DNA of 64,000 nt from Candidatus Latescibacterota bacterium (GCA_965248755.1 OZ252149.1:2176001-2240000); one strand, 5' to 3'. Positions 1 to 64,000 are shown, counted from the stretch's first letter. Notes: generated by a model from the sequence alone, not told the origin. Numbers and translations: made by a program.

Positions 1-134
1 CGACCTTAGGCATGCTTGTCAAGGATGGGAAGGTGACCTCCCCCAGACCTGATAGCGTAATTGAACCAGATGACAGGGCCGTAATCTTCTCCGTGCCCTC
101 GGCTATATCTGATGTGGAGAAGATGTTTGCTTAG
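1..134 (+). CDS. trkA: 3' end of Trk potassium transporter TrkA (TrkA-C domain), partial
   Basis: Frame from 3 reads TLGMLVKDGKVTSPRPDSVIEPDDRAVIFSVPSAISDVEKMFA*, resembling TrkA C-termini. Confidence 0.65.
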   Translation, partial: TLGMLVKDGKVTSPRPDSVIEPDDRAVIFSVPSAISDVEKMFA

Positions 135-144
135 CGCAAAACTA

Positions 145-173
145 TTGACAAGTTCGCGCTAAAGTGTTATATT
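145..173 (+). promoter_or_regulatory. sigma70-type promoter of tRNA-Leu
   Basis: TTGACA(145-150)-N17-TATATT(168-173); lies within inverted repeat TTAGCGC...GCGCTAA. Confidence 0.75.
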
Positions 174-200
174 TTTCTGTGTTGCAAAGTGAGCCGAATA

Positions 201-288
<88 letters not shown>

Positions 289-330
289 GCAGATTAGTAG
301 GATGACCTTACGTAGCGATAACTTATGACT

Positions 331-480
331 ATGACTGATAAGAAGCAATTCCGTTTTGATCGAACAGGATTCTTAGTGCAGCCTGAGGCTTTGAGGTGTA
401 ATGAAAGGCCGCCATTCTCGAACAGACGTGTCGGTGACATTCCTGCTATGACAGCTACTGATATGATTTACTGCCTTTGA
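331..480 (+). pseudogene. 5' fragment of a PhyH-family dioxygenase gene
   Basis: MTDKKQFRFDRTGFLVQPEAL resembles PhyH N-termini (F..xGFLV...L), then the similarity is lost and the frame stops at 480. Confidence 0.45.
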
Positions 481-558
481 ACAAGTGATACTATTCTTAC
501 ACTTACTGGCTACGAGTTCAAAGTAAGAGATGGGTCGGAAAGCTTGAGATGATTCACA

Positions 559-1470
559 ATGAAATACGATGGCGTCAAGCGAACATTTGACTGCGATCCC
601 AGCCTGAGCGACTCACAGGTTCTGGAATTTTGCAGAAATGGTTTCCTACTTCTTCAAGGCGTTGTCTCTGATGATATTAATCAACGAACATGTGACTATT
701 TGAACGGAAATATATCTGCTGAACCCAGTTTCATTCCTGAGGGACTCACACGTGAGGATTTGGAGAGAATTCGAAACTCTCGTGGACCAAGCACAATCCT
801 TCTGGAGGATTGGTTTATTGAGCATGTCCTTCTGAATCCACAAGTAGCAGATGTATTACGGTCGTTACTTGGTAGGAACGTGGGTCTGCCAGTTCTGGTG
901 AGTAGTCACCGTTTCGAATATCCGGGTACAGCCCAGGCATGGCATCGTGATGCGGACCACATATTTGGTCCTGAAATCATTTTTATCGAAGTCTTTTACT
1001 TTCCCCAGGACACCCCACTTGAGATGGGACCAACTGAGTTGGTCCCAGGGTCGCATATCGGCCTCGCCCGTCCTGATGCGGGAGAAAAAGGCGTTCCAAC
1101 TGAGGGACCCGCCGGGACGATAGGCATACATTCTCAAAGTATTCTACATCGAAAGGGAGAATCCACGGCAGACGGGGTCCGTCACATGCTGAAATACAAT
1201 TACTGGCGAACGGTACCTCCCGAAAGAGAGTGGATTATTGAACCGAACTTTGACTTTCGCACTGCCTATTATGGTGGTCATGGCGTGGCCAGATACTTTG
1301 CTCATATGTTCTATTGGTTGTGCGGAAAGGGAGATGAATATCGGATCATAGGTGGACAAGCGTGGCCTTGCTCAACTGAATACCAAATCGGTCCGTCTTA
1401 TGGATTTTGGAAAAGGGAAGGCTACCTTCCGAACTGGCGAAAGAATAACCCTAACGATTACGCAACTTGA
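559..1470 (+). CDS. Phytanoyl-CoA dioxygenase (PhyH) family Fe(II)/2OG oxygenase
   Basis: F..NGFL N-terminus, WHRD (HxD), GPTELVPGSH, distal ILH...R. Confidence 0.85.
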   Translation: MKYDGVKRTFDCDPSLSDSQVLEFCRNGFLLLQGVVSDDINQRTCDYLNGNISAEPSFIPEGLTREDLERIRNSRGPSTILLEDWFIEHVLLNPQVADVLRSLLGRNVGLPVLVSSHRFEYPGTAQAWHRDADHIFGPEIIFIEVFYFPQDTPLEMGPTELVPGSHIGLARPDAGEKGVPTEGPAGTIGIHSQSILHRKGESTADGVRHMLKYNYWRTVPPEREWIIEPNFDFRTAYYGGHGVARYFAHMFYWLCGKGDEYRIIGGQAWPCSTEYQIGPSYGFWKREGYLPNWRKNNPNDYAT

Positions 1471-1700
1471 AATTCGCCCTGTACCATTCATGGCCGGTCC
1501 TAGGTTTACTTACGTCAAGCTGCATAACGTTGAAAGCATTGGTGGTATCCGTGAGTCCGCCTGTTCAAGCGAATAACGGGCGGTAAAGTCAGATCGAGAC
1601 CTTTCTGTCTAAACACAGCCATCGGGCGAAAGACCCCACTTTTTGTTGGTCAAGCTATTGCTGGGAAGTATCCATACTTTGCCGTATTATAGCTAGCAAC
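1452..1700 (+). pseudogene. Decayed N-terminus of a mandelate racemase/enolase-superfamily gene
   Basis: ITQLEIRPV...RFTYVKLHNVESIGGIRESA*...IG..DP resembles the MR/MLE capping domain; contains a stop and frameshifts. Confidence 0.4.
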
Positions 1701-1810
1701 GCACGCATCAGGAAACAGCTTTGGGCCACACGGTGCTCCTGCGGGCTTGGATTGAGTAGTAACTAGGCAAGGGGGAGGTTCCCCTGGCTACTCTAAAAGA
1801 AGGGATGTAG

Positions 1811-3103
1811 ATGCTGAAAGTAACGGTCAAAGAGACCAACTCTGTCAAAAGGGAACTGGAGATTGAAGCTCCGCCCGAGAGAGTGCAAAGGGAACTGGAC
1901 AAAGTCTACAAAAAGTACAGAAGGACAGTGCAGATTCCGGGCTTTAGAAAGGGGAAGGTACCTGTAGATATAATTAAGACCCGCCTCGGTAGCGCCATCG
2001 AGGCGGAAGTCTTAAATGACCTTCTGCCCATTTTATACAATGAGGCGATACACTCCCAGGATATAGAACCGGTCAGTCAGGCCTCCATAGATCAGATCCA
2101 GTACGAAGAAGGACAACCGCTCAAGTTCACAGCCTCCGTTGAGGTTAAGCCCGATATAGACCCCCAAGGATATAAAGATATAAGGGTGATTAAGGAGATA
2201 TACGAGGTCGCCGACAAAGATGTTGAGGAGAGGCTGAAATATATTCAGGAAGGACGCTCTTTAGAACAGAGCGTAGAACGCCAGGCAAAGGTGGGAGATC
2301 TTCTGCTTATGGATCTACAGGAGCTTTCTCCTGACGGTGTCCCCCTTGTCGGGGAAAAATCTGAAGACCAGCTCAAACTAATAGGGGGAGAAAACTCCAC
2401 CAGTCGGGATTTTGATAATCAATTAGTTGGAATTAAGAAGGGAGAACAGAGGAAGATAAGGTTCAAGTACAACGAAGACCTGGAAGATAGAAGCCTTGCT
2501 GGCAGAGAGTACCAAGTTCAGGTTGCAGTTAAGGACGTAAAAGAAAGGACAGTCCCCGATTTAGACGAGGAGTTTGCCAAAGATGTGGGTGATTACGCGT
2601 CACTTGAGGATCTAAGAGCTGCTGTTAGGAAGGAATTAGAAAGAGAGGTCAGCTATATCTCAACCGAGAAGATGCAAAACAGTCTAAAAGATCAAATAGT
2701 GGAAGCCAACGACTTTGAAGTCCCCCAGACGATGGTCGAAAGCTATATTGAAGCTTACTTGAGTAACCTGAGAGAAAAATACAAGGACGTTGATGAGGAG
2801 AAGATAAGGAAGCAAGGCCGTGATGAGGCTTTGAAAAGGATCAAGTGGCATGTGCTCTTGGATGCTATCGCCGAAAAAGAAGGCCTTGAGGTTACAGACG
2901 AAGAGGTCGAAAGCAGAGTAAAGGAACTTGCTCAAATTAATAATATGTCACCGTTGGAGATGAGGAGGAGATTGGAAAGGGACAATAGCATAGACAACAT
3001 AAAGTTTGACATGTTGGAAGAAAAGGTTATGTCCGTTTTGATCGACAATGCGGACGTAAAGGAGGAAAAACTCATAAAGGAAAAGAAGATAATTAAGGCT
3101 TGA
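1811..3103 (+). CDS. tig: Trigger factor
   Basis: IPGFRKGKVP signature, FKBP-like middle domain, upstream of clpP. Confidence 0.97.
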   Translation: MLKVTVKETNSVKRELEIEAPPERVQRELDKVYKKYRRTVQIPGFRKGKVPVDIIKTRLGSAIEAEVLNDLLPILYNEAIHSQDIEPVSQASIDQIQYEEGQPLKFTASVEVKPDIDPQGYKDIRVIKEIYEVADKDVEERLKYIQEGRSLEQSVERQAKVGDLLLMDLQELSPDGVPLVGEKSEDQLKLIGGENSTSRDFDNQLVGIKKGEQRKIRFKYNEDLEDRSLAGREYQVQVAVKDVKERTVPDLDEEFAKDVGDYASLEDLRAAVRKELEREVSYISTEKMQNSLKDQIVEANDFEVPQTMVESYIEAYLSNLREKYKDVDEEKIRKQGRDEALKRIKWHVLLDAIAEKEGLEVTDEEVESRVKELAQINNMSPLEMRRRLERDNSIDNIKFDMLEEKVMSVLIDNADVKEEKLIKEKKIIKA

Positions 3104-3119
3104 AAAGTAGAGGAGAACT

Positions 3120-3734
3120 ATGGCTTTAGTTCCGATGGTAATAGAACAGACGGGCCGCGGCGAAAGGGCAATGGACATCTTCTCCCGTCTTTTGAAGGAG
3201 AGGATTATATTTATAGGGATGCCTATAGACGATACGATAGCCAATTTGGTGATCGCCCAGCTTTTGCTTTTGGCGTCCGAGGACCCCGAAAAGGAAATAT
3301 CAGTCTATATCAACACCCCCGGCGGGTTCGTATCATCTGGGTTAGCTGTATATGATACTATGCAATTCATAAAACCCGACATTTCTACTATATGCATGGG
3401 AGAAGCCGCAAGTATGGGCGCGGTCCTTTTGGCTGCGGGGACCAATGGCAAAAGATTTGCGCTTCCGCACGCAAGGATTATGATGCACCAGCCCTGGGGA
3501 CAGGTCGGAGGTCAGGCCTCAGATATAGATATCCACGCGCAGGAGATAGTCAGAATGCGGCAGAGTCTCAACCAGATCCTATCCGAACACACGGGTCATC
3601 CGATAGAAAAGATCGAAAAGGACACCGACAGGAACTTCTTTATGTCTCCCCAAGAGTCAGTAAAATATGGTCTTATAGATGAAGTCATCTCTACACAGAA
3701 GGAAGATGAAGACGAAATTGAGGACGAAGACTAA
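3120..3734 (+). CDS. clpP: ATP-dependent Clp protease proteolytic subunit
   Basis: [18 protein letters not shown] catalytic Ser, IMMHQP, DTDRN. Confidence 0.98.
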
Positions 3735-3837
3735 GAAAGTAGTGAGAGCTCTTCTCTCTTACCAGTAAATTGTTTACTGTTTGCTTTCTACTAAACTTGG
3801 AGTGTCTGCAAATTTTCACGGTAGAGAAAGGACAGCT

Positions 3838-5079
3838 ATGAGAAAAAGATCTTCAAGGTCGGATGTAAGGTGCTCTTTTTGCGACAAGACTGCAAGTCAG
3901 GTAGATAAGATGATCAGCGGGCCTTCGGTCAGTATTTGCACCGATTGCCTGAGGATCTGCAACGAGATCCTCCTGGAGGAGGATGCCAAGCAAAAGGCGA
4001 TCTTCGCGGATATAACGCTTCCCAAGCCAGCCGAGATAAGAGAGCGTCTGGATGAGTACGTTGTAGGTCAAGAGATGGCGAAGAAGTCTCTGTCTGTGGC
4101 CGTCTATAATCATTACAAGCGCATCGGCAACAGTGCTTCTATGGATGATGTCGAACTTGAAAAGAGTAACATACTCCTTATTGGACCCACCGGGACAGGC
4201 AAAACACTTCTTGCACAGACCCTTGCAAAGATACTCAAGGTGCCCTTCACCATAGTGGATGCGACCACCCTTACTGAGGCGGGATATGTGGGAGAGGACG
4301 TGGAAAACGTACTCGTGAGACTCCTTCAGTCTGCCGATTACAATATTACCAGCGCCGAAAAAGGAATAGCGTATATTGACGAGATAGATAAAATCTCCCG
4401 AAAATCAGTTAATCCCTCTATCACAAGGGACGTTTCGGGAGAGGGTGTCCAACAGGCCCTCTTGAAGATATTAGAGGGAGCGATAGTCAGCGTTCCGCCA
4501 AAAGGTGGGAGGAAGCACCCGGAACAACCGTTAATACAGATCAACACAAAAAACATACTCTTCATCTGCGGCGGAGCTTTCGACGGACTTGAGGACGTCA
4601 TCTCCCACAGGATAGGGAAAAAGACAATAGGCTTCAGGGCAAAGGTGAAAGATAACAGCAAGCAGAGCATAGGAGAGACACTTTCCCAGGTCGAGCCTGA
4701 CGACCTTTTGAAATACGGATTTATACCTGAACTTATAGGGAGGATCCCTATTGTAAGCACACTTGACGATCTGGGCGAAGATGCCCTTCTGGATATACTC
4801 ATAAGGCCCAAAAACGCCATCACTAAACAGTACCGAAAGCTCTTCGACATGGACGGCATAAGGCTTTCGTTTGAGGATAACGCCTTAAAGAAAGTTGTTG
4901 AAATAGCCACGAAGAAGGGCACCGGTGCAAGGGGATTGAGAGCGGTCTTTGAGGATGTGATGCTGGACATTATGTACGAGATCCCATCTATGCACAACGT
5001 CGAAGACGTCGTAATTACTGAGGATGTCATAGAAAAGGGGTCACAGCCGGATTACAGGATAAAGAAGAGGCGAGCTTAG
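3838..5079 (+). CDS. clpX: ATP-dependent Clp protease ATP-binding subunit
   Basis: CSFC zinc finger, [22 protein letters not shown] loop; ATG at 3838 preferred to upstream TTG. Confidence 0.98.
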
Positions 5080-5190
5080 TACAAGCATGAAGCAGACAGT
5101 AGTTAGGAGCAAAGAGAGGCCCTGTCTACTATTAGTATCCGGGGTTGTCATACGGAGTCTACGCTTGATCCCGGATATTTTTATAAGGTT

Positions 5191-5775
5191 ATGAAAATAG
5201 TATCTGCGGAGTTTGTAAGATCGTTTTACACAGTTGATGACCTTCCCTGCGGATATCTCCCGGAAGTCGCCTTTTCAGGCAGGTCGAACGTCGGGAAATC
5301 CTCCATGATAAATGTCCTGTTAAGGCGCAAGAACCTTGCCAAAACGAGTTCTACACCCGGTAAGACAAGATCCTTAAACTACTACAGAATCGATAATAAA
5401 TTACACCTTGTCGATCTTCCAGGATATGGATTTTCAAAGGCCCCCAAATTTGAAAGGGCACAGTGGGGAGATCTGGTTGAGCCCTATCTGCTCGAAAGGA
5501 AAAATCTCAAGGGTATAATCCAACTGATAGATGCAAGACACGATCCGCAGAAGAACGACCTGAAGATGATGGAATGGCTCCTTTACTACAAGAAGCCATT
5601 CCTTTTAGTTTTGACAAAATCTGACAAAGTCTCAAAAAATGATCTTCAACTGCAGAAGGACACCTTTGGAGAACTGTTACACGAACTCGAGACTTCTCCT
5701 GTTGTACCCTTTTCAGCCAGGACGAAAGACGGAAAAAACTTTGTGTGGGATTGGATCAGAAATGTCGTAAAATAG
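5191..5775 (+). CDS. engB: Ribosome biogenesis GTP-binding protein EngB/YihA
   Basis: GRSNVGKSS, TPGKT, DLPGYG, TKSDK; follows clpX. Confidence 0.96.
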   Translation: MKIVSAEFVRSFYTVDDLPCGYLPEVAFSGRSNVGKSSMINVLLRRKNLAKTSSTPGKTRSLNYYRIDNKLHLVDLPGYGFSKAPKFERAQWGDLVEPYLLERKNLKGIIQLIDARHDPQKNDLKMMEWLLYYKKPFLLVLTKSDKVSKNDLQLQKDTFGELLHELETSPVVPFSARTKDGKNFVWDWIRNVVK

Positions 5776-5833
5776 GGTAAAGTAGCCAGTAGACGAGACA
5801 ACCCTGTCCTACTCCCAACGAAAGGATATTCAG

Positions 5834-6622
5834 ATGATAAAGAATAAGGTAAAATGGGACCTCAAGGATGGGAAGACTTCGATAGGTACATTTCTTAACC
5901 TTATGAAAGACCCCGAGGCTGTAAGGATTTTGGGCGACGCTGGCTTTGACTTTTTCGTTGTGGACGCAGAGCATTCTCCGTATAATGAGGACACAGCCAG
6001 GCTGCTGATGAAGGAGGGAAGAGCTACAGGGATTATGCCATTTATGAGAGTCCCAGATCCCATCTATCACTTTTTGGCAAGGGCATTAGATTCGGGGGCT
6101 ATGGGGCTTATTATTCCGAGAGTTGAGACGAAGGAGCAGGTCGAAAGAATAATCGAATCTACCAAGTTTCCGCCCTGGGGGAGGAGGGGCTCGGCGCTCA
6201 GACCCGTGGCTTTGGACTACGAGAGCACTCCCGTGCAGGATTACATAGTGCAGGCAAATCGCGAGACGATGATCGCAATTCAGATAGAAAGCTCAACTGC
6301 GATTGAAAGGATAGACGATCTTCTGTCTGTGGAGGGCGTGGACGCCGCATTTATCGGACCCAACGACCTTTCGATCAACCTCGGGATCCCCGGAAAGCAG
6401 GGAGACCCCAAAATGTTCGAGTGCGTCAAAGAGGTTATAGAGGCCTGTAAAAGGCATGACGCAGTACCCGGCTGTCAGCAAAACGACCTGGAATTGCTTA
6501 TAGAGTGGATGAAGATGGGAATAACGATGGCAAGCTATGGTAGTGAGGTCGTTCATCTTAAAACAGGGGCCGAAATGAAGGCTCGAAAGATGCGGCAAGC
6601 GGCCGTAGGGGCGCACTCCTGA
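5834..6622 (+). CDS. HpcH/HpaI aldolase family protein
   Basis: GFDFFVVDAEH, LDSGAMG...PRVET, QIES, FIGPNDLS. Confidence 0.9.
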   Translation: MIKNKVKWDLKDGKTSIGTFLNLMKDPEAVRILGDAGFDFFVVDAEHSPYNEDTARLLMKEGRATGIMPFMRVPDPIYHFLARALDSGAMGLIIPRVETKEQVERIIESTKFPPWGRRGSALRPVALDYESTPVQDYIVQANRETMIAIQIESSTAIERIDDLLSVEGVDAAFIGPNDLSINLGIPGKQGDPKMFECVKEVIEACKRHDAVPGCQQNDLELLIEWMKMGITMASYGSEVVHLKTGAEMKARKMRQAAVGAHS

Positions 6623-6686
6623 ACAAGTCTACAGCATATCAATATCCTTCCCTTTAGAGTGTCTACTTGTAGAGGCAAGGGACAAT

Positions 6687-7727
6687 ATGACAGGTCATGC
6701 ATTCCCCCTGATCGAGGTGGAGGGAAGTTCTTATGAGATGGGCTACCAGCATGGTTCCCAGGCTGCCGATCTGGTGAGGCGATACGTTTTGTGGATAGAG
6801 AAGCTAACGCACACACCAGTAAGTGTACTACGCAAAAACGCTATGGCGTTCAGGCAGGAAATGGAAATACTAAGTCCTCCTTTACTGGAGGAGGTACGCG
6901 GCCTTGCTGACGGGGCAGGTATAAGCTTTGAAGAGGCGATGCTCTGCCAGGTCCGCGCTGAGGCCGCCCAGGTCAGTTCGGGGACGATGGAGGGGTGCTC
7001 CGCCTTTGCCTTGGCAGGAACAGTCACAGCCGACGGCCAGCCCCTTGCCGGCCAGAACCAGGACCTGGAGCCAGAATACGCAGACGTGGCAATATTGCTT
7101 CGGGTAAAGCCTGCCGATGGTCGTCCAAGAGCGCTCATGTTCACCTTTGCCGGACAACTCGGCTACTCGGGAATGAACGAACACGGTCTGACTCACTTTG
7201 CCAATGCTCTGTACGACTATCAGTGGCGTCACGGTTTGCCCCACTATCCCCTAAAGCGGGTAATGCTGGAAAAAGAGACCGTAGAGGAGTGCGTGGAACT
7301 CTTGGAGCGGCACCGCACCTGCTCAGCACACAACGTAGTTCTATGCGACAGCCTGGGTAAAATCGCCGACGTCGAGGTTCGACCTGAGGGAATCGCCCTC
7401 TTTGAGGATAAACATCCACACCTCTGCGTGCACACCAACCATTACTTGACGCCCCAGTTTTCGCCCTTTGAGACCAATTCCCTTCCCGATTCCTGCCCCC
7501 GACTTGCCCGTATGCGTGCCCTGATCGTGGAAAACTGGGGAAAGATAACTGTAGAGACCTTAAAGACTATCCTTGCAGACCACCAAAATGAGGCAAGCGG
7601 CATATGCAGGCACGGAGAAAAGGGGATGCACTCCATATCAGGATACATCGCCGAGCCGGCTAAAGGCGTCCTACACATTCGCCGGGGCCACGGCTGTCTG
7701 GGAACGTGGCAGACCTACCAGGTATAA
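6687..7727 (+). CDS. C45 family autoproteolytic acyltransferase/peptidase
   Basis: G.YEMG.QHG N-terminus, EGCSAF autocleavage Cys, GQNQD, GMNEHGL, HTNHY. Confidence 0.88.
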   Translation: MTGHAFPLIEVEGSSYEMGYQHGSQAADLVRRYVLWIEKLTHTPVSVLRKNAMAFRQEMEILSPPLLEEVRGLADGAGISFEEAMLCQVRAEAAQVSSGTMEGCSAFALAGTVTADGQPLAGQNQDLEPEYADVAILLRVKPADGRPRALMFTFAGQLGYSGMNEHGLTHFANALYDYQWRHGLPHYPLKRVMLEKETVEECVELLERHRTCSAHNVVLCDSLGKIADVEVRPEGIALFEDKHPHLCVHTNHYLTPQFSPFETNSLPDSCPRLARMRALIVENWGKITVETLKTILADHQNEASGICRHGEKGMHSISGYIAEPAKGVLHIRRGHGCLGTWQTYQV

Positions 7728-7779
7728 TGACGACAGTTTGAAGTATCACCTCGAGTATCTAGTGTTGTTGAATCTCTCT

Positions 7780-8032
7780 ATTCTGACCCAAGAAAGTGAT
7801 TCATTATGATTTTCGTGTTCATAGCTAAATCAACATATCCGTGTATAATATGTTAGGACATAAAGTTCCGAAATCGATGGATAGAAAGATGAATGTGCGC
7901 AATCGCTCTGTAGTCTGGGATAGCAAAGATAATCATGGAAAGAGCTTTGCCGGTGGGGTATATCTCTATCGAATGTAGGCGGATGGTACTGGAAAATTAG
8001 TGCGGACAAGGATACTGTTACTAATGAGATGG
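7780..8032 (+). pseudogene. Decayed FlgD-type C-terminal sorting domain
   Basis: INISVYNMLGHKV...SVVWDSKDNHGKSFAGGVYLYRM*...RTRILLLMR matches the IYNxLG..WDGxD..G..SGVYLY pattern but carries stops. Confidence 0.7.
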
Positions 8033-8220
8033 ACTCATTCCCAGAAGAGCCATAACTTTGGCCAGATAGGAATGTCTGACCCACCTTTTTGTATGTCGGT
8101 AGGATAGATATTCTTGCCTGTTCTTATTTAAGGAGCCCGCGGTACCTAACCTGCTGTACAACGTAAGTTTAAATATAGTAATCGTCAATTCTATCTATTC
8201 TTATAGAAGGGAGCAAAGGG

Positions 8221-8718
8221 ATGCTAACAAAGACAGTTCAAGATGCGATCAACGAACAGATCAAAGATGAGCTCTACTCCTCTTATCTGTACCTTTCGAT
8301 GGCCACATATTGCGAAACGATCCATCTTTCGGGGTCTGCTCGCTGGATGCGACTGCAAAGCCAGGAGGAGTATTCACACGCTATGAGGCTCTTCGACTAT
8401 ATTAACGATCGAGGCGGACGCGTGGTTCTTCAGGCTATCGATCAGCCGCCTTCGGAGTTCAAATCGCCGCTGGCCATCTTCAAGCAGGTCCTGGAACACG
8501 AGCAGGAGGTGACAGGGAAGATCCATCGACTCTACGAGCTCTCGGTTGAGGAGAACGACTACGCAACCCAGGTGGAGTTGCAGTGGTTCATCACAGAACA
8601 GGTCGAAGAGGAAAAAGTAACCGCCCAGATCATAGAGCAGTTGAAGATGATAGGAGACCAGGACACCTCTTTACTTATGCTGGACAGACACTTGGGCGAG
8701 CGAGGGGTAAATAACTGA
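8221..8718 (+). CDS. ftnA: Non-heme ferritin
   Basis: NEQI..ELYSSYLYLSM, EE.SHA, EHE, WFITEQVEEE ferroxidase motifs. Confidence 0.93.
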   Translation: MLTKTVQDAINEQIKDELYSSYLYLSMATYCETIHLSGSARWMRLQSQEEYSHAMRLFDYINDRGGRVVLQAIDQPPSEFKSPLAIFKQVLEHEQEVTGKIHRLYELSVEENDYATQVELQWFITEQVEEEKVTAQIIEQLKMIGDQDTSLLMLDRHLGERGVNN

Positions 8719-9057
8719 TTTCTCCCCAAAAAGTTCTTCGATACCTCAGTTCGAGCCGAGGAAATAAGGAGGAATGTCGGTTCATGGTGGAAGTTTTTGC
8801 AGATAGCTGGCTGAACGAAACGATATTTTAAGTAAGGAGGATACAGGGGAGGGAAGATTCGTCTCTGCCCCCGATTGAAGCTATCGGGGGCCTATCTACT
8901 GACTGGGGGCAGGCCTGCGGGTCTGCCCTTACCGTTTACGGGTAGAGATAATTTAGTCACAAAAATATTGAGAACCATCGGATACTATCTATCTTTATCG
9001 AGTACAAATTTTCCGCCTTTAAACCACGCTGATGTTAAATTAGAAGGAAGGGGAAAG

Positions 9058-9778
9058 ATGCGCCCATCATTTGAGGAAGTCTGCGACGGCTTTGTTCAGA
9101 ACGGTTTTGTTATCGTCCCCGACCTGTTCGATCAAGATGAGGTGAAAGTGTTCAAAGAGGAGATCGGTTATATCCTGGATGAAGTGCGGTGTGAGGCCGC
9201 CCGAGCTGGGAAGGATCCTGGGCAGGTCTTGCATAATAGGGTGTACGTGGGTCTGGCAGTGAAGAGCCAACTGTTTCGCCGTGCGGTGAGTGTTGAGCGA
9301 CTGCTCGACATCCTCGAAGCGATAATCAGCCCCAACATCTCTTTTTTAAGTGACAAGGTAGTCTTCAAGAACGAATCAGCAAATTTCGGCAGCCCTTGGC
9401 ACCAGAATTGGCCGTACTGGAAGGGGAGCCACAAGATTTCTGTGGGTTGCGCTGGAGGATTCCACCGCCGGGAACGGCCGCCTGAAATTGCTGCCCCGCT
9501 CCCACAAGGGTTTCGTTGTTCACGATGGGGATACAAATGATGGTTTCGGATTCGAACATCGGCTTCGTCCTGACGCGGTAGATGAAAGTGCGGCTGTAAC
9601 GGCAGAACTTGGTGCCGGTGAAGCGGTGTTATTTCACGATCTGATGCTCCATGCAAGTCATCCAAACAGATCACGGGCAGATCGGTGGGTGTGGCTCCCA
9701 ACTTATCGCGATGCACAGGCCGATGATCCGGACTATCCCTGGGCCAGAGCTGCAGAAGTGGTACGCGGCAGGGGATAG
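9058..9778 (+). pseudogene. PhyH-family dioxygenase, frameshifted near 9443
   Basis: ORFs 8875 and 9488 join as HKISV(W)VALEDSTAGNGRLKLLPRSH if a TG is restored; iron motif reads HQN rather than HQD. Confidence 0.8.
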
Positions 9779-9854
9779 TGCATTCAAGACTGACAAAATC
9801 GCTGTCAAGGAGGTCAATGATGGTCTATCGTGATCGGCAAGAGATTAAAAAGAA

Positions 9855-10985
9855 ATGAGAAACTTGCTGTTATTAAGTATCCTACTTTTTACTGCCCAAT
9901 CGGATGCATTCCAGATTAGAAATAGCGATGGTATTTTAATGGAATTCGGCGGTGTGGTGGAGATGGAATTCGTAGATGTTGAAGGCAGCGGCGGTTTTTC
10001 TCATCGAGATCTGACCTTTCAAAAGGTTAAAACACGTAGCCCACACGCGCGAATAGATAAAGCTGTACTGTCGACCAAAATTATTTATAACGAAAATCTA
10101 TACTATAAAGCACAGCTCCGCTTTGATGATAATAAAGCGCGCGTAGATAAGCATTACGCTCACCTTAATGCACCATCGATCCGCACTCTATTTGAAATTG
10201 GGAAAAACCGTCCCTATATTCACACCGGTCGCCGGACGGAGGGCTATCCGCTGATCGGTACTGCCTATTGGAGAGGCCGGGAATATCACATTACCTCACA
10301 GACCGAATTCCCGATAGCCGAAGATGTCAGTTTAGTCGGCGCTCTTTCTACTGCCCAGAAACGTCCGCTGGGCACCGGCGACGCCGCTGAGGACAAATCT
10401 TTCAAACTGATTGTTTACGATGATTCTGCGACAAAAGATGGCCAGACTTTTGAGTATGGCGCTATTCTGGGATTAAAAACACTTGACTTATCTATTTTGA
10501 GTTGGTATTATAACGGCAAACTGATAGACGACTTTGACTGGAAGACACAGCTTTCCCAGAGTTTAGCCGAATACGATAAATTAGGAGATCGCACCGATAG
10601 GACTCATTGCTGGTATGGCGGAAGGATTAGCTTTGATCGGCATAATGTCCATACTCGAGCTGAATTTATCAATTCGCAGGACGGGTTATTACCCCGAGAT
10701 GGTTATTACATCGAAGTGTCTTATCGAATCAAGCTCTTGCCGATAAAAGATATCGAACCTCTAATTCGTTATGGTGTTTTAAATGTCAGAGACCATCCAC
10801 CTCTGCTGGGCAATCCTATGACCTGGGATCGTAAGATGACTACTTTGGCACTATTGACCCGTATCAATAAATATCTAATCATAAAGATGGAGTATTACAT
10901 CCTTGACGAAACAACAGGCGGCGATCCTCCGGAAGATAGTGTGAGGGACAATCAGCTTTTGATCCAATCCAATTTCAAGTTTTAA
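9855..10985 (+). CDS. Secreted putative outer-membrane beta-barrel (porin-like) protein
   Basis: Signal peptide, alternating amphipathic strands, C-terminal ...QSNFKF ending in Phe. Confidence 0.65.
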   Translation: MRNLLLLSILLFTAQSDAFQIRNSDGILMEFGGVVEMEFVDVEGSGGFSHRDLTFQKVKTRSPHARIDKAVLSTKIIYNENLYYKAQLRFDDNKARVDKHYAHLNAPSIRTLFEIGKNRPYIHTGRRTEGYPLIGTAYWRGREYHITSQTEFPIAEDVSLVGALSTAQKRPLGTGDAAEDKSFKLIVYDDSATKDGQTFEYGAILGLKTLDLSILSWYYNGKLIDDFDWKTQLSQSLAEYDKLGDRTDRTHCWYGGRISFDRHNVHTRAEFINSQDGLLPRDGYYIEVSYRIKLLPIKDIEPLIRYGVLNVRDHPPLLGNPMTWDRKMTTLALLTRINKYLIIKMEYYILDETTGGDPPEDSVRDNQLLIQSNFKF

Positions 10986-11017
10986 GCATATGAGCCGAAT
11001 AATTAAAGGAGGTCTTT

Positions 11018-12265
11018 ACGAGAAATCTGTTGATTTTATGGTCCATGGCGTTATGGATGGTTTTCGCCTGTGGAAGGGACGAAGGAGGTCCTGTTGGCCC
11101 GTCAACTAGCGATTCTTTTCAAATTAAGACCGTCATTTCCCGTGCCATAGAACAGGACGCCAATCCGGAGATCGTTCGCATTGTTCCAGGGACAGATAAC
11201 CGAGCTGTCTTCGTGTCTTCAGCCGTAAACAGACTCACCCTGATTGACTATATGGCGACAGACTTTAATTTTAGCTCCGTTTACGCTCTGGATCCGGGCT
11301 CTGCAACCTCCGAGATGACAGCAATAGATGTTTCACCGGACGGTCAATACATTGCAGTTACAGTGGCCGAAGTTGACTGCGCAAAAGGCTGGATCCTTTT
11401 GGTCAAAATTTACGATGGGACAATCGAAAAACGCATCCAAGTCGGCTATAATCCCGATTCTGCCGCCTTTTCCAATGATGGTAAATGGATTGTTGTTTCC
11501 AACGAAGACGATCGTGAAGATAGACCTTGTAAGCCCGCTGAACGCTTTGGCGGCAGCGTTTCTGTTATAGATTTGAGCAAGGGTGTTACCCATGCAGAGG
11601 TGACACAGGAGATAAGAGTTGACCATGCCGAAGATTCGGAGCCTGAGGGCGTTGAAATATCGCCCGACAACAACACGGTTATCGTCTCTGTGCAGGAGAC
11701 AAGCGAAATCGGCATATTTGAACTGTCAGATGTCCCTGATGCAACTATGACCTTTGTCCCTTTACCAGATGTTGAAGGATTACCCGCCGAGCCCGACGGT
11801 CTTGCGATTTCACCTGATGGCGCCTACGCCTTGATTTCAAATGAGAAGAACGGCTCATTCAGTATGATGAGCCTTACAGATGGGACTCTTCTGAGCACCT
11901 ATCTAGTTGAGGACGATGTTCCTGCGCCTCCCTATAATATCGATCAGCGCAAGTCGACGAAAAGGACCGAACCGGAAGAGTGTGTCCTAATCGAAAAAGA
12001 TGGCAAGCTGTATGCGCTAATTGCCTTACAGGAATCCCATGCGGTGGTAGTTTACGATGTCACCGATCCGACGGATCCCAAATTGGATTCCATTGCTCCG
12101 ACCGGTGTTGACTATGAAAATGATATTGGTATGGAAAAGAGCACTATAGGTACAGAGGGATTATCAGCCCATCCTGAAAATGGAATTGTATTTACTGCAA
12201 ATGAGAGAGAAGGTTCTATTACTATGCTCTCTGCCCTGTGGGCTCGGGAGACAGCGCTTCCATAG
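11018..12265 (+). CDS. Lipoprotein with beta-propeller, choice-of-anchor I-like
   Basis: VFAC lipobox, repeated SPDG, EPEG/EPEE motifs, ANE motifs; probable ACG start at 11018 after AAGGAGG. Confidence 0.65.
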   Translation, partial: TRNLLILWSMALWMVFACGRDEGGPVGPSTSDSFQIKTVISRAIEQDANPEIVRIVPGTDNRAVFVSSAVNRLTLIDYMATDFNFSSVYALDPGSATSEMTAIDVSPDGQYIAVTVAEVDCAKGWILLVKIYDGTIEKRIQVGYNPDSAAFSNDGKWIVVSNEDDREDRPCKPAERFGGSVSVIDLSKGVTHAEVTQEIRVDHAEDSEPEGVEISPDNNTVIVSVQETSEIGIFELSDVPDATMTFVPLPDVEGLPAEPDGLAISPDGAYALISNEKNGSFSMMSLTDGTLLSTYLVEDDVPAPPYNIDQRKSTKRTEPEECVLIEKDGKLYALIALQESHAVVVYDVTDPTDPKLDSIAPTGVDYENDIGMEKSTIGTEGLSAHPENGIVFTANEREGSITMLSALWARETALP

Positions 12266-12275
12266 GGAGAAGGTT

Positions 12276-13193
12276 ATGCTTAGGACAATTGTGGTTGGTT
12301 TGATTTTGACTTTGGGGCTTCTGTTGGAAAGCGTCGCTTATAGCCGAGAAAAGCCTAAACAACGTGTCCTTACTCTAGGCAAGGCCACTGACAAAGTATC
12401 GGAAAAACAGAGGGAGTTCGAGCCTATTATAGACTATTTGGCATCAAAGCTTAAGGATGTGGGCATTGAAAAAGGTGAGGTGATACTTGCGGGTGATAAT
12501 AACAACGCTACTATAATTAAGTATCTGAAAGAGGGAAGGATCGACATCATTTTAGATACTCCGTTTGCGGCGTTCCTGTACAAAGCTGAGGTAAGTGCTA
12601 CTCCGATTCTTTTAGCTTGGAGAAAGGGAATGTCTGAGTATAATAGCTTTGTGTTTGTTCGAAGGGACAGTGGAATACGTCGATTGGAAGATTTGAAGGG
12701 GAAGATAATCGCCTTCGAGGATCCGGTGTCAACCTCAGCTTACCTCCTTCCCATGTGCTCAATGAAGATAAAGGGCCTGGATCTGGTTGAATTAGATCAC
12801 TTTGATTCCTCTGTTCCGCCGGGTAAGATAGGCTATATTTTTTCCGGCTCAGAGTTGAATATCTCCAGCTGGGTGTACTATAACAAGGTCACTGCTGGAG
12901 CTTTGAGCAACTTGGATTGGGTTAATTCAAGGGAGAACCCAGAGGCTTATAGAGAGGAGTTTGAGATTATTTATGAGACCCAGAAGGTTCCCAGAATGTT
13001 CGTGATAGTCCGAGCGGGGCTGGAAAAGAAAGTGGTGGATAGGATTAAAGAAGAACTGCTCAAGATGGATAAGAGCGAAGAAGGTAGAGAAGCCCTTAAA
13101 CCGCGCCACATAAATAGATTCGTTGAAATTCCAGAAGAGGGCCTAAAGCTTATTGGTGACGTGTTAAAGACTTGTGCAGAGGAGGTTCGCTAA
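12276..13193 (+). CDS. Phosphate/phosphite/phosphonate substrate-binding protein (PhnD-like)
   Basis: Signal peptide, Y.S..FVRRDSGI..LEDLKGK.IAF.DP.STSAYL.P. Confidence 0.85.
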   Translation: MLRTIVVGLILTLGLLLESVAYSREKPKQRVLTLGKATDKVSEKQREFEPIIDYLASKLKDVGIEKGEVILAGDNNNATIIKYLKEGRIDIILDTPFAAFLYKAEVSATPILLAWRKGMSEYNSFVFVRRDSGIRRLEDLKGKIIAFEDPVSTSAYLLPMCSMKIKGLDLVELDHFDSSVPPGKIGYIFSGSELNISSWVYYNKVTAGALSNLDWVNSRENPEAYREEFEIIYETQKVPRMFVIVRAGLEKKVVDRIKEELLKMDKSEEGREALKPRHINRFVEIPEEGLKLIGDVLKTCAEEVR

Positions 13194-13195
13194 GA

Positions 13196-16100
13196 ATGTT
13201 CCCATTCAGAAGCATCCGGACAAAGTTAATGTTATTTACCGCGCTTGTGATCCTCCTGACTGTAGTGGTTTTTATTGCCGTTGTAATAGATCTTCACCGG
13301 CGGAGTTTCTCTGATGTAGAACGCATTAACAAAGTCCTTATGGAGAATGCTCTTCAGCAAGAATGGGATCAGAAAATAAGTGATCTAACAACCCTACTGG
13401 CCAAAAAGCTTGTGGAGCCTATGCATGAAATTGACATTTTCGAAATGGACTATCTTGCCAGGTTGGCCATGGAGGGGAAGGGCATCCTCTATATTTACGT
13501 CCATGATGAAGAAGGGAGGGTTCAGGTTGATGGGACTAAAGAGTCTAAATTGACCGGGAGGATGCTTACCGATCAGCTTACTAAAGGGGCGATTGCTTCC
13601 AAAGATTTGTTAATACAAAGGCAGGAAAATATCTTTGATATATCGGCGCCTATTATGCTTGGGCGAAAGAGACTGGGTATTGTCCGTGTCGGTTTCTCTC
13701 CCGAAGGGATTCAAGAAACCATCGCTCAGATGACCAAAGATGTCGCTTATAGCAAAGATCAAGGGATTAGGATAGCCATAAGAAATACGCTCTTTTGGGC
13801 GTTAGTGATTGTGATTATAGCAATAGTTTTAGGCGCGTTTTATGTTCGCAGGTTACTTTCGCCTATTAATATGCTGGTGAGGGGAACGAAGAGGATAGCG
13901 ACAGGAGATCTCACCTACAGAATAGAGACAGAGTCAGAGGATGAGATCGGCCACTTAGCTGATTCATTCAACCTGATGGTTGATAAATTGGAATATGTAA
14001 ACAAAAACCTGGAAAGACGGGTAGAAATACGAACGGAAGAATTGCAAGGGGAAATATATGAGCGCATTCAGGCGGAGGAGGCATTAAGAGAATCCGAGGA
14101 AAGGTATAGGAGTATATTTGAAAAAGCCCCTGTATCGATTGTCTTATTGGACAAGGATGGTAAAGTAGTCGACATTAATCCTTATCACATAGATCACATA
14201 GGCAAGGGGAAAACTTCTAAAAAAGAATACCTTGGGGAAGATTTTGTAACTCGCTTAAGTATTGTAAATACAGGTATTGCGGAGAGTTACACAAGAGTGA
14301 TCAAAGGAGAGTCTTTGGATTTAAGGGATGTGTATTTCCCCACGACAACTGGGGGTACTGATGCTTATTTCAATGTGAAAGGAGTTCCCTTTTTCAAAAA
14401 TGGTACGGTGATTGGTGCTATTATTATACATGAAAACATCACCGAGCGCAAGCGGATAGAGGAAGAACTGCGATTTAGGAACATTATCCTATCGACTCAG
14501 CAGGAAACTTCGATCGACGGGATCATTGTGGTGGATAGTAAAGGGAAGTGGCTCTCTTTCAACCAGCGATTTATTGACATGTGGGGTATCACTCCTGAGG
14601 TTGAAGAGGCAAGGTCCAGCGAGCGTGCCTTACAGTCGGTGTTGAACAAGCTAGTCGATCCAGAGCAGTTCCTTGCACGGGTGAATTATCTCTATGAACA
14701 CCGCAACGAGAAGAGCTATGATGAGATTGCATTGGTGAACGGCGTAACGTTCGAACGCTACTCCGCCCCGATGTTCAGTCCGGATGGAGAGTACTATGGT
14801 CGGGTCTGGTATCATCACGACATCACCGAGCGCAAGCAGGCGGAGAAGACACTGCAGGAATCTGAGGAATTGTACCGTACTTTGGTTAACAATTCTGTTT
14901 TAGGCTTGGGCATTATCACTTCAAACAAACCATTATTTTGGAGTAACCAGCGTTTAACTGAAATAACAGGTTATACGAAAGAAGAGTACCAGTCCCCTGA
15001 GTTCAATTTCATGAACTTGTTTTTAAAAGAGGATCATAAGTTAATTGAAACCAATATGAGAAACAGGCTTGCTGGCGAACATATTCCTCCTTATGAAATT
15101 CGACTTATAACGAAGGACGAGACGGTCAAATGGATAGAAGTTGGTAATGTATCTGTCAGGTACAAAGGAAAACGTGCTATCCAGCTTCAATTGCTAGACA
15201 TCACGGAGCGCAAGCGGGTGGAAGAGACGCTACGGGAAAGCGAAGCAAAATACAGGATGCTCATTGAGCGTTTACCGATAGGGATTACTATAACGAAACC
15301 GGACGAGACTACCTACTATAATCCGGAAGGTTTGGAGATGTTGGGGTTGGAGCCGAGCGACATCGTTAGCATAAAACCTTCTGATGTCTATGTAGACCTC
15401 AAAGACCGAGAAGAGCTACTGGAACACCTCAATCGTTATGGACACCACGAGTATGAGCACTGGCTCCGACGGAAGGATGGAAAGAATATCCTGGTGCGAG
15501 GCCACAGTGTGGCTATTTGGGATGGACATGGTCAGCTTGACAGATTTGAAGGCTATATGGAGGACATCACCGAGCGCGTTAAAATGGAAGCGGAGCTTCT
15601 AAGAATCAGCAAACTTGAATCGATAGGTATCCTTTCTGCTGGAATTGCTCACGACTTTAATAATATTCTAGCTACAATTATGGTTAATGTCTCCCTTGCA
15701 AAGATATATGCAGAGTCGGGAGATAAAATCTGTGAAGTATTGACAAATGTGGAAAAAGCGTCCATGAGGGCAAAGGACTTGACCCAGCAATTGCTTACCT
15801 TTTCCAAAGGCGGAGCACCAATTAAGAAAACAGTCGCTATCCCAGGGCTGATAAAAGATTCAATTGACTTTGCCTTGAGAGGCTCCAATGCTACGGGTGA
15901 AATTTCCATGCCAGACGATCTTTGGGCGGTCGAAGTTGATGAAGGACAGATAAGTCAGGTCATCAACAATTTGATTATCAATGCTTACCAGGCAATGCCT
16001 GAAGGCGGGACAATTAAGGTGCGTGCTGAAAATGTTTCTGTGGGAGCAAAACACTCTCTCCCTTTGCAGGAGGGAAAATATATAAAAATATGTGTTGAAG

Positions 16101-16732
16101 ATCAGGGGATCGGTATATCCCAGGAGCATCTTGATAAGATATTCGATCCCTTTTTCACGACTAAACAGGAAGGCAGCGGCCTTGGTCTTACGATTTCCTA
16201 TTCCATAATTACAAACCACGATGGGTACATAAGTGTAGAATCCGAGCTGGGAGTTGGAACTACCTTCCATATCTATCTCCCCGGTACCTCAAAAGAAATA
16301 CAGATAAAGGAAGATGTAGAGGAAAGACCCCTTGCCGGCAAAGGCAAGATTTTGATAATGGACGATGAGGTAGACATCAGAGAGTCTGTCAGCCAAGCAC
16401 TGACTCATTTTGGATATAAGGCACAGTTTGCCGAAGATGGCGCCGCAGCTATCAAGCTTTACAAGCAGGCCCAGAAATCAGGACAGCCCTTTGATGCAGT
16501 TATTATGGATTTAACTGTGCCTGGCGGTATCGGGGGAAAAGAAGCCATCAGGAAGCTGCTTGAAATAGACCCTGAGGTTAAGGCAATTGTATCGAGCGGT
16601 TATTCTAAGGATCCAGTATTAGCCAATTTCAGGCAATATGGTTTTAGCAGTTTTGTTGCCAAACCATATAAGGTCGAAGAACTGAGCAAGATATTGCACG
16701 AGGTGATAATGGGAACGAGTGAATCATCCTAA
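13196..16732 (+). CDS. Membrane hybrid sensor histidine kinase (sensor, HAMP, 4 PAS, HisKA, HATPase, REC)
   Basis: Two TM helices, DEIG.LA.SFN HAMP, four xITERK/V junctions, GIAHDFNN, NL..NA, DQGIG, FDPFFTTK, GSGLGL, REC MDDE/MDL/KP. Confidence 0.93.
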   Translation: MFPFRSIRTKLMLFTALVILLTVVVFIAVVIDLHRRSFSDVERINKVLMENALQQEWDQKISDLTTLLAKKLVEPMHEIDIFEMDYLARLAMEGKGILYIYVHDEEGRVQVDGTKESKLTGRMLTDQLTKGAIASKDLLIQRQENIFDISAPIMLGRKRLGIVRVGFSPEGIQETIAQMTKDVAYSKDQGIRIAIRNTLFWALVIVIIAIVLGAFYVRRLLSPINMLVRGTKRIATGDLTYRIETESEDEIGHLADSFNLMVDKLEYVNKNLERRVEIRTEELQGEIYERIQAEEALRESEERYRSIFEKAPVSIVLLDKDGKVVDINPYHIDHIGKGKTSKKEYLGEDFVTRLSIVNTGIAESYTRVIKGESLDLRDVYFPTTTGGTDAYFNVKGVPFFKNGTVIGAIIIHENITERKRIEEELRFRNIILSTQQETSIDGIIVVDSKGKWLSFNQRFIDMWGITPEVEEARSSERALQSVLNKLVDPEQFLARVNYLYEHRNEKSYDEIALVNGVTFERYSAPMFSPDGEYYGRVWYHHDITERKQAEKTLQESEELYRTLVNNSVLGLGIITSNKPLFWSNQRLTEITGYTKEEYQSPEFNFMNLFLKEDHKLIETNMRNRLAGEHIPPYEIRLITKDETVKWIEVGNVSVRYKGKRAIQLQLLDITERKRVEETLRESEAKYRMLIERLPIGITITKPDETTYYNPEGLEMLGLEPSDIVSIKPSDVYVDLKDREELLEHLNRYGHHEYEHWLRRKDGKNILVRGHSVAIWDGHGQLDRFEGYMEDITERVKMEAELLRISKLESIGILSAGIAHDFNNILATIMVNVSLAKIYAESGDKICEVLTNVEKASMRAKDLTQQLLTFSKGGAPIKKTVAIPGLIKDSIDFALRGSNATGEISMPDDLWAVEVDEGQISQVINNLIINAYQAMPEGGTIKVRAENVSVGAKHSLPLQEGKYIKICVEDQGIGISQEHLDKIFDPFFTTKQEGSGLGLTISYSIITNHDGYISVESELGVGTTFHIYLPGTSKEIQIKEDVEERPLAGKGKILIMDDEVDIRESVSQALTHFGYKAQFAEDGAAAIKLYKQAQKSGQPFDAVIMDLTVPGGIGGKEAIRKLLEIDPEVKAIVSSGYSKDPVLANFRQYGFSSFVAKPYKVEELSKILHEVIMGTSESS

Positions 16733-16780
16733 AGGTAAAGAGTCTCTACATGTAGAACGGTCGGCGATACTCGAACACAC

Positions 16781-16810
16781 AGTCCGTCATAAATGGCGGG
16801 CTTTCTTTTT
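16781..16810 (+). terminator. Intrinsic terminator after kinase gene
   Basis: AGTCCGTCAT-aa-ATGGCGGGCT stem followed by T-rich tract. Confidence 0.65.
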
Positions 16811-16950
16811 ATATAGTATTTATAGAATAGTTTATTCATACTAAATAATTGTAGAATATATATGTTATGATTTGAAAAAGGTTGACAAAGAGTCGGTATC
16901 GTCCATACCGCTCCCCTTGACAGAGCGACAAATATTTCGCAAATTGGGGT

Positions 16951-17280
16951 TTGAGAAGGGAGGTCAAGGTGTCGAGCCCCGAAGTGAAAGATGGTAAGCG
17001 CTGGACGGCGACCCGTAAGGGAGAGATTGTGTTGGCTCTTTTGAGAGGAGCAGATCTATCTGAGGTGTGTCGTAAGAATGGAATTAGCCAGTCGCAGGCG
17101 TATGCTTGGCGTGATAGTTTCTTAGAAGGGGGCCAGGAGAGTCTGAAGTCTCGGCGTGGTCGCAAGGATCCGAAGGAGCGAGAGGTTAGCCGGTTGGAGC
17201 GCAAGGTAGGGCAGTTGACGCTCCAGTTGGAGATACTCGAAGAGGTAGCCCGTCTAAAAAAAACGAAGCGGTTGCCTTGA
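16951..17280 (+). CDS. IS3 OrfA (HTH plus leucine zipper)
   Basis: RWTA.RK.EIVL, HTH, LERKVGQLT; A8 slippery run 17256-17263; GTG at 16969 may be the real start. Confidence 0.88.
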   Translation: MRREVKVSSPEVKDGKRWTATRKGEIVLALLRGADLSEVCRKNGISQSQAYAWRDSFLEGGQESLKSRRGRKDPKEREVSRLERKVGQLTLQLEILEEVARLKKTKRLP

Positions 17281-18140
17281 GTGGGCGGTTTTTGGGTCGA
17301 GGCTATTCCCGCAAGGTGGTAGCTTTGGCTTTGGGTTTGCATCGTTCGACTCTGTATAGGTTTAGGGATAGAGGTGTCAGTTCTTCTGTTAAAGAGCCTG
17401 TGATAGATGAGGAGCTTGCTTTTCGTATTCGAGGGATACTGGACCAAGAAGAGGCATTTGGTCACAGGCGGGTTTGGGCGCATCTTCGTTTCAAGGAAGG
17501 GGAATGTGTCAACGTTAAGAAGGTTCATAGGATAATGAAGCTTAAGGGGTGGCAGTGTAAGCTGTGGAATCGTCCCGGGAGAAAGGGGCCACAGGTTGCC
17601 CAGAAGCGTTCTGTGGTGGATAGTCCCGACAGTTTGTGGTCGAGTGACTTGACAAAGATTTACTGTGGAAAAGATGGTTGGTGTCCTCTTATTGCGGTGG
17701 TGGACAACGGAAGCCGGGAGGTTCCTGGGTATCGTTTTAGTCGAAAAGGGAGGGCACTGGAGGCCACAGATGCCCTGGATCGGGCCGTGATCTCTCGATA
17801 CACTTCCAAGGAGGCTGTCCCCCAGGGTCTCACTTTGCGCTCTGACAATGGTTCCATCTTTTTGGCTCGGGCCTATTTGGCCAGTACCGAATATTGGGGA
17901 ATTCGTCAGGAATACATACCAAGTGGTAAACCCGATTGGAACGGTGTTGTAGAGCGTTTTTTCAGGACCCTCAAGCAAGAGTGTGTTTGGCTTCACAAGT
18001 TTGAATCCTTTGAACAGGCTGAGAAGATCATATCTCAGTGGATCGATAATTACAACAAGAACAGGCTTCATTCATCCCTGGGATATAAGACCCCAAAAGA
18101 GTGGAGAAAACAATTTTATCTACTACCCCAGGTTGCTTAA
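17277..18140 (+). CDS. IS3 OrfB DDE transposase (in -1 frame to OrfA)
   Basis: WSSDLT, RSDNGS, NGVVERFFRTLKQE, YN..RLHSSLGY.TP. Confidence 0.93.
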   Translation: MSGRFLGRGYSRKVVALALGLHRSTLYRFRDRGVSSSVKEPVIDEELAFRIRGILDQEEAFGHRRVWAHLRFKEGECVNVKKVHRIMKLKGWQCKLWNRPGRKGPQVAQKRSVVDSPDSLWSSDLTKIYCGKDGWCPLIAVVDNGSREVPGYRFSRKGRALEATDALDRAVISRYTSKEAVPQGLTLRSDNGSIFLARAYLASTEYWGIRQEYIPSGKPDWNGVVERFFRTLKQECVWLHKFESFEQAEKIISQWIDNYNKNRLHSSLGYKTPKEWRKQFYLLPQVA

Positions 18141-18380
18141 TTGGTGTCGCTTTCCTGGGAAGCAGTACACGTCGTATATTAAGACCCTGTCCAGTTTGGG
18201 GTTCACGTCATATCAAAAGACAATAGTTGAAACTTTTTATCGACAAGTGCTTGATCCTAAATGCTTTTTACTAAGAGGACAGCGGCAAGGGGAATAGGCT
18301 TTTCCGCGATACTGTACAAAACCTTTAAACTGTCAGAACTTGAAGATGTGCTGACAAAAACTTTAGCATGAATTGAGCTA

Positions 18381-18989
18381 ATGATGAGGATTAAGACACT
18401 GATAATTGACGACGACAAAGAATTTAGCGATGCGCTTAGTCATTACCTTACTCAAGAGGGATTCGATGTTGAAAGTGTCACTGATCCCAAAAGGGCGATG
18501 GACAAACTTAAAAGTGCGATGCATCACGTGGTACTTCTGGATCTAAAAATGCCCGCAATAACAGGTGATGATCTCCTTGTAGACATAAGGAAGTTCGACT
18601 CGGATGTGTCTGTAATCGTAGTGACGGGTTACCCGAGTACGGAATCGGCTGTCACCACGATGAAGCTGGGCGTTACTGATTACATTACGAAACCATTCAG
18701 GATGCCAGAACTTTTAGATGTTATTCAAAAGGCTCTGGCTGAGAGGGGCCTGGAAATTGATCCTGACGAAAAGTTAGCATCAGAGATAGGACAAAGGATT
18801 CGAGCTTTAAGGCAGGAAAAAGGGTTAACGATCAAGCAGTTGGCAAACAGGACAGGGCTATCGCTAAGCCTAATATCCAAGATCGAATTGGGAGACAGTT
18901 CAGCTTCAATTTCTACTTTACGCAAGCTAGCCTCAGCCTTAAAAGTCCACATAAGTTACTTTTTTTTAGTGAGACAGGATAGAAATTAA
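18381..18989 (+). CDS. Response regulator, REC plus XRE-family HTH
   Basis: IIDDD, LLDLKMP, TKPF; C-terminal IG.RIRALRQEKGLT..QLA...GLS...ISKIE. Confidence 0.9.
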   Translation: MMRIKTLIIDDDKEFSDALSHYLTQEGFDVESVTDPKRAMDKLKSAMHHVVLLDLKMPAITGDDLLVDIRKFDSDVSVIVVTGYPSTESAVTTMKLGVTDYITKPFRMPELLDVIQKALAERGLEIDPDEKLASEIGQRIRALRQEKGLTIKQLANRTGLSLSLISKIELGDSSASISTLRKLASALKVHISYFFLVRQDRN

Positions 18990-19378
18990 ACTTATGATCG
19001 TGCAGGACATTTTAGACAAAAAGTTTGGCGATAGAAATGGAAGAGCGGGAATAAACCGAACCCGTTTTTCTGAGCACGAAATTGGACAAGTAAAGCAAGT
19101 TTTTCGCGTTGCTTGTACAGACTACCCGACTTGACAGTCTTACCTTTCTGTTATTGGGAATACGTATTCTACCAAATCGAGTGGTGCAAGATGACCTATT
19201 TCTAAATTACAGCTCTAAAGATACAAGGTTTATTTGACATAACAGCCCCCGTGGAGACTCATTTTGAGCTCTTGTCGACTTTAAGAAGTTGTTAAGCTAT
19301 GTGTCCAATTTGGATTTTCTGGGGTACACGTTACTGTTTTGGGAGAAGAGCCATCCGTTACGTGAAGGAGGATAAAAC

Positions 19379-19809
19379 ATGGCAACCGACTTCAAGATGC
19401 TGAACATGATAAGAAAGATCCCCATGTTTGGGGAACTTTCTGTGGATGAGGCAAAACTCGTGCTGAGCGCATGCCAGCAGAAGGACTATGAACCCAATGA
19501 GGTGATATTCAAATACGGGGGAGGCAGCAGTGAGATGTTGATCCTCATGTCGGGAAAACTGGACGTAAGGGGGCCTAGCGACGATCTTAACATAGCTGAA
19601 ATTAACCCTGGCAAATGGTAGGGGAAATGGACGTCCTCACGGGAAAGATCAGGTCAGCGACGGTAGTTTCTTCAGAAAAGTCAATAGCACTGAGCTTGAA
19701 CACCGCGGAGTTCGACAGACTGCTCAGAAAATACCACTATATAGGTCTCAAGATGTTAAGAAATGTTATAAACGATCTCTCTGTAAAGACCAGAATAAGC
19801 AATTCCTGA
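19379..19809 (+). pseudogene. Cyclic nucleotide-binding domain protein, frameshifted paralog of 21993-22631
   Basis: Near-identical N-terminus; 1-nt loss near 19611 (GGACAA to GGCAA); GEMG changed to GEMD; no C-terminal tail. Confidence 0.85.
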
Positions 19810-19966
19810 TTTTTTACGTAACCCTGTGTGTTTAGCGATGTATAGGAGCACCGCAGATCGATGCTAAGGTATTCTAATCACTCCAACGGGAAGGAGAATT
19901 ACCTTGGGAGTATAACGGAGGCACAACTTTGACCGAGCCGACCACTTGGGGAGAGGTAAAAGTTTC

Positions 19967-20365
19967 CTATTCAGTTTCTGAGGTTTGGGGGATTTCCGAT
20001 TCTACAGCTCCCCCTGTCTGAGCTGGAGAACCTGGCTCTTGCCCCTCTGTCACATCAGGAGGAGCAGCGGGAGGGGAAAATGGGCCTCTTCCTTCCTGCA
20101 CCCTTTCTGTTACGGTTTGAACTTGGCTGCCTTGAGAATAGAAGTGGCCGAGTACGAAACAGTTAAGAGCAAAGACAATTGCCAAGACTACGGTAGCTTT
20201 GTTAAGAAAGGTAGCGGTCCCTCTCCCACCTAGTACTCCCCCCCCCGCTTCACCCAATCCACCGAATGCCCCCGACAGTCCTCCACCCTTTCCGGACTGA
20301 AGGAGGATAGAGATAACTAAGGCTGCACTTACCAAAAGATGAACAATTATGAAAAAAGTAACCAT
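19967..20365 (-). CDS. secG: Preprotein translocase subunit SecG
   Basis: LVISILLQSGKGGGL...FGG, second TM FLNKATVVLA. Confidence 0.95.
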   Translation of the reverse strand: MVTFFIIVHLLVSAALVISILLQSGKGGGLSGAFGGLGEAGGGVLGGRGTATFLNKATVVLAIVFALNCFVLGHFYSQGSQVQTVTERVQEGRGPFSPPAAPPDVTEGQEPGSPAQTGGAVESEIPQTSETE

Positions 20366-20421
20366 TTGGTTTCAAGTCTCCTCTACCAGAATTTTCCCCC
20401 TCTACTATAGCATGCTTGTCA

Positions 20422-20450
20422 AATATAATAACAATCCCCGTAATCTGCAA
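20422..20450 (-). promoter_or_regulatory. Candidate secG promoter
   Basis: TTGCAG-N17-TATATT on minus strand. Confidence 0.55.
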
Positions 20451-20558
20451 GCCATTTTTCAGAAGGGAGCCTGCTAACGTAGCAGAGAGCATACAGGGTT
20501 GGGGGCCAGCGCCCTGCCCCGATTGAAGTATCGGGGCTTTCTAAAGATTGCTAGTTTA

Positions 20559-21557
20559 CTAATCGGCCATCAATTTTATGAGCTCACTGCATCTGTTGGC
20601 ATAGCCCCACTCATTGTCATACCATCCTATTACCTTAACCAGGTTGTCCTCTACAACACAGGTCGAAAGGGCATCAAAGATGCAGGAAGCTGGATCGCCT
20701 ATAATATCAGCTAAGACTATCGGCTCCTCGCTGTAAAAAAGATACCCCATCAGGCTGCCTGCTTGGGAGGCCGCCTTGAATGCCTCATTGACCTCATCTG
20801 TGGTGGCGTTCTTTTTCAACTCCGCTACAAGATCTGTCAGAGATCCGTTAGGAGTGGGGACCCTCACAGACATTCCGTTCAATTTTCCGTTCAGCTCGGG
20901 TATGACCTTACCGACAGCTACCGCGGCGCCTGTGGTAGTCGGGATCATCGAGACTGCGGATGCTCTGGCTCTCCTTAAATCCTTATGCGGTTGATCCACA
21001 ACTGCCTGATCGTTTGTGTAGGAATGAATCGTGGTCATCAATCCTTTCCGAACTCCGAAGTTATCGTTTAGGACCTTCACCATAGGAGCAAGGCAGTTGG
21101 TGGTGCAAGAGGCGTTGGATACTATCGTATATTCGGGTTTGAGCGCAGAGTCGTTCACACCCAGAACTATGGTAACGTCTTCACCCTTGGCCGGAGCCGA
21201 TATGAGGACTTTCTTTGCGCCTGCTTTCAGATGCCCTGATGTCTTTTCTCTTTCTGTGAAGAGGCCAGTGGATTCAAGGACTACATCCACGCCCAGATCT
21301 CCCCAGGGGAGGTTGGCCGGATCCCTTTCGGACAAGACCTTGATCTCAGCCCCATCCACGACGATAGCGCCGTCCTTGGGTTCGATCGAACCTGGGTATT
21401 TGCCGTGCACTGAATCGTATCTCAAAAGATGAGCCAAAGTATGGGCATCAGTTATATCGTTCACAGCAAGGACATCGCACCCTCCCTGTTCCATCGCTGC
21501 CCTGAAGACCAATCTTCCGATCCTTCCAAATCCGTTAATTCCCACCCTCACTGCCAT
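20559..21557 (-). CDS. gap: Glyceraldehyde-3-phosphate dehydrogenase, type I
   Basis: GINGFGRIGR, SNASCTTNCLAP, WYDNEWGY; start at MAVRVG. Confidence 0.98.
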   Translation of the reverse strand: MAVRVGINGFGRIGRLVFRAAMEQGGCDVLAVNDITDAHTLAHLLRYDSVHGKYPGSIEPKDGAIVVDGAEIKVLSERDPANLPWGDLGVDVVLESTGLFTEREKTSGHLKAGAKKVLISAPAKGEDVTIVLGVNDSALKPEYTIVSNASCTTNCLAPMVKVLNDNFGVRKGLMTTIHSYTNDQAVVDQPHKDLRRARASAVSMIPTTTGAAVAVGKVIPELNGKLNGMSVRVPTPNGSLTDLVAELKKNATTDEVNEAFKAASQAGSLMGYLFYSEEPIVLADIIGDPASCIFDALSTCVVEDNLVKVIGWYDNEWGYANRCSELIKLMAD

Positions 21558-21996
21558 TTTCATCCTCCTTCTGACTTTCATCCTCCTTCTCACTGAAGGA
21601 CCAATCTTCCACTTTAATGTCCTTAACCTGACTGAAGTTGCCGACCTTTTGTGTGACCAGAACAAAATCCATAGATAAGGCTATGCTGATCACCCTTAAA
21701 TCTCTCTCAGGCAGTGTTGCTCCCGCAAATTTTAAGGACGCCCATATCTTCCCGTACTGATCCGCTGCAGAAAGGTCAAAAGGCAAAACACCGACATCCT
21801 CCAAAAAGTTTTCTACCTGACTCAGACGCTGTTCTTTGTTGGTACTTGCAGCATTGGCAACAGACAAAAGCTCTGCCGCTGTTATTACCGACGTGGTGAT
21901 CCTATCGTCTTTTGCCAGGGCCTTAATCTTTGAGATAATGTCTTCGTTTTTCCTCAAAATCTCAACACATATGTCTGTATCCAGAAGATAGCTCAC
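21535..21996 (-). CDS. VapC-family PIN domain ribonuclease
   Basis: YLLDTD, SVITAAEL, LPFD..AA..YG, D..I...A, LVT; the fourth motif reads TQK; GTGA overlap with upstream gene. Confidence 0.88.
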   Translation of the reverse strand: MSYLLDTDICVEILRKNEDIISKIKALAKDDRITTSVITAAELLSVANAASTNKEQRLSQVENFLEDVGVLPFDLSAADQYGKIWASLKFAGATLPERDLRVISIALSMDFVLVTQKVGNFSQVKDIKVEDWSFSEKEDESQKEDENGSEGGN

Positions 21997-22631
21997 TCCT
22001 CGTGACTCCTCCTTTGGCTTCTCCTTGTAGTCTGGATATCTGCCTCAGCAGACTCCCCACATACTTCCTTCAAAACCGCATCCAGGTCCTGACTCTCCTC
22101 CCAGATGCCGGCGTGTTCCAACAAGAGAGCACTAGAGCACCCCATAGTGCTCGAGTCTACGATGTTGCTCAACTGCTCCATCTTTTTGGTGCTTCCCTCT
22201 AAATTGACATTGCCTGTCTTGATCTTGTCAGACAGATCGTCCACAATATTCTTGAATATCTTCAGACCTATCTTCTGAAATTTTCTAAGCAACCTGTCGA
22301 ACTCGGCGGTGTTCAAGCTCAGCGCCATCGACTTTCCTAAAGCAACTACGGTAGCTGACCTGATCTTTCCCGTGAGGACACCCATTTCCCCTACCAGTTG
22401 TCCAGGTTTGATCTGAGCTACGCTGACACCGCCGAGGGACCTTACGTCCAGTTCACCAGACATCAGAATCAACATCTCCCTGCTGCCTCCCCCGTACTTG
22501 AATATCACCTCATTGGGCTCATACTCCTTCTGCTGGCATGCGCTCAGCACCAGCTTTGCCTCATCCACTGAGAGTTCCCCGAACATGGGGATCTTCCTCA
22601 GTATGTTCAGCATCTTGAAGTCGGTTGCCAT
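21993..22631 (-). CDS. Cyclic nucleotide-binding domain protein with C-terminal antitoxin-like tail
   Basis: IPMF..L, VIF..G, GEMGVL...RSATVVA phosphate-binding cassette; tail LLLEHAGIWEESQDLDAVLKEV; no Crp HTH. Confidence 0.8.
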   Translation of the reverse strand: MATDFKMLNILRKIPMFGELSVDEAKLVLSACQQKEYEPNEVIFKYGGGSREMLILMSGELDVRSLGGVSVAQIKPGQLVGEMGVLTGKIRSATVVALGKSMALSLNTAEFDRLLRKFQKIGLKIFKNIVDDLSDKIKTGNVNLEGSTKKMEQLSNIVDSSTMGCSSALLLEHAGIWEESQDLDAVLKEVCGESAEADIQTTRRSQRRSHEE

Positions 22632-22644
22632 GTCTTATCCTCCT

Positions 22645-23529
22645 TCACGTAACGGATGGCTCTTTTGCTGAGACACCCAGGCCGAATATGGCAAAGTCGT
22701 ACTTTACAGGATCGTCTTTATCGAACTTCCTCAGGCTATCTGTGATGTCCTCGGCGGTTTTCCAGTCGTTTGATTTGCGCTCAGTCAATTTGAACTTCCT
22801 GGAGAGCCTGGACACATGCACGTCCAGCGGGATGACCAGCATCCTTGTCGGAACTTCTCTCCATAAGCCGATATCAACAGAGTCCGATCTGACCATCCAC
22901 CTCAGATACATATTCAGCCTTTTACATGCGCTGCCCCCGCCCGGAGAAGGGATCAGTGCTTTGACCCTTTGGGGAATCTCATCCGTCTCTGGGAGTGGAT
23001 CCAGATTATAGATGTTCTGGACGAATCTCGTTAAAGCCGGCCTGATCGTCCCATCTGAGAGATCGAGCCCTCTGAGAAAGAGTTCTTTTATGGACCCGTA
23101 TTTTTCTATGACCTGTTTCAAAAGATATATCACACACGCCACGTCGTCGCCCAATATCATTCGATACGCAAAATGAGAAAAGCCTTTAAAACGCTCGAGA
23201 TCTCTTTTTGGATCAAAATTGGCTACGAACTTGTAAGGTCTATCTTCCATTTGTCTGAATATCTTCTCCAAGCTTGAAAGTATGTTAGTCCTCCTGCCCT
23301 GAGCCATAATAGAGGCAATCATCCCGGCGACTTCACGATCTCTATCGTCTGAGTATCTGTGCACGAATTTGACCGGATCGTTCGGTATGAAATCCGGCGT
23401 GTTGTACTTTTCAAAGAGCAAGTCCAAGGACTTCTTCAGTTCTATGTCGGAGTCCGAAAGGTCAAACGTAGACTCCGTTACGGTTTTTCTATCTGCATTT
23501 TCAAATAGATCTATCTCATCAAAGGTCAT
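22645..23529 (-). CDS. TIGR02757 family protein (HhH-GPD-like)
   Basis: DPV.FVHRY, SACKRLNMYLRWMVR, D.G.W, IPLDVH, DPVKYDFA.FG. Confidence 0.92.
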   Translation of the reverse strand: MTFDEIDLFENADRKTVTESTFDLSDSDIELKKSLDLLFEKYNTPDFIPNDPVKFVHRYSDDRDREVAGMIASIMAQGRRTNILSSLEKIFRQMEDRPYKFVANFDPKRDLERFKGFSHFAYRMILGDDVACVIYLLKQVIEKYGSIKELFLRGLDLSDGTIRPALTRFVQNIYNLDPLPETDEIPQRVKALIPSPGGGSACKRLNMYLRWMVRSDSVDIGLWREVPTRMLVIPLDVHVSRLSRKFKLTERKSNDWKTAEDITDSLRKFDKDDPVKYDFAIFGLGVSAKEPSVT

Positions 23530-23547
23530 ACTCGCCTATTCCCCATT

Positions 23548-24087
23548 TCAATTCATCAGGCTCTTAACCCTTAGTATAGCCCATTTAGCTTCAGGGTAGT
23601 CATAATTTGCAGTTAGAGCTTCCTCGTAAGCTTTCTTGTACTCCTCAATGGCCTCAAGCCAGGCTCCCTGAAGTTCCAGAATCCTTGCCAAATTGAAGTG
23701 AGGATAGTGATAGCACTCGTATCTTCTGGCTACCATGGCTTTCTTGAGGTAGGGTACAGCTTCATCGAACCTTCCCAACTCGATCAGATAAGCTCCTATA
23801 TCGTTGTAGGGATTACCAAAGTCGGGATCGACTTCTATTGCCTTTTTACACTCCCCTATCGCTTCGTGTAGACTTCCCATAAAACTGTAATTCCACCCCA
23901 GGAACGTATGCGCCTCTCCGGTGGGATAAAAGTCTATGGATTGCTCGTAGTACTTGATCGCTTCCTCAAAATAAATAAGCGCCTCCTCCTCCCTGCCCTC
24001 ACTCTGAGCCTGATGAGCCTGCATCTGAATCTGGTATGCCTTCCTCCAACAATCCTCAGCTTCCTTTTGGACGTCGCTTTTATCCAT
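23548..24087 (-). CDS. Tetratricopeptide repeat protein
   Basis: PT.EAHTFLGW.YS, AI.ECKKAIEVDPDFGNPYNDIGAYL TPR pattern. Confidence 0.88.
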   Translation of the reverse strand: MDKSDVQKEAEDCWRKAYQIQMQAHQAQSEGREEEALIYFEEAIKYYEQSIDFYPTGEAHTFLGWNYSFMGSLHEAIGECKKAIEVDPDFGNPYNDIGAYLIELGRFDEAVPYLKKAMVARRYECYHYPHFNLARILELQGAWLEAIEEYKKAYEEALTANYDYPEAKWAILRVKSLMN

Positions 24088-24269
24088 ATACAGTCGGCAC
24101 CTCCTACACCTGCTTTTTTAAGATACTCAGCGGATTTAGGGAGCTCTATTTCAGGATCGCCCAAGATACGACGTTCCATAGCCATATACTTACCGTAACC
24201 TGTCAAGCTCACATCAACAAAGCCGATTGTAACTCAAATATAAAAATACTGCATTGCGATGTCAACTAT

Positions 24270-24612
24270 ATTTTCGATAAAGTGATCTTAAACATAAACG
24301 CATCCCACCAGGGCTACTACATACCAATCCGATGTAGAACGCGCCCACAGCCTGATCGAATGCGAATTCTACAATACTGTCCAGATCACTGACCGGTCGA
24401 ACCTTTTCCTGTAACTCCAAGCCTATCAATGGATGCTCAATACCCACAGACAGAATAGCTGTAAGGACTTCAAACGCTCCTTTACAGATACGCATTCAAC
24501 ACCAAACCACAGAAAATCTCGATCCTCAACGCTTTAACTTCCCAGTCTTGATTCTCGACTCTCTTCTCTCTAACTTTATCAAAGGTGCATACCGTGCGCC
24601 TTTACCCGACAA
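24270..24612 (+). pseudogene. Decayed DDE transposase 3' remnant (IS481/IS3-like integrase core)
   Basis: Across frameshifts: KHKRIPPG/ATTYQSDVERAHSLIECEFY...YQW.LN..R.N...PVLILD; internal stops. Confidence 0.6.
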
Positions 24613-24780
24613 ATTGTGATTTTTTTTGACTGTGATTCGGATCGGTGAGAAAATTAGGCAGATTTGCGCCACAGATTGACATCGTAGCTCGGAGATGTCT
24701 CCTACGACAAAGTTGGGATAAGATTGAGACGATGGGCGTTTCCTCTGCCGGATAGAGCAGGAAGTCTACACACCCAGTTC

Positions 24781-25260
24781 TTATGAAACTTGAATCTCTC
24801 CGTTCTCCCTTACTTCTTCCGTCCTTACTGTCCCGAACTTGGACGTGAGCACAGCTCCGAACCCAAGAGCAAGAGCTGCCGATAAGGTAAACCAGCCGAA
24901 ATACGGTATCTGGTGTACGAGGGTCAGGATTATGAGTCCGATCACAAGCTCCAGTATGGGGGACTTCTCTTTTATTTTAAGAGGTATCTCTTTGCCGATT
25001 ACGAGTGTGACAGCTATATATCCGAGGAACATCGCGACAGAAGCTGCAAGTCCGATAAGCGGTAAAAGGGGTATTCCGATTATGGTTATGCCTATGAGCA
25101 CCATAAGAGGACCTATGCAAATCATCCCGCACAGACCTATAAGTACAGACTGCCATAAACTGTTTCGTAAGGTGTAGGATACGTTCTCGACATGTCGTGG
25201 AAGGAAGGTTATAAAGATCGCTCCCAGGGCTATGAGATCCAGGAAAAGTATGAAGTCCAT
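24781..25260 (-). CDS. Multi-pass membrane protein, duplicate of the C-terminal domain of 25329-26315
   Basis: High protein and DNA identity to the neighbour; own AGGAGG RBS. Confidence 0.8.
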   Translation of the reverse strand: MDFILFLDLIALGAIFITFLPRHVENVSYTLRNSLWQSVLIGLCGMICIGPLMVLIGITIIGIPLLPLIGLAASVAMFLGYIAVTLVIGKEIPLKIKEKSPILELVIGLIILTLVHQIPYFGWFTLSAALALGFGAVLTSKFGTVRTEEVRENGEIQVS

Positions 25261-25328
25261 TTTCTCCTCCTTTGTGCAGTAGTTATTTCTAAAAGGCTAA
25301 TGGGTGTTGTGGATTTTGAAAAACGAGT

Positions 25329-26315
25329 CTATGAAGCCTGGGCCTCTCCGTTCTCCCTTACTTTCTCTGTCCTTACTGTCCCGAATTTGGATGTAAGAAC
25401 AGCTCCGAATCCAAGGGCAATAGTCGCTGAGAGGGTGAGCCAACCGAGATACGGTATCTGGTTCACAAGCGCCAGGATTATGGCTCCAATTGCAAGCTCC
25501 AGTATGGGGGACTTCTCTTTTATTTTAAGAGGTATCCCCTTGCCGATTACGAGTGTGACAGCTATGTATCCGAGGAACATAGCGACAAAGGCGGCAAGTC
25601 CGATAAGCGGCACAAGGGGTATTCCGATTATGGTTATGCCTATGAGCACCATAAGAGGACCTACGCATATCAATCCGAACAGACCAATAAGTACAGACTG
25701 CCATATACTGTTTCTTGCGGTATGGGATATGCTCTCGATATGCATGGGAAAGAAGATCATAAGGAGTGCACCCAGGGCTATGACAACCAGGGCGACCGCG
25801 ATCTTGTAAATGATTTTGGCGAAGAAAAGGAAGCCGGAAATCTTATCCCTGACTTCAGGCGTAAATGCGCGCCGTGCTATAGGGGGGAGTATTGCATTTA
25901 AGCCTTGAATGTCCCCCACTTCCATCACGTCTCCACTTATTATTGCCGTGCTGTCAGCTACTATTTGTCCTCCTATTGAGAGTACGTCTTTGACCTCGGC
26001 TCCCGCTTCTAAATAGACATTTCCTCCTATAGCTGCTACATCTTTGGTCTTTCCTGAGACTGTCGCGCTCCCTACGATGGCCACGGCGTTTCTGGTCTGG
26101 CCCTTGACATCAATACTTCCTCCGATAGCCACAGCGTCTTTGGCACTTCCTTTCACTGTTACGGAGCCGCCTATAGCGACTACGTTTTTTACTGTTTCAC
26201 CTTCTTCAACTACTATATTCTGGCCCGATCTTACAATATCCTTGGCGGCGAAGGCCTGAGATGCCATAAGGAATAGAGCTATGGCTAACGTTGTGACGAT
26301 GAAGATCCTTTTCAT
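25329..26315 (-). CDS. Secreted beta-helix (bactofilin-like AIGG repeats) plus multi-TM membrane protein
   Basis: Signal peptide, V.AIGG.V.V.G repeats, hydrophobic C-terminal domain. Confidence 0.8.
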   Translation of the reverse strand: MKRIFIVTTLAIALFLMASQAFAAKDIVRSGQNIVVEEGETVKNVVAIGGSVTVKGSAKDAVAIGGSIDVKGQTRNAVAIVGSATVSGKTKDVAAIGGNVYLEAGAEVKDVLSIGGQIVADSTAIISGDVMEVGDIQGLNAILPPIARRAFTPEVRDKISGFLFFAKIIYKIAVALVVIALGALLMIFFPMHIESISHTARNSIWQSVLIGLFGLICVGPLMVLIGITIIGIPLVPLIGLAAFVAMFLGYIAVTLVIGKGIPLKIKEKSPILELAIGAIILALVNQIPYLGWLTLSATIALGFGAVLTSKFGTVRTEKVRENGEAQAS

Positions 26316-26330
26316 CTTCTTCTCCTTTGT

Positions 26331-26888
26331 TTATAGGTTTCTGATTTTAACACGTCCATTTACAAGATTTATAAATCTCATCAAAATCCCTCCGAAGAGA
26401 AAGAGGGATATTCCCACCGCTATAGTAAGTTCCTTGGAGAACAGAGCTAAGATCTCTGCAGTGATGCTTATATACGGCGACAGCGCTTCTGCCGTGTTTC
26501 GAATATCAAGGAGCGCTGAGACCATCTCCGATGCCACATTTAACGGACCGATCACATAGACATATGAGATCAGAGTCAATCCGAGCAGCAATAATAACGA
26601 GGCCAAGGCCACAGCGGGTTTCAAGACGACTTCGAGGATGCGATGGAGGAGGGGTACATTTGCTTTTCCATATGTGTAGGGCAACCTGCCCATAACGCTT
26701 TTGACGAAATCTTCAGGCGGAGCTATCGGGGGCGTCTTCTCTGTGAGTGTTATGACTTTCCTCAACGATTCTAATTCCTTTTTGCAAGATGGACAGTCTT
26801 CTATGTGCTTTTCGATTTCTTTTCGCTGAGGCTCTATAAGCCTCCCGTCTATGTAGACTTGAAGATGGTTCCCTATGGCTTTGTGCAT
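26331..26888 (-). CDS. Zinc-binding anti-sigma factor (zf-HC2) with TM helices
   Basis: L..YIDG.L...HIEDCPSC, PP.DF...VM, two TM segments. Confidence 0.88.
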   Translation of the reverse strand: MHKAIGNHLQVYIDGRLIEPQRKEIEKHIEDCPSCKKELESLRKVITLTEKTPPIAPPEDFVKSVMGRLPYTYGKANVPLLHRILEVVLKPAVALASLLLLLGLTLISYVYVIGPLNVASEMVSALLDIRNTAEALSPYISITAEILALFSKELTIAVGISLFLFGGILMRFINLVNGRVKIRNL

Positions 26889-27453
26889 TTTTGCATGCTC
26901 CGTTTATATCAGATCTTTCAATAGTACTCTGCAGTATCTTTCTTGCTCTGAACAGTCTCCCCATCACCGTTCCTGTTGGTATATCAAGTATTTCCGCTAT
27001 CTCCTCGTACGCACAGTCCTGTAAATGTCTGAGAATTACGACCGACCTGTAATGTTCTGGAAGCGAGTCTATAGCTCTTTGTACCTCCATTCTTATATCT
27101 TTGGATTCTAACTCCACATCAGGGGCGTCTTTGTCGTCTGGAATCTGAGGTGCATCCTCCTCGTCTGTGGAGACCGTACGATTTGTTCCGCTTCTGAGTC
27201 TATCGACACACAGGTTGGTAGTTATTTTAAAGAGCCACACTCTGAATTTGAGATTTCTCTTAAATGTCCGTAGTGACCTGTAGGATCTAAGCCAGGCTTC
27301 CTGAGCGATGTCCTGTGCCTCTTCTTTGTTTTGAAGCATTCGATACGCGATGTTGTAGACGGGAACTTGATAGCGCACAACTAAGCTTTCAAAGGATCTT
27401 TTATCTCCCTTTAGCGTCCTTTTAACAAGCGTTATATCGTTCTGCTCAGGCAT
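26713..27453 (-). CDS. ECF sigma factor (SigW/RpoE-like), with read-through tail overlapping the anti-sigma gene
   Basis: GD..SFE.LV.RY, EAQDIAQE, F..WLF.I..N.C.D, LPE.YR....LR, YEEIAEIL.IP.GTV..RL.RAR. Confidence 0.92.
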   Translation of the reverse strand: MPEQNDITLVKRTLKGDKRSFESLVVRYQVPVYNIAYRMLQNKEEAQDIAQEAWLRSYRSLRTFKRNLKFRVWLFKITTNLCVDRLRSGTNRTVSTDEEDAPQIPDDKDAPDVELESKDIRMEVQRAIDSLPEHYRSVVILRHLQDCAYEEIAEILDIPTGTVMGRLFRARKILQSTIERSDINGACKNAQSHREPSSSLHRREAYRASAKRNRKAHRRLSILQKGIRIVEESHNTHREDAPDSSA

Positions 27454-27475
27454 AGGCTTTTCTCTCTTTATGTAC

Positions 27476-27502
27476 TACGAGGGAATGACCTGAAATATTT
27501 CA
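27476..27502 (-). promoter_or_regulatory. Candidate autoregulatory ECF promoter
   Basis: TGAAAT-N17-CGTA, 22 nt upstream of the sigma start; similar to the SigW consensus TGAAAC...CGTA. Confidence 0.55.
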
Positions 27503-27520
27503 CTTTTTTCGGAAGTAGGC

Positions 27521-27553
27521 AAAAAATAACCTCCGGTCTTTATTGACCGAAGG
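27521..27553 (-). terminator. Intrinsic terminator
   Basis: CCTTCGGTC/GACCGGAGG stem then TTATTTTTT on minus strand. Confidence 0.65.
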
Positions 27554-27658
27554 TATTGCGTTTCCATCAGAAAAAGGAAAGGGCGGGAATTTAGGAGCGG
27601 TGGTCATGCATTGTATGGGGTCTTCGGGCTAGGAGAAGATGAACATGCTTCGGGGCAC

Positions 27659-28609
27659 CTAATAGAGAGTTTCATGTGATATTTCTCTAACGGAGACACC
27701 TTTCTTTGCAAGAATAAGAACGAAATCAACGCGCTTCGCTATCATCTTGTTTGCATAGACAGTAATGGAAAGATCAAGGCGTCTCTTATAGTTTTTGCCC
27801 CTTTTCATTTTCACTTGAATATTTCCCAATGATAGATTCAGACCACGGTGTATGACTTCCTTGATAGTGTATATGTATATCTTTTGACCTGGATTCACGT
27901 TTGAGGCATCTCTGAACTGCACAGATGGCATAATCAGCTCACAGTCTGTTGGATTCTCGACGACTAGGTTAACCTTAACGTGTTCCGCAATTGCACTTGA
28001 TCTATTCTCCACTAAAAGTGGGATTAGGAACACCAGATCTTCCTCAATCTTGACCTGCTCACAACTGAACGCGGGATGTAGATCGGGACTATCCGTTGCT
28101 GCGAATAGTCTCTTTATCATCTCATAAGGTGCTTTTACAAATTCGTCTTCTGCTCGAAAGTACAACACGTTTTCTTCATTCTACATCACTGGATCGCCTA
28201 ATCTTTTTGGTATATGAATAACAACAATCCCTCTAGTGTCGGTTTTCTTTTGCCTTAGTATCTTGGTTTGAGCAGTGAGTATTGGAGGTGTCGCAACAGT
28301 CGGTATAGCTCGGCGAATCTGCTGTTCAAAGGGTCCAATATTGCCGATAGGTTCAAGTTGTGTTAGAACATCCAACCCTGTGGGGGCTTGTTTCGTCGTG
28401 CTGATGCCATAAATTATTAGTCCGCCTTGTGTATTGCAAAAACCAGATACCGCCTGTCCTAACTGACGCTTTATATCTTTCGTAGTGCGAGATCCCCCTG
28501 CAGTTTTACACTCGAGGTAAAGCCCCTCACTTTCCCTGTCTTCAATTAGCTGTTCTAATCGTTTGTATGAAGACAAGTCCTTGTAAACTTCGTTGGACGC
28601 GTCAGCCAC
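27659..28609 (-). pseudogene. Schlafen/AlbA_2 domain protein interrupted by one in-frame TAG at 28181-28183
   Basis: ES..LECK, AVSGFCNTQGG.IIYGI, then GDPVM*NEENVLYFRAED..V continuing in the same frame. Confidence 0.75.
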
Positions 28610-28834
28610 GGCACCCCTCCTAAGGCAACATAATTTATCCACTGAAATGGTAATGATAACTCAAAAGGATCCCAAGATTACAAACTTTCACCTTCCAAGT
28701 CAAGTGCTTTTCATCCCCTTTTCAAAGCCATCACTCCTCAACCGTCATCTTTCTTCTCTTTCAAACTGGATACATCCATCCACAAGATCAGATTTTTCCC
28801 CAAACTATAGGTTTTTGGCCCATAGAAGATCATA

Positions 28835-28875
28835 ATGAAAATGACCGGGTCACATTCGATCCGGTCATTTTTCAT
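28835..28875. terminator. Bidirectional hairpin terminator
   Basis: AAAATGACCGGGTC-acattc-GATCCGGTCATTTT. Confidence 0.7.
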
Positions 28876-29138
28876 AGCTTCTGCGAAAGACGAAATTGAG
28901 CCTATGGACTGCAACTTCGTTGAGGCTTGTCAGAACCAAAGTTGTGCACTATCCAAAGCTTCAGCACATAACTTATAGCTTCCTTTGCAGTGAAACGTCC
29001 ACCGCGGGGAGTTACCATAGGTTAGCTGACGATGGACCTACTTACGAGGCCCCCCAGAAGTATGGAGAAACCTCTACTAGGAAAGAAATAGCCTATAGCA
29101 TCTGGCATCCAACTAATCTTACCTTGTGCTCTTCCCTA

Positions 29139-29330
29139 TCATTCGGATGAGCTGAATCTTAACTTCCTCCGCTTTGCTGAATTAATCTTGCGTTTCCGTC
29201 TTTCACTTGGCTTTTCAAAGTGCTGGTGCTTTTTTATATCGGACATTATACCAGCCTTCTCACACGTCTTTTTGAACCTTCTAAGTGCTTTTTCAAATGG
29301 CTCTTTTTCTCTAACAGTAACGCCAGCCAT
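29139..29330 (-). CDS. rpsU: 30S ribosomal protein S21
   Basis: V.VRE.EPFEKALRRFKK.CEKAG...HFEKPS..RKRK. Confidence 0.97.
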   Translation of the reverse strand: MAGVTVREKEPFEKALRRFKKTCEKAGIMSDIKKHQHFEKPSERRKRKINSAKRRKLRFSSSE

Positions 29331-29390
29331 GCAAAAACTTCCCCTCCTTTCCTTAGCAATTTGCACCTCTATATTTAATAGCTACAAACG

Positions 29391-29419
29391 AATATAAACA
29401 ATTTGAAGTCGTATTGCAA
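29391..29419 (-). promoter_or_regulatory. Candidate rpsU promoter
   Basis: TTGCAA-N17-TATATT on minus strand. Confidence 0.6.
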
Positions 29420-29538
29420 ATACTTTTTGAATTCTAAAGACCTCGATGTTCATCTTTTCAATCTAATTCTATCGAAAACTGGTACCATGTGTCTTTGCTC
29501 GAAACCTTGAGAATACAAGCTTAGAGGCTACTTTCCTC

Positions 29539-29567
29539 TTGACAAGTTGTTGACTTTTTGGTACCTT
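29539..29567 (+). promoter_or_regulatory. Candidate promoter of the 29690 lipoprotein gene
   Basis: TTGACA-N17-TACCTT. Confidence 0.55.
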
Positions 29568-29689
29568 GATGCAAGCTAATAAGCTTGTGTCTTCGGTGTG
29601 ATCTGCTTCCTAAGAGATTCACCCAGATGCTCCTGGCCACAACGTGAAGAAAGAGGGATTGAAATATCTCTTATCTCTAGGGAGGAAAG

Positions 29690-30472
29690 ATGAAAGTTGA
29701 AAAATTACCCCGCCAGTTATTTGCCCTTTTCTGTCTTTTGATCTTCGGATTTCTAAGCTGCGGAGATGATGATAGCCCAACAGGGCCTGTCAACAACCCG
29801 CCTCAGATAAACTCCATCCGACCAGAGCGCGCTAAGGTAAGTATCCAGGAGACAATCGTCATCGTCGCGGAGGTCGTGGATGCAGAAAATGATCTCCTTA
29901 ACTACAGTTGGACCAGCGACGGAGGGACATTTCCTGAAGGATCTACGGCGGCTGAAGTAAAATGGCAAGCTCCTTTGCAGCCGGGAATATACATGATCAC
30001 ACTTACGGTGGGGGACGGGAAAGATCAGTCAACAAGAAGTAAAACAATAGAAGTAGTCTCAGGCGTCACAGAGCTTTCGATAGGCTCCACTCCCACGATA
30101 GATGCAAATCCTGGGGACAGTATCCAAATCCCTATCATAATGGATAATGTCGAACCTGTCCGTGGACTCCAGATGGACATAACTGCCGACATGAGCAAAA
30201 TAACCTTCGGTGACCCTGAGATGACCGAAAGGGTCCCGGATGGTTTTAATATAGCTTCCAATATTATAGAACCGGATACGCTCAGGATAATACTCTTTCC
30301 AATCCCTGACGAAGTAATACCGCCTGGGTCAGGTCCTATAATAAATATCCCCGCTGTAGCAAAAGAAGTGCCTGTGGATATATCCTTTGTTCCTGACGCG
30401 ACGTTCGCAAGCGATGCGTCAGAGCCTCCCCTTTCCATACCGCTGAATCTGACTAACGTCAGAATCGAATAA
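29690..30472 (+). CDS. Lipoprotein with Ig/PKD-like and cohesin-like domains
   Basis: FLSC lipobox, NNPP.I..D.E.D.L.YSW...W.AP...G.Y, PGD...IPI..N...V.GLQ.D...I.PGSGPI. Confidence 0.7.
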   Translation: MKVEKLPRQLFALFCLLIFGFLSCGDDDSPTGPVNNPPQINSIRPERAKVSIQETIVIVAEVVDAENDLLNYSWTSDGGTFPEGSTAAEVKWQAPLQPGIYMITLTVGDGKDQSTRSKTIEVVSGVTELSIGSTPTIDANPGDSIQIPIIMDNVEPVRGLQMDITADMSKITFGDPEMTERVPDGFNIASNIIEPDTLRIILFPIPDEVIPPGSGPIINIPAVAKEVPVDISFVPDATFASDASEPPLSIPLNLTNVRIE

Positions 30473-30522
30473 CCCAACCGGAGAATAAACGGAGTTTTTC
30501 CCAGACTTGCTACCAGGTAGTC

Positions 30523-31038
30523 ATGTCGAAATGTAAATTAAATGAAACGGACTCTCTCTCCGATCAGATGACTTTCGAGTTTCCGGGCGCGGATGTGACG
30601 AAGGATCAGATGTTAGATGTTCCTTGTAGCTATTGTTCAAAGCTTGTCCAGATGCCCGAATGGTACGTCAAGCATGGACTGAAGCTCCATTTTTGTGACA
30701 GCGAGTGTTTCGAGAAATGGAAAAGGGAGGCGGATAAGGAGTCCCTTATCCGTTTAGACGGGCACCCTGACAAAAGAGGGGGGAACTGGGAATCGCAGGC
30801 TCAACAGGCAAGAGAAAGGGACCTTTACACTTGCCAAACATGCGGTGCCACCGAGAAAGAATTGGGAAAGCAGTTGGACGTGCATCACATTCTGCCATAC
30901 CGGATGTTCAAGTCGAACGTGGAAGCGAACAGGCTGGAGAACCTGATCTGTGTGTGTCACTCCTGCCACCGGAAAATAGAGGCCGAGACGGACCGTTCGC
31001 TGCCGCTCTTTGCAAAACCTAAAGGCGAAAGAAAGTGA
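30523..31038 (+). CDS. HNH endonuclease with N-terminal zinc-binding motif
   Basis: CSYC..FCD.EC; RD.YTCQ.CG, LDVHH, N...NL..VCHSCH. Confidence 0.85.
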   Translation: MSKCKLNETDSLSDQMTFEFPGADVTKDQMLDVPCSYCSKLVQMPEWYVKHGLKLHFCDSECFEKWKREADKESLIRLDGHPDKRGGNWESQAQQARERDLYTCQTCGATEKELGKQLDVHHILPYRMFKSNVEANRLENLICVCHSCHRKIEAETDRSLPLFAKPKGERK

Positions 31039-31150
31039 GATTGCTTCGTCAGACAGGAGGTCTGACCCACTGTGCTTGGTAGTAGGATAGACATTTTCGT
31101 CTGTCCTGTTCAAGCCCAAAGCCAGTCACATTATTACGAACGCCCTAAAC

Positions 31151-31221
31151 TGTCATTGCGAGCCAAGCGACCCCGAAGGAGCCCCCGATAGATTCAATCG
31201 GGGGGAAGCGGAACCAATCTC
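31151..31221 (+). repeat. GTCATTGCGAG...CAATCTC REP-like element carrying the short palindrome
   Basis: Same ends as copies at 47447 and 58069; core CCCCGATAGATTCAATCGGGG. Confidence 0.75.
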
Positions 31222-31245
31222 ATAGAAAAGTCCAGGTGATAAGAG

Positions 31246-32462
31246 TTGATCGGAAGCATTCTAGGCACGCTGGCATTTGCAGGTTTTACGGTAGGAAGTC
31301 AATACTATATCTATCCCAAGGTGGTGGCTTTTACGGAGGGATACGGCAGCTTTAAAAGCCTGACCGCTACGTTTTTTGTCTATATGAATCTGCCCTGGTT
31401 ATTTCTGTTCTTCTGGAAAAATTCTCAGAATCTATTTCCCGAATGGACAATCTGGGCTGTGATATTTCCCTTTGCGGTGTGGACCACAGGATCTTTAATT
31501 CTTCTGCCCTTTCTGCTTCTAAACGATTGGGCTCTTTTAATCAAGGATGGTATCTTGAAGATAATTCGCAGGGGCAGTGCCAGCTTGCCCCTGCATTCAA
31601 GCGAGAGGAAATTTTCGCCTATAAATTCCCTAATCAGACGAAACTTCATCAAGAAACTCTCCTTCGGTGTGGCGTCTTCTCCTTTTATCTCTTCCACTTA
31701 CGGAGCCTTGCACCAATCTAATCTAAGAAGTACGATGTCACAAACGTTGAGGTAGAGCTTGACAACCTTCCTGATGCTCTTAACGGGCTTAAAATCGCTC
31801 ACGTAACCGACTTTCACTCGGGCATATTTGTGGACAAAGAAAACTTAGATGAGGTGGTCGCTATAACGAATGGGCTTGAGGCAGACATTGTAGCTCTGAC
31901 AGGAGATTTTGTATCTCATTCGACAAGGTATATCGCCCCTTGTGAGAAGGCTCTGTCCCGATTGAGGTCAAAATACGGCATCTACGGGTGCCTTGGCAAT
32001 CACGATCATTGGGTTGACCCCGAGGAGATAGCAGCGAGTTTGGAAAGATCAGGTGTCCGTATTCTGAGGAATGAAGCGGAGGTCTTGGATATTAAGGGGA
32101 ATAGGATCAATATAATAGGCGTGGACAACAGGACGAGAAGAGTGGACGATGAGATGGATACAGCTCTTAGGAGGGCTTCTCACGAAGATCCCAAGATCTT
32201 GCTCTGCCACAAGCCCTGGTATTTCCCTTATGCGGTCCAAAGGGGGATCGACCTGACCTTATCGGGGCACGTACACGGCGGTCAGGTCGTGCTTGAGTTT
32301 CTGGGTCTGAAGTGGTGTCCTGCGATGCTGGTTACAGAATATATAGAAGGGCTATACAGGAAGGGAAAGAGTCATCTTTATCTTTCAAGAGGAGTGGGCG
32401 TGACGTGCACTCCGGTCAGGCTGAACTGCCCCCCTGAGATTGCGCTTATAAGGTTAGTGTAG
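31246..32462 (+). pseudogene. Membrane-anchored metallophosphoesterase (YkuE-like), frameshifted by 5-bp duplication
   Basis: TM N-terminus, RRNF, then AATCTAATCT at 31715-31724; downstream frame has TDFH, TGDF, GNHD, LCH.P, SGH.HGGQ. Confidence 0.85.
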
Positions 32463-32468
32463 TGCTAA

Positions 32469-33214
32469 ATGAGAAGATTAGCGTTTTTCGTAGCAGCGCA
32501 GTTGTGGGTAGCAAATATGACGTGGGGACAAGACTATAACCCTGAGGATTTCCTGCCCTTGGCGGTGGGGAATAGTTGGACCTATAGTCACAGCTACTTC
32601 AATGATCTCGATTTGATCAAGCCTGAGATCGATCCCATACCGGACTCACTGAGGGTTGCACTTACTGAGGTAACGATCACAATTACACATACCGAAGAGA
32701 TTGACGGGCACACCTATTATGTGTTCAGTGACCTGGGGTATGACTTTCCGCGGGCGCCCTATTTCTTTCTAGCAGGCAAGAAGGTTCGGTTTGCTGAGGA
32801 TGGTCGTCCGATGGAGCGCTCGCAGGATACCGAGCTCTCTCTCTATAATTTTAGCCCTGACATCGAGGGGCTCTATGCTATTCCAGAACATAACGGCGAC
32901 ACTATGGTAAGAAGATCCATTGAAATTTTCGCTGTTCCTTTTATATCTTTTATTTTTTTAGGCCACGAACAAGCGTACGACCAAAGAGATGCAAATTTTA
33001 TCCAATTCTTTGGCATGAGACGATCTCCCGTAGCATTTATTCTTTCAGACGTCCCTTCTTTAAAGAATGACCTGAGAGCATTGTACGCAATCATTGACCG
33101 TAAGCGTATCGAAGAACAGGATCGATTCGCCCCTCGGCTGTGTCATCTCACACCTGGGGTCATATAAAGCAGCAAATTTTCCTCAATTTAGCAATCCAAG
33201 GGAGAATACCTTAA
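32469..33214 (+). CDS. Secreted protein; C-terminal TWGxIK motif lies in the -1 frame (called ORF ends at 33167)
   Basis: Signal peptide, DFLPLAVGNSWTY; -1 frame from 33131 reads PSAVSSHTWGHIKQQIF. Confidence 0.65.
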
Positions 33215-33257
33215 ACGACACTATATCCCCTTACAGGTAGTATCCCATATCTCTTCA

Positions 33258-33290
33258 GCCGCCTTTTAACCTTCCAAAGGCGGTTTCTTA
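33258..33290 (+). terminator. Candidate terminator
   Basis: AGCCGCCTTT...AAAGGCGGTT followed by T-rich sequence. Confidence 0.5.
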
Positions 33291-33373
33291 TTGTCTTTTT
33301 TAGATTTGACATATGTCCTTGATTTCACTAATATAATAGAGATTTAACAGGGTGTCTTGAAGATAGGAGCAAT

Positions 33374-36300
33374 ATGAGAGATATAGCGATAAGGATCATA
33401 CTGTTAGCTCTTGCAGCTCAGACGCTCGTCTGTGGATTCATATCGTTAGCACTATCTGATGAAGTCTTGGAGGCTATAGCAGAGGGCTACGCTCCGGGTG
33501 AACTGATTGTGAAGCTCAAGGCGGGAAGTGCCAAGATGTCGTCCCAGGCGGCAGTGGAGTGGGACAGCATGTCTGAGAAATTCAAAGTGTTCTCTCAGGA
33601 GGAACTCTTCCCGCGCTATGGAAGCGGGAAAGGGATCGGCAAACCTGTAGTGGGAGGATTGGACTATATATATAAGCTGAGGATGGATGTGTCATCTGAT
33701 GTTGAAGATGCCATAGAGGAATATGAGAGTCAAAGCTATGTCGAATACGCTCAGCCCAACTATCTGAATCGCTATCACACAGCTCCTAAAGATCCAAAAT
33801 ATAAGGATCAGTGGGGCTTGAGAGCTATCGGCTGGGAGAAAGCGAGGGGGAAATTCTCAAGAGGCGGAGGCGTGATCATAGCAATAGTAGACTCAGGCGT
33901 GGATTACAATCACGAGGACCTGAAAGATAATATATGGATTAACCTCGAAGAGGCATCAGGAAGTGAGGGCGTTGACGACGACGGGAACGGATATGTAGAT
34001 GACATAAGGGGATGGGACTTCACTGACGCCCCTACACTTCCGGGAGTAGGCGACTACTTGGAGCCAGACAACGATCCGATGGACGAGTCGGGCCACGGGA
34101 CGCACGTGGCAGGGATAGCTGGAGCTGTGGCGGACAATAATCTGGGGATAGCGGGGGTCTGCCCAGATTGCAAGATTATGGCGTTGAGAGCGGGACTGAA
34201 CCTGAGCCTGGGAGCCTTCCTTGAGGACGACGATGTAGCCTCAGCCATAGTCTATGCGGCAGATAATGGAGCAGATGTGATAAACATGAGCTGGGGAGAC
34301 CCCAGGCCCTCTCCTCTTATGAGGGACGTTATAGAGTACGCATATCAGTTGGGCGTAGTATTAGTAGCATCTGCCGGGAATGAAGCTGCGGAGGGTCTCT
34401 TCTATCCAGCGGGGTTCGACAAGACTATAGCTGTAGGGGCGATCGATGTGAGGAGCCAAGTGGCTTCCTTTTCCAATTTTGGATGGAACTTAGATGTAGT
34501 CGCCCCGGGGGTTGCGATCATCAGCGCGGGTCTGGGAGGAGGATACGTTCTGCTTTCCGGAACATCAATGGCGGCTCCTTTTGTATCGGGCCTGGCGGGA
34601 CTTTTGCTTAGCCAGGATCCCGGGCTTTCGCCGGAGGAGCTGCGGATGGCCGTAGCTTCGTCTGCGCTCGATATTCAGTCCCCGATAGATTCAATCGGGG
34701 AGGTATGGGACGCCCGCTCAGGATCGGGGGCAATAGATGTCGAAAAGGCACTTTCCCAGAATTCTCCATTTACAGTTCGAATATCCAAGCCAGAGACTGG
34801 AGGAGGAGCAGACTTGGGCGCGGCCATAGTGGGGACAGTACTGGGAGAAGGCGTCGCTTCTTACGAGGTAAGCTGGGGCAGGGGAAGCGATCCGAAAAGC
34901 TGGAATAAATTGTTCGAAGCTCCGGGAACGACATCTCTGGAAGATACCCTGACCTTCTGGGATACGTCGAGGCTTGAAGGTTCACTCTATGTCGTGAGAT
35001 TGAGAGCGTTCCTAATAGATGGATCGGCAGTGGAGGACAGGATAGTCGTCAGGGTGGATCACAGTGCCCCGAAGATAAGGGATGTCTCCATAGCCAAAAG
35101 GTTGGACGGGAACAAATTTGCCTACTTTGTGGAATGGAGGACGGACGATCCGACGACTGGAACGCTGACATTAACTCGTAACGGACAATCGGGAGATCCA
35201 GAAATTGTGGGAGCGCCCAATCAGACCGATTTTCATTCCGTGAGGATACCCGATGAGATAGAACCTGGGGATTATTCCTTTTTTGTGTCTGCTCAGAACC
35301 CAGGAGGGCTTTTGTCCTCAAGTTCGAGGGGAACTGTGACCTTGGAAGGAGAAAATATCAGGCAGGGGGGATATTCACAAGCGTGGTCTCTGCCCGACGG
35401 ATATCTGTCTAACGGGACGTCGGACTTCGACAACGACGGGAATATGGAGATAGCACTGATGCCCTATACGGACAGCACGTACGACATTACAACAATCTAT
35501 GAGGTGCAGCCAGACGGGTCCATCGCCAAAGAATTTTCAAGCAGGAACCTCTTTCTTCCCTGGAACATAGGGGATATAGACAAAGACGGTAAGCTTGAGC
35601 TGATGGGCGTCGACTCTGCAAGGCTCAGGATATTTGAAGGAGATCGTACAAACTCCTTTCCGACGAGGAAGATATGGGAGGCAAAGGATATGTGGGGTGG
35701 AGAATTGGGCGATATAGACGGTGACGGACAGTATGAGATCATAGCTCGTTCCAACATAGAGAGAGCCTTAGTCGTCTTTGAAAGCGATGGGGACAATTCG
35801 TTCAAGACTGTGGGATCACTAACGAACTTTACGAGCGGCGAAAACCAGATCGGGCCGCGCTTTGTGCTGGGAGACTTCGATGGCGACGGAAAGGGAGAGA
35901 TCTTAGCGGGCGATTCGGACGGAGACGTGTACATATACGAAAGCAGAGGGGACGATCTGTTCAGAAAGACGTGGTCTGAGAGTGTCCCTCATTCTGACGC
36001 CAGGATCATCGGGGGAGGAAGCGATATAGATAAAGATGGGAAGATAGAGTTTATAGTCGGCAGGAGGTTCACAGATCCTTTCGATCCAAGAGGGAGCAGG
36101 TGGAGGATCTCCGTCTACCAATCTACCAAAGATGACAGCTACGAGGTCGAATGGCAGCAGGAGATATTGGGGGTTCAGTCTCCGGGAAATGGAATATCTA
36201 CCGGAGATTTTGACGGGGACGGAGAGGACGAGTTTGCAGTATGCGCACTTCCGAACCTCTATCTATTCGATAGTAAGGCCCCTGACAGCTACAGTCCTGT

Positions 36301-37585
36301 ATGGTACATAGATGTGGATCTGACGTTCCTCCCCGTTATCGGCGACCTCGACAGAGACGGTCTTCCAGAGGTGATGTTCAACAGGGACGGGGCTGTAAGG
36401 ATATACGAGATGGACGCTCCAAAAGGCGGAATCTCTCCGCCGGGGGGATTGATTGTCTCTGTGGTGGATTCCACAAGGGTTAGACTATCCTGGGAGGGAG
36501 GAAGCGGATCGTATAGAGTCTACAGAGGTAGAAACAGAGATGATCTGACTCTGATAGCGGACGGAGTCTCGGATTCCTTCTACATAGACGCTGGGCTTGT
36601 GACCGATGTCACATACTTTTACGCTATCTCGTCTTTAGATTCTATTGCGCCTCCCTCTGAGGGGCGATTGTCGGACATCATAGCTGGAGTGGCCAGTGCT
36701 GCGCCGAGGCTGATTTCGGCTAGCGCTATAACCAAAAACCATATCGAGGCGATCTTCAATGAACCTTTGGGACCTTCGGCCAAGTCACCCGGACACTACA
36801 ACGTATCAGATAAGATAGGATCTCCGAGTTCCGCTGTCTTAGATAGAGAGGGGATGAGAGTCGTCCTGGGATTTGAGAATCTAATTCCTCCAGATTCGGG
36901 CTACGTTTTGGAAGTCACGGGTGTAAGGGATCTGTTCGGCTCAGAGATAAAAGATCACAACACAGTCTCCTTCTCCGTCCTGAAAAGAGAGAATTCAACT
37001 GTACAGATTGCCTCTTTACAGACCCTCTCACGCACGAAAATAGAATTATCCTTCAGCGACAAGATAGATCCCCTTTCCAATAAAGTCTCTCTCTATTCGA
37101 TACGGAGTGGTCGCAGCACATCAGATGGGATACTGATAGAGTCAGCGGAGGTGGATTCTTCGGATAGAAGGAAAGTGATACTGACTCTAAGCCAGGATAC
37201 GCCCCTTCTATCTTACGGCCAGACATATGTGCTCTCGGTCGATAATCTAAAGGATGAATCGGGCAGGATCGTATCCGACGCTGAAACTATCAGGATGGCA
37301 GCCGGTGATATTAATAATGTAGTTGTTTTCCCAAATCCCTTCAGATTGCTGAGGGTCGGACGGTCCGAGCTCATATTCGGGAACTTAGCGCAGAGTGCGA
37401 CGGTCACAATATATACCTCGGACGGTTCCCTATTACGGACACTAATCGATCAGGAAGGAGACGGCGGAGCCGAATGGGATGGCAGAAATGAGAACGGAGA
37501 GACCGTCGGATCGGGTATATATCTATATATAGTAGAAGACAATGGGGACATAAGACGAGGTAAATTTGCAGTTGTCGGAGAATAA
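33374..37585 (+). CDS. Secreted S8 subtilase with FG-GAP repeats, FN3/Ig-like domains and FlgD-type C-terminal domain
   Basis: IAIVDSGVD, GHGTHVAG, SAGN, SGTSMAAP; GD.D.DG repeats; FPNPF...WDGRN..G..VGSGIY. Confidence 0.93.
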   Translation: MRDIAIRIILLALAAQTLVCGFISLALSDEVLEAIAEGYAPGELIVKLKAGSAKMSSQAAVEWDSMSEKFKVFSQEELFPRYGSGKGIGKPVVGGLDYIYKLRMDVSSDVEDAIEEYESQSYVEYAQPNYLNRYHTAPKDPKYKDQWGLRAIGWEKARGKFSRGGGVIIAIVDSGVDYNHEDLKDNIWINLEEASGSEGVDDDGNGYVDDIRGWDFTDAPTLPGVGDYLEPDNDPMDESGHGTHVAGIAGAVADNNLGIAGVCPDCKIMALRAGLNLSLGAFLEDDDVASAIVYAADNGADVINMSWGDPRPSPLMRDVIEYAYQLGVVLVASAGNEAAEGLFYPAGFDKTIAVGAIDVRSQVASFSNFGWNLDVVAPGVAIISAGLGGGYVLLSGTSMAAPFVSGLAGLLLSQDPGLSPEELRMAVASSALDIQSPIDSIGEVWDARSGSGAIDVEKALSQNSPFTVRISKPETGGGADLGAAIVGTVLGEGVASYEVSWGRGSDPKSWNKLFEAPGTTSLEDTLTFWDTSRLEGSLYVVRLRAFLIDGSAVEDRIVVRVDHSAPKIRDVSIAKRLDGNKFAYFVEWRTDDPTTGTLTLTRNGQSGDPEIVGAPNQTDFHSVRIPDEIEPGDYSFFVSAQNPGGLLSSSSRGTVTLEGENIRQGGYSQAWSLPDGYLSNGTSDFDNDGNMEIALMPYTDSTYDITTIYEVQPDGSIAKEFSSRNLFLPWNIGDIDKDGKLELMGVDSARLRIFEGDRTNSFPTRKIWEAKDMWGGELGDIDGDGQYEIIARSNIERALVVFESDGDNSFKTVGSLTNFTSGENQIGPRFVLGDFDGDGKGEILAGDSDGDVYIYESRGDDLFRKTWSESVPHSDARIIGGGSDIDKDGKIEFIVGRRFTDPFDPRGSRWRISVYQSTKDDSYEVEWQQEILGVQSPGNGISTGDFDGDGEDEFAVCALPNLYLFDSKAPDSYSPVWYIDVDLTFLPVIGDLDRDGLPEVMFNRDGAVRIYEMDAPKGGISPPGGLIVSVVDSTRVRLSWEGGSGSYRVYRGRNRDDLTLIADGVSDSFYIDAGLVTDVTYFYAISSLDSIAPPSEGRLSDIIAGVASAAPRLISASAITKNHIEAIFNEPLGPSAKSPGHYNVSDKIGSPSSAVLDREGMRVVLGFENLIPPDSGYVLEVTGVRDLFGSEIKDHNTVSFSVLKRENSTVQIASLQTLSRTKIELSFSDKIDPLSNKVSLYSIRSGRSTSDGILIESAEVDSSDRRKVILTLSQDTPLLSYGQTYVLSVDNLKDESGRIVSDAETIRMAAGDINNVVVFPNPFRLLRVGRSELIFGNLAQSATVTIYTSDGSLLRTLIDQEGDGGAEWDGRNENGETVGSGIYLYIVEDNGDIRRGKFAVVGE
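34679..34701. repeat. Short palindrome inserted in frame in the S8 gene
   Basis: TCCCCGATAGATTCAATCGGGGA, the reverse complement of the copy at 47459-47481. Confidence 0.85.
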
Positions 37586-37834
37586 CAGTCAAAAAGTAGA
37601 ATTAGACAATGAGATAGCCTCGCGGTTTGACACCTCGCAAGGAGTAAAGGTCAAAGCCAAGCAATCTGGTAGACATTAGACAGAGTAGACCTTCTCCTCC
37701 CTGTCTAAAGAGAAAAGGAGAAAGACTGTTCAGACAGAACGAACGATAGTCCACAGAGGCAGTGCGGCTTCTCTGCGCCAATGCTAGAACATCCAAGAGA
37801 TTTTAAGATCGAACGAAGACGAAAGAATAAAAGG

Positions 37835-38437
37835 GTGACAGAGGAAAAAAGATGTTCTTGGACAGGTAGTGATCCGTTAATGATTGAATATCACGATCTG
37901 GAGTGGGGGGTGCCTGTTCACGATGATAGGATGTTGTTTGAGATGATAACTTTAGAAGGGGCCCAAGCAGGCTTGACGTGGTCAACTATTCTTAAGAGAA
38001 GAGAAACTTATCGTAAAGCATTTGATAATTTTGATTCTGCTCTTGTTTCACAGTATACCGAGAGCCATGTTACACGATTACTACATGATAAAGGAATTAT
38101 TCGCAACAGGTTAAAAGTTCGCTCTGCAATTTGTAATGCTCAACTTTTCTTGGATATTCAAAAGCAATTTGGTGCTTTTGACAAATATATTTGGAAATTT
38201 GTCAACTATCAACCCATAAGAAATGAGTTCAAATCACTTTCGGACATACCTGATAAGACCGTGGAATCTGATGCCATGAGCAAAGACCTGAAAATGCGAG
38301 GTTTTAAATTCGTTGGGCCCACAATATGCTATGCGTTTATGCAATCAGTAGGCATGGCAAATGATCATGCTGTTGTTTGCTTCAGGTATGATGAGATAAA
38401 TGAACTGGTAGAGAATTCAAGAAACTGTAAGAAGTAA
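37835..38437 (+). CDS. tag: DNA-3-methyladenine glycosylase I
   Basis: RC.W...YHD.EWG, LEGAQAGL.W..IL, IIRNRLK, FKFVGPTI.YAFMQ..G...DH...C. Confidence 0.95.
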   Translation: MTEEKRCSWTGSDPLMIEYHDLEWGVPVHDDRMLFEMITLEGAQAGLTWSTILKRRETYRKAFDNFDSALVSQYTESHVTRLLHDKGIIRNRLKVRSAICNAQLFLDIQKQFGAFDKYIWKFVNYQPIRNEFKSLSDIPDKTVESDAMSKDLKMRGFKFVGPTICYAFMQSVGMANDHAVVCFRYDEINELVENSRNCKK

Positions 38438-38481
38438 TGATAAAGTAGGAATTTACCTACAAAAGACACAGGAGAAACACC

Positions 38482-38910
38482 GTGGCAATAGAGGGAAAGA
38501 TAGCCAAAATAATCGACAGCAGGACGGTAATATTGAGCGTAGGATCTGAAAACGGGGTCAAAGACGGCATTGTCTTTGCCGTCCTCGACGAGGGAGATGA
38601 AGTAAAAGATCCCGATACTGGAGAGTCCCTGGGAAAGTGGGAGATCATCAAGGGGCAGGTAATGGTTACAAACACGCAGGAGAAGATGTGTACGGCTAAT
38701 CCTCCTCCCAGGGAAGCTACCGAGGAAAGTTCAGGCAGTTCGGGATGGCGTCCCTTGAGTTCTGTGATGATGGAGATCTCTAAGGGACCCCAAGGTGGAG
38801 CAGAGGGCGTAGAAGAACTTAGCGTTAATACTCAGGACATATCAGGAAGGCCCAAACTCAACCCTGTGGCTGTCGGGGACAGAGTCAAGAGCATGGGACA
38901 GGAGACGTAA
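38482..38910 (+). CDS. Hypothetical beta-barrel protein (FlgT C-terminal-like)
   Basis: GK.A.I....V..S.G...GV..G..F...GDEV.DP.TGESLG, VGD.V. Confidence 0.6.
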   Translation: MAIEGKIAKIIDSRTVILSVGSENGVKDGIVFAVLDEGDEVKDPDTGESLGKWEIIKGQVMVTNTQEKMCTANPPPREATEESSGSSGWRPLSSVMMEISKGPQGGAEGVEELSVNTQDISGRPKLNPVAVGDRVKSMGQET

Positions 38911-39023
38911 ACTCCGTGCGAAAGTTTACCCCAGAACTTTTACTGGGCAGGGATGTCCTGTCTATTGGGCGAGGCAACTTCGCCTCTACATACTATTTAC
39001 TGTCTACTGCTCCTAAAACAGGG

Positions 39024-39548
39024 ATGGGTAGGATTGCCCTGTCTACTGTCTACTGTCTACTGTCTGCTGTCCTTTGCGTCCTTTCAGGGTGCGGAATCTA
39101 TTCGATGTCCAGTTCTTCCTACGCTCACATCAAGACGGTGGCGGTGCCGCTCTTTGAGATCTCAGATGACCAGAGCGTTGAGTACGGTGTAATAGAACAG
39201 TTGACAGATGTGGTGATTGACGGCCTGGTGGATGATGGGAGTCTTAGGGTCGTAGACGAAGATAGAGCCGATTCGATAATACGGGGGGTAGTGCTGAGGA
39301 TAAAAGATGAGCCGTTTACCTACAGCGCAAGGGAAGAGGCTCAAAGTTTCAGGATTCGCATCTTTGCCCAGATCTCCTATTTTGACGAGAAGAAGGACAA
39401 AGTGCTCTGGGAGGAAGAGGTCCTGGAGGGATGGGGAACGTACAGCGCCGAGTCGGGTGATAGCCAAGATGAAAGGGAAGAGGGGAAATTGGCTGCTATG
39501 GAGATGTTAGCCAAGGATATCATAGACCGCACTGCCTCAGGCTGGTAA
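39024..39548 (+). CDS. lptE: LptE-family LPS assembly lipoprotein
   Basis: LSGCG.YS lipobox, HIKT.AVP.F, LT..V, ADS...G, LWE, LA.DI......W; start uncertain (GTG 38916 or ATG 39024). Confidence 0.8.
   Translation: MGRIALSTVYCLLSAVLCVLSGCGIYSMSSSSYAHIKTVAVPLFEISDDQSVEYGVIEQLTDVVIDGLVDDGSLRVVDEDRADSIIRGVVLRIKDEPFTYSAREEAQSFRIRIFAQISYFDEKKDKVLWEEEVLEGWGTYSAESGDSQDEREEGKLAAMEMLAKDIIDRTASGW
39039..39070 (+). repeat. Tandem heptamer (CTGTCTA)n
   Basis: CTGTCTA x3 plus CTGTCTG; related heptamers near 5091, 5781, 49506, 58031 and 63750. Confidence 0.8.
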
Positions 39549-39577
39549 TTTGAAGAAATGACTTACGGCACAGGATT

Positions 39578-42025
39578 ATGAGGAAAGCTATAGAAAAAGC
39601 TGCTGACTTTATAACCAGAATTCCCTATCTGGAAAGAGAGGTGGTGCGACGTACACTCCGCGTGCCACCTCTCCGTGTGCGACCACTCCGTGACGGAGAT
39701 TTGTTCGAAATAGAGATTTCCCTGGAGGAGATGCTCACCTTCTCTCAGGCCAGAAAGAACGATTACGCCAGGTTCATCGACCTTGTGGTTAAGATTCTGG
39801 ATGAGGATCTCGGAGAACTGAGCTTGAAATGGGGAGAGGAATTTAAGAGAGATCTGTCTCTCCTCCACTTCAGGAATCGCCTGGAGTCTCTGCTGAGGCT
39901 GGATAGGAACTATGCCGAAGGCTCTATTCCTCTATATATGTGCAAGTCCAACGTGCACGATATAGGTGACAATTTAAGGCGCGAGGCGTATATAAAGCTC
40001 AGCAAGATAGAGGAGAGCTACAGGAGACTCGAAGACGACTCTTTCAAGAGAACGCTCGTCAACGAGTCGTTCATTATGCTCAAGAATCTGATTTCAGAGC
40101 GGAACGATTCTGCTTCTGATGAGTTCTTGGAGTTCAAAAGGCTTGTGGAGGACTTCCCGTTTGACAGAGATTATAAGATAATCTCTCGGGGGTCCTGGAG
40201 GAGAACTGCTGAAATATTGCGGGAATACGTAAGCAGGAGTTTCTCAAGATTAAGGGCGGTATATGAACGATTGGATCTGCACTACAAGCAGAAGATAGAT
40301 CAAATACGAGTGCCTGAGGTTGTAGCTTACATAGATTCTCAGACTTTTTCCTTTGATAAGGATTTGAAGGAGGAACTTAAGGAGCTTTCCTGGCTGGACG
40401 ATTCTGTGAACTTGCTCTATCCCGAGGGAGAAGGTGAGGATAAGTTGAAAAGGAAAGTTCAGTTGGTCTATAGCCTCATCCATTTCAACCGGCTGTCGTT
40501 TGAGGAGATAGATTTCTCCTCAGGAGAAATATCGTCCAACACGAAGGATTCGATAAAGTACCAATTTCCTCTACACATAAGGTACTTGGCCGAAGAGGGA
40601 CAGAACAGTTTAGATCACAAGTCGTCTAAAGTAGTCTTCAAGTTTTGCTGCAACGGCTGCTCAATAGAAGACGATGGGTTGGCAATGGAACCGCAGTTTC
40701 TGTTCGGGACATATCCGCTCTTTAACGAGTCGAAAAAACTGAACGAAAAAGGAGTGGTAACCAGCAGAGGACGTATGGGGATAGGCAGCAAAGCCAAGCT
40801 CGTTGAGGTGTTGGAGGGAGGAGGAGAGGTGATAGTCATTTCAAAATCGGAATGTCCACTGCAAGGAGATAAGACATACCGAAACAGATATTCTCTGAAG
40901 GATGGGGAGATGTTTATAGGGTTTTCCAAGGCTTCAAGGAAAAAAAGAGGTGTAACGGTGAAGGTGTTCTACGGCGATAGGAGCGAATACGGAGCTGTGA
41001 AAGGACTTGTATTCAAGGGGAACCGCCTTCCAGAATTAAACAGGAAAAGGGAGAACGTAGTTAAACTCTACCTTGAGAACATATCCAAGTCCGAGATGCA
41101 GGTCTACATCGGAAGGAAAAGGATCAACAAACAGAATCCTTACAGGTTCACAAGAGATACAAAGGTGTATCAAATAGGGACAGAAAGAGGTACAATTCAG
41201 GCGGGGATAGATTACCGGACGCAAAGAGACATGGGAGAATTCAGGGTTCTTTCGGGGGACATATTCTTTCATTCCGAGTCGAGACCCTTCAACCTTGTGG
41301 TAAACTATCCTGTTGTCCTGGACCCTGTGGAGGGAAGGGATCACTTCGTAAAGAGCGAAGCGGTGTCTTACTATAATTACAACCTGGTCAAAGGAGGAGT
41401 GATCCCTTATCTTGAGTATATCAGGGAAGAATTTTCCAAGAAGGAACAGCTCCGAAAGCTCGAATCGGTACTTTATAACTTCCTTCAGGATAGAGGTCTT
41501 TTTGAGGACTTCTACAGACTGGCCTCGAAGGAGGAGATAACAGGACTGTTGCGCCTGCACAAAAGCTACAGCGAACTTGATCAAAGGGGCGACATAGTAT
41601 CCTTCGACGCGGAGTTAGACAAGAACACATCACTCTTTTTGAAGGGGTGTTACCTTGTAGATGTAAGCCGTTTCCCGGGGATTGAGGTAAGCCCTCACCT
41701 TTTAGATATCGGTAGCTTCCTATATCAAAACGGGATAGATAGTGGATCGTCCACAACAGGAGGGTCAAAGAGTTCCCGATGGAACGGTTCGTTCAGCAAA
41801 TTCTTCAAAGAGGTGGAAGCTGGAGGCATTGAGGTCTTTCCAATAAATCATCTAAATGGAGATGCTCCACTGCCCTTTGTGCTGTGGACGATGAAGGGGA
41901 AAAAACAGCTGATAGTAAACTTAAATCACAGGGTCTTCCGGACTACTGATGACGGAATTTCGCTGGCGTATCTAAGAGGGACATACAAGATATTAAACGC
42001 AAGTAAGTCACAATGGATTTTATAG
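39578..42025 (+). CDS. Large protein with central GHKL (Hsp90/MORC-like) ATPase domain
   Basis: EEGQNSLD (N box), IEDDGLAM (G1), GRMGIGSK (G2), GVTVKV (G3), later P..GRD.F and LIVNLNH..F. Confidence 0.7.
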   Translation: MRKAIEKAADFITRIPYLEREVVRRTLRVPPLRVRPLRDGDLFEIEISLEEMLTFSQARKNDYARFIDLVVKILDEDLGELSLKWGEEFKRDLSLLHFRNRLESLLRLDRNYAEGSIPLYMCKSNVHDIGDNLRREAYIKLSKIEESYRRLEDDSFKRTLVNESFIMLKNLISERNDSASDEFLEFKRLVEDFPFDRDYKIISRGSWRRTAEILREYVSRSFSRLRAVYERLDLHYKQKIDQIRVPEVVAYIDSQTFSFDKDLKEELKELSWLDDSVNLLYPEGEGEDKLKRKVQLVYSLIHFNRLSFEEIDFSSGEISSNTKDSIKYQFPLHIRYLAEEGQNSLDHKSSKVVFKFCCNGCSIEDDGLAMEPQFLFGTYPLFNESKKLNEKGVVTSRGRMGIGSKAKLVEVLEGGGEVIVISKSECPLQGDKTYRNRYSLKDGEMFIGFSKASRKKRGVTVKVFYGDRSEYGAVKGLVFKGNRLPELNRKRENVVKLYLENISKSEMQVYIGRKRINKQNPYRFTRDTKVYQIGTERGTIQAGIDYRTQRDMGEFRVLSGDIFFHSESRPFNLVVNYPVVLDPVEGRDHFVKSEAVSYYNYNLVKGGVIPYLEYIREEFSKKEQLRKLESVLYNFLQDRGLFEDFYRLASKEEITGLLRLHKSYSELDQRGDIVSFDAELDKNTSLFLKGCYLVDVSRFPGIEVSPHLLDIGSFLYQNGIDSGSSTTGGSKSSRWNGSFSKFFKEVEAGGIEVFPINHLNGDAPLPFVLWTMKGKKQLIVNLNHRVFRTTDDGISLAYLRGTYKILNASKSQWIL

Positions 42026-45000
42026 AGTTTGAATACGCTCTTTTGGAAGCGGTCAGGTGCGATCCGAAGCTTGTCGAGGCATTTTCCAGGGAGATAGCAG
42101 CGGGAAATTTGGACCTGGACCGGATTGAATGGATATTGAAAAGGGCCGGGCAAAGAGCAAATCTAGAGAACATCAGAAAGAGAATTGACCACGTTGTCAG
42201 GCATCAGCTCTTGGATGGGGAGAGGGTTCTAAGAGAGATAGGATGTCAGAACGTGACGGACGCGTACGACGATCTGACCACTCATCTTTTAGAGAACGGA
42301 GGTCATATAGAGTATCCGTTAAGAATAGAGGTAAGCTGGGAGCAGAATGGCCCCAACCTATTCGACGTGTCCATAAGGGATTGGGCTCTGGGGATGATCC
42401 TCCACGACGTTCTTTTCAAGCTTCTTTCCATAGGCGATACCACAAAGATGGGAAAGGAGAATCAATATGGAGGTCACGGCATCGGCTTCAAGCCCGCCCT
42501 GGAGTACAGCCATGAAGTGACGATAGAATCTCATGGATGTCTGACGCGCGCATGGAAAGATGGTGAATATTCCGATCGACCATCGTCGCCTGAAAGCCCG
42601 AATAGATATACGCTGAGGATCGGCGAAAAGAGCGACATATTTGAGGGAACCAAGATCACACTTAAAGGGCTGGTTTTAAATTCAGCCAACCCTACCGATT
42701 TCTTCTCCAAGGTGGGGCCATATCAGACTGAAGGTAAATATCTTTTGACCGTCAACGGAGAGCCCGTCTCAGGCAATTCTGAGACAAAGGGCGGAAGGAT
42801 TAAGACGTACAGAACCAAAGAGGAATACGACTACGAAGATAGAAAGATCTCCGTCGACATCTCTTTACGGGCTGTGGGCCGCTCCTCTGCCGAAGAGGTA
42901 TTCCTTCAGGGAGGCTGGGTCGGATTTAAAAGACCGAGCCGCGATGGGATGACTCAGAGCACCTTCGAACTCCCTTCAAACGTTTTGCTCCCAAGGACAA
43001 GGGAGAACATCCCCGGGGATCTGGAGGAGTCGATAACGGGAAAGATGGACCGCATAAAGACGGGCTTTTACTATTATTTGAAGGAGAATATCTCCTCTGT
43101 CAACGCTTACGAGTGGAGATTTTTGAAGAGATACAGACCCTCCTTTGGAAGGGTGATAAGGGATATATTACAGAACAGGAACGTCAGGACGTTTAACTCC
43201 TTTTTCATTTTTCCCTTTATATTGATAACTATTTTGTCGCTGGGATTGTATCCGATTGCTCACTCAATCCAGATGAAACTTGGGTCGTCCAGGAGCAAGG
43301 TGGCAGAATCAGAGTTAGACGGAAATGCATCGAGCACCATTCACAAGCCCCGCATTTCTTGGGCTATGGACGGCGCGCCTCCATTTCTTCATTTTAGGCC
43401 GAAAAAAATTCTCTATCTCAAGTCCGGGGTATATGATATTCTGCAGCCGGACGGAACTTGGGCCAAAAGCAGAGAAAGATTCCATCGTATAAGTAGCACA
43501 GACACGGCACTTTTGGAAATGCCACAAAGGCCGAATGTGGAGAATTGGGGGAGGAATTTCGAGTTCGAATGGAAAGTTCAGTCCAGAAAAGGAAAAATCA
43601 TCGTCCTGATGCCCTTTAATTCCACCGCCTTATGGTTTGGTCTTAACGACAGTCAAATAGATGAAATTTACGTAAACAAACTAGGCGAGATGACTGTAGA
43701 GGTGGGGAGAAAATTCGACGGGCAGGTTAGATACAATGTCCTCGCGCAGGAGGGAAACGGAGACAAGATCTATGAGCCCGACGAGTTGACCGAGGCCGAA
43801 TTTCACAAATATACGCAGGTGCCCTTTGACATCGCTTATCCTGTAGAGATATTCAACGCTCTTAATTCCCTTTACGACCTGGATTCTGAAACGCAGGTCG
43901 AGGCGGTGGAAGATTATCTCAAAAATACCATGTTATACAGCACCAGCAGGAGAACATCCAGGGTCTTCAAAAACAGCCAGATGAATATCGTAGATACGGC
44001 ACTGAAGTACATGGTGGGAGACTGCGATGTCGCCAACACTGTTTTAGCAGCGATAGTGCGGGATCAATTCGAGATTCCGACCCGTCTGGTGGTGGGGTAT
44101 AGGACAAAACCCGGCACTGCGTCTCCTCCGGGACACGGATGGATAGAGGCTTACATACCGGGGATGGGATGGAGGATATTTGACGCTTCGGGTATCCGCA
44201 CAAAGGAAGGGCCGTGGATGATCCTGTTTAATCGCATCAGAGCGGTCTACAACGACTTTATCAGAGATAAGCTGAACTATATATTGGCTCATTCCATAGG
44301 GTATACCAGAGAGAATCTATATGTATCTATCTCTGTTTTGCTCTTGCTGTGGATATTGGGGCTTTACGTTCTGAAAAGATGGGACGAAGAGAGCAAGAAA
44401 AAGGGCAAAGATAGCATCCCCATAAGCGAATTCATGCGAAAAATATCCGATTTGCACAGGTCCTTCAAAGAGATATTTTCCCCTCTGGACAATCAGGAGA
44501 TCATAGAGGCGGTCATTATAAATCGCAAAGGTATAAAGGATAAGGCTATCAGTGTGAATACTGCTAAAAAGTATTATAGCAAGGGATGTCTTTTCTTGGG
44601 AGAGCCCAAGAGCAGAGATCCTGAGTACGGCTGCTACATCGTGGATTTCGGGTTTTACTCCATGATCACACGGCATGCTGAGATTAAGGATACTTCTGGT
44701 AGGGACAAGAGAGATGGGAATAGGGACAAGAAAGCGCTCTTAAAGGCGACAATTTTGGGGGATTTTGTCCCCAGTGGAGTCAAGCAAGTGGCGATTTCAG
44801 AGTCGGCTGATAGCACAAGAGGCAGATTCGAAAGGAGGATTACAAGCTTTGTGGATATAAGTGTAAGTGCGAGCGGACTTTCCGGGATCGATCTGGATTT
44901 TGAGCGCGGCTTTACGCCCAAAGAGGAGCTTACAGGCATAAGAAAGAATTTCTGGAGGCTGGGCAGGCGACGCATCCTCATAAATATGTGGAACGAGGTG

Positions 45001-45261
45001 GTCGTAGACTTAATGAAGACCGAGCGTTCACTGCAGAAGGGAGAGGACGGGGAAGATTACGAACCGCTATCGGAGTTGATAGATTCGGTCAACTGGAGAA
45101 TCGCTTCGATACGAAGGGCTCACTTATCAGACACAGCAGAAAGAGAGCTGGATGTCGAGGAGGCGTACAGCATAGTGACAAGAAACTACCTCAACGCCCT
45201 GTTGGATATGTCTATTAAAGAGGAAGCAGGAGAAGGAGAATGGATAGAAAAAAGCTATTAG
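42013..45261 (+). CDS. GHKL ATPase - TM - transglutaminase-like domain - TM fusion protein
   Basis: LREIGCQNVTDA, IRDWALGM, GGHGIGFK, GTKITL; TM near 43200; GDCDVAN, IPTRLVVGY, GHGWIEAY, GWRIFDAS; TM near 44320. Confidence 0.8.
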   Translation: MDFIEFEYALLEAVRCDPKLVEAFSREIAAGNLDLDRIEWILKRAGQRANLENIRKRIDHVVRHQLLDGERVLREIGCQNVTDAYDDLTTHLLENGGHIEYPLRIEVSWEQNGPNLFDVSIRDWALGMILHDVLFKLLSIGDTTKMGKENQYGGHGIGFKPALEYSHEVTIESHGCLTRAWKDGEYSDRPSSPESPNRYTLRIGEKSDIFEGTKITLKGLVLNSANPTDFFSKVGPYQTEGKYLLTVNGEPVSGNSETKGGRIKTYRTKEEYDYEDRKISVDISLRAVGRSSAEEVFLQGGWVGFKRPSRDGMTQSTFELPSNVLLPRTRENIPGDLEESITGKMDRIKTGFYYYLKENISSVNAYEWRFLKRYRPSFGRVIRDILQNRNVRTFNSFFIFPFILITILSLGLYPIAHSIQMKLGSSRSKVAESELDGNASSTIHKPRISWAMDGAPPFLHFRPKKILYLKSGVYDILQPDGTWAKSRERFHRISSTDTALLEMPQRPNVENWGRNFEFEWKVQSRKGKIIVLMPFNSTALWFGLNDSQIDEIYVNKLGEMTVEVGRKFDGQVRYNVLAQEGNGDKIYEPDELTEAEFHKYTQVPFDIAYPVEIFNALNSLYDLDSETQVEAVEDYLKNTMLYSTSRRTSRVFKNSQMNIVDTALKYMVGDCDVANTVLAAIVRDQFEIPTRLVVGYRTKPGTASPPGHGWIEAYIPGMGWRIFDASGIRTKEGPWMILFNRIRAVYNDFIRDKLNYILAHSIGYTRENLYVSISVLLLLWILGLYVLKRWDEESKKKGKDSIPISEFMRKISDLHRSFKEIFSPLDNQEIIEAVIINRKGIKDKAISVNTAKKYYSKGCLFLGEPKSRDPEYGCYIVDFGFYSMITRHAEIKDTSGRDKRDGNRDKKALLKATILGDFVPSGVKQVAISESADSTRGRFERRITSFVDISVSASGLSGIDLDFERGFTPKEELTGIRKNFWRLGRRRILINMWNEVVVDLMKTERSLQKGEDGEDYEPLSELIDSVNWRIASIRRAHLSDTAERELDVEEAYSIVTRNYLNALLDMSIKEEAGEGEWIEKSY

Positions 45262-46328
45262 AGGATCTCCTTCAGACTTCAGGTGCAGAGGGGCTAAGGG
45301 AATATGAAGGACAGCAGGGGGAGCTTCTAAAAGATGCGATGTCGCATTTCATAGAATCCCTCCACTACAGGTATGTGCTGATAGCGGAAAAGTACTTCTC
45401 CACTTTTTTGGAGGTCATAAGGGAGAAGCTGGGCCTGTCTGGAGTTGTCACGGGACGGAATAAGGTAGATGTCGTATTGGACATGGCTCTAAAGTCGGAG
45501 TCGTTTTCGGCTCTGGCGTCCCATATAAACAGCACGTCAGAGTACCAGATAGACGGCCTCCATATAGATTGCCTCGATTGGTCTGAGCGCAGGCATCGGG
45601 AGGACGATGTAAAGCTCTGCTCCTTAGATGCAAAGCTCAGACTCTTTTGGGATCTCTTTAAGCAAGAAGGCGCTTGGGACTTGGAGGAACTTGGGGAGCG
45701 CATAGAGCGAATTGAGGAGATATTCTTCTCCTTAGACGCTTGCTGTCAGGAGTTTCTGTCGGATAGAAAGAGGCTAAGATCAGTTTCAAAGATGAACAGG
45801 GCTTCGCAGTTGGGTTACATCATAAATTTAGTGAGAGGAACGGCCATAGAGGAGATAGAAAAAAGTGGGCTCTTCCTTGATGATTACGTAGAATACTTCA
45901 GGATGAATCACAGGTGTGGTTGGCTGAGAGACTATCTGGAGAGGTTCTACAGGGAAAACCACGGCAAGATACGCAAGATCAAAAGGAGGGTGCGACTTGT
46001 GGGGTGGACGAGCATGGTAGCGGGCATAGCAGGGGTCTTATATTTACAGGATTTCCTGAAGATGGTCGGAAATAGCGGAGATATATCGCTTGGACTCTTA
46101 GATCCACTTGCGGATTTCTATGCTGAATACGGGAATGTCCGTTTTTTGCACTCTTTCCAGGACTTTTTCTTAGGGTTTTTTGCAATTCTCTATCCGATCT
46201 ATCTGGTGGGCATGCTCCCGTATCCTTATATGAAGAGGCAGGAGACAAACATTAACGCCCTGTATAAGGGGGAAAATATTCTTACGGAGGACTATAAGAT
46301 AAAGTTGGACAGGGAGCACGAGGGGTAG
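45240..46328 (+). CDS. Hypothetical membrane protein (helical N-terminus, two C-terminal TM helices)
   Basis: 362-aa ORF, GGAG RBS, overlaps the upstream gene; hydrophobic LVGWTSMVAGIAGVLYL and FFLGFFAILYPIYLVGML. Confidence 0.75.
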   Translation: MDRKKLLEDLLQTSGAEGLREYEGQQGELLKDAMSHFIESLHYRYVLIAEKYFSTFLEVIREKLGLSGVVTGRNKVDVVLDMALKSESFSALASHINSTSEYQIDGLHIDCLDWSERRHREDDVKLCSLDAKLRLFWDLFKQEGAWDLEELGERIERIEEIFFSLDACCQEFLSDRKRLRSVSKMNRASQLGYIINLVRGTAIEEIEKSGLFLDDYVEYFRMNHRCGWLRDYLERFYRENHGKIRKIKRRVRLVGWTSMVAGIAGVLYLQDFLKMVGNSGDISLGLLDPLADFYAEYGNVRFLHSFQDFFLGFFAILYPIYLVGMLPYPYMKRQETNINALYKGENILTEDYKIKLDREHEG

Positions 46329-46333
46329 CGGCT

Positions 46334-47350
46334 ATGAATATAACAGATTTGGGAGAGTTTGGCCTTATAGACAGAATAAAAAAATGCGTGACAACACCCC
46401 AAAAATTCGTTATAATTGGAATTGGAGATGATACTGCTGTTTTAGAGGCGGAGGATGGAAATCTCTTGCTATTTGCGTCCGACACTTTAGTAGAAGGAGT
46501 GCACTTCAAAAGGGAGCACATTCCCTTTTGCGATGTCGGATGGAGGGCGATGGCCGCTAACGTGAGCGACATAGCGGCCATGGGAGGTGAGCCGGTCTGC
46601 GCTCTGGTCTCCCTTTGCCTTTCAAAGAAGATGGACGTCGAGGACGTTGAGGCTCTCTACAGTGGGATGGACCGGGTCGGGTCGGAGTTCGGCTGTCCCA
46701 TAATCGGCGGAGATACTACATCTTCTCCAGATTCGGCTGTAATTTCGATTTCAGTTTTGGGGAGGACGAATAAAGAAAGATTGACTCTTCGAAGCGGCGC
46801 TCACATCGGTGACACAATCTGCCTGACGGGTGCATTAGGGGGTTCCAAAGCCGGATTGGAACTTCTATCTCGAACCGCAAATTTTAATCTTGACTCTGCA
46901 GATATCGATTATTTAAAAGAAAGATATCGCCGACCTTATCCCAGAATTTCAGAAGCTTTTGCTATGGGAGATGTCGCTTCCATCCATGCTGCAATAGACA
47001 TAAGCGACGGGCTGTCGTCGGAGATGAATCATATATGCAGAGAGAGCAACAAAGGGGCGCAGATATTCTCCGATAAAGTTCCCATACATAGCGCCACCCG
47101 TCAAGTGGCGGCCCAAGATTCTTCTACTGGTATGGAATACGCCCTGTCGGGAGGGGAGGACTTTGAGCTCCTCTTTACGCTCGGGGAATCGGATGTCCAG
47201 AAAGTAAAATCTTCCCTCCAGGAGAGGACAGGAACTCCCATGTCAGTTATAGGCAATATCACAGATCCAAAAGAGGGGATCCATATTGTCTACGGCGATG
47301 GAAAAAAAGAGAAATTGGAGAGCTCAGGATACCGGCATTTCGCGGATTAG
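46334..47350 (+). CDS. thiL: Thiamine-monophosphate kinase
   Basis: GEFGLI, GIGDD.AV, D.LVEGVHF, N.SDIAAMG, GGDT, DISDGL, GGED.ELLFT, GY.HF. Confidence 0.96.
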   Translation: MNITDLGEFGLIDRIKKCVTTPQKFVIIGIGDDTAVLEAEDGNLLLFASDTLVEGVHFKREHIPFCDVGWRAMAANVSDIAAMGGEPVCALVSLCLSKKMDVEDVEALYSGMDRVGSEFGCPIIGGDTTSSPDSAVISISVLGRTNKERLTLRSGAHIGDTICLTGALGGSKAGLELLSRTANFNLDSADIDYLKERYRRPYPRISEAFAMGDVASIHAAIDISDGLSSEMNHICRESNKGAQIFSDKVPIHSATRQVAAQDSSTGMEYALSGGEDFELLFTLGESDVQKVKSSLQERTGTPMSVIGNITDPKEGIHIVYGDGKKEKLESSGYRHFAD

Positions 47351-47370
47351 ACGGATCTAAGTAGACAGAT

Positions 47371-47518
47371 GAGATTGGTTCCGCTTCGCGTCTGGTTCGG
47401 GGTCGGGGTTCCACCCCTTGCAATGACTGAGGGTCAAGTCAAAGGATGTCATTGCGAGTCCCCGATTGAATCTATCGGGGAAGCCCAGAGCGAAGCCAAG
47501 GGTCAGCGAAGTAAACTC
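47371..47518. repeat. Inverted pair of REP-like elements, one carrying the short palindrome
   Basis: GAGATTGG...TTGCAATGAC (47371-47427) then TGTCATTGCGAG-TCCCCGATTGAATCTATCGGGGA. Confidence 0.75.
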
Positions 47519-47623
47519 AAGGGATGGGAGATGTCCTGTCGGCTTAACTTAGAATTGGCGGAGCTCTTTTAAGCAGAGCCCTAAGCGCAGCCATCATGCG
47601 TAGCCTTCATGCGCAGCCCTAAT

Positions 47624-48118
47624 ATGGAAGAAAAGGCACTAGGACTTATAGAGACTAAGGGATTTGTGGGTGTTGTGGAGGCTGCCGATGCGGCTGCCAA
47701 GGCCGCGAACGTAGAAGTAGTCTCTTATAAACTGACCACAGGGGGACTGGTTATGATAAGTATCGTAGGTGATGTGGGTTCTGTGCAGGCTGCGGTGAGT
47801 GCAGGCGGAGAGGCCGTCAAAGAAGTGGGCGAGCTTGTAAGCATGCACGTCATACCCAGACCCTATGGGGATCTCATAAATGTGCTTGGTCTGAGGGACA
47901 TTTCAAGGGAAAGGGCTGAGACAGGCGTAGAGGATCCCTCCAAAGTCGGTGACGTCCCTTCTGACGATCTGGATTCTATGACGGTTGTGCAACTCAGAAG
48001 ATTGGCCCGCGGCATCCAAGGATTGAGTATAAAGGGGAGGAAGATTTCATCGGCCAACAAAGAGAAATTAACTGAGGAGATCAGAAAAGCCAGAAAAAAC
48101 AGAAACGAAAATGGATAG
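47624..48118 (+). CDS. Bacterial microcompartment shell (BMC-H) protein with C-terminal helical domain
   Basis: ALGLIETKG....VEAADA..KAANV, GDVGSV.AAV.AG, HVIPRP; tail LDSMTVVQLRRLAR. Confidence 0.9.
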   Translation: MEEKALGLIETKGFVGVVEAADAAAKAANVEVVSYKLTTGGLVMISIVGDVGSVQAAVSAGGEAVKEVGELVSMHVIPRPYGDLINVLGLRDISRERAETGVEDPSKVGDVPSDDLDSMTVVQLRRLARGIQGLSIKGRKISSANKEKLTEEIRKARKNRNENG

Positions 48119-48950
48119 CAATGAAGACATCGAATTCTTGAAGGAATTTCGAGAAAAGATAGATAAGTATCTGTTTTTGGGGTATGCTCCATCTGAAGGA
48201 AGTTTATTCGCTGATATTGAGGGATCGGCTAAAATGAAACAAGCACTAAAAAATCCAGAGTTTCAAGAACTTCGCCGAACTATAAACGAAATGAAGCCTC
48301 GAGTAGAGCAATTGTTAGTAGAATGTGATCTCAGCGACGTATTTGTTATGTATCGTCCTCCCGCGGCTGGTGGTCAAGTTGTGCAGTTCAAAATGTTTAA
48401 TTTGATTACAGAAAACCCTACACATAAAAGACTCCCTAAAGAAACTTTCTTTGACGTAATCGATCAAGCCATTGGAATGTTGAAAACAAATCCGCCTGAA
48501 AAGAGAAAATCGAAAGTAGAGAGAATAGCACCAACTATTATAAAAGGACTTATTTTTATTGCTATGCCAATGGGCCTTGATGATTCTGGATTGGAAGATG
48601 TGCATGACACAATAAAGGATGTGGCAAGTGAAGATGGATTTGAGGCGAAACGAGTAGATGACCCAGAATCGAATCAGCGAATAACACCTAGAATCTTAGA
48701 ATGGTTGAAAAAAGCTGAGTTTGTTATTGCTGATTTAACTCACTCAAAGCCAAATGTATATTTTGAGGCAGGTTACGCAGAAGCAATGGGTAATATCCCG
48801 ATATATATTGCAAAAGAAGGTACACAGATAGAATTCGATGTTAAAGATTGTCCAGTAATATTCTTCAAGAACTTAAGAGAGCTTAAAACAGAATTGAGCA
48901 AACGATTAACAGGATTAAAGGAAGGAAGTCAAAAAGAGCAGAAGAGCTGA
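48111..48950 (+). CDS. Protein with C-terminal nucleoside 2-deoxyribosyltransferase/TIR-like domain
   Basis: FIAMP, RVD, I...I....AEFVIADLT..KPNVYFEAGYA.A, FDV; AT-rich. Confidence 0.7.
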   Translation: MDSNEDIEFLKEFREKIDKYLFLGYAPSEGSLFADIEGSAKMKQALKNPEFQELRRTINEMKPRVEQLLVECDLSDVFVMYRPPAAGGQVVQFKMFNLITENPTHKRLPKETFFDVIDQAIGMLKTNPPEKRKSKVERIAPTIIKGLIFIAMPMGLDDSGLEDVHDTIKDVASEDGFEAKRVDDPESNQRITPRILEWLKKAEFVIADLTHSKPNVYFEAGYAEAMGNIPIYIAKEGTQIEFDVKDCPVIFFKNLRELKTELSKRLTGLKEGSQKEQKS

Positions 48951-49039
48951 AAACAGTAGCGTTTAACAAATGTGATCAGCCAACAAACAGAAGTTGATTT
49001 TGGAAATCAGAAAAGCCAGAGAAAAGAGGTGAACCAAAA

Positions 49040-49369
49040 ATGGCAGGAGTTTGGGATAAGGTAAAAAAGACCGTCACCGAGGGGGTTTCTACAATCGTGG
49101 AGACCACCGAGGATCTGACGAAAGTGAGCAAGGCCAGACTCAACGTGGCTAACGTCAAAAGCAGGATGAAAGGGACGCGAACCGAGTTAGGGATCATCGT
49201 TTATCGGCTCGTAGAAGAGGGAAAGGTGAACATCGAGAAGGACGAAGAGGTAACGAGGCTCATAGAGACTATCAAGGAGCTCGAGACAGAGTTGAAGGAA
49301 AAGGAGGATCACCTCTCAGCAGTCAGACAGGAAAAGATGGAAAAGGAGATGAAGGAAGAGGGGGAATAG
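49040..49369 (+). CDS. Small coiled-coil hypothetical protein
   Basis: GAGGTG RBS, amphipathic helix pattern, ELG..VY. Confidence 0.75.
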   Translation: MAGVWDKVKKTVTEGVSTIVETTEDLTKVSKARLNVANVKSRMKGTRTELGIIVYRLVEEGKVNIEKDEEVTRLIETIKELETELKEKEDHLSAVRQEKMEKEMKEEGE

Positions 49370-49396
49370 CTGCTGAAGGCAGTAGATAGCATATTT

Positions 49397-49471
49397 GTAG
49401 GGGCGAGAACTGTCCCCGAATGACTCTATCGGGGATCCCTCGCCCCAAGGGCTGGGTAACCCAGCCCCTAC
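49397..49471. repeat. GTAG-type REP pair carrying the short palindrome
   Basis: GTAGGGGCGAG...CTCGCCCC..GGGCTGGGTAACCCAGCCCCTAC with TCCCCGAATGACTCTATCGGGGA at 49413-49435. Confidence 0.75.
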
Positions 49472-49512
49472 ATTATACGGGATACGGGGAGGAGAGGCGG
49501 TGCCCCTGTTTA

Positions 49513-50199
49513 CTACCTACTGTCTGCTAAATTTGTCTCCTCCAAGATCTTCAACGTCTCCTTGCAGATTATGTCTTTGCCCGCCAAGACCAGCCCTGTT
49601 AAATGTGTCTTTAAGAACTCCAATTCATCAGGCGTGTCCACGTCATACCATGGCGGCAGAAGATGGAGGCTCTTCCCCTCTGTCCGGATTGTTGTCAGCG
49701 TTTCATTTAGAACTTTATCCGTTCCCAACTCTATGTCCGTAAACATCTGCGGGAACTCCTCTTTTAGCCCGACAAGATAGTATCCGCCATCTGTGCAGGG
49801 ACCTAACACAACAGAGTTATCATCAAGCGCTTCAAAGGATAAATTTATATAATCGGCAGGAAGATCTGGGCTGTCCGACCCGATTATGACGGCCTTCGAT
49901 CCTCCCTTTTCAAATACCCATTTGAACGCTTCGATCAGTCTTTCGCCTAAACTATTCCCATATTGAGGCCGAAAGCTGAATGCGCCTTTTATGATAGATT
50001 TTATCGTCGCCTGGGCATGCGCGGGGGAATAAGCTATCACCTTATGGTCACATCTTGTGGACTCAAAAAGATTTGGTAGATCAAGAAGGAAAGCTCTGTA
50101 CAGCTTTGCGGCATTGTGAGGGTCCAAAAGCGGGGTAAGTCGGGTCTTGACCTGCCCGGGAACAGGTTCTTTGACAAAGGCGATAAGAGTTGAACTTAT
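49513..50199 (-). CDS. TIGR04282/DUF2064 family glycosyltransferase-like protein, apparent ATA start
   Basis: LIAFVKEPVPGQVKTRL upstream of the called ORF, Q.G..LGERL, IIGSD.P, VLGP..DGGYYL.G, DVDT. Confidence 0.85.
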   Translation of the reverse strand: MSSTLIAFVKEPVPGQVKTRLTPLLDPHNAAKLYRAFLLDLPNLFESTRCDHKVIAYSPAHAQATIKSIIKGAFSFRPQYGNSLGERLIEAFKWVFEKGGSKAVIIGSDSPDLPADYINLSFEALDDNSVVLGPCTDGGYYLVGLKEEFPQMFTDIELGTDKVLNETLTTIRTEGKSLHLLPPWYDVDTPDELEFLKTHLTGLVLAGKDIICKETLKILEETNLADSR

Positions 50200-51104
50200 A
50201 GCTTTTCACCTCTTTTCGTCTCTACGATCTTTCTTATGCTTATGCTATCCCCTCTTTTGACCCCGATCTTTTGGGCCAAATTCCCCCTGTTGATCGCCAC
50301 CTCAAAGGCACCTGTACTTCCGATCAGACAAAGATATTCTCCTTTAGTGACATCTGCGTAAGCCTTCACGTATTTGGCTCTTATTTCTACATCTTTGATC
50401 TTAAGTATTATAAGGTCACCTCTTCCAATTTCGATCTTTCTTAGCAGTTCCTCCTGCACGTTTGTAATCACGTTTCCGTATTTGTCTATCGTTACTGCGT
50501 TGCCTATGATCATATCCTTCTGCACTACAGGAGAACGATCTTTCAGTCTGACATAATCTTTAAGCACAGGCCCCACACGCTCTATAGGGAATCCCGAAGC
50601 CAGATGAGCGGCGCAGGTCCCGAAGATGTCTTTCCCGTGAAATGTGCTGGATAGTCTGCCTTTGCGCATTACGTGGGGGTTGGAGATTTCGTATATGACA
50701 TCGAGTCCCAAGCTATCCATCACCACACTGAAGAGACCGTTGTCAGGCCCTACAAAGAACTTTCCATCTTTGGTCTTTAAGGCCACAGGCTTCCTTTCGG
50801 TTCCCACACCCGGATCCACTACGGCGACGAAGACTGTTCCCTTTGGGAACTCGGCTGCGGCTTTCTGGAGGGTGTAAGCTCCTTCGGCGATCTCGAAGGA
50901 GGAGACGTTGTGCGAGATATCGTCTATCCTCACCTCGGGGTAGATCGAGTATATGACTCCCTTGACGGCTCCGACGTAGAAATCTTTCGTCCCGAAGTCT
51001 GTTATTAAAATGACGAGTCCGTTTGTCTCTTTGCTATGGAGAATATCGGCGCATAGGATGAACGTCAAGGTTGTTATCACAAATGTCTTGGCCAAATTTT
51101 TCAT
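50196..51104 (-). CDS. SAM hydroxide adenosyltransferase/chlorinase (DUF62) family protein with N-terminal hydrophobic leader
   Basis: ITDFG..D.YVG.VKG, VVDPGVGT.R, VGPDNG, STFHG.D.F, D.YGN..TN, E.A.N.G. Confidence 0.9.
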   Translation of the reverse strand: MKNLAKTFVITTLTFILCADILHSKETNGLVILITDFGTKDFYVGAVKGVIYSIYPEVRIDDISHNVSSFEIAEGAYTLQKAAAEFPKGTVFVAVVDPGVGTERKPVALKTKDGKFFVGPDNGLFSVVMDSLGLDVIYEISNPHVMRKGRLSSTFHGKDIFGTCAAHLASGFPIERVGPVLKDYVRLKDRSPVVQKDMIIGNAVTIDKYGNVITNVQEELLRKIEIGRGDLIILKIKDVEIRAKYVKAYADVTKGEYLCLIGSTGAFEVAINRGNLAQKIGVKRGDSISIRKIVETKRGEKL

Positions 51105-51120
51105 CAGTTCAATCTGTAGG

Positions 51121-52446
51121 TTATCTTACTTTTACAGCCTTTTGCACTTTCTTTTCAAAGTGTTTGTAGGAGGAGTAGGTAGAGCGAGCTCCGATCTCCA
51201 CGGTGTATTCTCCCGGAGGTGCGGGATTTCCACCCTCGTCTTTTAGATCCCAGATAAAGGTGCGTCCAAGAATTTCCACTATGCTTTTGGCTGCGAGCCT
51301 TCTTACTTGATCCTCGCCGCTAAATATATTCACATCTACAAATGATCTCTCAGTGGGAACGAGGGATATCTTGACTTCGCCCGGAGCTTCGGTTTCCAAA
51401 AAGCTCACATCAATGCTCTTGAAGTCTGTGCCGATCCAGTAATAGCTGACTCCATCTGGGTCCACGACGAAGACTTGTCCCAACTGGCGAGAGATAGCAA
51501 TTCCCCTGGGCGAGATGAGTTTTCCGTCGTTCGTCCTCCTGCTGAAGGAGGTTATATAGTTCAGGTCTCTATCGAACTTGTGGACGCAACTGCTTGTCTG
51601 GTCTGTTGCATATACGTTGTCGTAATAGTCCAGCGCCAGATAGAGGAGCTTTCCACCACTAAAACCGATATTTTCAAGATCGATCTGGGACAGGATATTC
51701 CCGCTCCAGTCCAATTTCATAATGCCCTTCCCATCTTTGACTATAACGTATATTGCTTTTTGTTTTCTGTAAGACCATTTTTCTTCTGGATCGTTGACTG
51801 CTATTCCCAAGGGGTGAAGGACATTCTCTATTGTTCTTTTGAATTTATAGTCCGAATCGAATACTTGAATTACGCTCTTTTTGTAGTCTGTGACGAACAT
51901 TTCTCCGTCTCCCACCGCAACGTCTTTGGGGCTGTCGAATCCACCCGCAGCGGACGTTCCGCCTGGATCTATGTTCGCTATGAACTTTAATTTTCCCCCT
52001 GAATTTAAAAGGTGGACGACCCTGTGGTTGCCGGTATCGGCCACATATACGTTGCCCTTTCTATCAGCGGCGATTCCGGAGGGATTCAGAAACTGTCCGT
52101 CGTTCCTTCCTTTTTCTCCGAATACGTCTAAAGTCCATATAGATGTGCTGTAGATAATATTTCCTTTGCCAGAGTTCACTCCATAAACCGTAACTTCGTC
52201 GTCGTCCTTCTCTGTAGAAGGATCGTCCAAAGCTTCGAGTTTCACAGCGGCTATACCCTCCGGGTTGTCAATCGCCGCCTCACTTCCCGCCAGAAGGATA
52301 AGCATGGCTTGGTTGACTCTGTTGATGCCCAGGGTATGTTTGAAGGGAGGATTAACCAATGTGGTGGAGATTTCAAGCTTTCCCGATTCGGGGCAGCATA
52401 GCCCCCAGGAGACCAGTACAAGCACCATAGACCCTAACAAGCTCAT
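51121..52446 (-). CDS. Secreted NHL-repeat protein with FlgD-type C-terminal domain
   Basis: GQF.NP.GIA.D..GNVYVADTGNHRV, P.GIA repeats; WD.KD..G...PPG.Y. Confidence 0.82.
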   Translation of the reverse strand: MSLLGSMVLVLVSWGLCCPESGKLEISTTLVNPPFKHTLGINRVNQAMLILLAGSEAAIDNPEGIAAVKLEALDDPSTEKDDDEVTVYGVNSGKGNIIYSTSIWTLDVFGEKGRNDGQFLNPSGIAADRKGNVYVADTGNHRVVHLLNSGGKLKFIANIDPGGTSAAGGFDSPKDVAVGDGEMFVTDYKKSVIQVFDSDYKFKRTIENVLHPLGIAVNDPEEKWSYRKQKAIYVIVKDGKGIMKLDWSGNILSQIDLENIGFSGGKLLYLALDYYDNVYATDQTSSCVHKFDRDLNYITSFSRRTNDGKLISPRGIAISRQLGQVFVVDPDGVSYYWIGTDFKSIDVSFLETEAPGEVKISLVPTERSFVDVNIFSGEDQVRRLAAKSIVEILGRTFIWDLKDEGGNPAPPGEYTVEIGARSTYSSYKHFEKKVQKAVKVR

Positions 52447-54227
52447 AGATTCTCCCTTATCACCGCCATCTTACGTCTTTCTATTATGCCCTCTGCGTCC
52501 AGTTGATATATGTAGAATCCCGATCCCACAAGTTCCTCGTTCTGGTTTGTTCCGTCCCAACGGAATTTGTCCCGAGAGTCGGAATTTTCCAGCCTTATCG
52601 TTTTGACGAGTTCCCCTGAAAATGTGAATATGGATATCTGCGCACTATGTCTTTGGGATTCGTCGAGGTTGACGGGGATGGTGGATTTCTTCGTCCCGTC
52701 AGAAAAGAAAGGAGAAGGGTAGCTCTGCCCTAAAATGGGGCCGGAGATTTCTACTGCTATAGAGTCCAAAAGAACTTCATATGAGTAAGAAAAAGGTCCG
52801 CCCGTTGTAGCTGTAGCTGTGGATACCAGAGCGACCTGTTCGTAAGATCCCCATCCTGTCACTGTCCCCACTCTCTCGGTGAGGTCTAATACCTGGACTT
52901 CAGTTTGTTCGTTAAGCAGGATTACCTTATGTTTCCATTTTGCGCTCTGATCCCCCTGGAAAGAGATTGATGCAGAACCAGATCCCCTTCTGGGTAGAAT
53001 AATGACGTAATCGGATCCCAGTCTTCGGGAGGATCTGGAATCTGCCGCCACTTTTTTGCTCAATTCTATTACTATATCGTCCGCGGGCACCTCCGGATAG
53101 AATGCTCCTTCGGAATAGAACAGGTCGGGCTTTGCCCTTGAACCGGTGAAGAAGTTCCATACGGCAAATTCTGAGAGGGCGTTTTCCAGACCTCCAGGAA
53201 TTGACCTCTCAAAAGCTGAAAAGGACATCCTACGGGCTTCAGCGAGCTCCTCCCAGGTCCTCCTGACAGAGTCTTCGCCGCCTTCTTCCCTTTCGACCAG
53301 ATAGTGGCAGAATAACGATGCTCCGTTGGGATGTATATCTGCAGGGCCTCTTGCTCTGTCGAGCGGATCGTTTGGAGAATTCAAGAAGGAGTTGAGATAC
53401 TGAAAGTAGTCGTTTATCTCGTCGTAGACAAAGTCCTCCATCCACGTGGCAGTCGCCTCTTGCCACCAGGCAGCGTCCCTGCCGTCGTAGTAAGCAAATT
53501 GAATTGCGTGAAAGAATTCGTGGGCGGCTGTCACTTTGAGTGCATCAATACCCCTTGTCTGTCTGTAGATGCTGTCTGTATAGTTGTTATCTATTTCCAT
53601 ATAGCTGGTAGACGTATTGCCGCGAGAACTCTCGGGATAGGTAAATCCGTAGAAAGCTCCTCTCGAGGTCATCTCGATTATATATACATCGTATTGATCT
53701 CCTCCGCCTTCTCCTCCATCCAAGAGCGGCTCCCTGTAACCCAGATAGTCTATATCTGCCGACCAAGCGCTGTCGAAAGCCGCTGCCGCCTCCTCTACGT
53801 AGTCGGGTACGCGGTTTATGTTCCTGTCTCTTGGGTCTACAGCTCCTGTCCCTGTGGTGTTGTAATGGATGCGAAAATTTCCCGTTGGGCTGTCGTAGGA
53901 TTTTTCAAGAAGGGGCCTTTGAAAATAAGAAGTGACCTCTATTTGGAGGGGTTTGCTCAATCTCCACAGTTCGGAATGGATCTCCAGGATATGAGGAGTT
54001 CCGCAGGTGGGGAGGTCGCCTCCTGGCTGGTAATCGGGAGGGAGTTTCGACCTGTCGAATATAAAGTAGGCTTTATATTCCAGCGCGGCTTCGTAATCTA
54101 TGTCTCCATTTTGAAAGTCCTCTTCTATCCTGAGGTATCCGCTCGTACCAGCCCCGGCTGAGGTTTCTCCCAGGAGAATAAGAAAGGTCAATAGGCTGAA
54201 GATCTGCGTCTTTATTTTGAGATTCAA
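52443..54227 (-). CDS. Secreted zinc metalloprotease (MXAN_6640-like) with FlgD-type C-terminal domain
   Basis: F.IHY..TG..AV, YDVYI, IDN.Y, TAAHEFFHAIQFAY, W..EATATWMED; YPSPF...WDG.N....VGSG.Y; TTG start after AGGAG. Confidence 0.82.
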   Translation of the reverse strand: MNLKIKTQIFSLLTFLILLGETSAGAGTSGYLRIEEDFQNGDIDYEAALEYKAYFIFDRSKLPPDYQPGGDLPTCGTPHILEIHSELWRLSKPLQIEVTSYFQRPLLEKSYDSPTGNFRIHYNTTGTGAVDPRDRNINRVPDYVEEAAAAFDSAWSADIDYLGYREPLLDGGEGGGDQYDVYIIEMTSRGAFYGFTYPESSRGNTSTSYMEIDNNYTDSIYRQTRGIDALKVTAAHEFFHAIQFAYYDGRDAAWWQEATATWMEDFVYDEINDYFQYLNSFLNSPNDPLDRARGPADIHPNGASLFCHYLVEREEGGEDSVRRTWEELAEARRMSFSAFERSIPGGLENALSEFAVWNFFTGSRAKPDLFYSEGAFYPEVPADDIVIELSKKVAADSRSSRRLGSDYVIILPRRGSGSASISFQGDQSAKWKHKVILLNEQTEVQVLDLTERVGTVTGWGSYEQVALVSTATATTGGPFSYSYEVLLDSIAVEISGPILGQSYPSPFFSDGTKKSTIPVNLDESQRHSAQISIFTFSGELVKTIRLENSDSRDKFRWDGTNQNEELVGSGFYIYQLDAEGIIERRKMAVIRENL

Positions 54228-54228
54228 G

Positions 54229-55512
54229 CTATTCTCCTCTGCCCGGATCCACTGCCACGTCGACAAGATTGAAAAACTGTCCCCCAAGCGAGCTTAGAAT
54301 TTCTCCGTCGGAAGAGATCTTCCACAGTCTGATTCTGGATATGACCCAGCAACTTCCATCTGTATCGTTTACAGCAAGGGCTAAGGCACTTGAAAAGCCC
54401 TCAACAGCTATATTTAAATCTCCGTCTCCATCAAATTTATAGATTGCCGTCCCTACGATTGCCCAGACTTCTCCTGTGGATGCGACGACATCTATAGCTT
54501 TTACTGCATCCAGAGTGTCTGTGACGGCTAAAACGGAATCTCCTTCTGAACTGAGTCTGTCTATCCGAAAGCCGTTCACAACGACCCAGCAGTCGCCCGA
54601 ACGCTCATCGGAGGCGACATCTGATGGGGAATCGATGTCCGGGAAGATAACTGGATTTGCGCCAGACACCGGGTATTTGATGACGCGACCGGCTGCCCGA
54701 TCTGAGATCCAGCACAGTCCTTCCAGAGGCGAAAGATCAGTTGGATCGTCGAAGTTGGCGTCCACGATGTTAAAGGTTATATTATCCAAAGGGCTACCCT
54801 GTCGGAACTGGTGAAGTTCCACCCAGATCACCTTTCTCTCCCCCGAGCTTATGATCCAGCACAGGTCGCCCTGGGAGTCTATCCGGATGTCTGATGGGAG
54901 TCTCACGCCTTCAAAGCGTGCCCCAAGTTTTCCCTGGGACGTGATTTGACGGATATCACCTGCGAATCTATCCGCCACCCAGCAGCTATGGTCGGTGCGG
55001 TCTACAGAAAGAGACACGGGCTCCCTCAAGTCCGATACCTCAAGGATTATGTCCCTTCCATCGGGGCTTATCTTATAGACCCTCCCGGCGGATCTGTCGG
55101 CTATCCAGCCGACCTCGGGCCCCGGAGTGGCCTCCTCTTCGACAGATATCGAACTTTCTCCAGACCCTTCTACTAAGACGCTTATACTGTATAGATAAGT
55201 TTCACTATTTACGACATCTTCGTCAGTAAAGGAAACAGACTCTCTTGAAAACGGCTTCGGAGTAATCTTTTGCGAGTTGCTTTCGCCTTCTTTTCTGCGG
55301 TATATGTTGTAGCCCGTTATATCAAAAAAAGAGGAAAAGTCCCAGCTTAAATCCACCTTCCTATCCCCGGCTACGACTCTGAGTCCCGTGGGGCGACCCT
55401 CTGTAGCCGGATTTTGGGGATCAAATGGGTTCGACCTATCTCTGTCAGAGCAGTATAAAAGAGGAAGGGCAAGAAAGACATACAAGAGTTTGGGAGTACG
55501 AGCGCGGGTCAC
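54229..55512 (-). CDS. Lipoprotein with FN3 domain and beta-propeller repeats
   Basis: LLYCS..R.NP.DP, V.LSW..GYNIYR..Y.Y.I, repeated P....D...G.CW. Confidence 0.78.
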   Translation of the reverse strand: MTRARTPKLLYVFLALPLLYCSDRDRSNPFDPQNPATEGRPTGLRVVAGDRKVDLSWDFSSFFDITGYNIYRRKEGESNSQKITPKPFSRESVSFTDEDVVNSETYLYSISVLVEGSGESSISVEEEATPGPEVGWIADRSAGRVYKISPDGRDIILEVSDLREPVSLSVDRTDHSCWVADRFAGDIRQITSQGKLGARFEGVRLPSDIRIDSQGDLCWIISSGERKVIWVELHQFRQGSPLDNITFNIVDANFDDPTDLSPLEGLCWISDRAAGRVIKYPVSGANPVIFPDIDSPSDVASDERSGDCWVVVNGFRIDRLSSEGDSVLAVTDTLDAVKAIDVVASTGEVWAIVGTAIYKFDGDGDLNIAVEGFSSALALAVNDTDGSCWVISRIRLWKISSDGEILSSLGGQFFNLVDVAVDPGRGE

Positions 55513-55735
55513 TTTGTAGATACGGGGACAGTTTATTCGGATTGTGACATCCGGAGTATCTTCTCATCTGTTTCTTCGTACGGCTTGTAGATAAAAAGGC
55601 GACCCAACCTACCAGGTATCAAGGATTTACTATTGTCGAAGTTCCATAATCGCAATCATGGAAGACTTCAATTACAATTATGGAGAACTTCCATTTTGGA
55701 TACCCTTTGTAGATTCAGGGTCGCCTTCAAGAGCA

Positions 55736-55764
55736 AATATACTCATATCACTGTTTACAGGCAA
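55736..55764 (-). promoter_or_regulatory. Candidate promoter of the 55512-49513 operon
   Basis: TTGCCT-N17-TATATT on minus strand. Confidence 0.5.
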
Positions 55765-55876
55765 GCAATTTCTACGCTTGGATTGCAATTAAACCTGCTT
55801 TTGTGTGGAACACAGCACTTTTGAAGTGGAGTATGCTGTCTCGAAGAGGGAAAGTCTCTACGACTCCAAATTTTAC

Positions 55877-55905
55877 TTGACAAGTCTATGTACATTATAT
55901 ATATT
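55877..55905 (+). promoter_or_regulatory. ilv operon promoter
   Basis: TTGACA-N17-TATATT. Confidence 0.7.
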
Positions 55906-55964
55906 TCAGTTGTGAGAGGATCCCCCAAATAATAGCGACTTCTACAAATTACGGGTAACGGGTA

Positions 55965-56153
55965 ATGTTTACCGACAATACTGCTGCTAATTCTGAATGT
56001 GTCTCTTTCAACATAGCCTCTGCCTGTGGTGCAGGCATGTTATTGGCTATTACAAACGTCGTACCGTCCATAGTCGCTGTACGTATCCTTCCTGTTTCGA
56101 TAGGCCTCGTAATTGTACTTCTACTAATTGGCAAAAAAGAGGCCCTGCCCTAA
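55965..56153 (+). CDS. Candidate ilv leader peptide (alternative start 56037)
   Basis: Ends ...IVAVRILPVSIGLVIVLLLIGKKEALP*, Ile/Leu/Val rich, directly upstream of ilvB and followed by alternative hairpins. Confidence 0.6.
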   Translation: MFTDNTAANSECVSFNIASACGAGMLLAITNVVPSIVAVRILPVSIGLVIVLLLIGKKEALP

Positions 56154-56310
56154 GTCTTAATTTCCCCTTTGAAAACAAAATACTGACTTAAGGACTTGAG
56201 CCTCTGAAAGGAATTCAAAGGTAAGTGGCATTCTTATATTTATTTCTGGAAAAAAGACTTTTAAGAAACTTGATTAAAGAACCCAATAAACAACAAAGAG
56301 GTGATGAATT

Positions 56311-58029
56311 ATGGAGATGACAGGCTCTCAGATACTCATAGAATCCCTCAAAAGAGAGGGTGTGGAGGTTATATTCGGCATTCCCGGCGGTGTGGTCATT
56401 CCCGTCTTCGACGACCTTTACAAACAGGATGATATCAAGGTCGTACTGACAAGGCACGAACAGGGCGCGGCTCACGCGGCAGATGGATACGGGAGGGCTA
56501 CTGGCAAGCCAGGAGTCTGTTTGGTAACTTCGGGGCCTGCTGCTACAAATACCGTGACGGGACTGGCTACGTCCCAGATGGACTCTTCACCTATGGTGGT
56601 CATTACGGGTCAGGTACCCACCTTTGCGATAGGCAGCGATGCGTTTCAGGAGGCTGACACGACGGGGGTGGCCAGACCTGTTTCAAAACACGTCTTTCTT
56701 ATTAAAGATTTTAAAGATGTAGCAAGAGTAGTGAGGGAGGCTTTCCATATCGCTGCGACAGGCAGACCCGGTCCTGTCCTGATAGATATTCCCAAAGACG
56801 TATTAATGGCAAAGACGGAGTTTGTGTGGCCAGAAAAGATAAACATAAGGGGCTACAAGCCCACCACACAGGGTCATTCCAGACAGATAGAAAAAGCGGC
56901 CCAGATGATAATGGAGGCAAGCGCCTGTTACCTTTACGTGGGCGGCGGGATAATCGCCTCGGATGCGGCAGATGAAGTGCGCCAATTAGCAGAGAAGATA
57001 AACGCTCCTGTAACCACTACTCTGATGGGATTAGGGGCTTTCCCGGGAGATCATTCTCTCTTTGTGGGGATGCCCGGGATGCACGGGACAAGGTGTGCCA
57101 ATATGTCCTTCCAGGAGTGCGAGCTTATCATATCTGTGGGAGTCAGGTTCGACGACAGGGTTACGGGCAAGTTGGACGCCTTCGCCCCGCAGGCTAAGGT
57201 CATACACATAGACATAGACCCTGCCGCGATAAGTAAGAACGTTAAGGTGGATATACCTGTTGTCGGAGACGCCAAGAAGATATTGAGGGAACTTAATAAG
57301 CTATTGAAGCCCAAGGAAAGAAACGGGTGGAACGATAAGATAGATGCCTGGAAGTCGGAGTTCCCGCTGATATATGATCAAAGCGACGAGGTCATAAAGC
57401 CGCAATACGTCATAGACCAGATGGATGACCTCTGCGATAAAGATAAAACCATAGTAATCACCGATGTGGGACAGCATCAAATGTGGACGGCTCAGTATTA
57501 TAAGTTCACAAAGTGCAGGACGCACATAACTTCTGGTGGTCTGGGGACAATGGGCTTCGGACTTCCAGCCTGTATGGGGGCATACTACGCAAAGCCCGAC
57601 CATACTATTATTAATCTTTCGGGCGACGGTAGTTTCGTTATGAACTCGCAGGAACTTGCAACTATATCCGAAAACAGGATGCCGATTAAGGCATTCATCA
57701 TCAATAACCTGTATTTGGGCATGGTCAGACAGTGGCAGGAGTTGTTCTTCGATAACAGGTATTCGGCCACGTATTTAGGAGTGTCTCCCGACTTTGTGAA
57801 GCTGGCAGAAGCCTACGGCATACCGGGTATAAGAGCCACAAAGCCGAGCGAGGTTAGACCCCTAATCCAACAGGCCCTCTCTATGGACGGTCCCGTGGTC
57901 GTTGACTTCATCGTGGATCAGATGGAAAATGTCTATCCCATGGTCCCTGCGGGAGCGGCGATACATGAGATGGTCGGTGGATTGGTCACAAAGGACAAGT
58001 TAGATCACATGGTGGACGGAATGGCGTAA
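56311..58029 (+). CDS. ilvB: Acetolactate synthase large subunit
   Basis: RHEQGA.HAADGY, TSGP, GRPGPVLID.PKD, RFDDRVTG, DVGQHQMW, GDGS, GMVRQWQ. Confidence 0.97.
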   Translation: MEMTGSQILIESLKREGVEVIFGIPGGVVIPVFDDLYKQDDIKVVLTRHEQGAAHAADGYGRATGKPGVCLVTSGPAATNTVTGLATSQMDSSPMVVITGQVPTFAIGSDAFQEADTTGVARPVSKHVFLIKDFKDVARVVREAFHIAATGRPGPVLIDIPKDVLMAKTEFVWPEKINIRGYKPTTQGHSRQIEKAAQMIMEASACYLYVGGGIIASDAADEVRQLAEKINAPVTTTLMGLGAFPGDHSLFVGMPGMHGTRCANMSFQECELIISVGVRFDDRVTGKLDAFAPQAKVIHIDIDPAAISKNVKVDIPVVGDAKKILRELNKLLKPKERNGWNDKIDAWKSEFPLIYDQSDEVIKPQYVIDQMDDLCDKDKTIVITDVGQHQMWTAQYYKFTKCRTHITSGGLGTMGFGLPACMGAYYAKPDHTIINLSGDGSFVMNSQELATISENRMPIKAFIINNLYLGMVRQWQELFFDNRYSATYLGVSPDFVKLAEAYGIPGIRATKPSEVRPLIQQALSMDGPVVVDFIVDQMENVYPMVPAGAAIHEMVGGLVTKDKLDHMVDGMA

Positions 58030-58068
58030 AAGCAGTAGACAGCAAACAGTAGACAGGGGACGTAAACC

Positions 58069-58120
58069 GTCATTGCGAGTCCCGGATTGACTCTATCGGG
58101 GGGCGGGGGGAAGCAATCTC
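58069..58120 (+). repeat. REP-like element carrying a variant of the short palindrome
   Basis: GTCATTGCGAG-TCCCGGATTGACTCTATCGGGG...AAGCAATCTC. Confidence 0.75.
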
Positions 58121-58175
58121 GCTTAGACTGCGTCGCCTACTTGTTGCCATGTACTATTTTAAGTGAGAGTTATCC

Positions 58176-59697
<1,522 letters not shown>

Positions 59698-59817
59698 ATA
59701 GTATGGGAGATGGGGCGGTGCCTCTTCGCCGCCCTTAATTTCCTAATGGAATTCGTCTTTTAGGACTTGTCTGGAGAATCTGTAGTTAGGAGAAATTGTC
59801 TTAAGGGGGATTAAAGA

Positions 59818-60609
59818 ATGGAAGTCAAAGGCTATTCAGAAAGAGGAGTGCTTAATTCACTGTTCTATGAGATAAAGTATTCCGAGAATAGCTTGGGGTG
59901 TCTTAATGAATTTCTGTCCACAGTTTCTTTTCCATTTACTAACATCGATTTCAGGCTGAAGGATGCCAATATATTAATTGAACAATCATTCTCTGATTTC
60001 GGTGATGCTGATTGTGTATTAGCCATAAACAATAACCAAAGTAAGCAGTCTGTGTTTATTGAAGCAAAGGTAAAGACCTTTCAGCCTCAATGTTGGTCTA
60101 CTGAAGGAGAGTTTGAGCGTTTTAAAGAAGGAATCGAACAAAATAAAGTTGGTTCCTCTAAAAACAAAATAAGGTCTAATCTATTCACTCAACTTTACCG
60201 CAAAGTTCGACTAATTAAGGCATTACAAAAACAAAATGACGGGATAAACTCGCTTAAAAAAGGGATAGAATTCGCCAACTGTATTTCAAAGACGTGCAGT
60301 AAGATTGGGAATAATGAAGTGGTTTTGAAAGCGGTAGAAATCCTAAAGGACCACTGTGAAGATGCGTTTTTTATTGCATTGGTTCCAGATGATGTTTCAA
60401 ATCTCGAACAATTTTACGAGAACACTTTAAAGCATTTTGGTCCGAATGAATTTCAAGAGTGGGATGTCAGGAATTGGGGATACATTTCATGGGCAGAAGT
60501 TGAAGATTTCTGCAAAAAACATGATTTAAGAGAGACACAAAAAGTTTTCGAGTTTAATGGAGAACAGATTTATAGAAAAGATAAGGCGGCATCAAATGAC
60601 ACCTTTTAA
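59818..60609 (+). CDS. Putative PD-(D/E)XK nuclease-like protein
   Basis: EQSFSDFGDADCVL...VFIEAK...QL, C-terminal ISW; AT-rich relative to flanks. Confidence 0.6.
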   Translation: MEVKGYSERGVLNSLFYEIKYSENSLGCLNEFLSTVSFPFTNIDFRLKDANILIEQSFSDFGDADCVLAINNNQSKQSVFIEAKVKTFQPQCWSTEGEFERFKEGIEQNKVGSSKNKIRSNLFTQLYRKVRLIKALQKQNDGINSLKKGIEFANCISKTCSKIGNNEVVLKAVEILKDHCEDAFFIALVPDDVSNLEQFYENTLKHFGPNEFQEWDVRNWGYISWAEVEDFCKKHDLRETQKVFEFNGEQIYRKDKAASNDTF

Positions 60610-60623
60610 AAGACCGAAAGTTC

Positions 60624-61181
60624 ATGATCATTCACCTGTCGCTACAAACAGAGCGTCTTATACTTCGAGACTTTGAGGAAGCCGATTGGGAATCGGTACA
60701 TAGCTACGCCTCTGACCCTGAGGTCGTTCGCTACATGGAATGGGGACCCGACAGCGAAGAGGATACCAGAGACTTCATCCAGAGGGTGATCGCACATCAA
60801 CGGGCTGAACCCCGGAGGCACTTTGAGTTGGCAGCTGTCCTGAAGGAAGAGGATCGGCTTATAGGTGGATGTGGTATTTCTGTGGAAGGCCATCTGGAAG
60901 GATCGATCGGATACTGCTATAGTCGGCACTTCTGGGGACGGGGATACGCAACTGAGGCTGCAGATGCGATACTTGCTTTTGGTTTCGATAAATTGGACTT
61001 ACATAGGATCTTTGCCACGTGTGACACAGAAAACGTGGCCTCGGTGAAAGTATTAGAGAAAATTGGAATGCGTCGGGAAGGGCATCTCCGAGAGGACAGT
61101 TACGAAAAGGGAAGATGGCGCGACTCCTTTTTATATGCCGTTCTTGAGCATGAATGGAATCGGGTGAAAGAAAGTGGCTGA
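60624..61181 (+). CDS. RimJ/RimL-family GNAT N-acetyltransferase
   Basis: TERLILR.F, IGY, WGRGYATEA, N.AS.KVLEK.GM..EG.LR. Confidence 0.92.
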   Translation: MIIHLSLQTERLILRDFEEADWESVHSYASDPEVVRYMEWGPDSEEDTRDFIQRVIAHQRAEPRRHFELAAVLKEEDRLIGGCGISVEGHLEGSIGYCYSRHFWGRGYATEAADAILAFGFDKLDLHRIFATCDTENVASVKVLEKIGMRREGHLREDSYEKGRWRDSFLYAVLEHEWNRVKESG

Positions 61182-61240
61182 TCGAAAAATCGAAGTTGAT
61201 ATAGCAGATAGCTGGTTCGCATCCGAAGGAGCTGAAAAAG

Positions 61241-61465
61241 ATGAAAGAACTGGACCGCATAACTGTTGACCCTCAGGTATGCCTTGGCCAACCAACTATA
61301 AGGGGCATGAGGATAACCGTTTCCGTTATCCTCAAAATGCTTGCCAGTGGCGTCACTACAGATGAAATATTAAAGGCGTATCACGAGCTTCAAAAAGAGG
61401 ACATTAGTCAGGCAATAAAATATGCTGCCTGGCTTGCATCTGAGAGGGTTAAGGTTATCGCCTAA
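61241..61465 (+). CDS. DUF433 antitoxin-like protein
   Basis: RITVDP.V..GQP.IRGMRI.V..IL..LA.G....EIL..Y..L..EDI..A..YA. Confidence 0.92.
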   Translation: MKELDRITVDPQVCLGQPTIRGMRITVSVILKMLASGVTTDEILKAYHELQKEDISQAIKYAAWLASERVKVIA

Positions 61466-61477
61466 GAAGGGTTAGAG

Positions 61478-61858
61478 ATGTCTGAACTGGCGTTCCTTGC
61501 TGACATGAATATATCTCATTTAACAGCGGAAGAATTGAGGAGAAAGGGATGGGATATCATAAGGGTATCAGAAGTCATGAATGTCAGCAGCAGTGATTTA
61601 GATGTTCTCGAATATGCACGAACACACGACAGAATTTTGATCACTCAGGATCTTGATTTTTCAACAATTCTTGCAGTTGGTGACTACGACAAGCCAAGTG
61701 TAATCAATCTACGTCTTGAAAATGCCAGCCCAGCTAACATTACAAAGCGAATTATGGAAGTTGTATCGCAGTTGGAAAATGAACTAACAGAAGGGGTCGC
61801 AATAAGTGTTGAAGAGGTAACGGCAAGATACAGAAAATTACCGCTAAAGATTGAATAA
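61478..61858 (+). CDS. DUF5615 PIN-like toxin
   Basis: FLADMNIS, G.D, D..V..YA....RILITQD.DF; paired with DUF433. Confidence 0.9.
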   Translation: MSELAFLADMNISHLTAEELRRKGWDIIRVSEVMNVSSSDLDVLEYARTHDRILITQDLDFSTILAVGDYDKPSVINLRLENASPANITKRIMEVVSQLENELTEGVAISVEEVTARYRKLPLKIE

Positions 61859-62036
61859 CCACGGGACGACAGGATCTCAACCCCGCTCGTGCGGGGTTGT
61901 GTTAAGGAGGTATTGCCCCTTCTTGAATCATCTGGATTACTTATTAGGTCCCTTGATACACGGATACACAATCACATTAAGGCTAATGAAATTATTATGA
62001 TGAATATCTTGCCAGCATCCGAAGGAGGTGAAAGAG

Positions 62037-62162
62037 ATGGAATCCAACCTTAGCGGTTTGAAAGACGAAGATGAGCTGTGCCTACTTGCGCAGGTGGAGC
62101 CAGATCGCCGGAGGGTTCCATCTGCTTTAGAAACCTCCACTCCGGCGGATGCAGGGGAGTAA
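62037..62162 (+). CDS. Candidate small leader ORF (41 aa) upstream of leuA
   Basis: [53 protein letters not shown]; stop 5 nt before the leuA ATG. Confidence 0.45.
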
Positions 62163-62167
62163 AAAGG

Positions 62168-63742
62168 ATGGATAAGGATAAAGTATTAATATTTGACACC
62201 ACCTTGAGAGACGGAGAGCAGTCGCCCGGCGCCAGTCTGGACATACACCAGAAGGTGGAGATCGCTCATCAACTGGCCAGGCTCAACATAGACATCATTG
62301 AGGCAGGCTTCCCCGTATCGTCTCCGGTTCAGTTTGAGGCTGTGGAGATAATAGCAAGAGAGGTGGAAGGTCCTATAATTGCAGGACTGGCAAGGGCCGT
62401 AAAGCTGGATATTGACAGGGCCTGGGAGGCTATAAAGGACACCAAAAAGCCCCGGATACATACCTTTATCGGCACGTCTGACATCCACATCGAGGGTAAG
62501 TTCGGCTCCGACAAGTACGGAGAAACGCTGGAGGAGAAGAGGGATACGATCCTCCAGATGGCTGTGGACTCCGTAAAGCTTGCAAAGAGCTATACACAGG
62601 ACGTGGAGTTTTCCCCTGAAGACGCGGGAAGGACAGATCCTGATTATCTATGTCGCATCGTTGAGGCTACGATAGACGCCGGAGCCACGACAGTAAATAT
62701 ACCGGATACTACGGGCTACTGCATGTGTGATGAATTTGGGGCTTTGATAAAGGTGCTCGTTGATAAGGTGCCCAACATCGACAACGCCATAATAAGCGTG
62801 CACTGCCACAACGATTTAGGGATGGCCGTTGCCAATTCCCTTGTGGCTGTAAATAACGGGGCAAGACAGGTCGAATGCACGGTAAATGGTCTGGGAGAAC
62901 GCGCTGGCAACGCCTCGTTGGAAGAGATCGTAATGGCGATCAAGACGCGCCGGGACATAACGTCCGTGCACACCGGCATCAAGACGGAGGAGATATACAG
63001 GACAAGCAGGCTTGTGTCCAATCTGACCGGGATACACGTTCAACCCAATAAAGCCATCGTAGGAGCGAACGCGTTCGCTCACGAGTCCGGCATACACGTG
63101 GATGGCGTCCTAAAAAAGAGAGAGACCTATGAGATCATGACCCCTGAGTCTATAGGTCTCGAATCCAGCAAGATAGTGCTCGGCCGACATTCGGGCAGAC
63201 ACGGGTTTAAGGTCAGAATAGAGGCCCTGGGATATAAGCTCTCAGATGAGGAGCTTGAACGGGCGTATGAGAGATTCCTAGAGGTGGCTGACAAAAAGAA
63301 GGAGGTCTTCGACGAGGATCTGGAGGCCATAGTCGAAGATGAGATAAGGGACGTCCCTGAGAAGTATCAGCTTGAGTATCTGCATACCTTGAGCGGGACG
63401 GATGCTATTCCGACAGCCACGATCAGGATGAGAATAGATGGGCAGGAGGTCGTTCAAGAGGCGGCCTGCGGAGATGGCCCTGTAGATGCTGCCTACAAGG
63501 CAATCGGGCAGGTTACAGATCTGGACGTGGAGCTTGAGCAATACTCCATTAGAGCCATCACCAGCGGGACAGAGGCTATGGGCGAGGCTATAGTCAGGCT
63601 TAAGGACGACGGCACAATCATTATTGGCAAGGGCGTCTCCACTGACGTGATCCTTGCCAGCGCAAAGGCATACGTTGACGGCCTGAACAAGTTAGTGGCA
63701 AAGAGGGAACAGAAGGAAGATAGGATAGAGCCAACCGTCTGA
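62168..63742 (+). CDS. leuA: 2-isopropylmalate synthase
   Basis: [44 protein letters not shown], regulatory domain GPVDA. Confidence 0.98.
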
Positions 63743-63843
63743 AAACAAATAGACAGTAGACTGCAAACAGTAGACAGGACACCTAACCCAGCCCTGTGTA
63801 ATGTAGGGGCGAGGTCCACTTGTCCCAGTCAGTGAGAAACTCT

Positions 63844-64000
63844 ATGAACGGCAGGACGATGTTTCAGAAGGTATGGGACACTCATGTTGTGCGAGAGCAC
63901 GGTGGAGAGCCGACCATCTTATATATAGATGTCCATCTGGTGCACGAAATCACTTCAGCTCAGGCGTTTGAGGGATTGAGACAGACGGGCAGAATCCTCC
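63844..64000 (+). CDS. leuC: 3-isopropylmalate dehydratase large subunit, 5' partial
   Basis: [16 protein letters not shown]...[21 protein letters not shown]. Confidence 0.93.

Follow-up and report, generated by a model that had tools for sequence, protein, structure and literature searches.

VapBC toxin-antitoxin modules usually pair a VapC toxin of the PIN fold with an antitoxin that is encoded directly upstream by a translationally coupled gene, carries a DNA-binding head for autoregulation and a VapC-neutralizing C-terminal tail, and is normally removed by proteolysis. The closest described systems to the pair reported here are the VapBC modules of the PIN.COG1487 clade, which include R. 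felis VapBC2 (3zvk), H. influenzae VapBC1 (6nkl) and VapBC of Shigella and Salmonella, with an active site composed of the core acids D6, E42 and D99 with T7 and T115 and a fourth position that is D or N at 117, accompanied by E120 when 117 is N. In RfVapBC2, Trp46 of the antitoxin is reported to fill a toxin pocket comprised of L25, E26, I34, F64, R67 and L68, and Arg66, 20 residues after Trp46, to contact E43 and D99 (PMC3326315). The work on VapC1 of nontypeable H. influenzae (NTHi) reports that N117I inactivates the toxin, that E120G strongly reduces toxicity unless residue 117 becomes D, that A103V and A103T are selected loss-of-function alleles, and that binding and neutralization by VapB1 persist in the mutants (PMC4229260). 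Sensors of cyclic nucleotides with the PF00027 domain, a beta-barrel with a G-E...R phosphate-binding cassette and a C-helix, include the Crp/Fnr regulators, which end in a winged HTH, and the cNMP-TIR or cNMP-TM effectors of Pycsar, which are encoded beside a PycC cyclase. Crp dimerizes through its C-helix. A cNMP-domain antitoxin or a cNMP-VapC pair was not described in the portions of the full-text literature searched, although the supplements of large toxin-antitoxin catalogues could list one; passages of PMC5499597 mention neither 'cNMP' nor 'cyclic', and those of PMC2701414 (AF2212 family) do not mention 'cAMP'.

The window, which is the whole 64,000-nucleotide stretch of Candidatus Latescibacterota DNA analysed (genome G000), contains on its minus strand the gene order TPR-DUF2400-fusion-PIN-gap-secG. 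The genes encode a 179-aa TPR protein (23548..24087), a DUF2400/TIGR02757 protein (22645..23529), a cNMP-binding/VapB-tail fusion protein of 212 aa (21993..22631), a VapC-family PIN protein of 153 aa (21535..21996) and GAPDH (gap, 20559..21557). A candidate sigma70-type promoter upstream of the TPR gene, TTGACA-17-TATATT (24237..24265, minus strand), matches the consensus at 11 of 12 positions with both hexamers kept in the sister species G001 and, judged from its sequence, likely drives TPR-DUF2400-fusion-PIN-gap. The GTG start of the PIN gene (21996-21994) overlaps the TGA stop of the fusion gene (21995-21993) as GTGA, and a strong RBS precedes the PIN start within the last codons of the fusion tail; thus, the fusion gene occupies the position of a translationally coupled antitoxin gene directly upstream of the toxin. 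These coordinates agree with the overlap reported in a preliminary description of the locus, as does the absence of a separate small antitoxin gene, since inspection of the locus revealed no small ORF between the fusion and PIN genes and the in-frame starts near the tail pair poorly with the Shine-Dalgarno sequence (M151, -6.3 kcal/mol at 13 nt spacing; M163, -2.2 kcal/mol; M1 of the fusion, -11.9 kcal/mol). The PIN frame overlaps the start of gap by 23 nt, and the ribosome-binding region of gap is an 18-nt tandem duplication (window 21555-21595) translated as the C-terminal extension of PIN. The pgk gene lies approximately 1 Mb from gap and secG. A GC3 of 0.49 for PIN against 0.53-0.56 for the neighbouring genes does not single it out as a recent acquisition. 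An RNA run (X13) yielded a 224-nt contig in gap with fusion and PIN uncovered, a result from contigs that cannot show absence of expression. Elsewhere in the phylum, 16 DUF2400 loci of 15 genomes showed no cNMP, PIN, TPR or gap gene within approximately 1.5 kb, so that synteny does not fix the ancestral gene order. A Cys-rich C-terminal tail, which many DUF2400 proteins of the phylum have, is missing from the one in the window.

Pfam analysis of the 212-aa protein returned PF00027 alone (residues 35-117, 22281..22529, minus strand; E 1.3e-15, over the cut-off) with no Crp HTH. The cassette GEMGVLTGKIRSATV is intact with G81, E82 and R91 all retained, residues that are invariant across 45 aligned cNMP proteins, and the beta-barrel, cassette and C-helix characteristic of PF00027 are all present. 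The AlphaFold2 model showed a confident cNMP domain followed by a single continuous C-helix or coiled coil over residues 119-164 (22140..22277, minus strand), a low-confidence linker over residues 165-181 between the C-helix and the tail motif, and a tail, also of low confidence, in which residues 170-173 and 181-190 form short helices. Tail-less relatives within this cNMP subfamily likewise extend the coiled coil past N141. The model thus comprises a cNMP domain, a helix and a disordered tail, with neither the DNA-binding head that serves VapBC autoregulation nor the C-terminal winged HTH of Crp/Fnr proteins, and identity as a Crp/Fnr regulator was rejected on the latter ground. An origin of the long frame by a stop codon lost through sequencing or assembly error was also rejected, the 212-aa frame being found in three genomes and a read-derived contig covering 21100-22437 without gaps.

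The acidic C-terminal tail (residues 167-212, 21996..22133, minus strand) had been likened in the preliminary description to the C-termini of PIN-associated antitoxins, a likeness that the analysis supports. An ORF lay adjacent and upstream at 177 of the 183 vapC loci examined. Filtering for a GxWx[DEG]-type motif retained 43 ORFs which, after removal by eye of six off-motif loci and collapse of duplicates, gave 31 tails with the consensus hydrophobic-xxx-G-x-W-x-D-x-R-xx-EEII-x-EIY-x-x-R. A profile built from these tails with the query excluded scored 10.4 bits over fusion residues 170-189 (E 2e-5 when taken as one test) and matched residues 198-211 weakly, the real tail being equalled by none of 5000 tail shuffles and the test to be read as partly circular, the seeding filter favouring the G and W that the query also has. 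When all 56,264 six-frame ORFs of G000 were compared, 10.4 bits was the top single-domain score, although at this scale the match is not significant (E approximately 1) and ranks third by whole-sequence score; 150 cNMP representatives scored no more than 4.7 bits. The tail reads LLLEHAG(175)IW(177)EESQDLDAVLKE, followed by a 9-residue insert and then R203, and its G, W and R fall in conserved columns, that of R203 being Arg in 26 of 28 aligned antitoxins. The insert is missing from all 28, in which the spacing from W to R is 16-18 residues compared with 26 in the fusion. Searches for direct homologs of the tail were negative: no candidate emerged when shorter proteins were searched by words from residues 125-212, the tail alignment gave a single chance match against PDB (E 0.5), no Pfam family was matched by more than one of 30 members of that alignment, and the ESM Atlas gave no usable match to the tail. 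Taken together, the profile and alignment indicate that the tail very likely derives from the C-terminus of a VapB-type antitoxin, and in our judgement it probably still binds the PIN protein.

The 31 antitoxins used for comparison, known here from their sequences and gene positions, share with the fusion the C-terminal GxWxD...R motif and a location immediately in front of vapC, which many of them overlap by 4 nt. The fusion differs in the 9-residue insert and in the cNMP domain, which was found at none of the 183 vapC loci. An out-of-sample search of 168 genomes of the phylum with the profile gave 23 matches, and of 20 loci fetched 16 were new; PIN was directly downstream in 9 of these 16 (9 of 12 at E<=0.005) and a cNMP domain in none. 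The motif belongs to a portable C-terminal module of approximately 35 aa (GxWxD...EEII.EIY..R) located at the 31 loci behind varied heads (Phd, RHH, FitA-like, DUF2281, HTH_17, MazE-like and unclassified), for which these searches identified no Pfam or PDB model. Antitoxin or DNA-binding heads were recognized by Pfam (E<=0.01) in 11 of the 31 genes, six of them over the cut-off (Phd, RHH_1, DUF2281 twice, FitA-like RHH and HTH_17). The antitoxins with this module mostly precede vapC genes with D8 and H120. Four orphan antitoxin-like ORFs with a GxW tail were found in other genomes of the phylum, with no PIN found downstream.

The 153-aa ORF is a PIN domain (PF01850, E 2.8e-13, over the cut-off), the only PF01850 match in G000 and likewise in G001, and the closest NCBIfam models are VapC, with scores below their cut-offs (97 versus 140 and 55 versus 143 bits). 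The VapC-type fold is intact, with a pLDDT of 95 and Foldseek TM scores of 0.92 to RfVapC2 (3zvk) and 0.89 to NTHi VapC1 (6nkl). The protein is 26-35% identical to members of the VapBC clade described above and at most approximately 40% identical to any other VapC found. In common with that clade, the gene order is antitoxin first with overlap and the core acids D6, E42 and D99 are kept with T7 and T115, as are D8, S36 and F121. The pocket that accommodates Trp46 of RfVapB2 corresponds by alignment to I24, K25, I33, F64, D67 and V68, and the Trp and downstream Arg of the fusion tail parallel Trp46 and Arg66 of RfVapB2.

Other positions are atypical (V46, W85, I103, Q116, K117, N120 and Q123), and the fourth active-site position of the clade is not conserved, N117 and E120 being replaced by K and by N in G000 or S in G001. 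In a sample of 112 non-redundant VapC relatives, biased toward the sequence patterns used in collecting them, 105 have N at position 117 and none has K, 109 have E, H or D at position 120 and none has N, and the conserved residues G46 (107), A or G103 (110) and R or K85 (100) are replaced in the PIN protein by V, I and W; each of K117, N120, V46, I103 and W85 occurs in 0/112. The Tyr46-Arg85 dimer stack of RfVapC2 is also replaced (S45/V46, W85). Overall, seven of 28 conserved columns are missed, a number equalled or exceeded by 11 of the 112 relatives, some of which are truncated, and the terminal branch is 1.29 compared with a median of 0.43. Residues 134-153 form a 20-aa extension past the usual DW end that reads through the RBS of gap; the extension and the degenerate active site are additions to the preliminary description. 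The substitutions and the long terminal branch render RNase activity doubtful, and the active site appears blunted. We infer inactivity rather than reading it from the NTHi VapC1 mutants, because Lys at 117 was not among the changes included in that work (PMC4229260). The pair is therefore VapBC-like in gene order and tail and departs from VapBC in the DNA-binding head and the fourth active-site position.

The fusion was found in three genomes of one genus only. In a search of 41 genomes it was present in G000 and G001, with 97% identity between these members of the same genus, and the other 39 matched the cNMP part only or nothing; the 90% cluster of the fusion has three members, the third on a 407-kb contig. 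A phmmer search against 1.84 billion representatives gave, among the best 150 matches, no best stretch extending past residue 185 and no GxW tail in matches of 140-340 aa, and a metagenome scan with the fusion confirmed 0 of 365 pattern matches. The PIN protein has three close homologues. In the third genome the fusion is intact and PIN ends at residue 100, with 11 of 100 PIN positions changed relative to G001, whereas the fusion is changed at 4 of 212 (Fisher P 0.001). The truncated protein closes with 12 foreign residues, for which G000 gave no convincing source match. Two PIN contigs were present in sequencing run X3, which may be the source of the third-genome assembly; one is intact, and the other is more diverged and fits only to 21698 (codon 100). 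Run X8 gave short unlike pieces only, and runs with small word shares were set aside as evidence of habitat. The same 212-aa frame in three genomes indicates that the pair is not a chance fusion of one genome; the architecture is real, lineage-restricted and apparently undescribed.

Selection was evaluated between G000 and G001 against 31 neighbouring ORFs (pooled pS 0.067, median pN/pS 0.24). Residues 142-212 of the fusion showed two non-synonymous changes, both in the insert, where 11.5 were expected if neutral (P 8e-4), and residues 167-212 alone gave P 0.02-0.05. Residues 1-133 of PIN showed nine non-synonymous changes where 20.8 were expected (P 0.003), and the pN/pS of 0.38 is within the local range of 0.09-0.77, which indicates that PIN is not decaying in these two genomes. 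Tail and PIN are both maintained under purifying selection between the two species, as judged from counts of few substitutions in a close pair and with a tail whose last codons double as the PIN RBS.

The reading that we favour, with a probability of about 0.5, is that the pair is what remains of a VapBC module after domestication, a PIN protein with little or no activity being tethered to a cNMP sensor within a housekeeping operon. In the ancestor of the genus, a vapBC operon would have become inserted downstream of a cNMP-binding gene and ahead of gap, the antitoxin would have shed its DNA-binding head and its neutralizing C-terminus would have been joined in frame to the cNMP protein after the coiled coil; the present overlap of vapC with gap would reflect the loss of the original vapC stop. 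The fusion is predicted to dimerize via the long C-helix in a Crp-like manner, with the tail binding the PIN dimer such that W177 would occupy a hydrophobic pocket of I24, I33, F64 and V68, and R203 or a later Arg would lie over E42 and D99. Catalysis and RNA binding by the PIN protein are expected to be blunted by K117 and by the absence of E/H/D120, R85, R119 and R123, which would leave a nuclease that is weak or dead. The pair would then be a constitutively co-translated complex responsive to cAMP or cGMP that tunes at most the RNA-binding or low-level RNase activity of PIN and is not a growth-arrest switch. Several points argue against a domesticated remnant, among them the modest and partly circular tail match, the small substitution counts and a PIN pN/pS within the local range. 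The retention of the core acids with D8, T7, S36, T115 and F121 is expected if some catalysis is still selected, and a tail serving only to hold PIN need not persist where PIN is truncated, although that loss may be recent.

Another possibility is that the arrangement is a vestige, the tail having been fixed when it neutralized an active VapC that later drifted to harmlessness, with the frames persisting as carriers of ribosomes to gap and cyclic nucleotides having no effect on PIN. The overlap of PIN with the start and RBS of gap and the truncation of PIN in one of three genomes would follow from such a history, and the tail insert unmatched in the 28 antitoxins, the low-confidence linker separating sensor and motif, and an IS-rich genome (69 and 47 near-identical copies) with several decaying cNMP paralogs are consistent with it. 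However, ribosome delivery alone does not predict purifying selection at the amino-acid level on both tail and PIN, and the low identity of PIN to other VapCs argues that it has been kept for long, with its fold intact.

Unlikely in our estimation is the mechanism offered in the preliminary description, in which an active RNase is released for growth arrest. In such a working cNMP-gated type II module, binding of cAMP, cGMP or a pyrimidine cNMP would shift the C-helix dimer, expose or release the tail, either directly or by way of proteolysis, and free an altered-site RNase (D6/D8/E42/D99/K117). The canonical gene order with the GTGA overlap, the strong RBS of PIN, the antitoxin homology of the tail, the four acids including D8, the intact cassette and the purifying selection on both partners are in agreement with gating, as are the four class III cyclase (PF00211) matches of G000, which also has 16 cNMP-domain matches. 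The claim of an active, releasable toxin is nonetheless poorly supported by a PIN protein that has K117 and N or S120, found in none of the 112 relatives, at positions needed by NTHi VapC1, the closest tested VapC, that has lost conserved basic and other near-invariant residues and that is broken in one of three genomes. The absence of an autoregulatory DNA-binding head, the housekeeping-type promoter and location upstream of gap, the confinement to one genus and the lack of defence context also weigh against it. The placement inside a housekeeping operon and the lack of spread between lineages set the pair apart from the VapBC modules of the clade above. The proposed link to phage signalling found no support. 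The cyclase matches are at 0.29, 0.59, 2.50 and 3.08 Mb, none near the fusion locus at 2.198 Mb, and PADLOC matches at the locus were to the generic cNMP domain only, that to PycTIR covering residues 25-139. A Pycsar system or defence island was accordingly rejected. The fusion shares with Crp/Fnr sensors and Pycsar effectors such as PycTIR an intact cassette and a long C-helix, but it has no HTH, TIR or TM effector and its operon no cyclase gene; it is partnered with PIN as a distinct protein, which would be controlled by relief of inhibition rather than by direct activation as in Pycsar.

That the tail is a chance look-alike, an acidic disordered extension beside an unrelated orphan PIN, or that translation from an internal start yields a short antitoxin, is highly improbable: the marginal genome-wide score, the lack of a direct tail homolog by word search, Pfam, PDB or Atlas and the acidic C-terminal extensions of many relatives would allow a chance likeness, but the top single-domain match of the genome sits exactly at the antitoxin position and ends on the PIN start with G, W and R in conserved columns, and the internal starts have no good RBS.

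If PIN is active and gated, the pair would connect cyclic-nucleotide signalling directly with a VapBC toxin and could serve as a template for an RNase switched by a ligand, with allosteric small-molecule control replacing control of VapBC by transcription and proteolysis. If PIN is blunted, which is more likely, the pair would be a natural case of toxin-antitoxin domestication in which the neutralizing tail serves as a portable tag tethering a pseudo-nuclease to a sensor. Either reading exposes the portable GxWxD...R tail, which occurs with five or more kinds of head. The weight of the fusion itself is that of three genomes from one uncultured genus.

The preliminary description had contrasted the fusion with a nearby tail-less paralog. 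The tail is indeed absent from this copy (19346..19809, plus strand; paralog proper 19379-19809), but the contrast is weak, since the copy duplicates only part of the cNMP gene, in inverted orientation, and is dead in both species, frameshifted in G000 and with a nonsense codon at 19 in G001; it therefore says little on the tail. The duplicate is 84% identical over 459 nt and extends from 33 nt ahead of the start codon to codon 141. The cNMP copies of the genus form one clade (support 100/99), and the last six codons of the DUF2400 gene with the following RBS are common to the 5' leaders of the solo paralogs. The solo copies may be shortened derivatives, because relatives elsewhere carry the C-helix past N141 as does the fusion. 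One solo copy is intact in G000 and two in G001, the others being split by IS or frameshifted.

One solo paralog (G000:C1:1315712-1317765) is split by a 1.63-kb IS with 47 near-identical copies and a 465-aa transposase, and its 5' part, with upstream DNA and IS, is copied to 1792736-1792900 and 3748615-3748779. A two-ORF IS at window 16951-18140, which we take to be IS3-like, is present genome-wide in 69 near-identical copies, and the genome is undergoing an IS expansion. Downstream of an ECF sigma/anti-sigma-like pair, at window 24781-26315, part of a membrane-protein gene is duplicated in tandem (85% nt). Two ORFs of 153 and 169 aa at window 27659-28642, with no match in the stretch of G001 compared, are possibly a split or recently acquired gene, the first presumably resembling a Schlafen/AlbA_2 domain.
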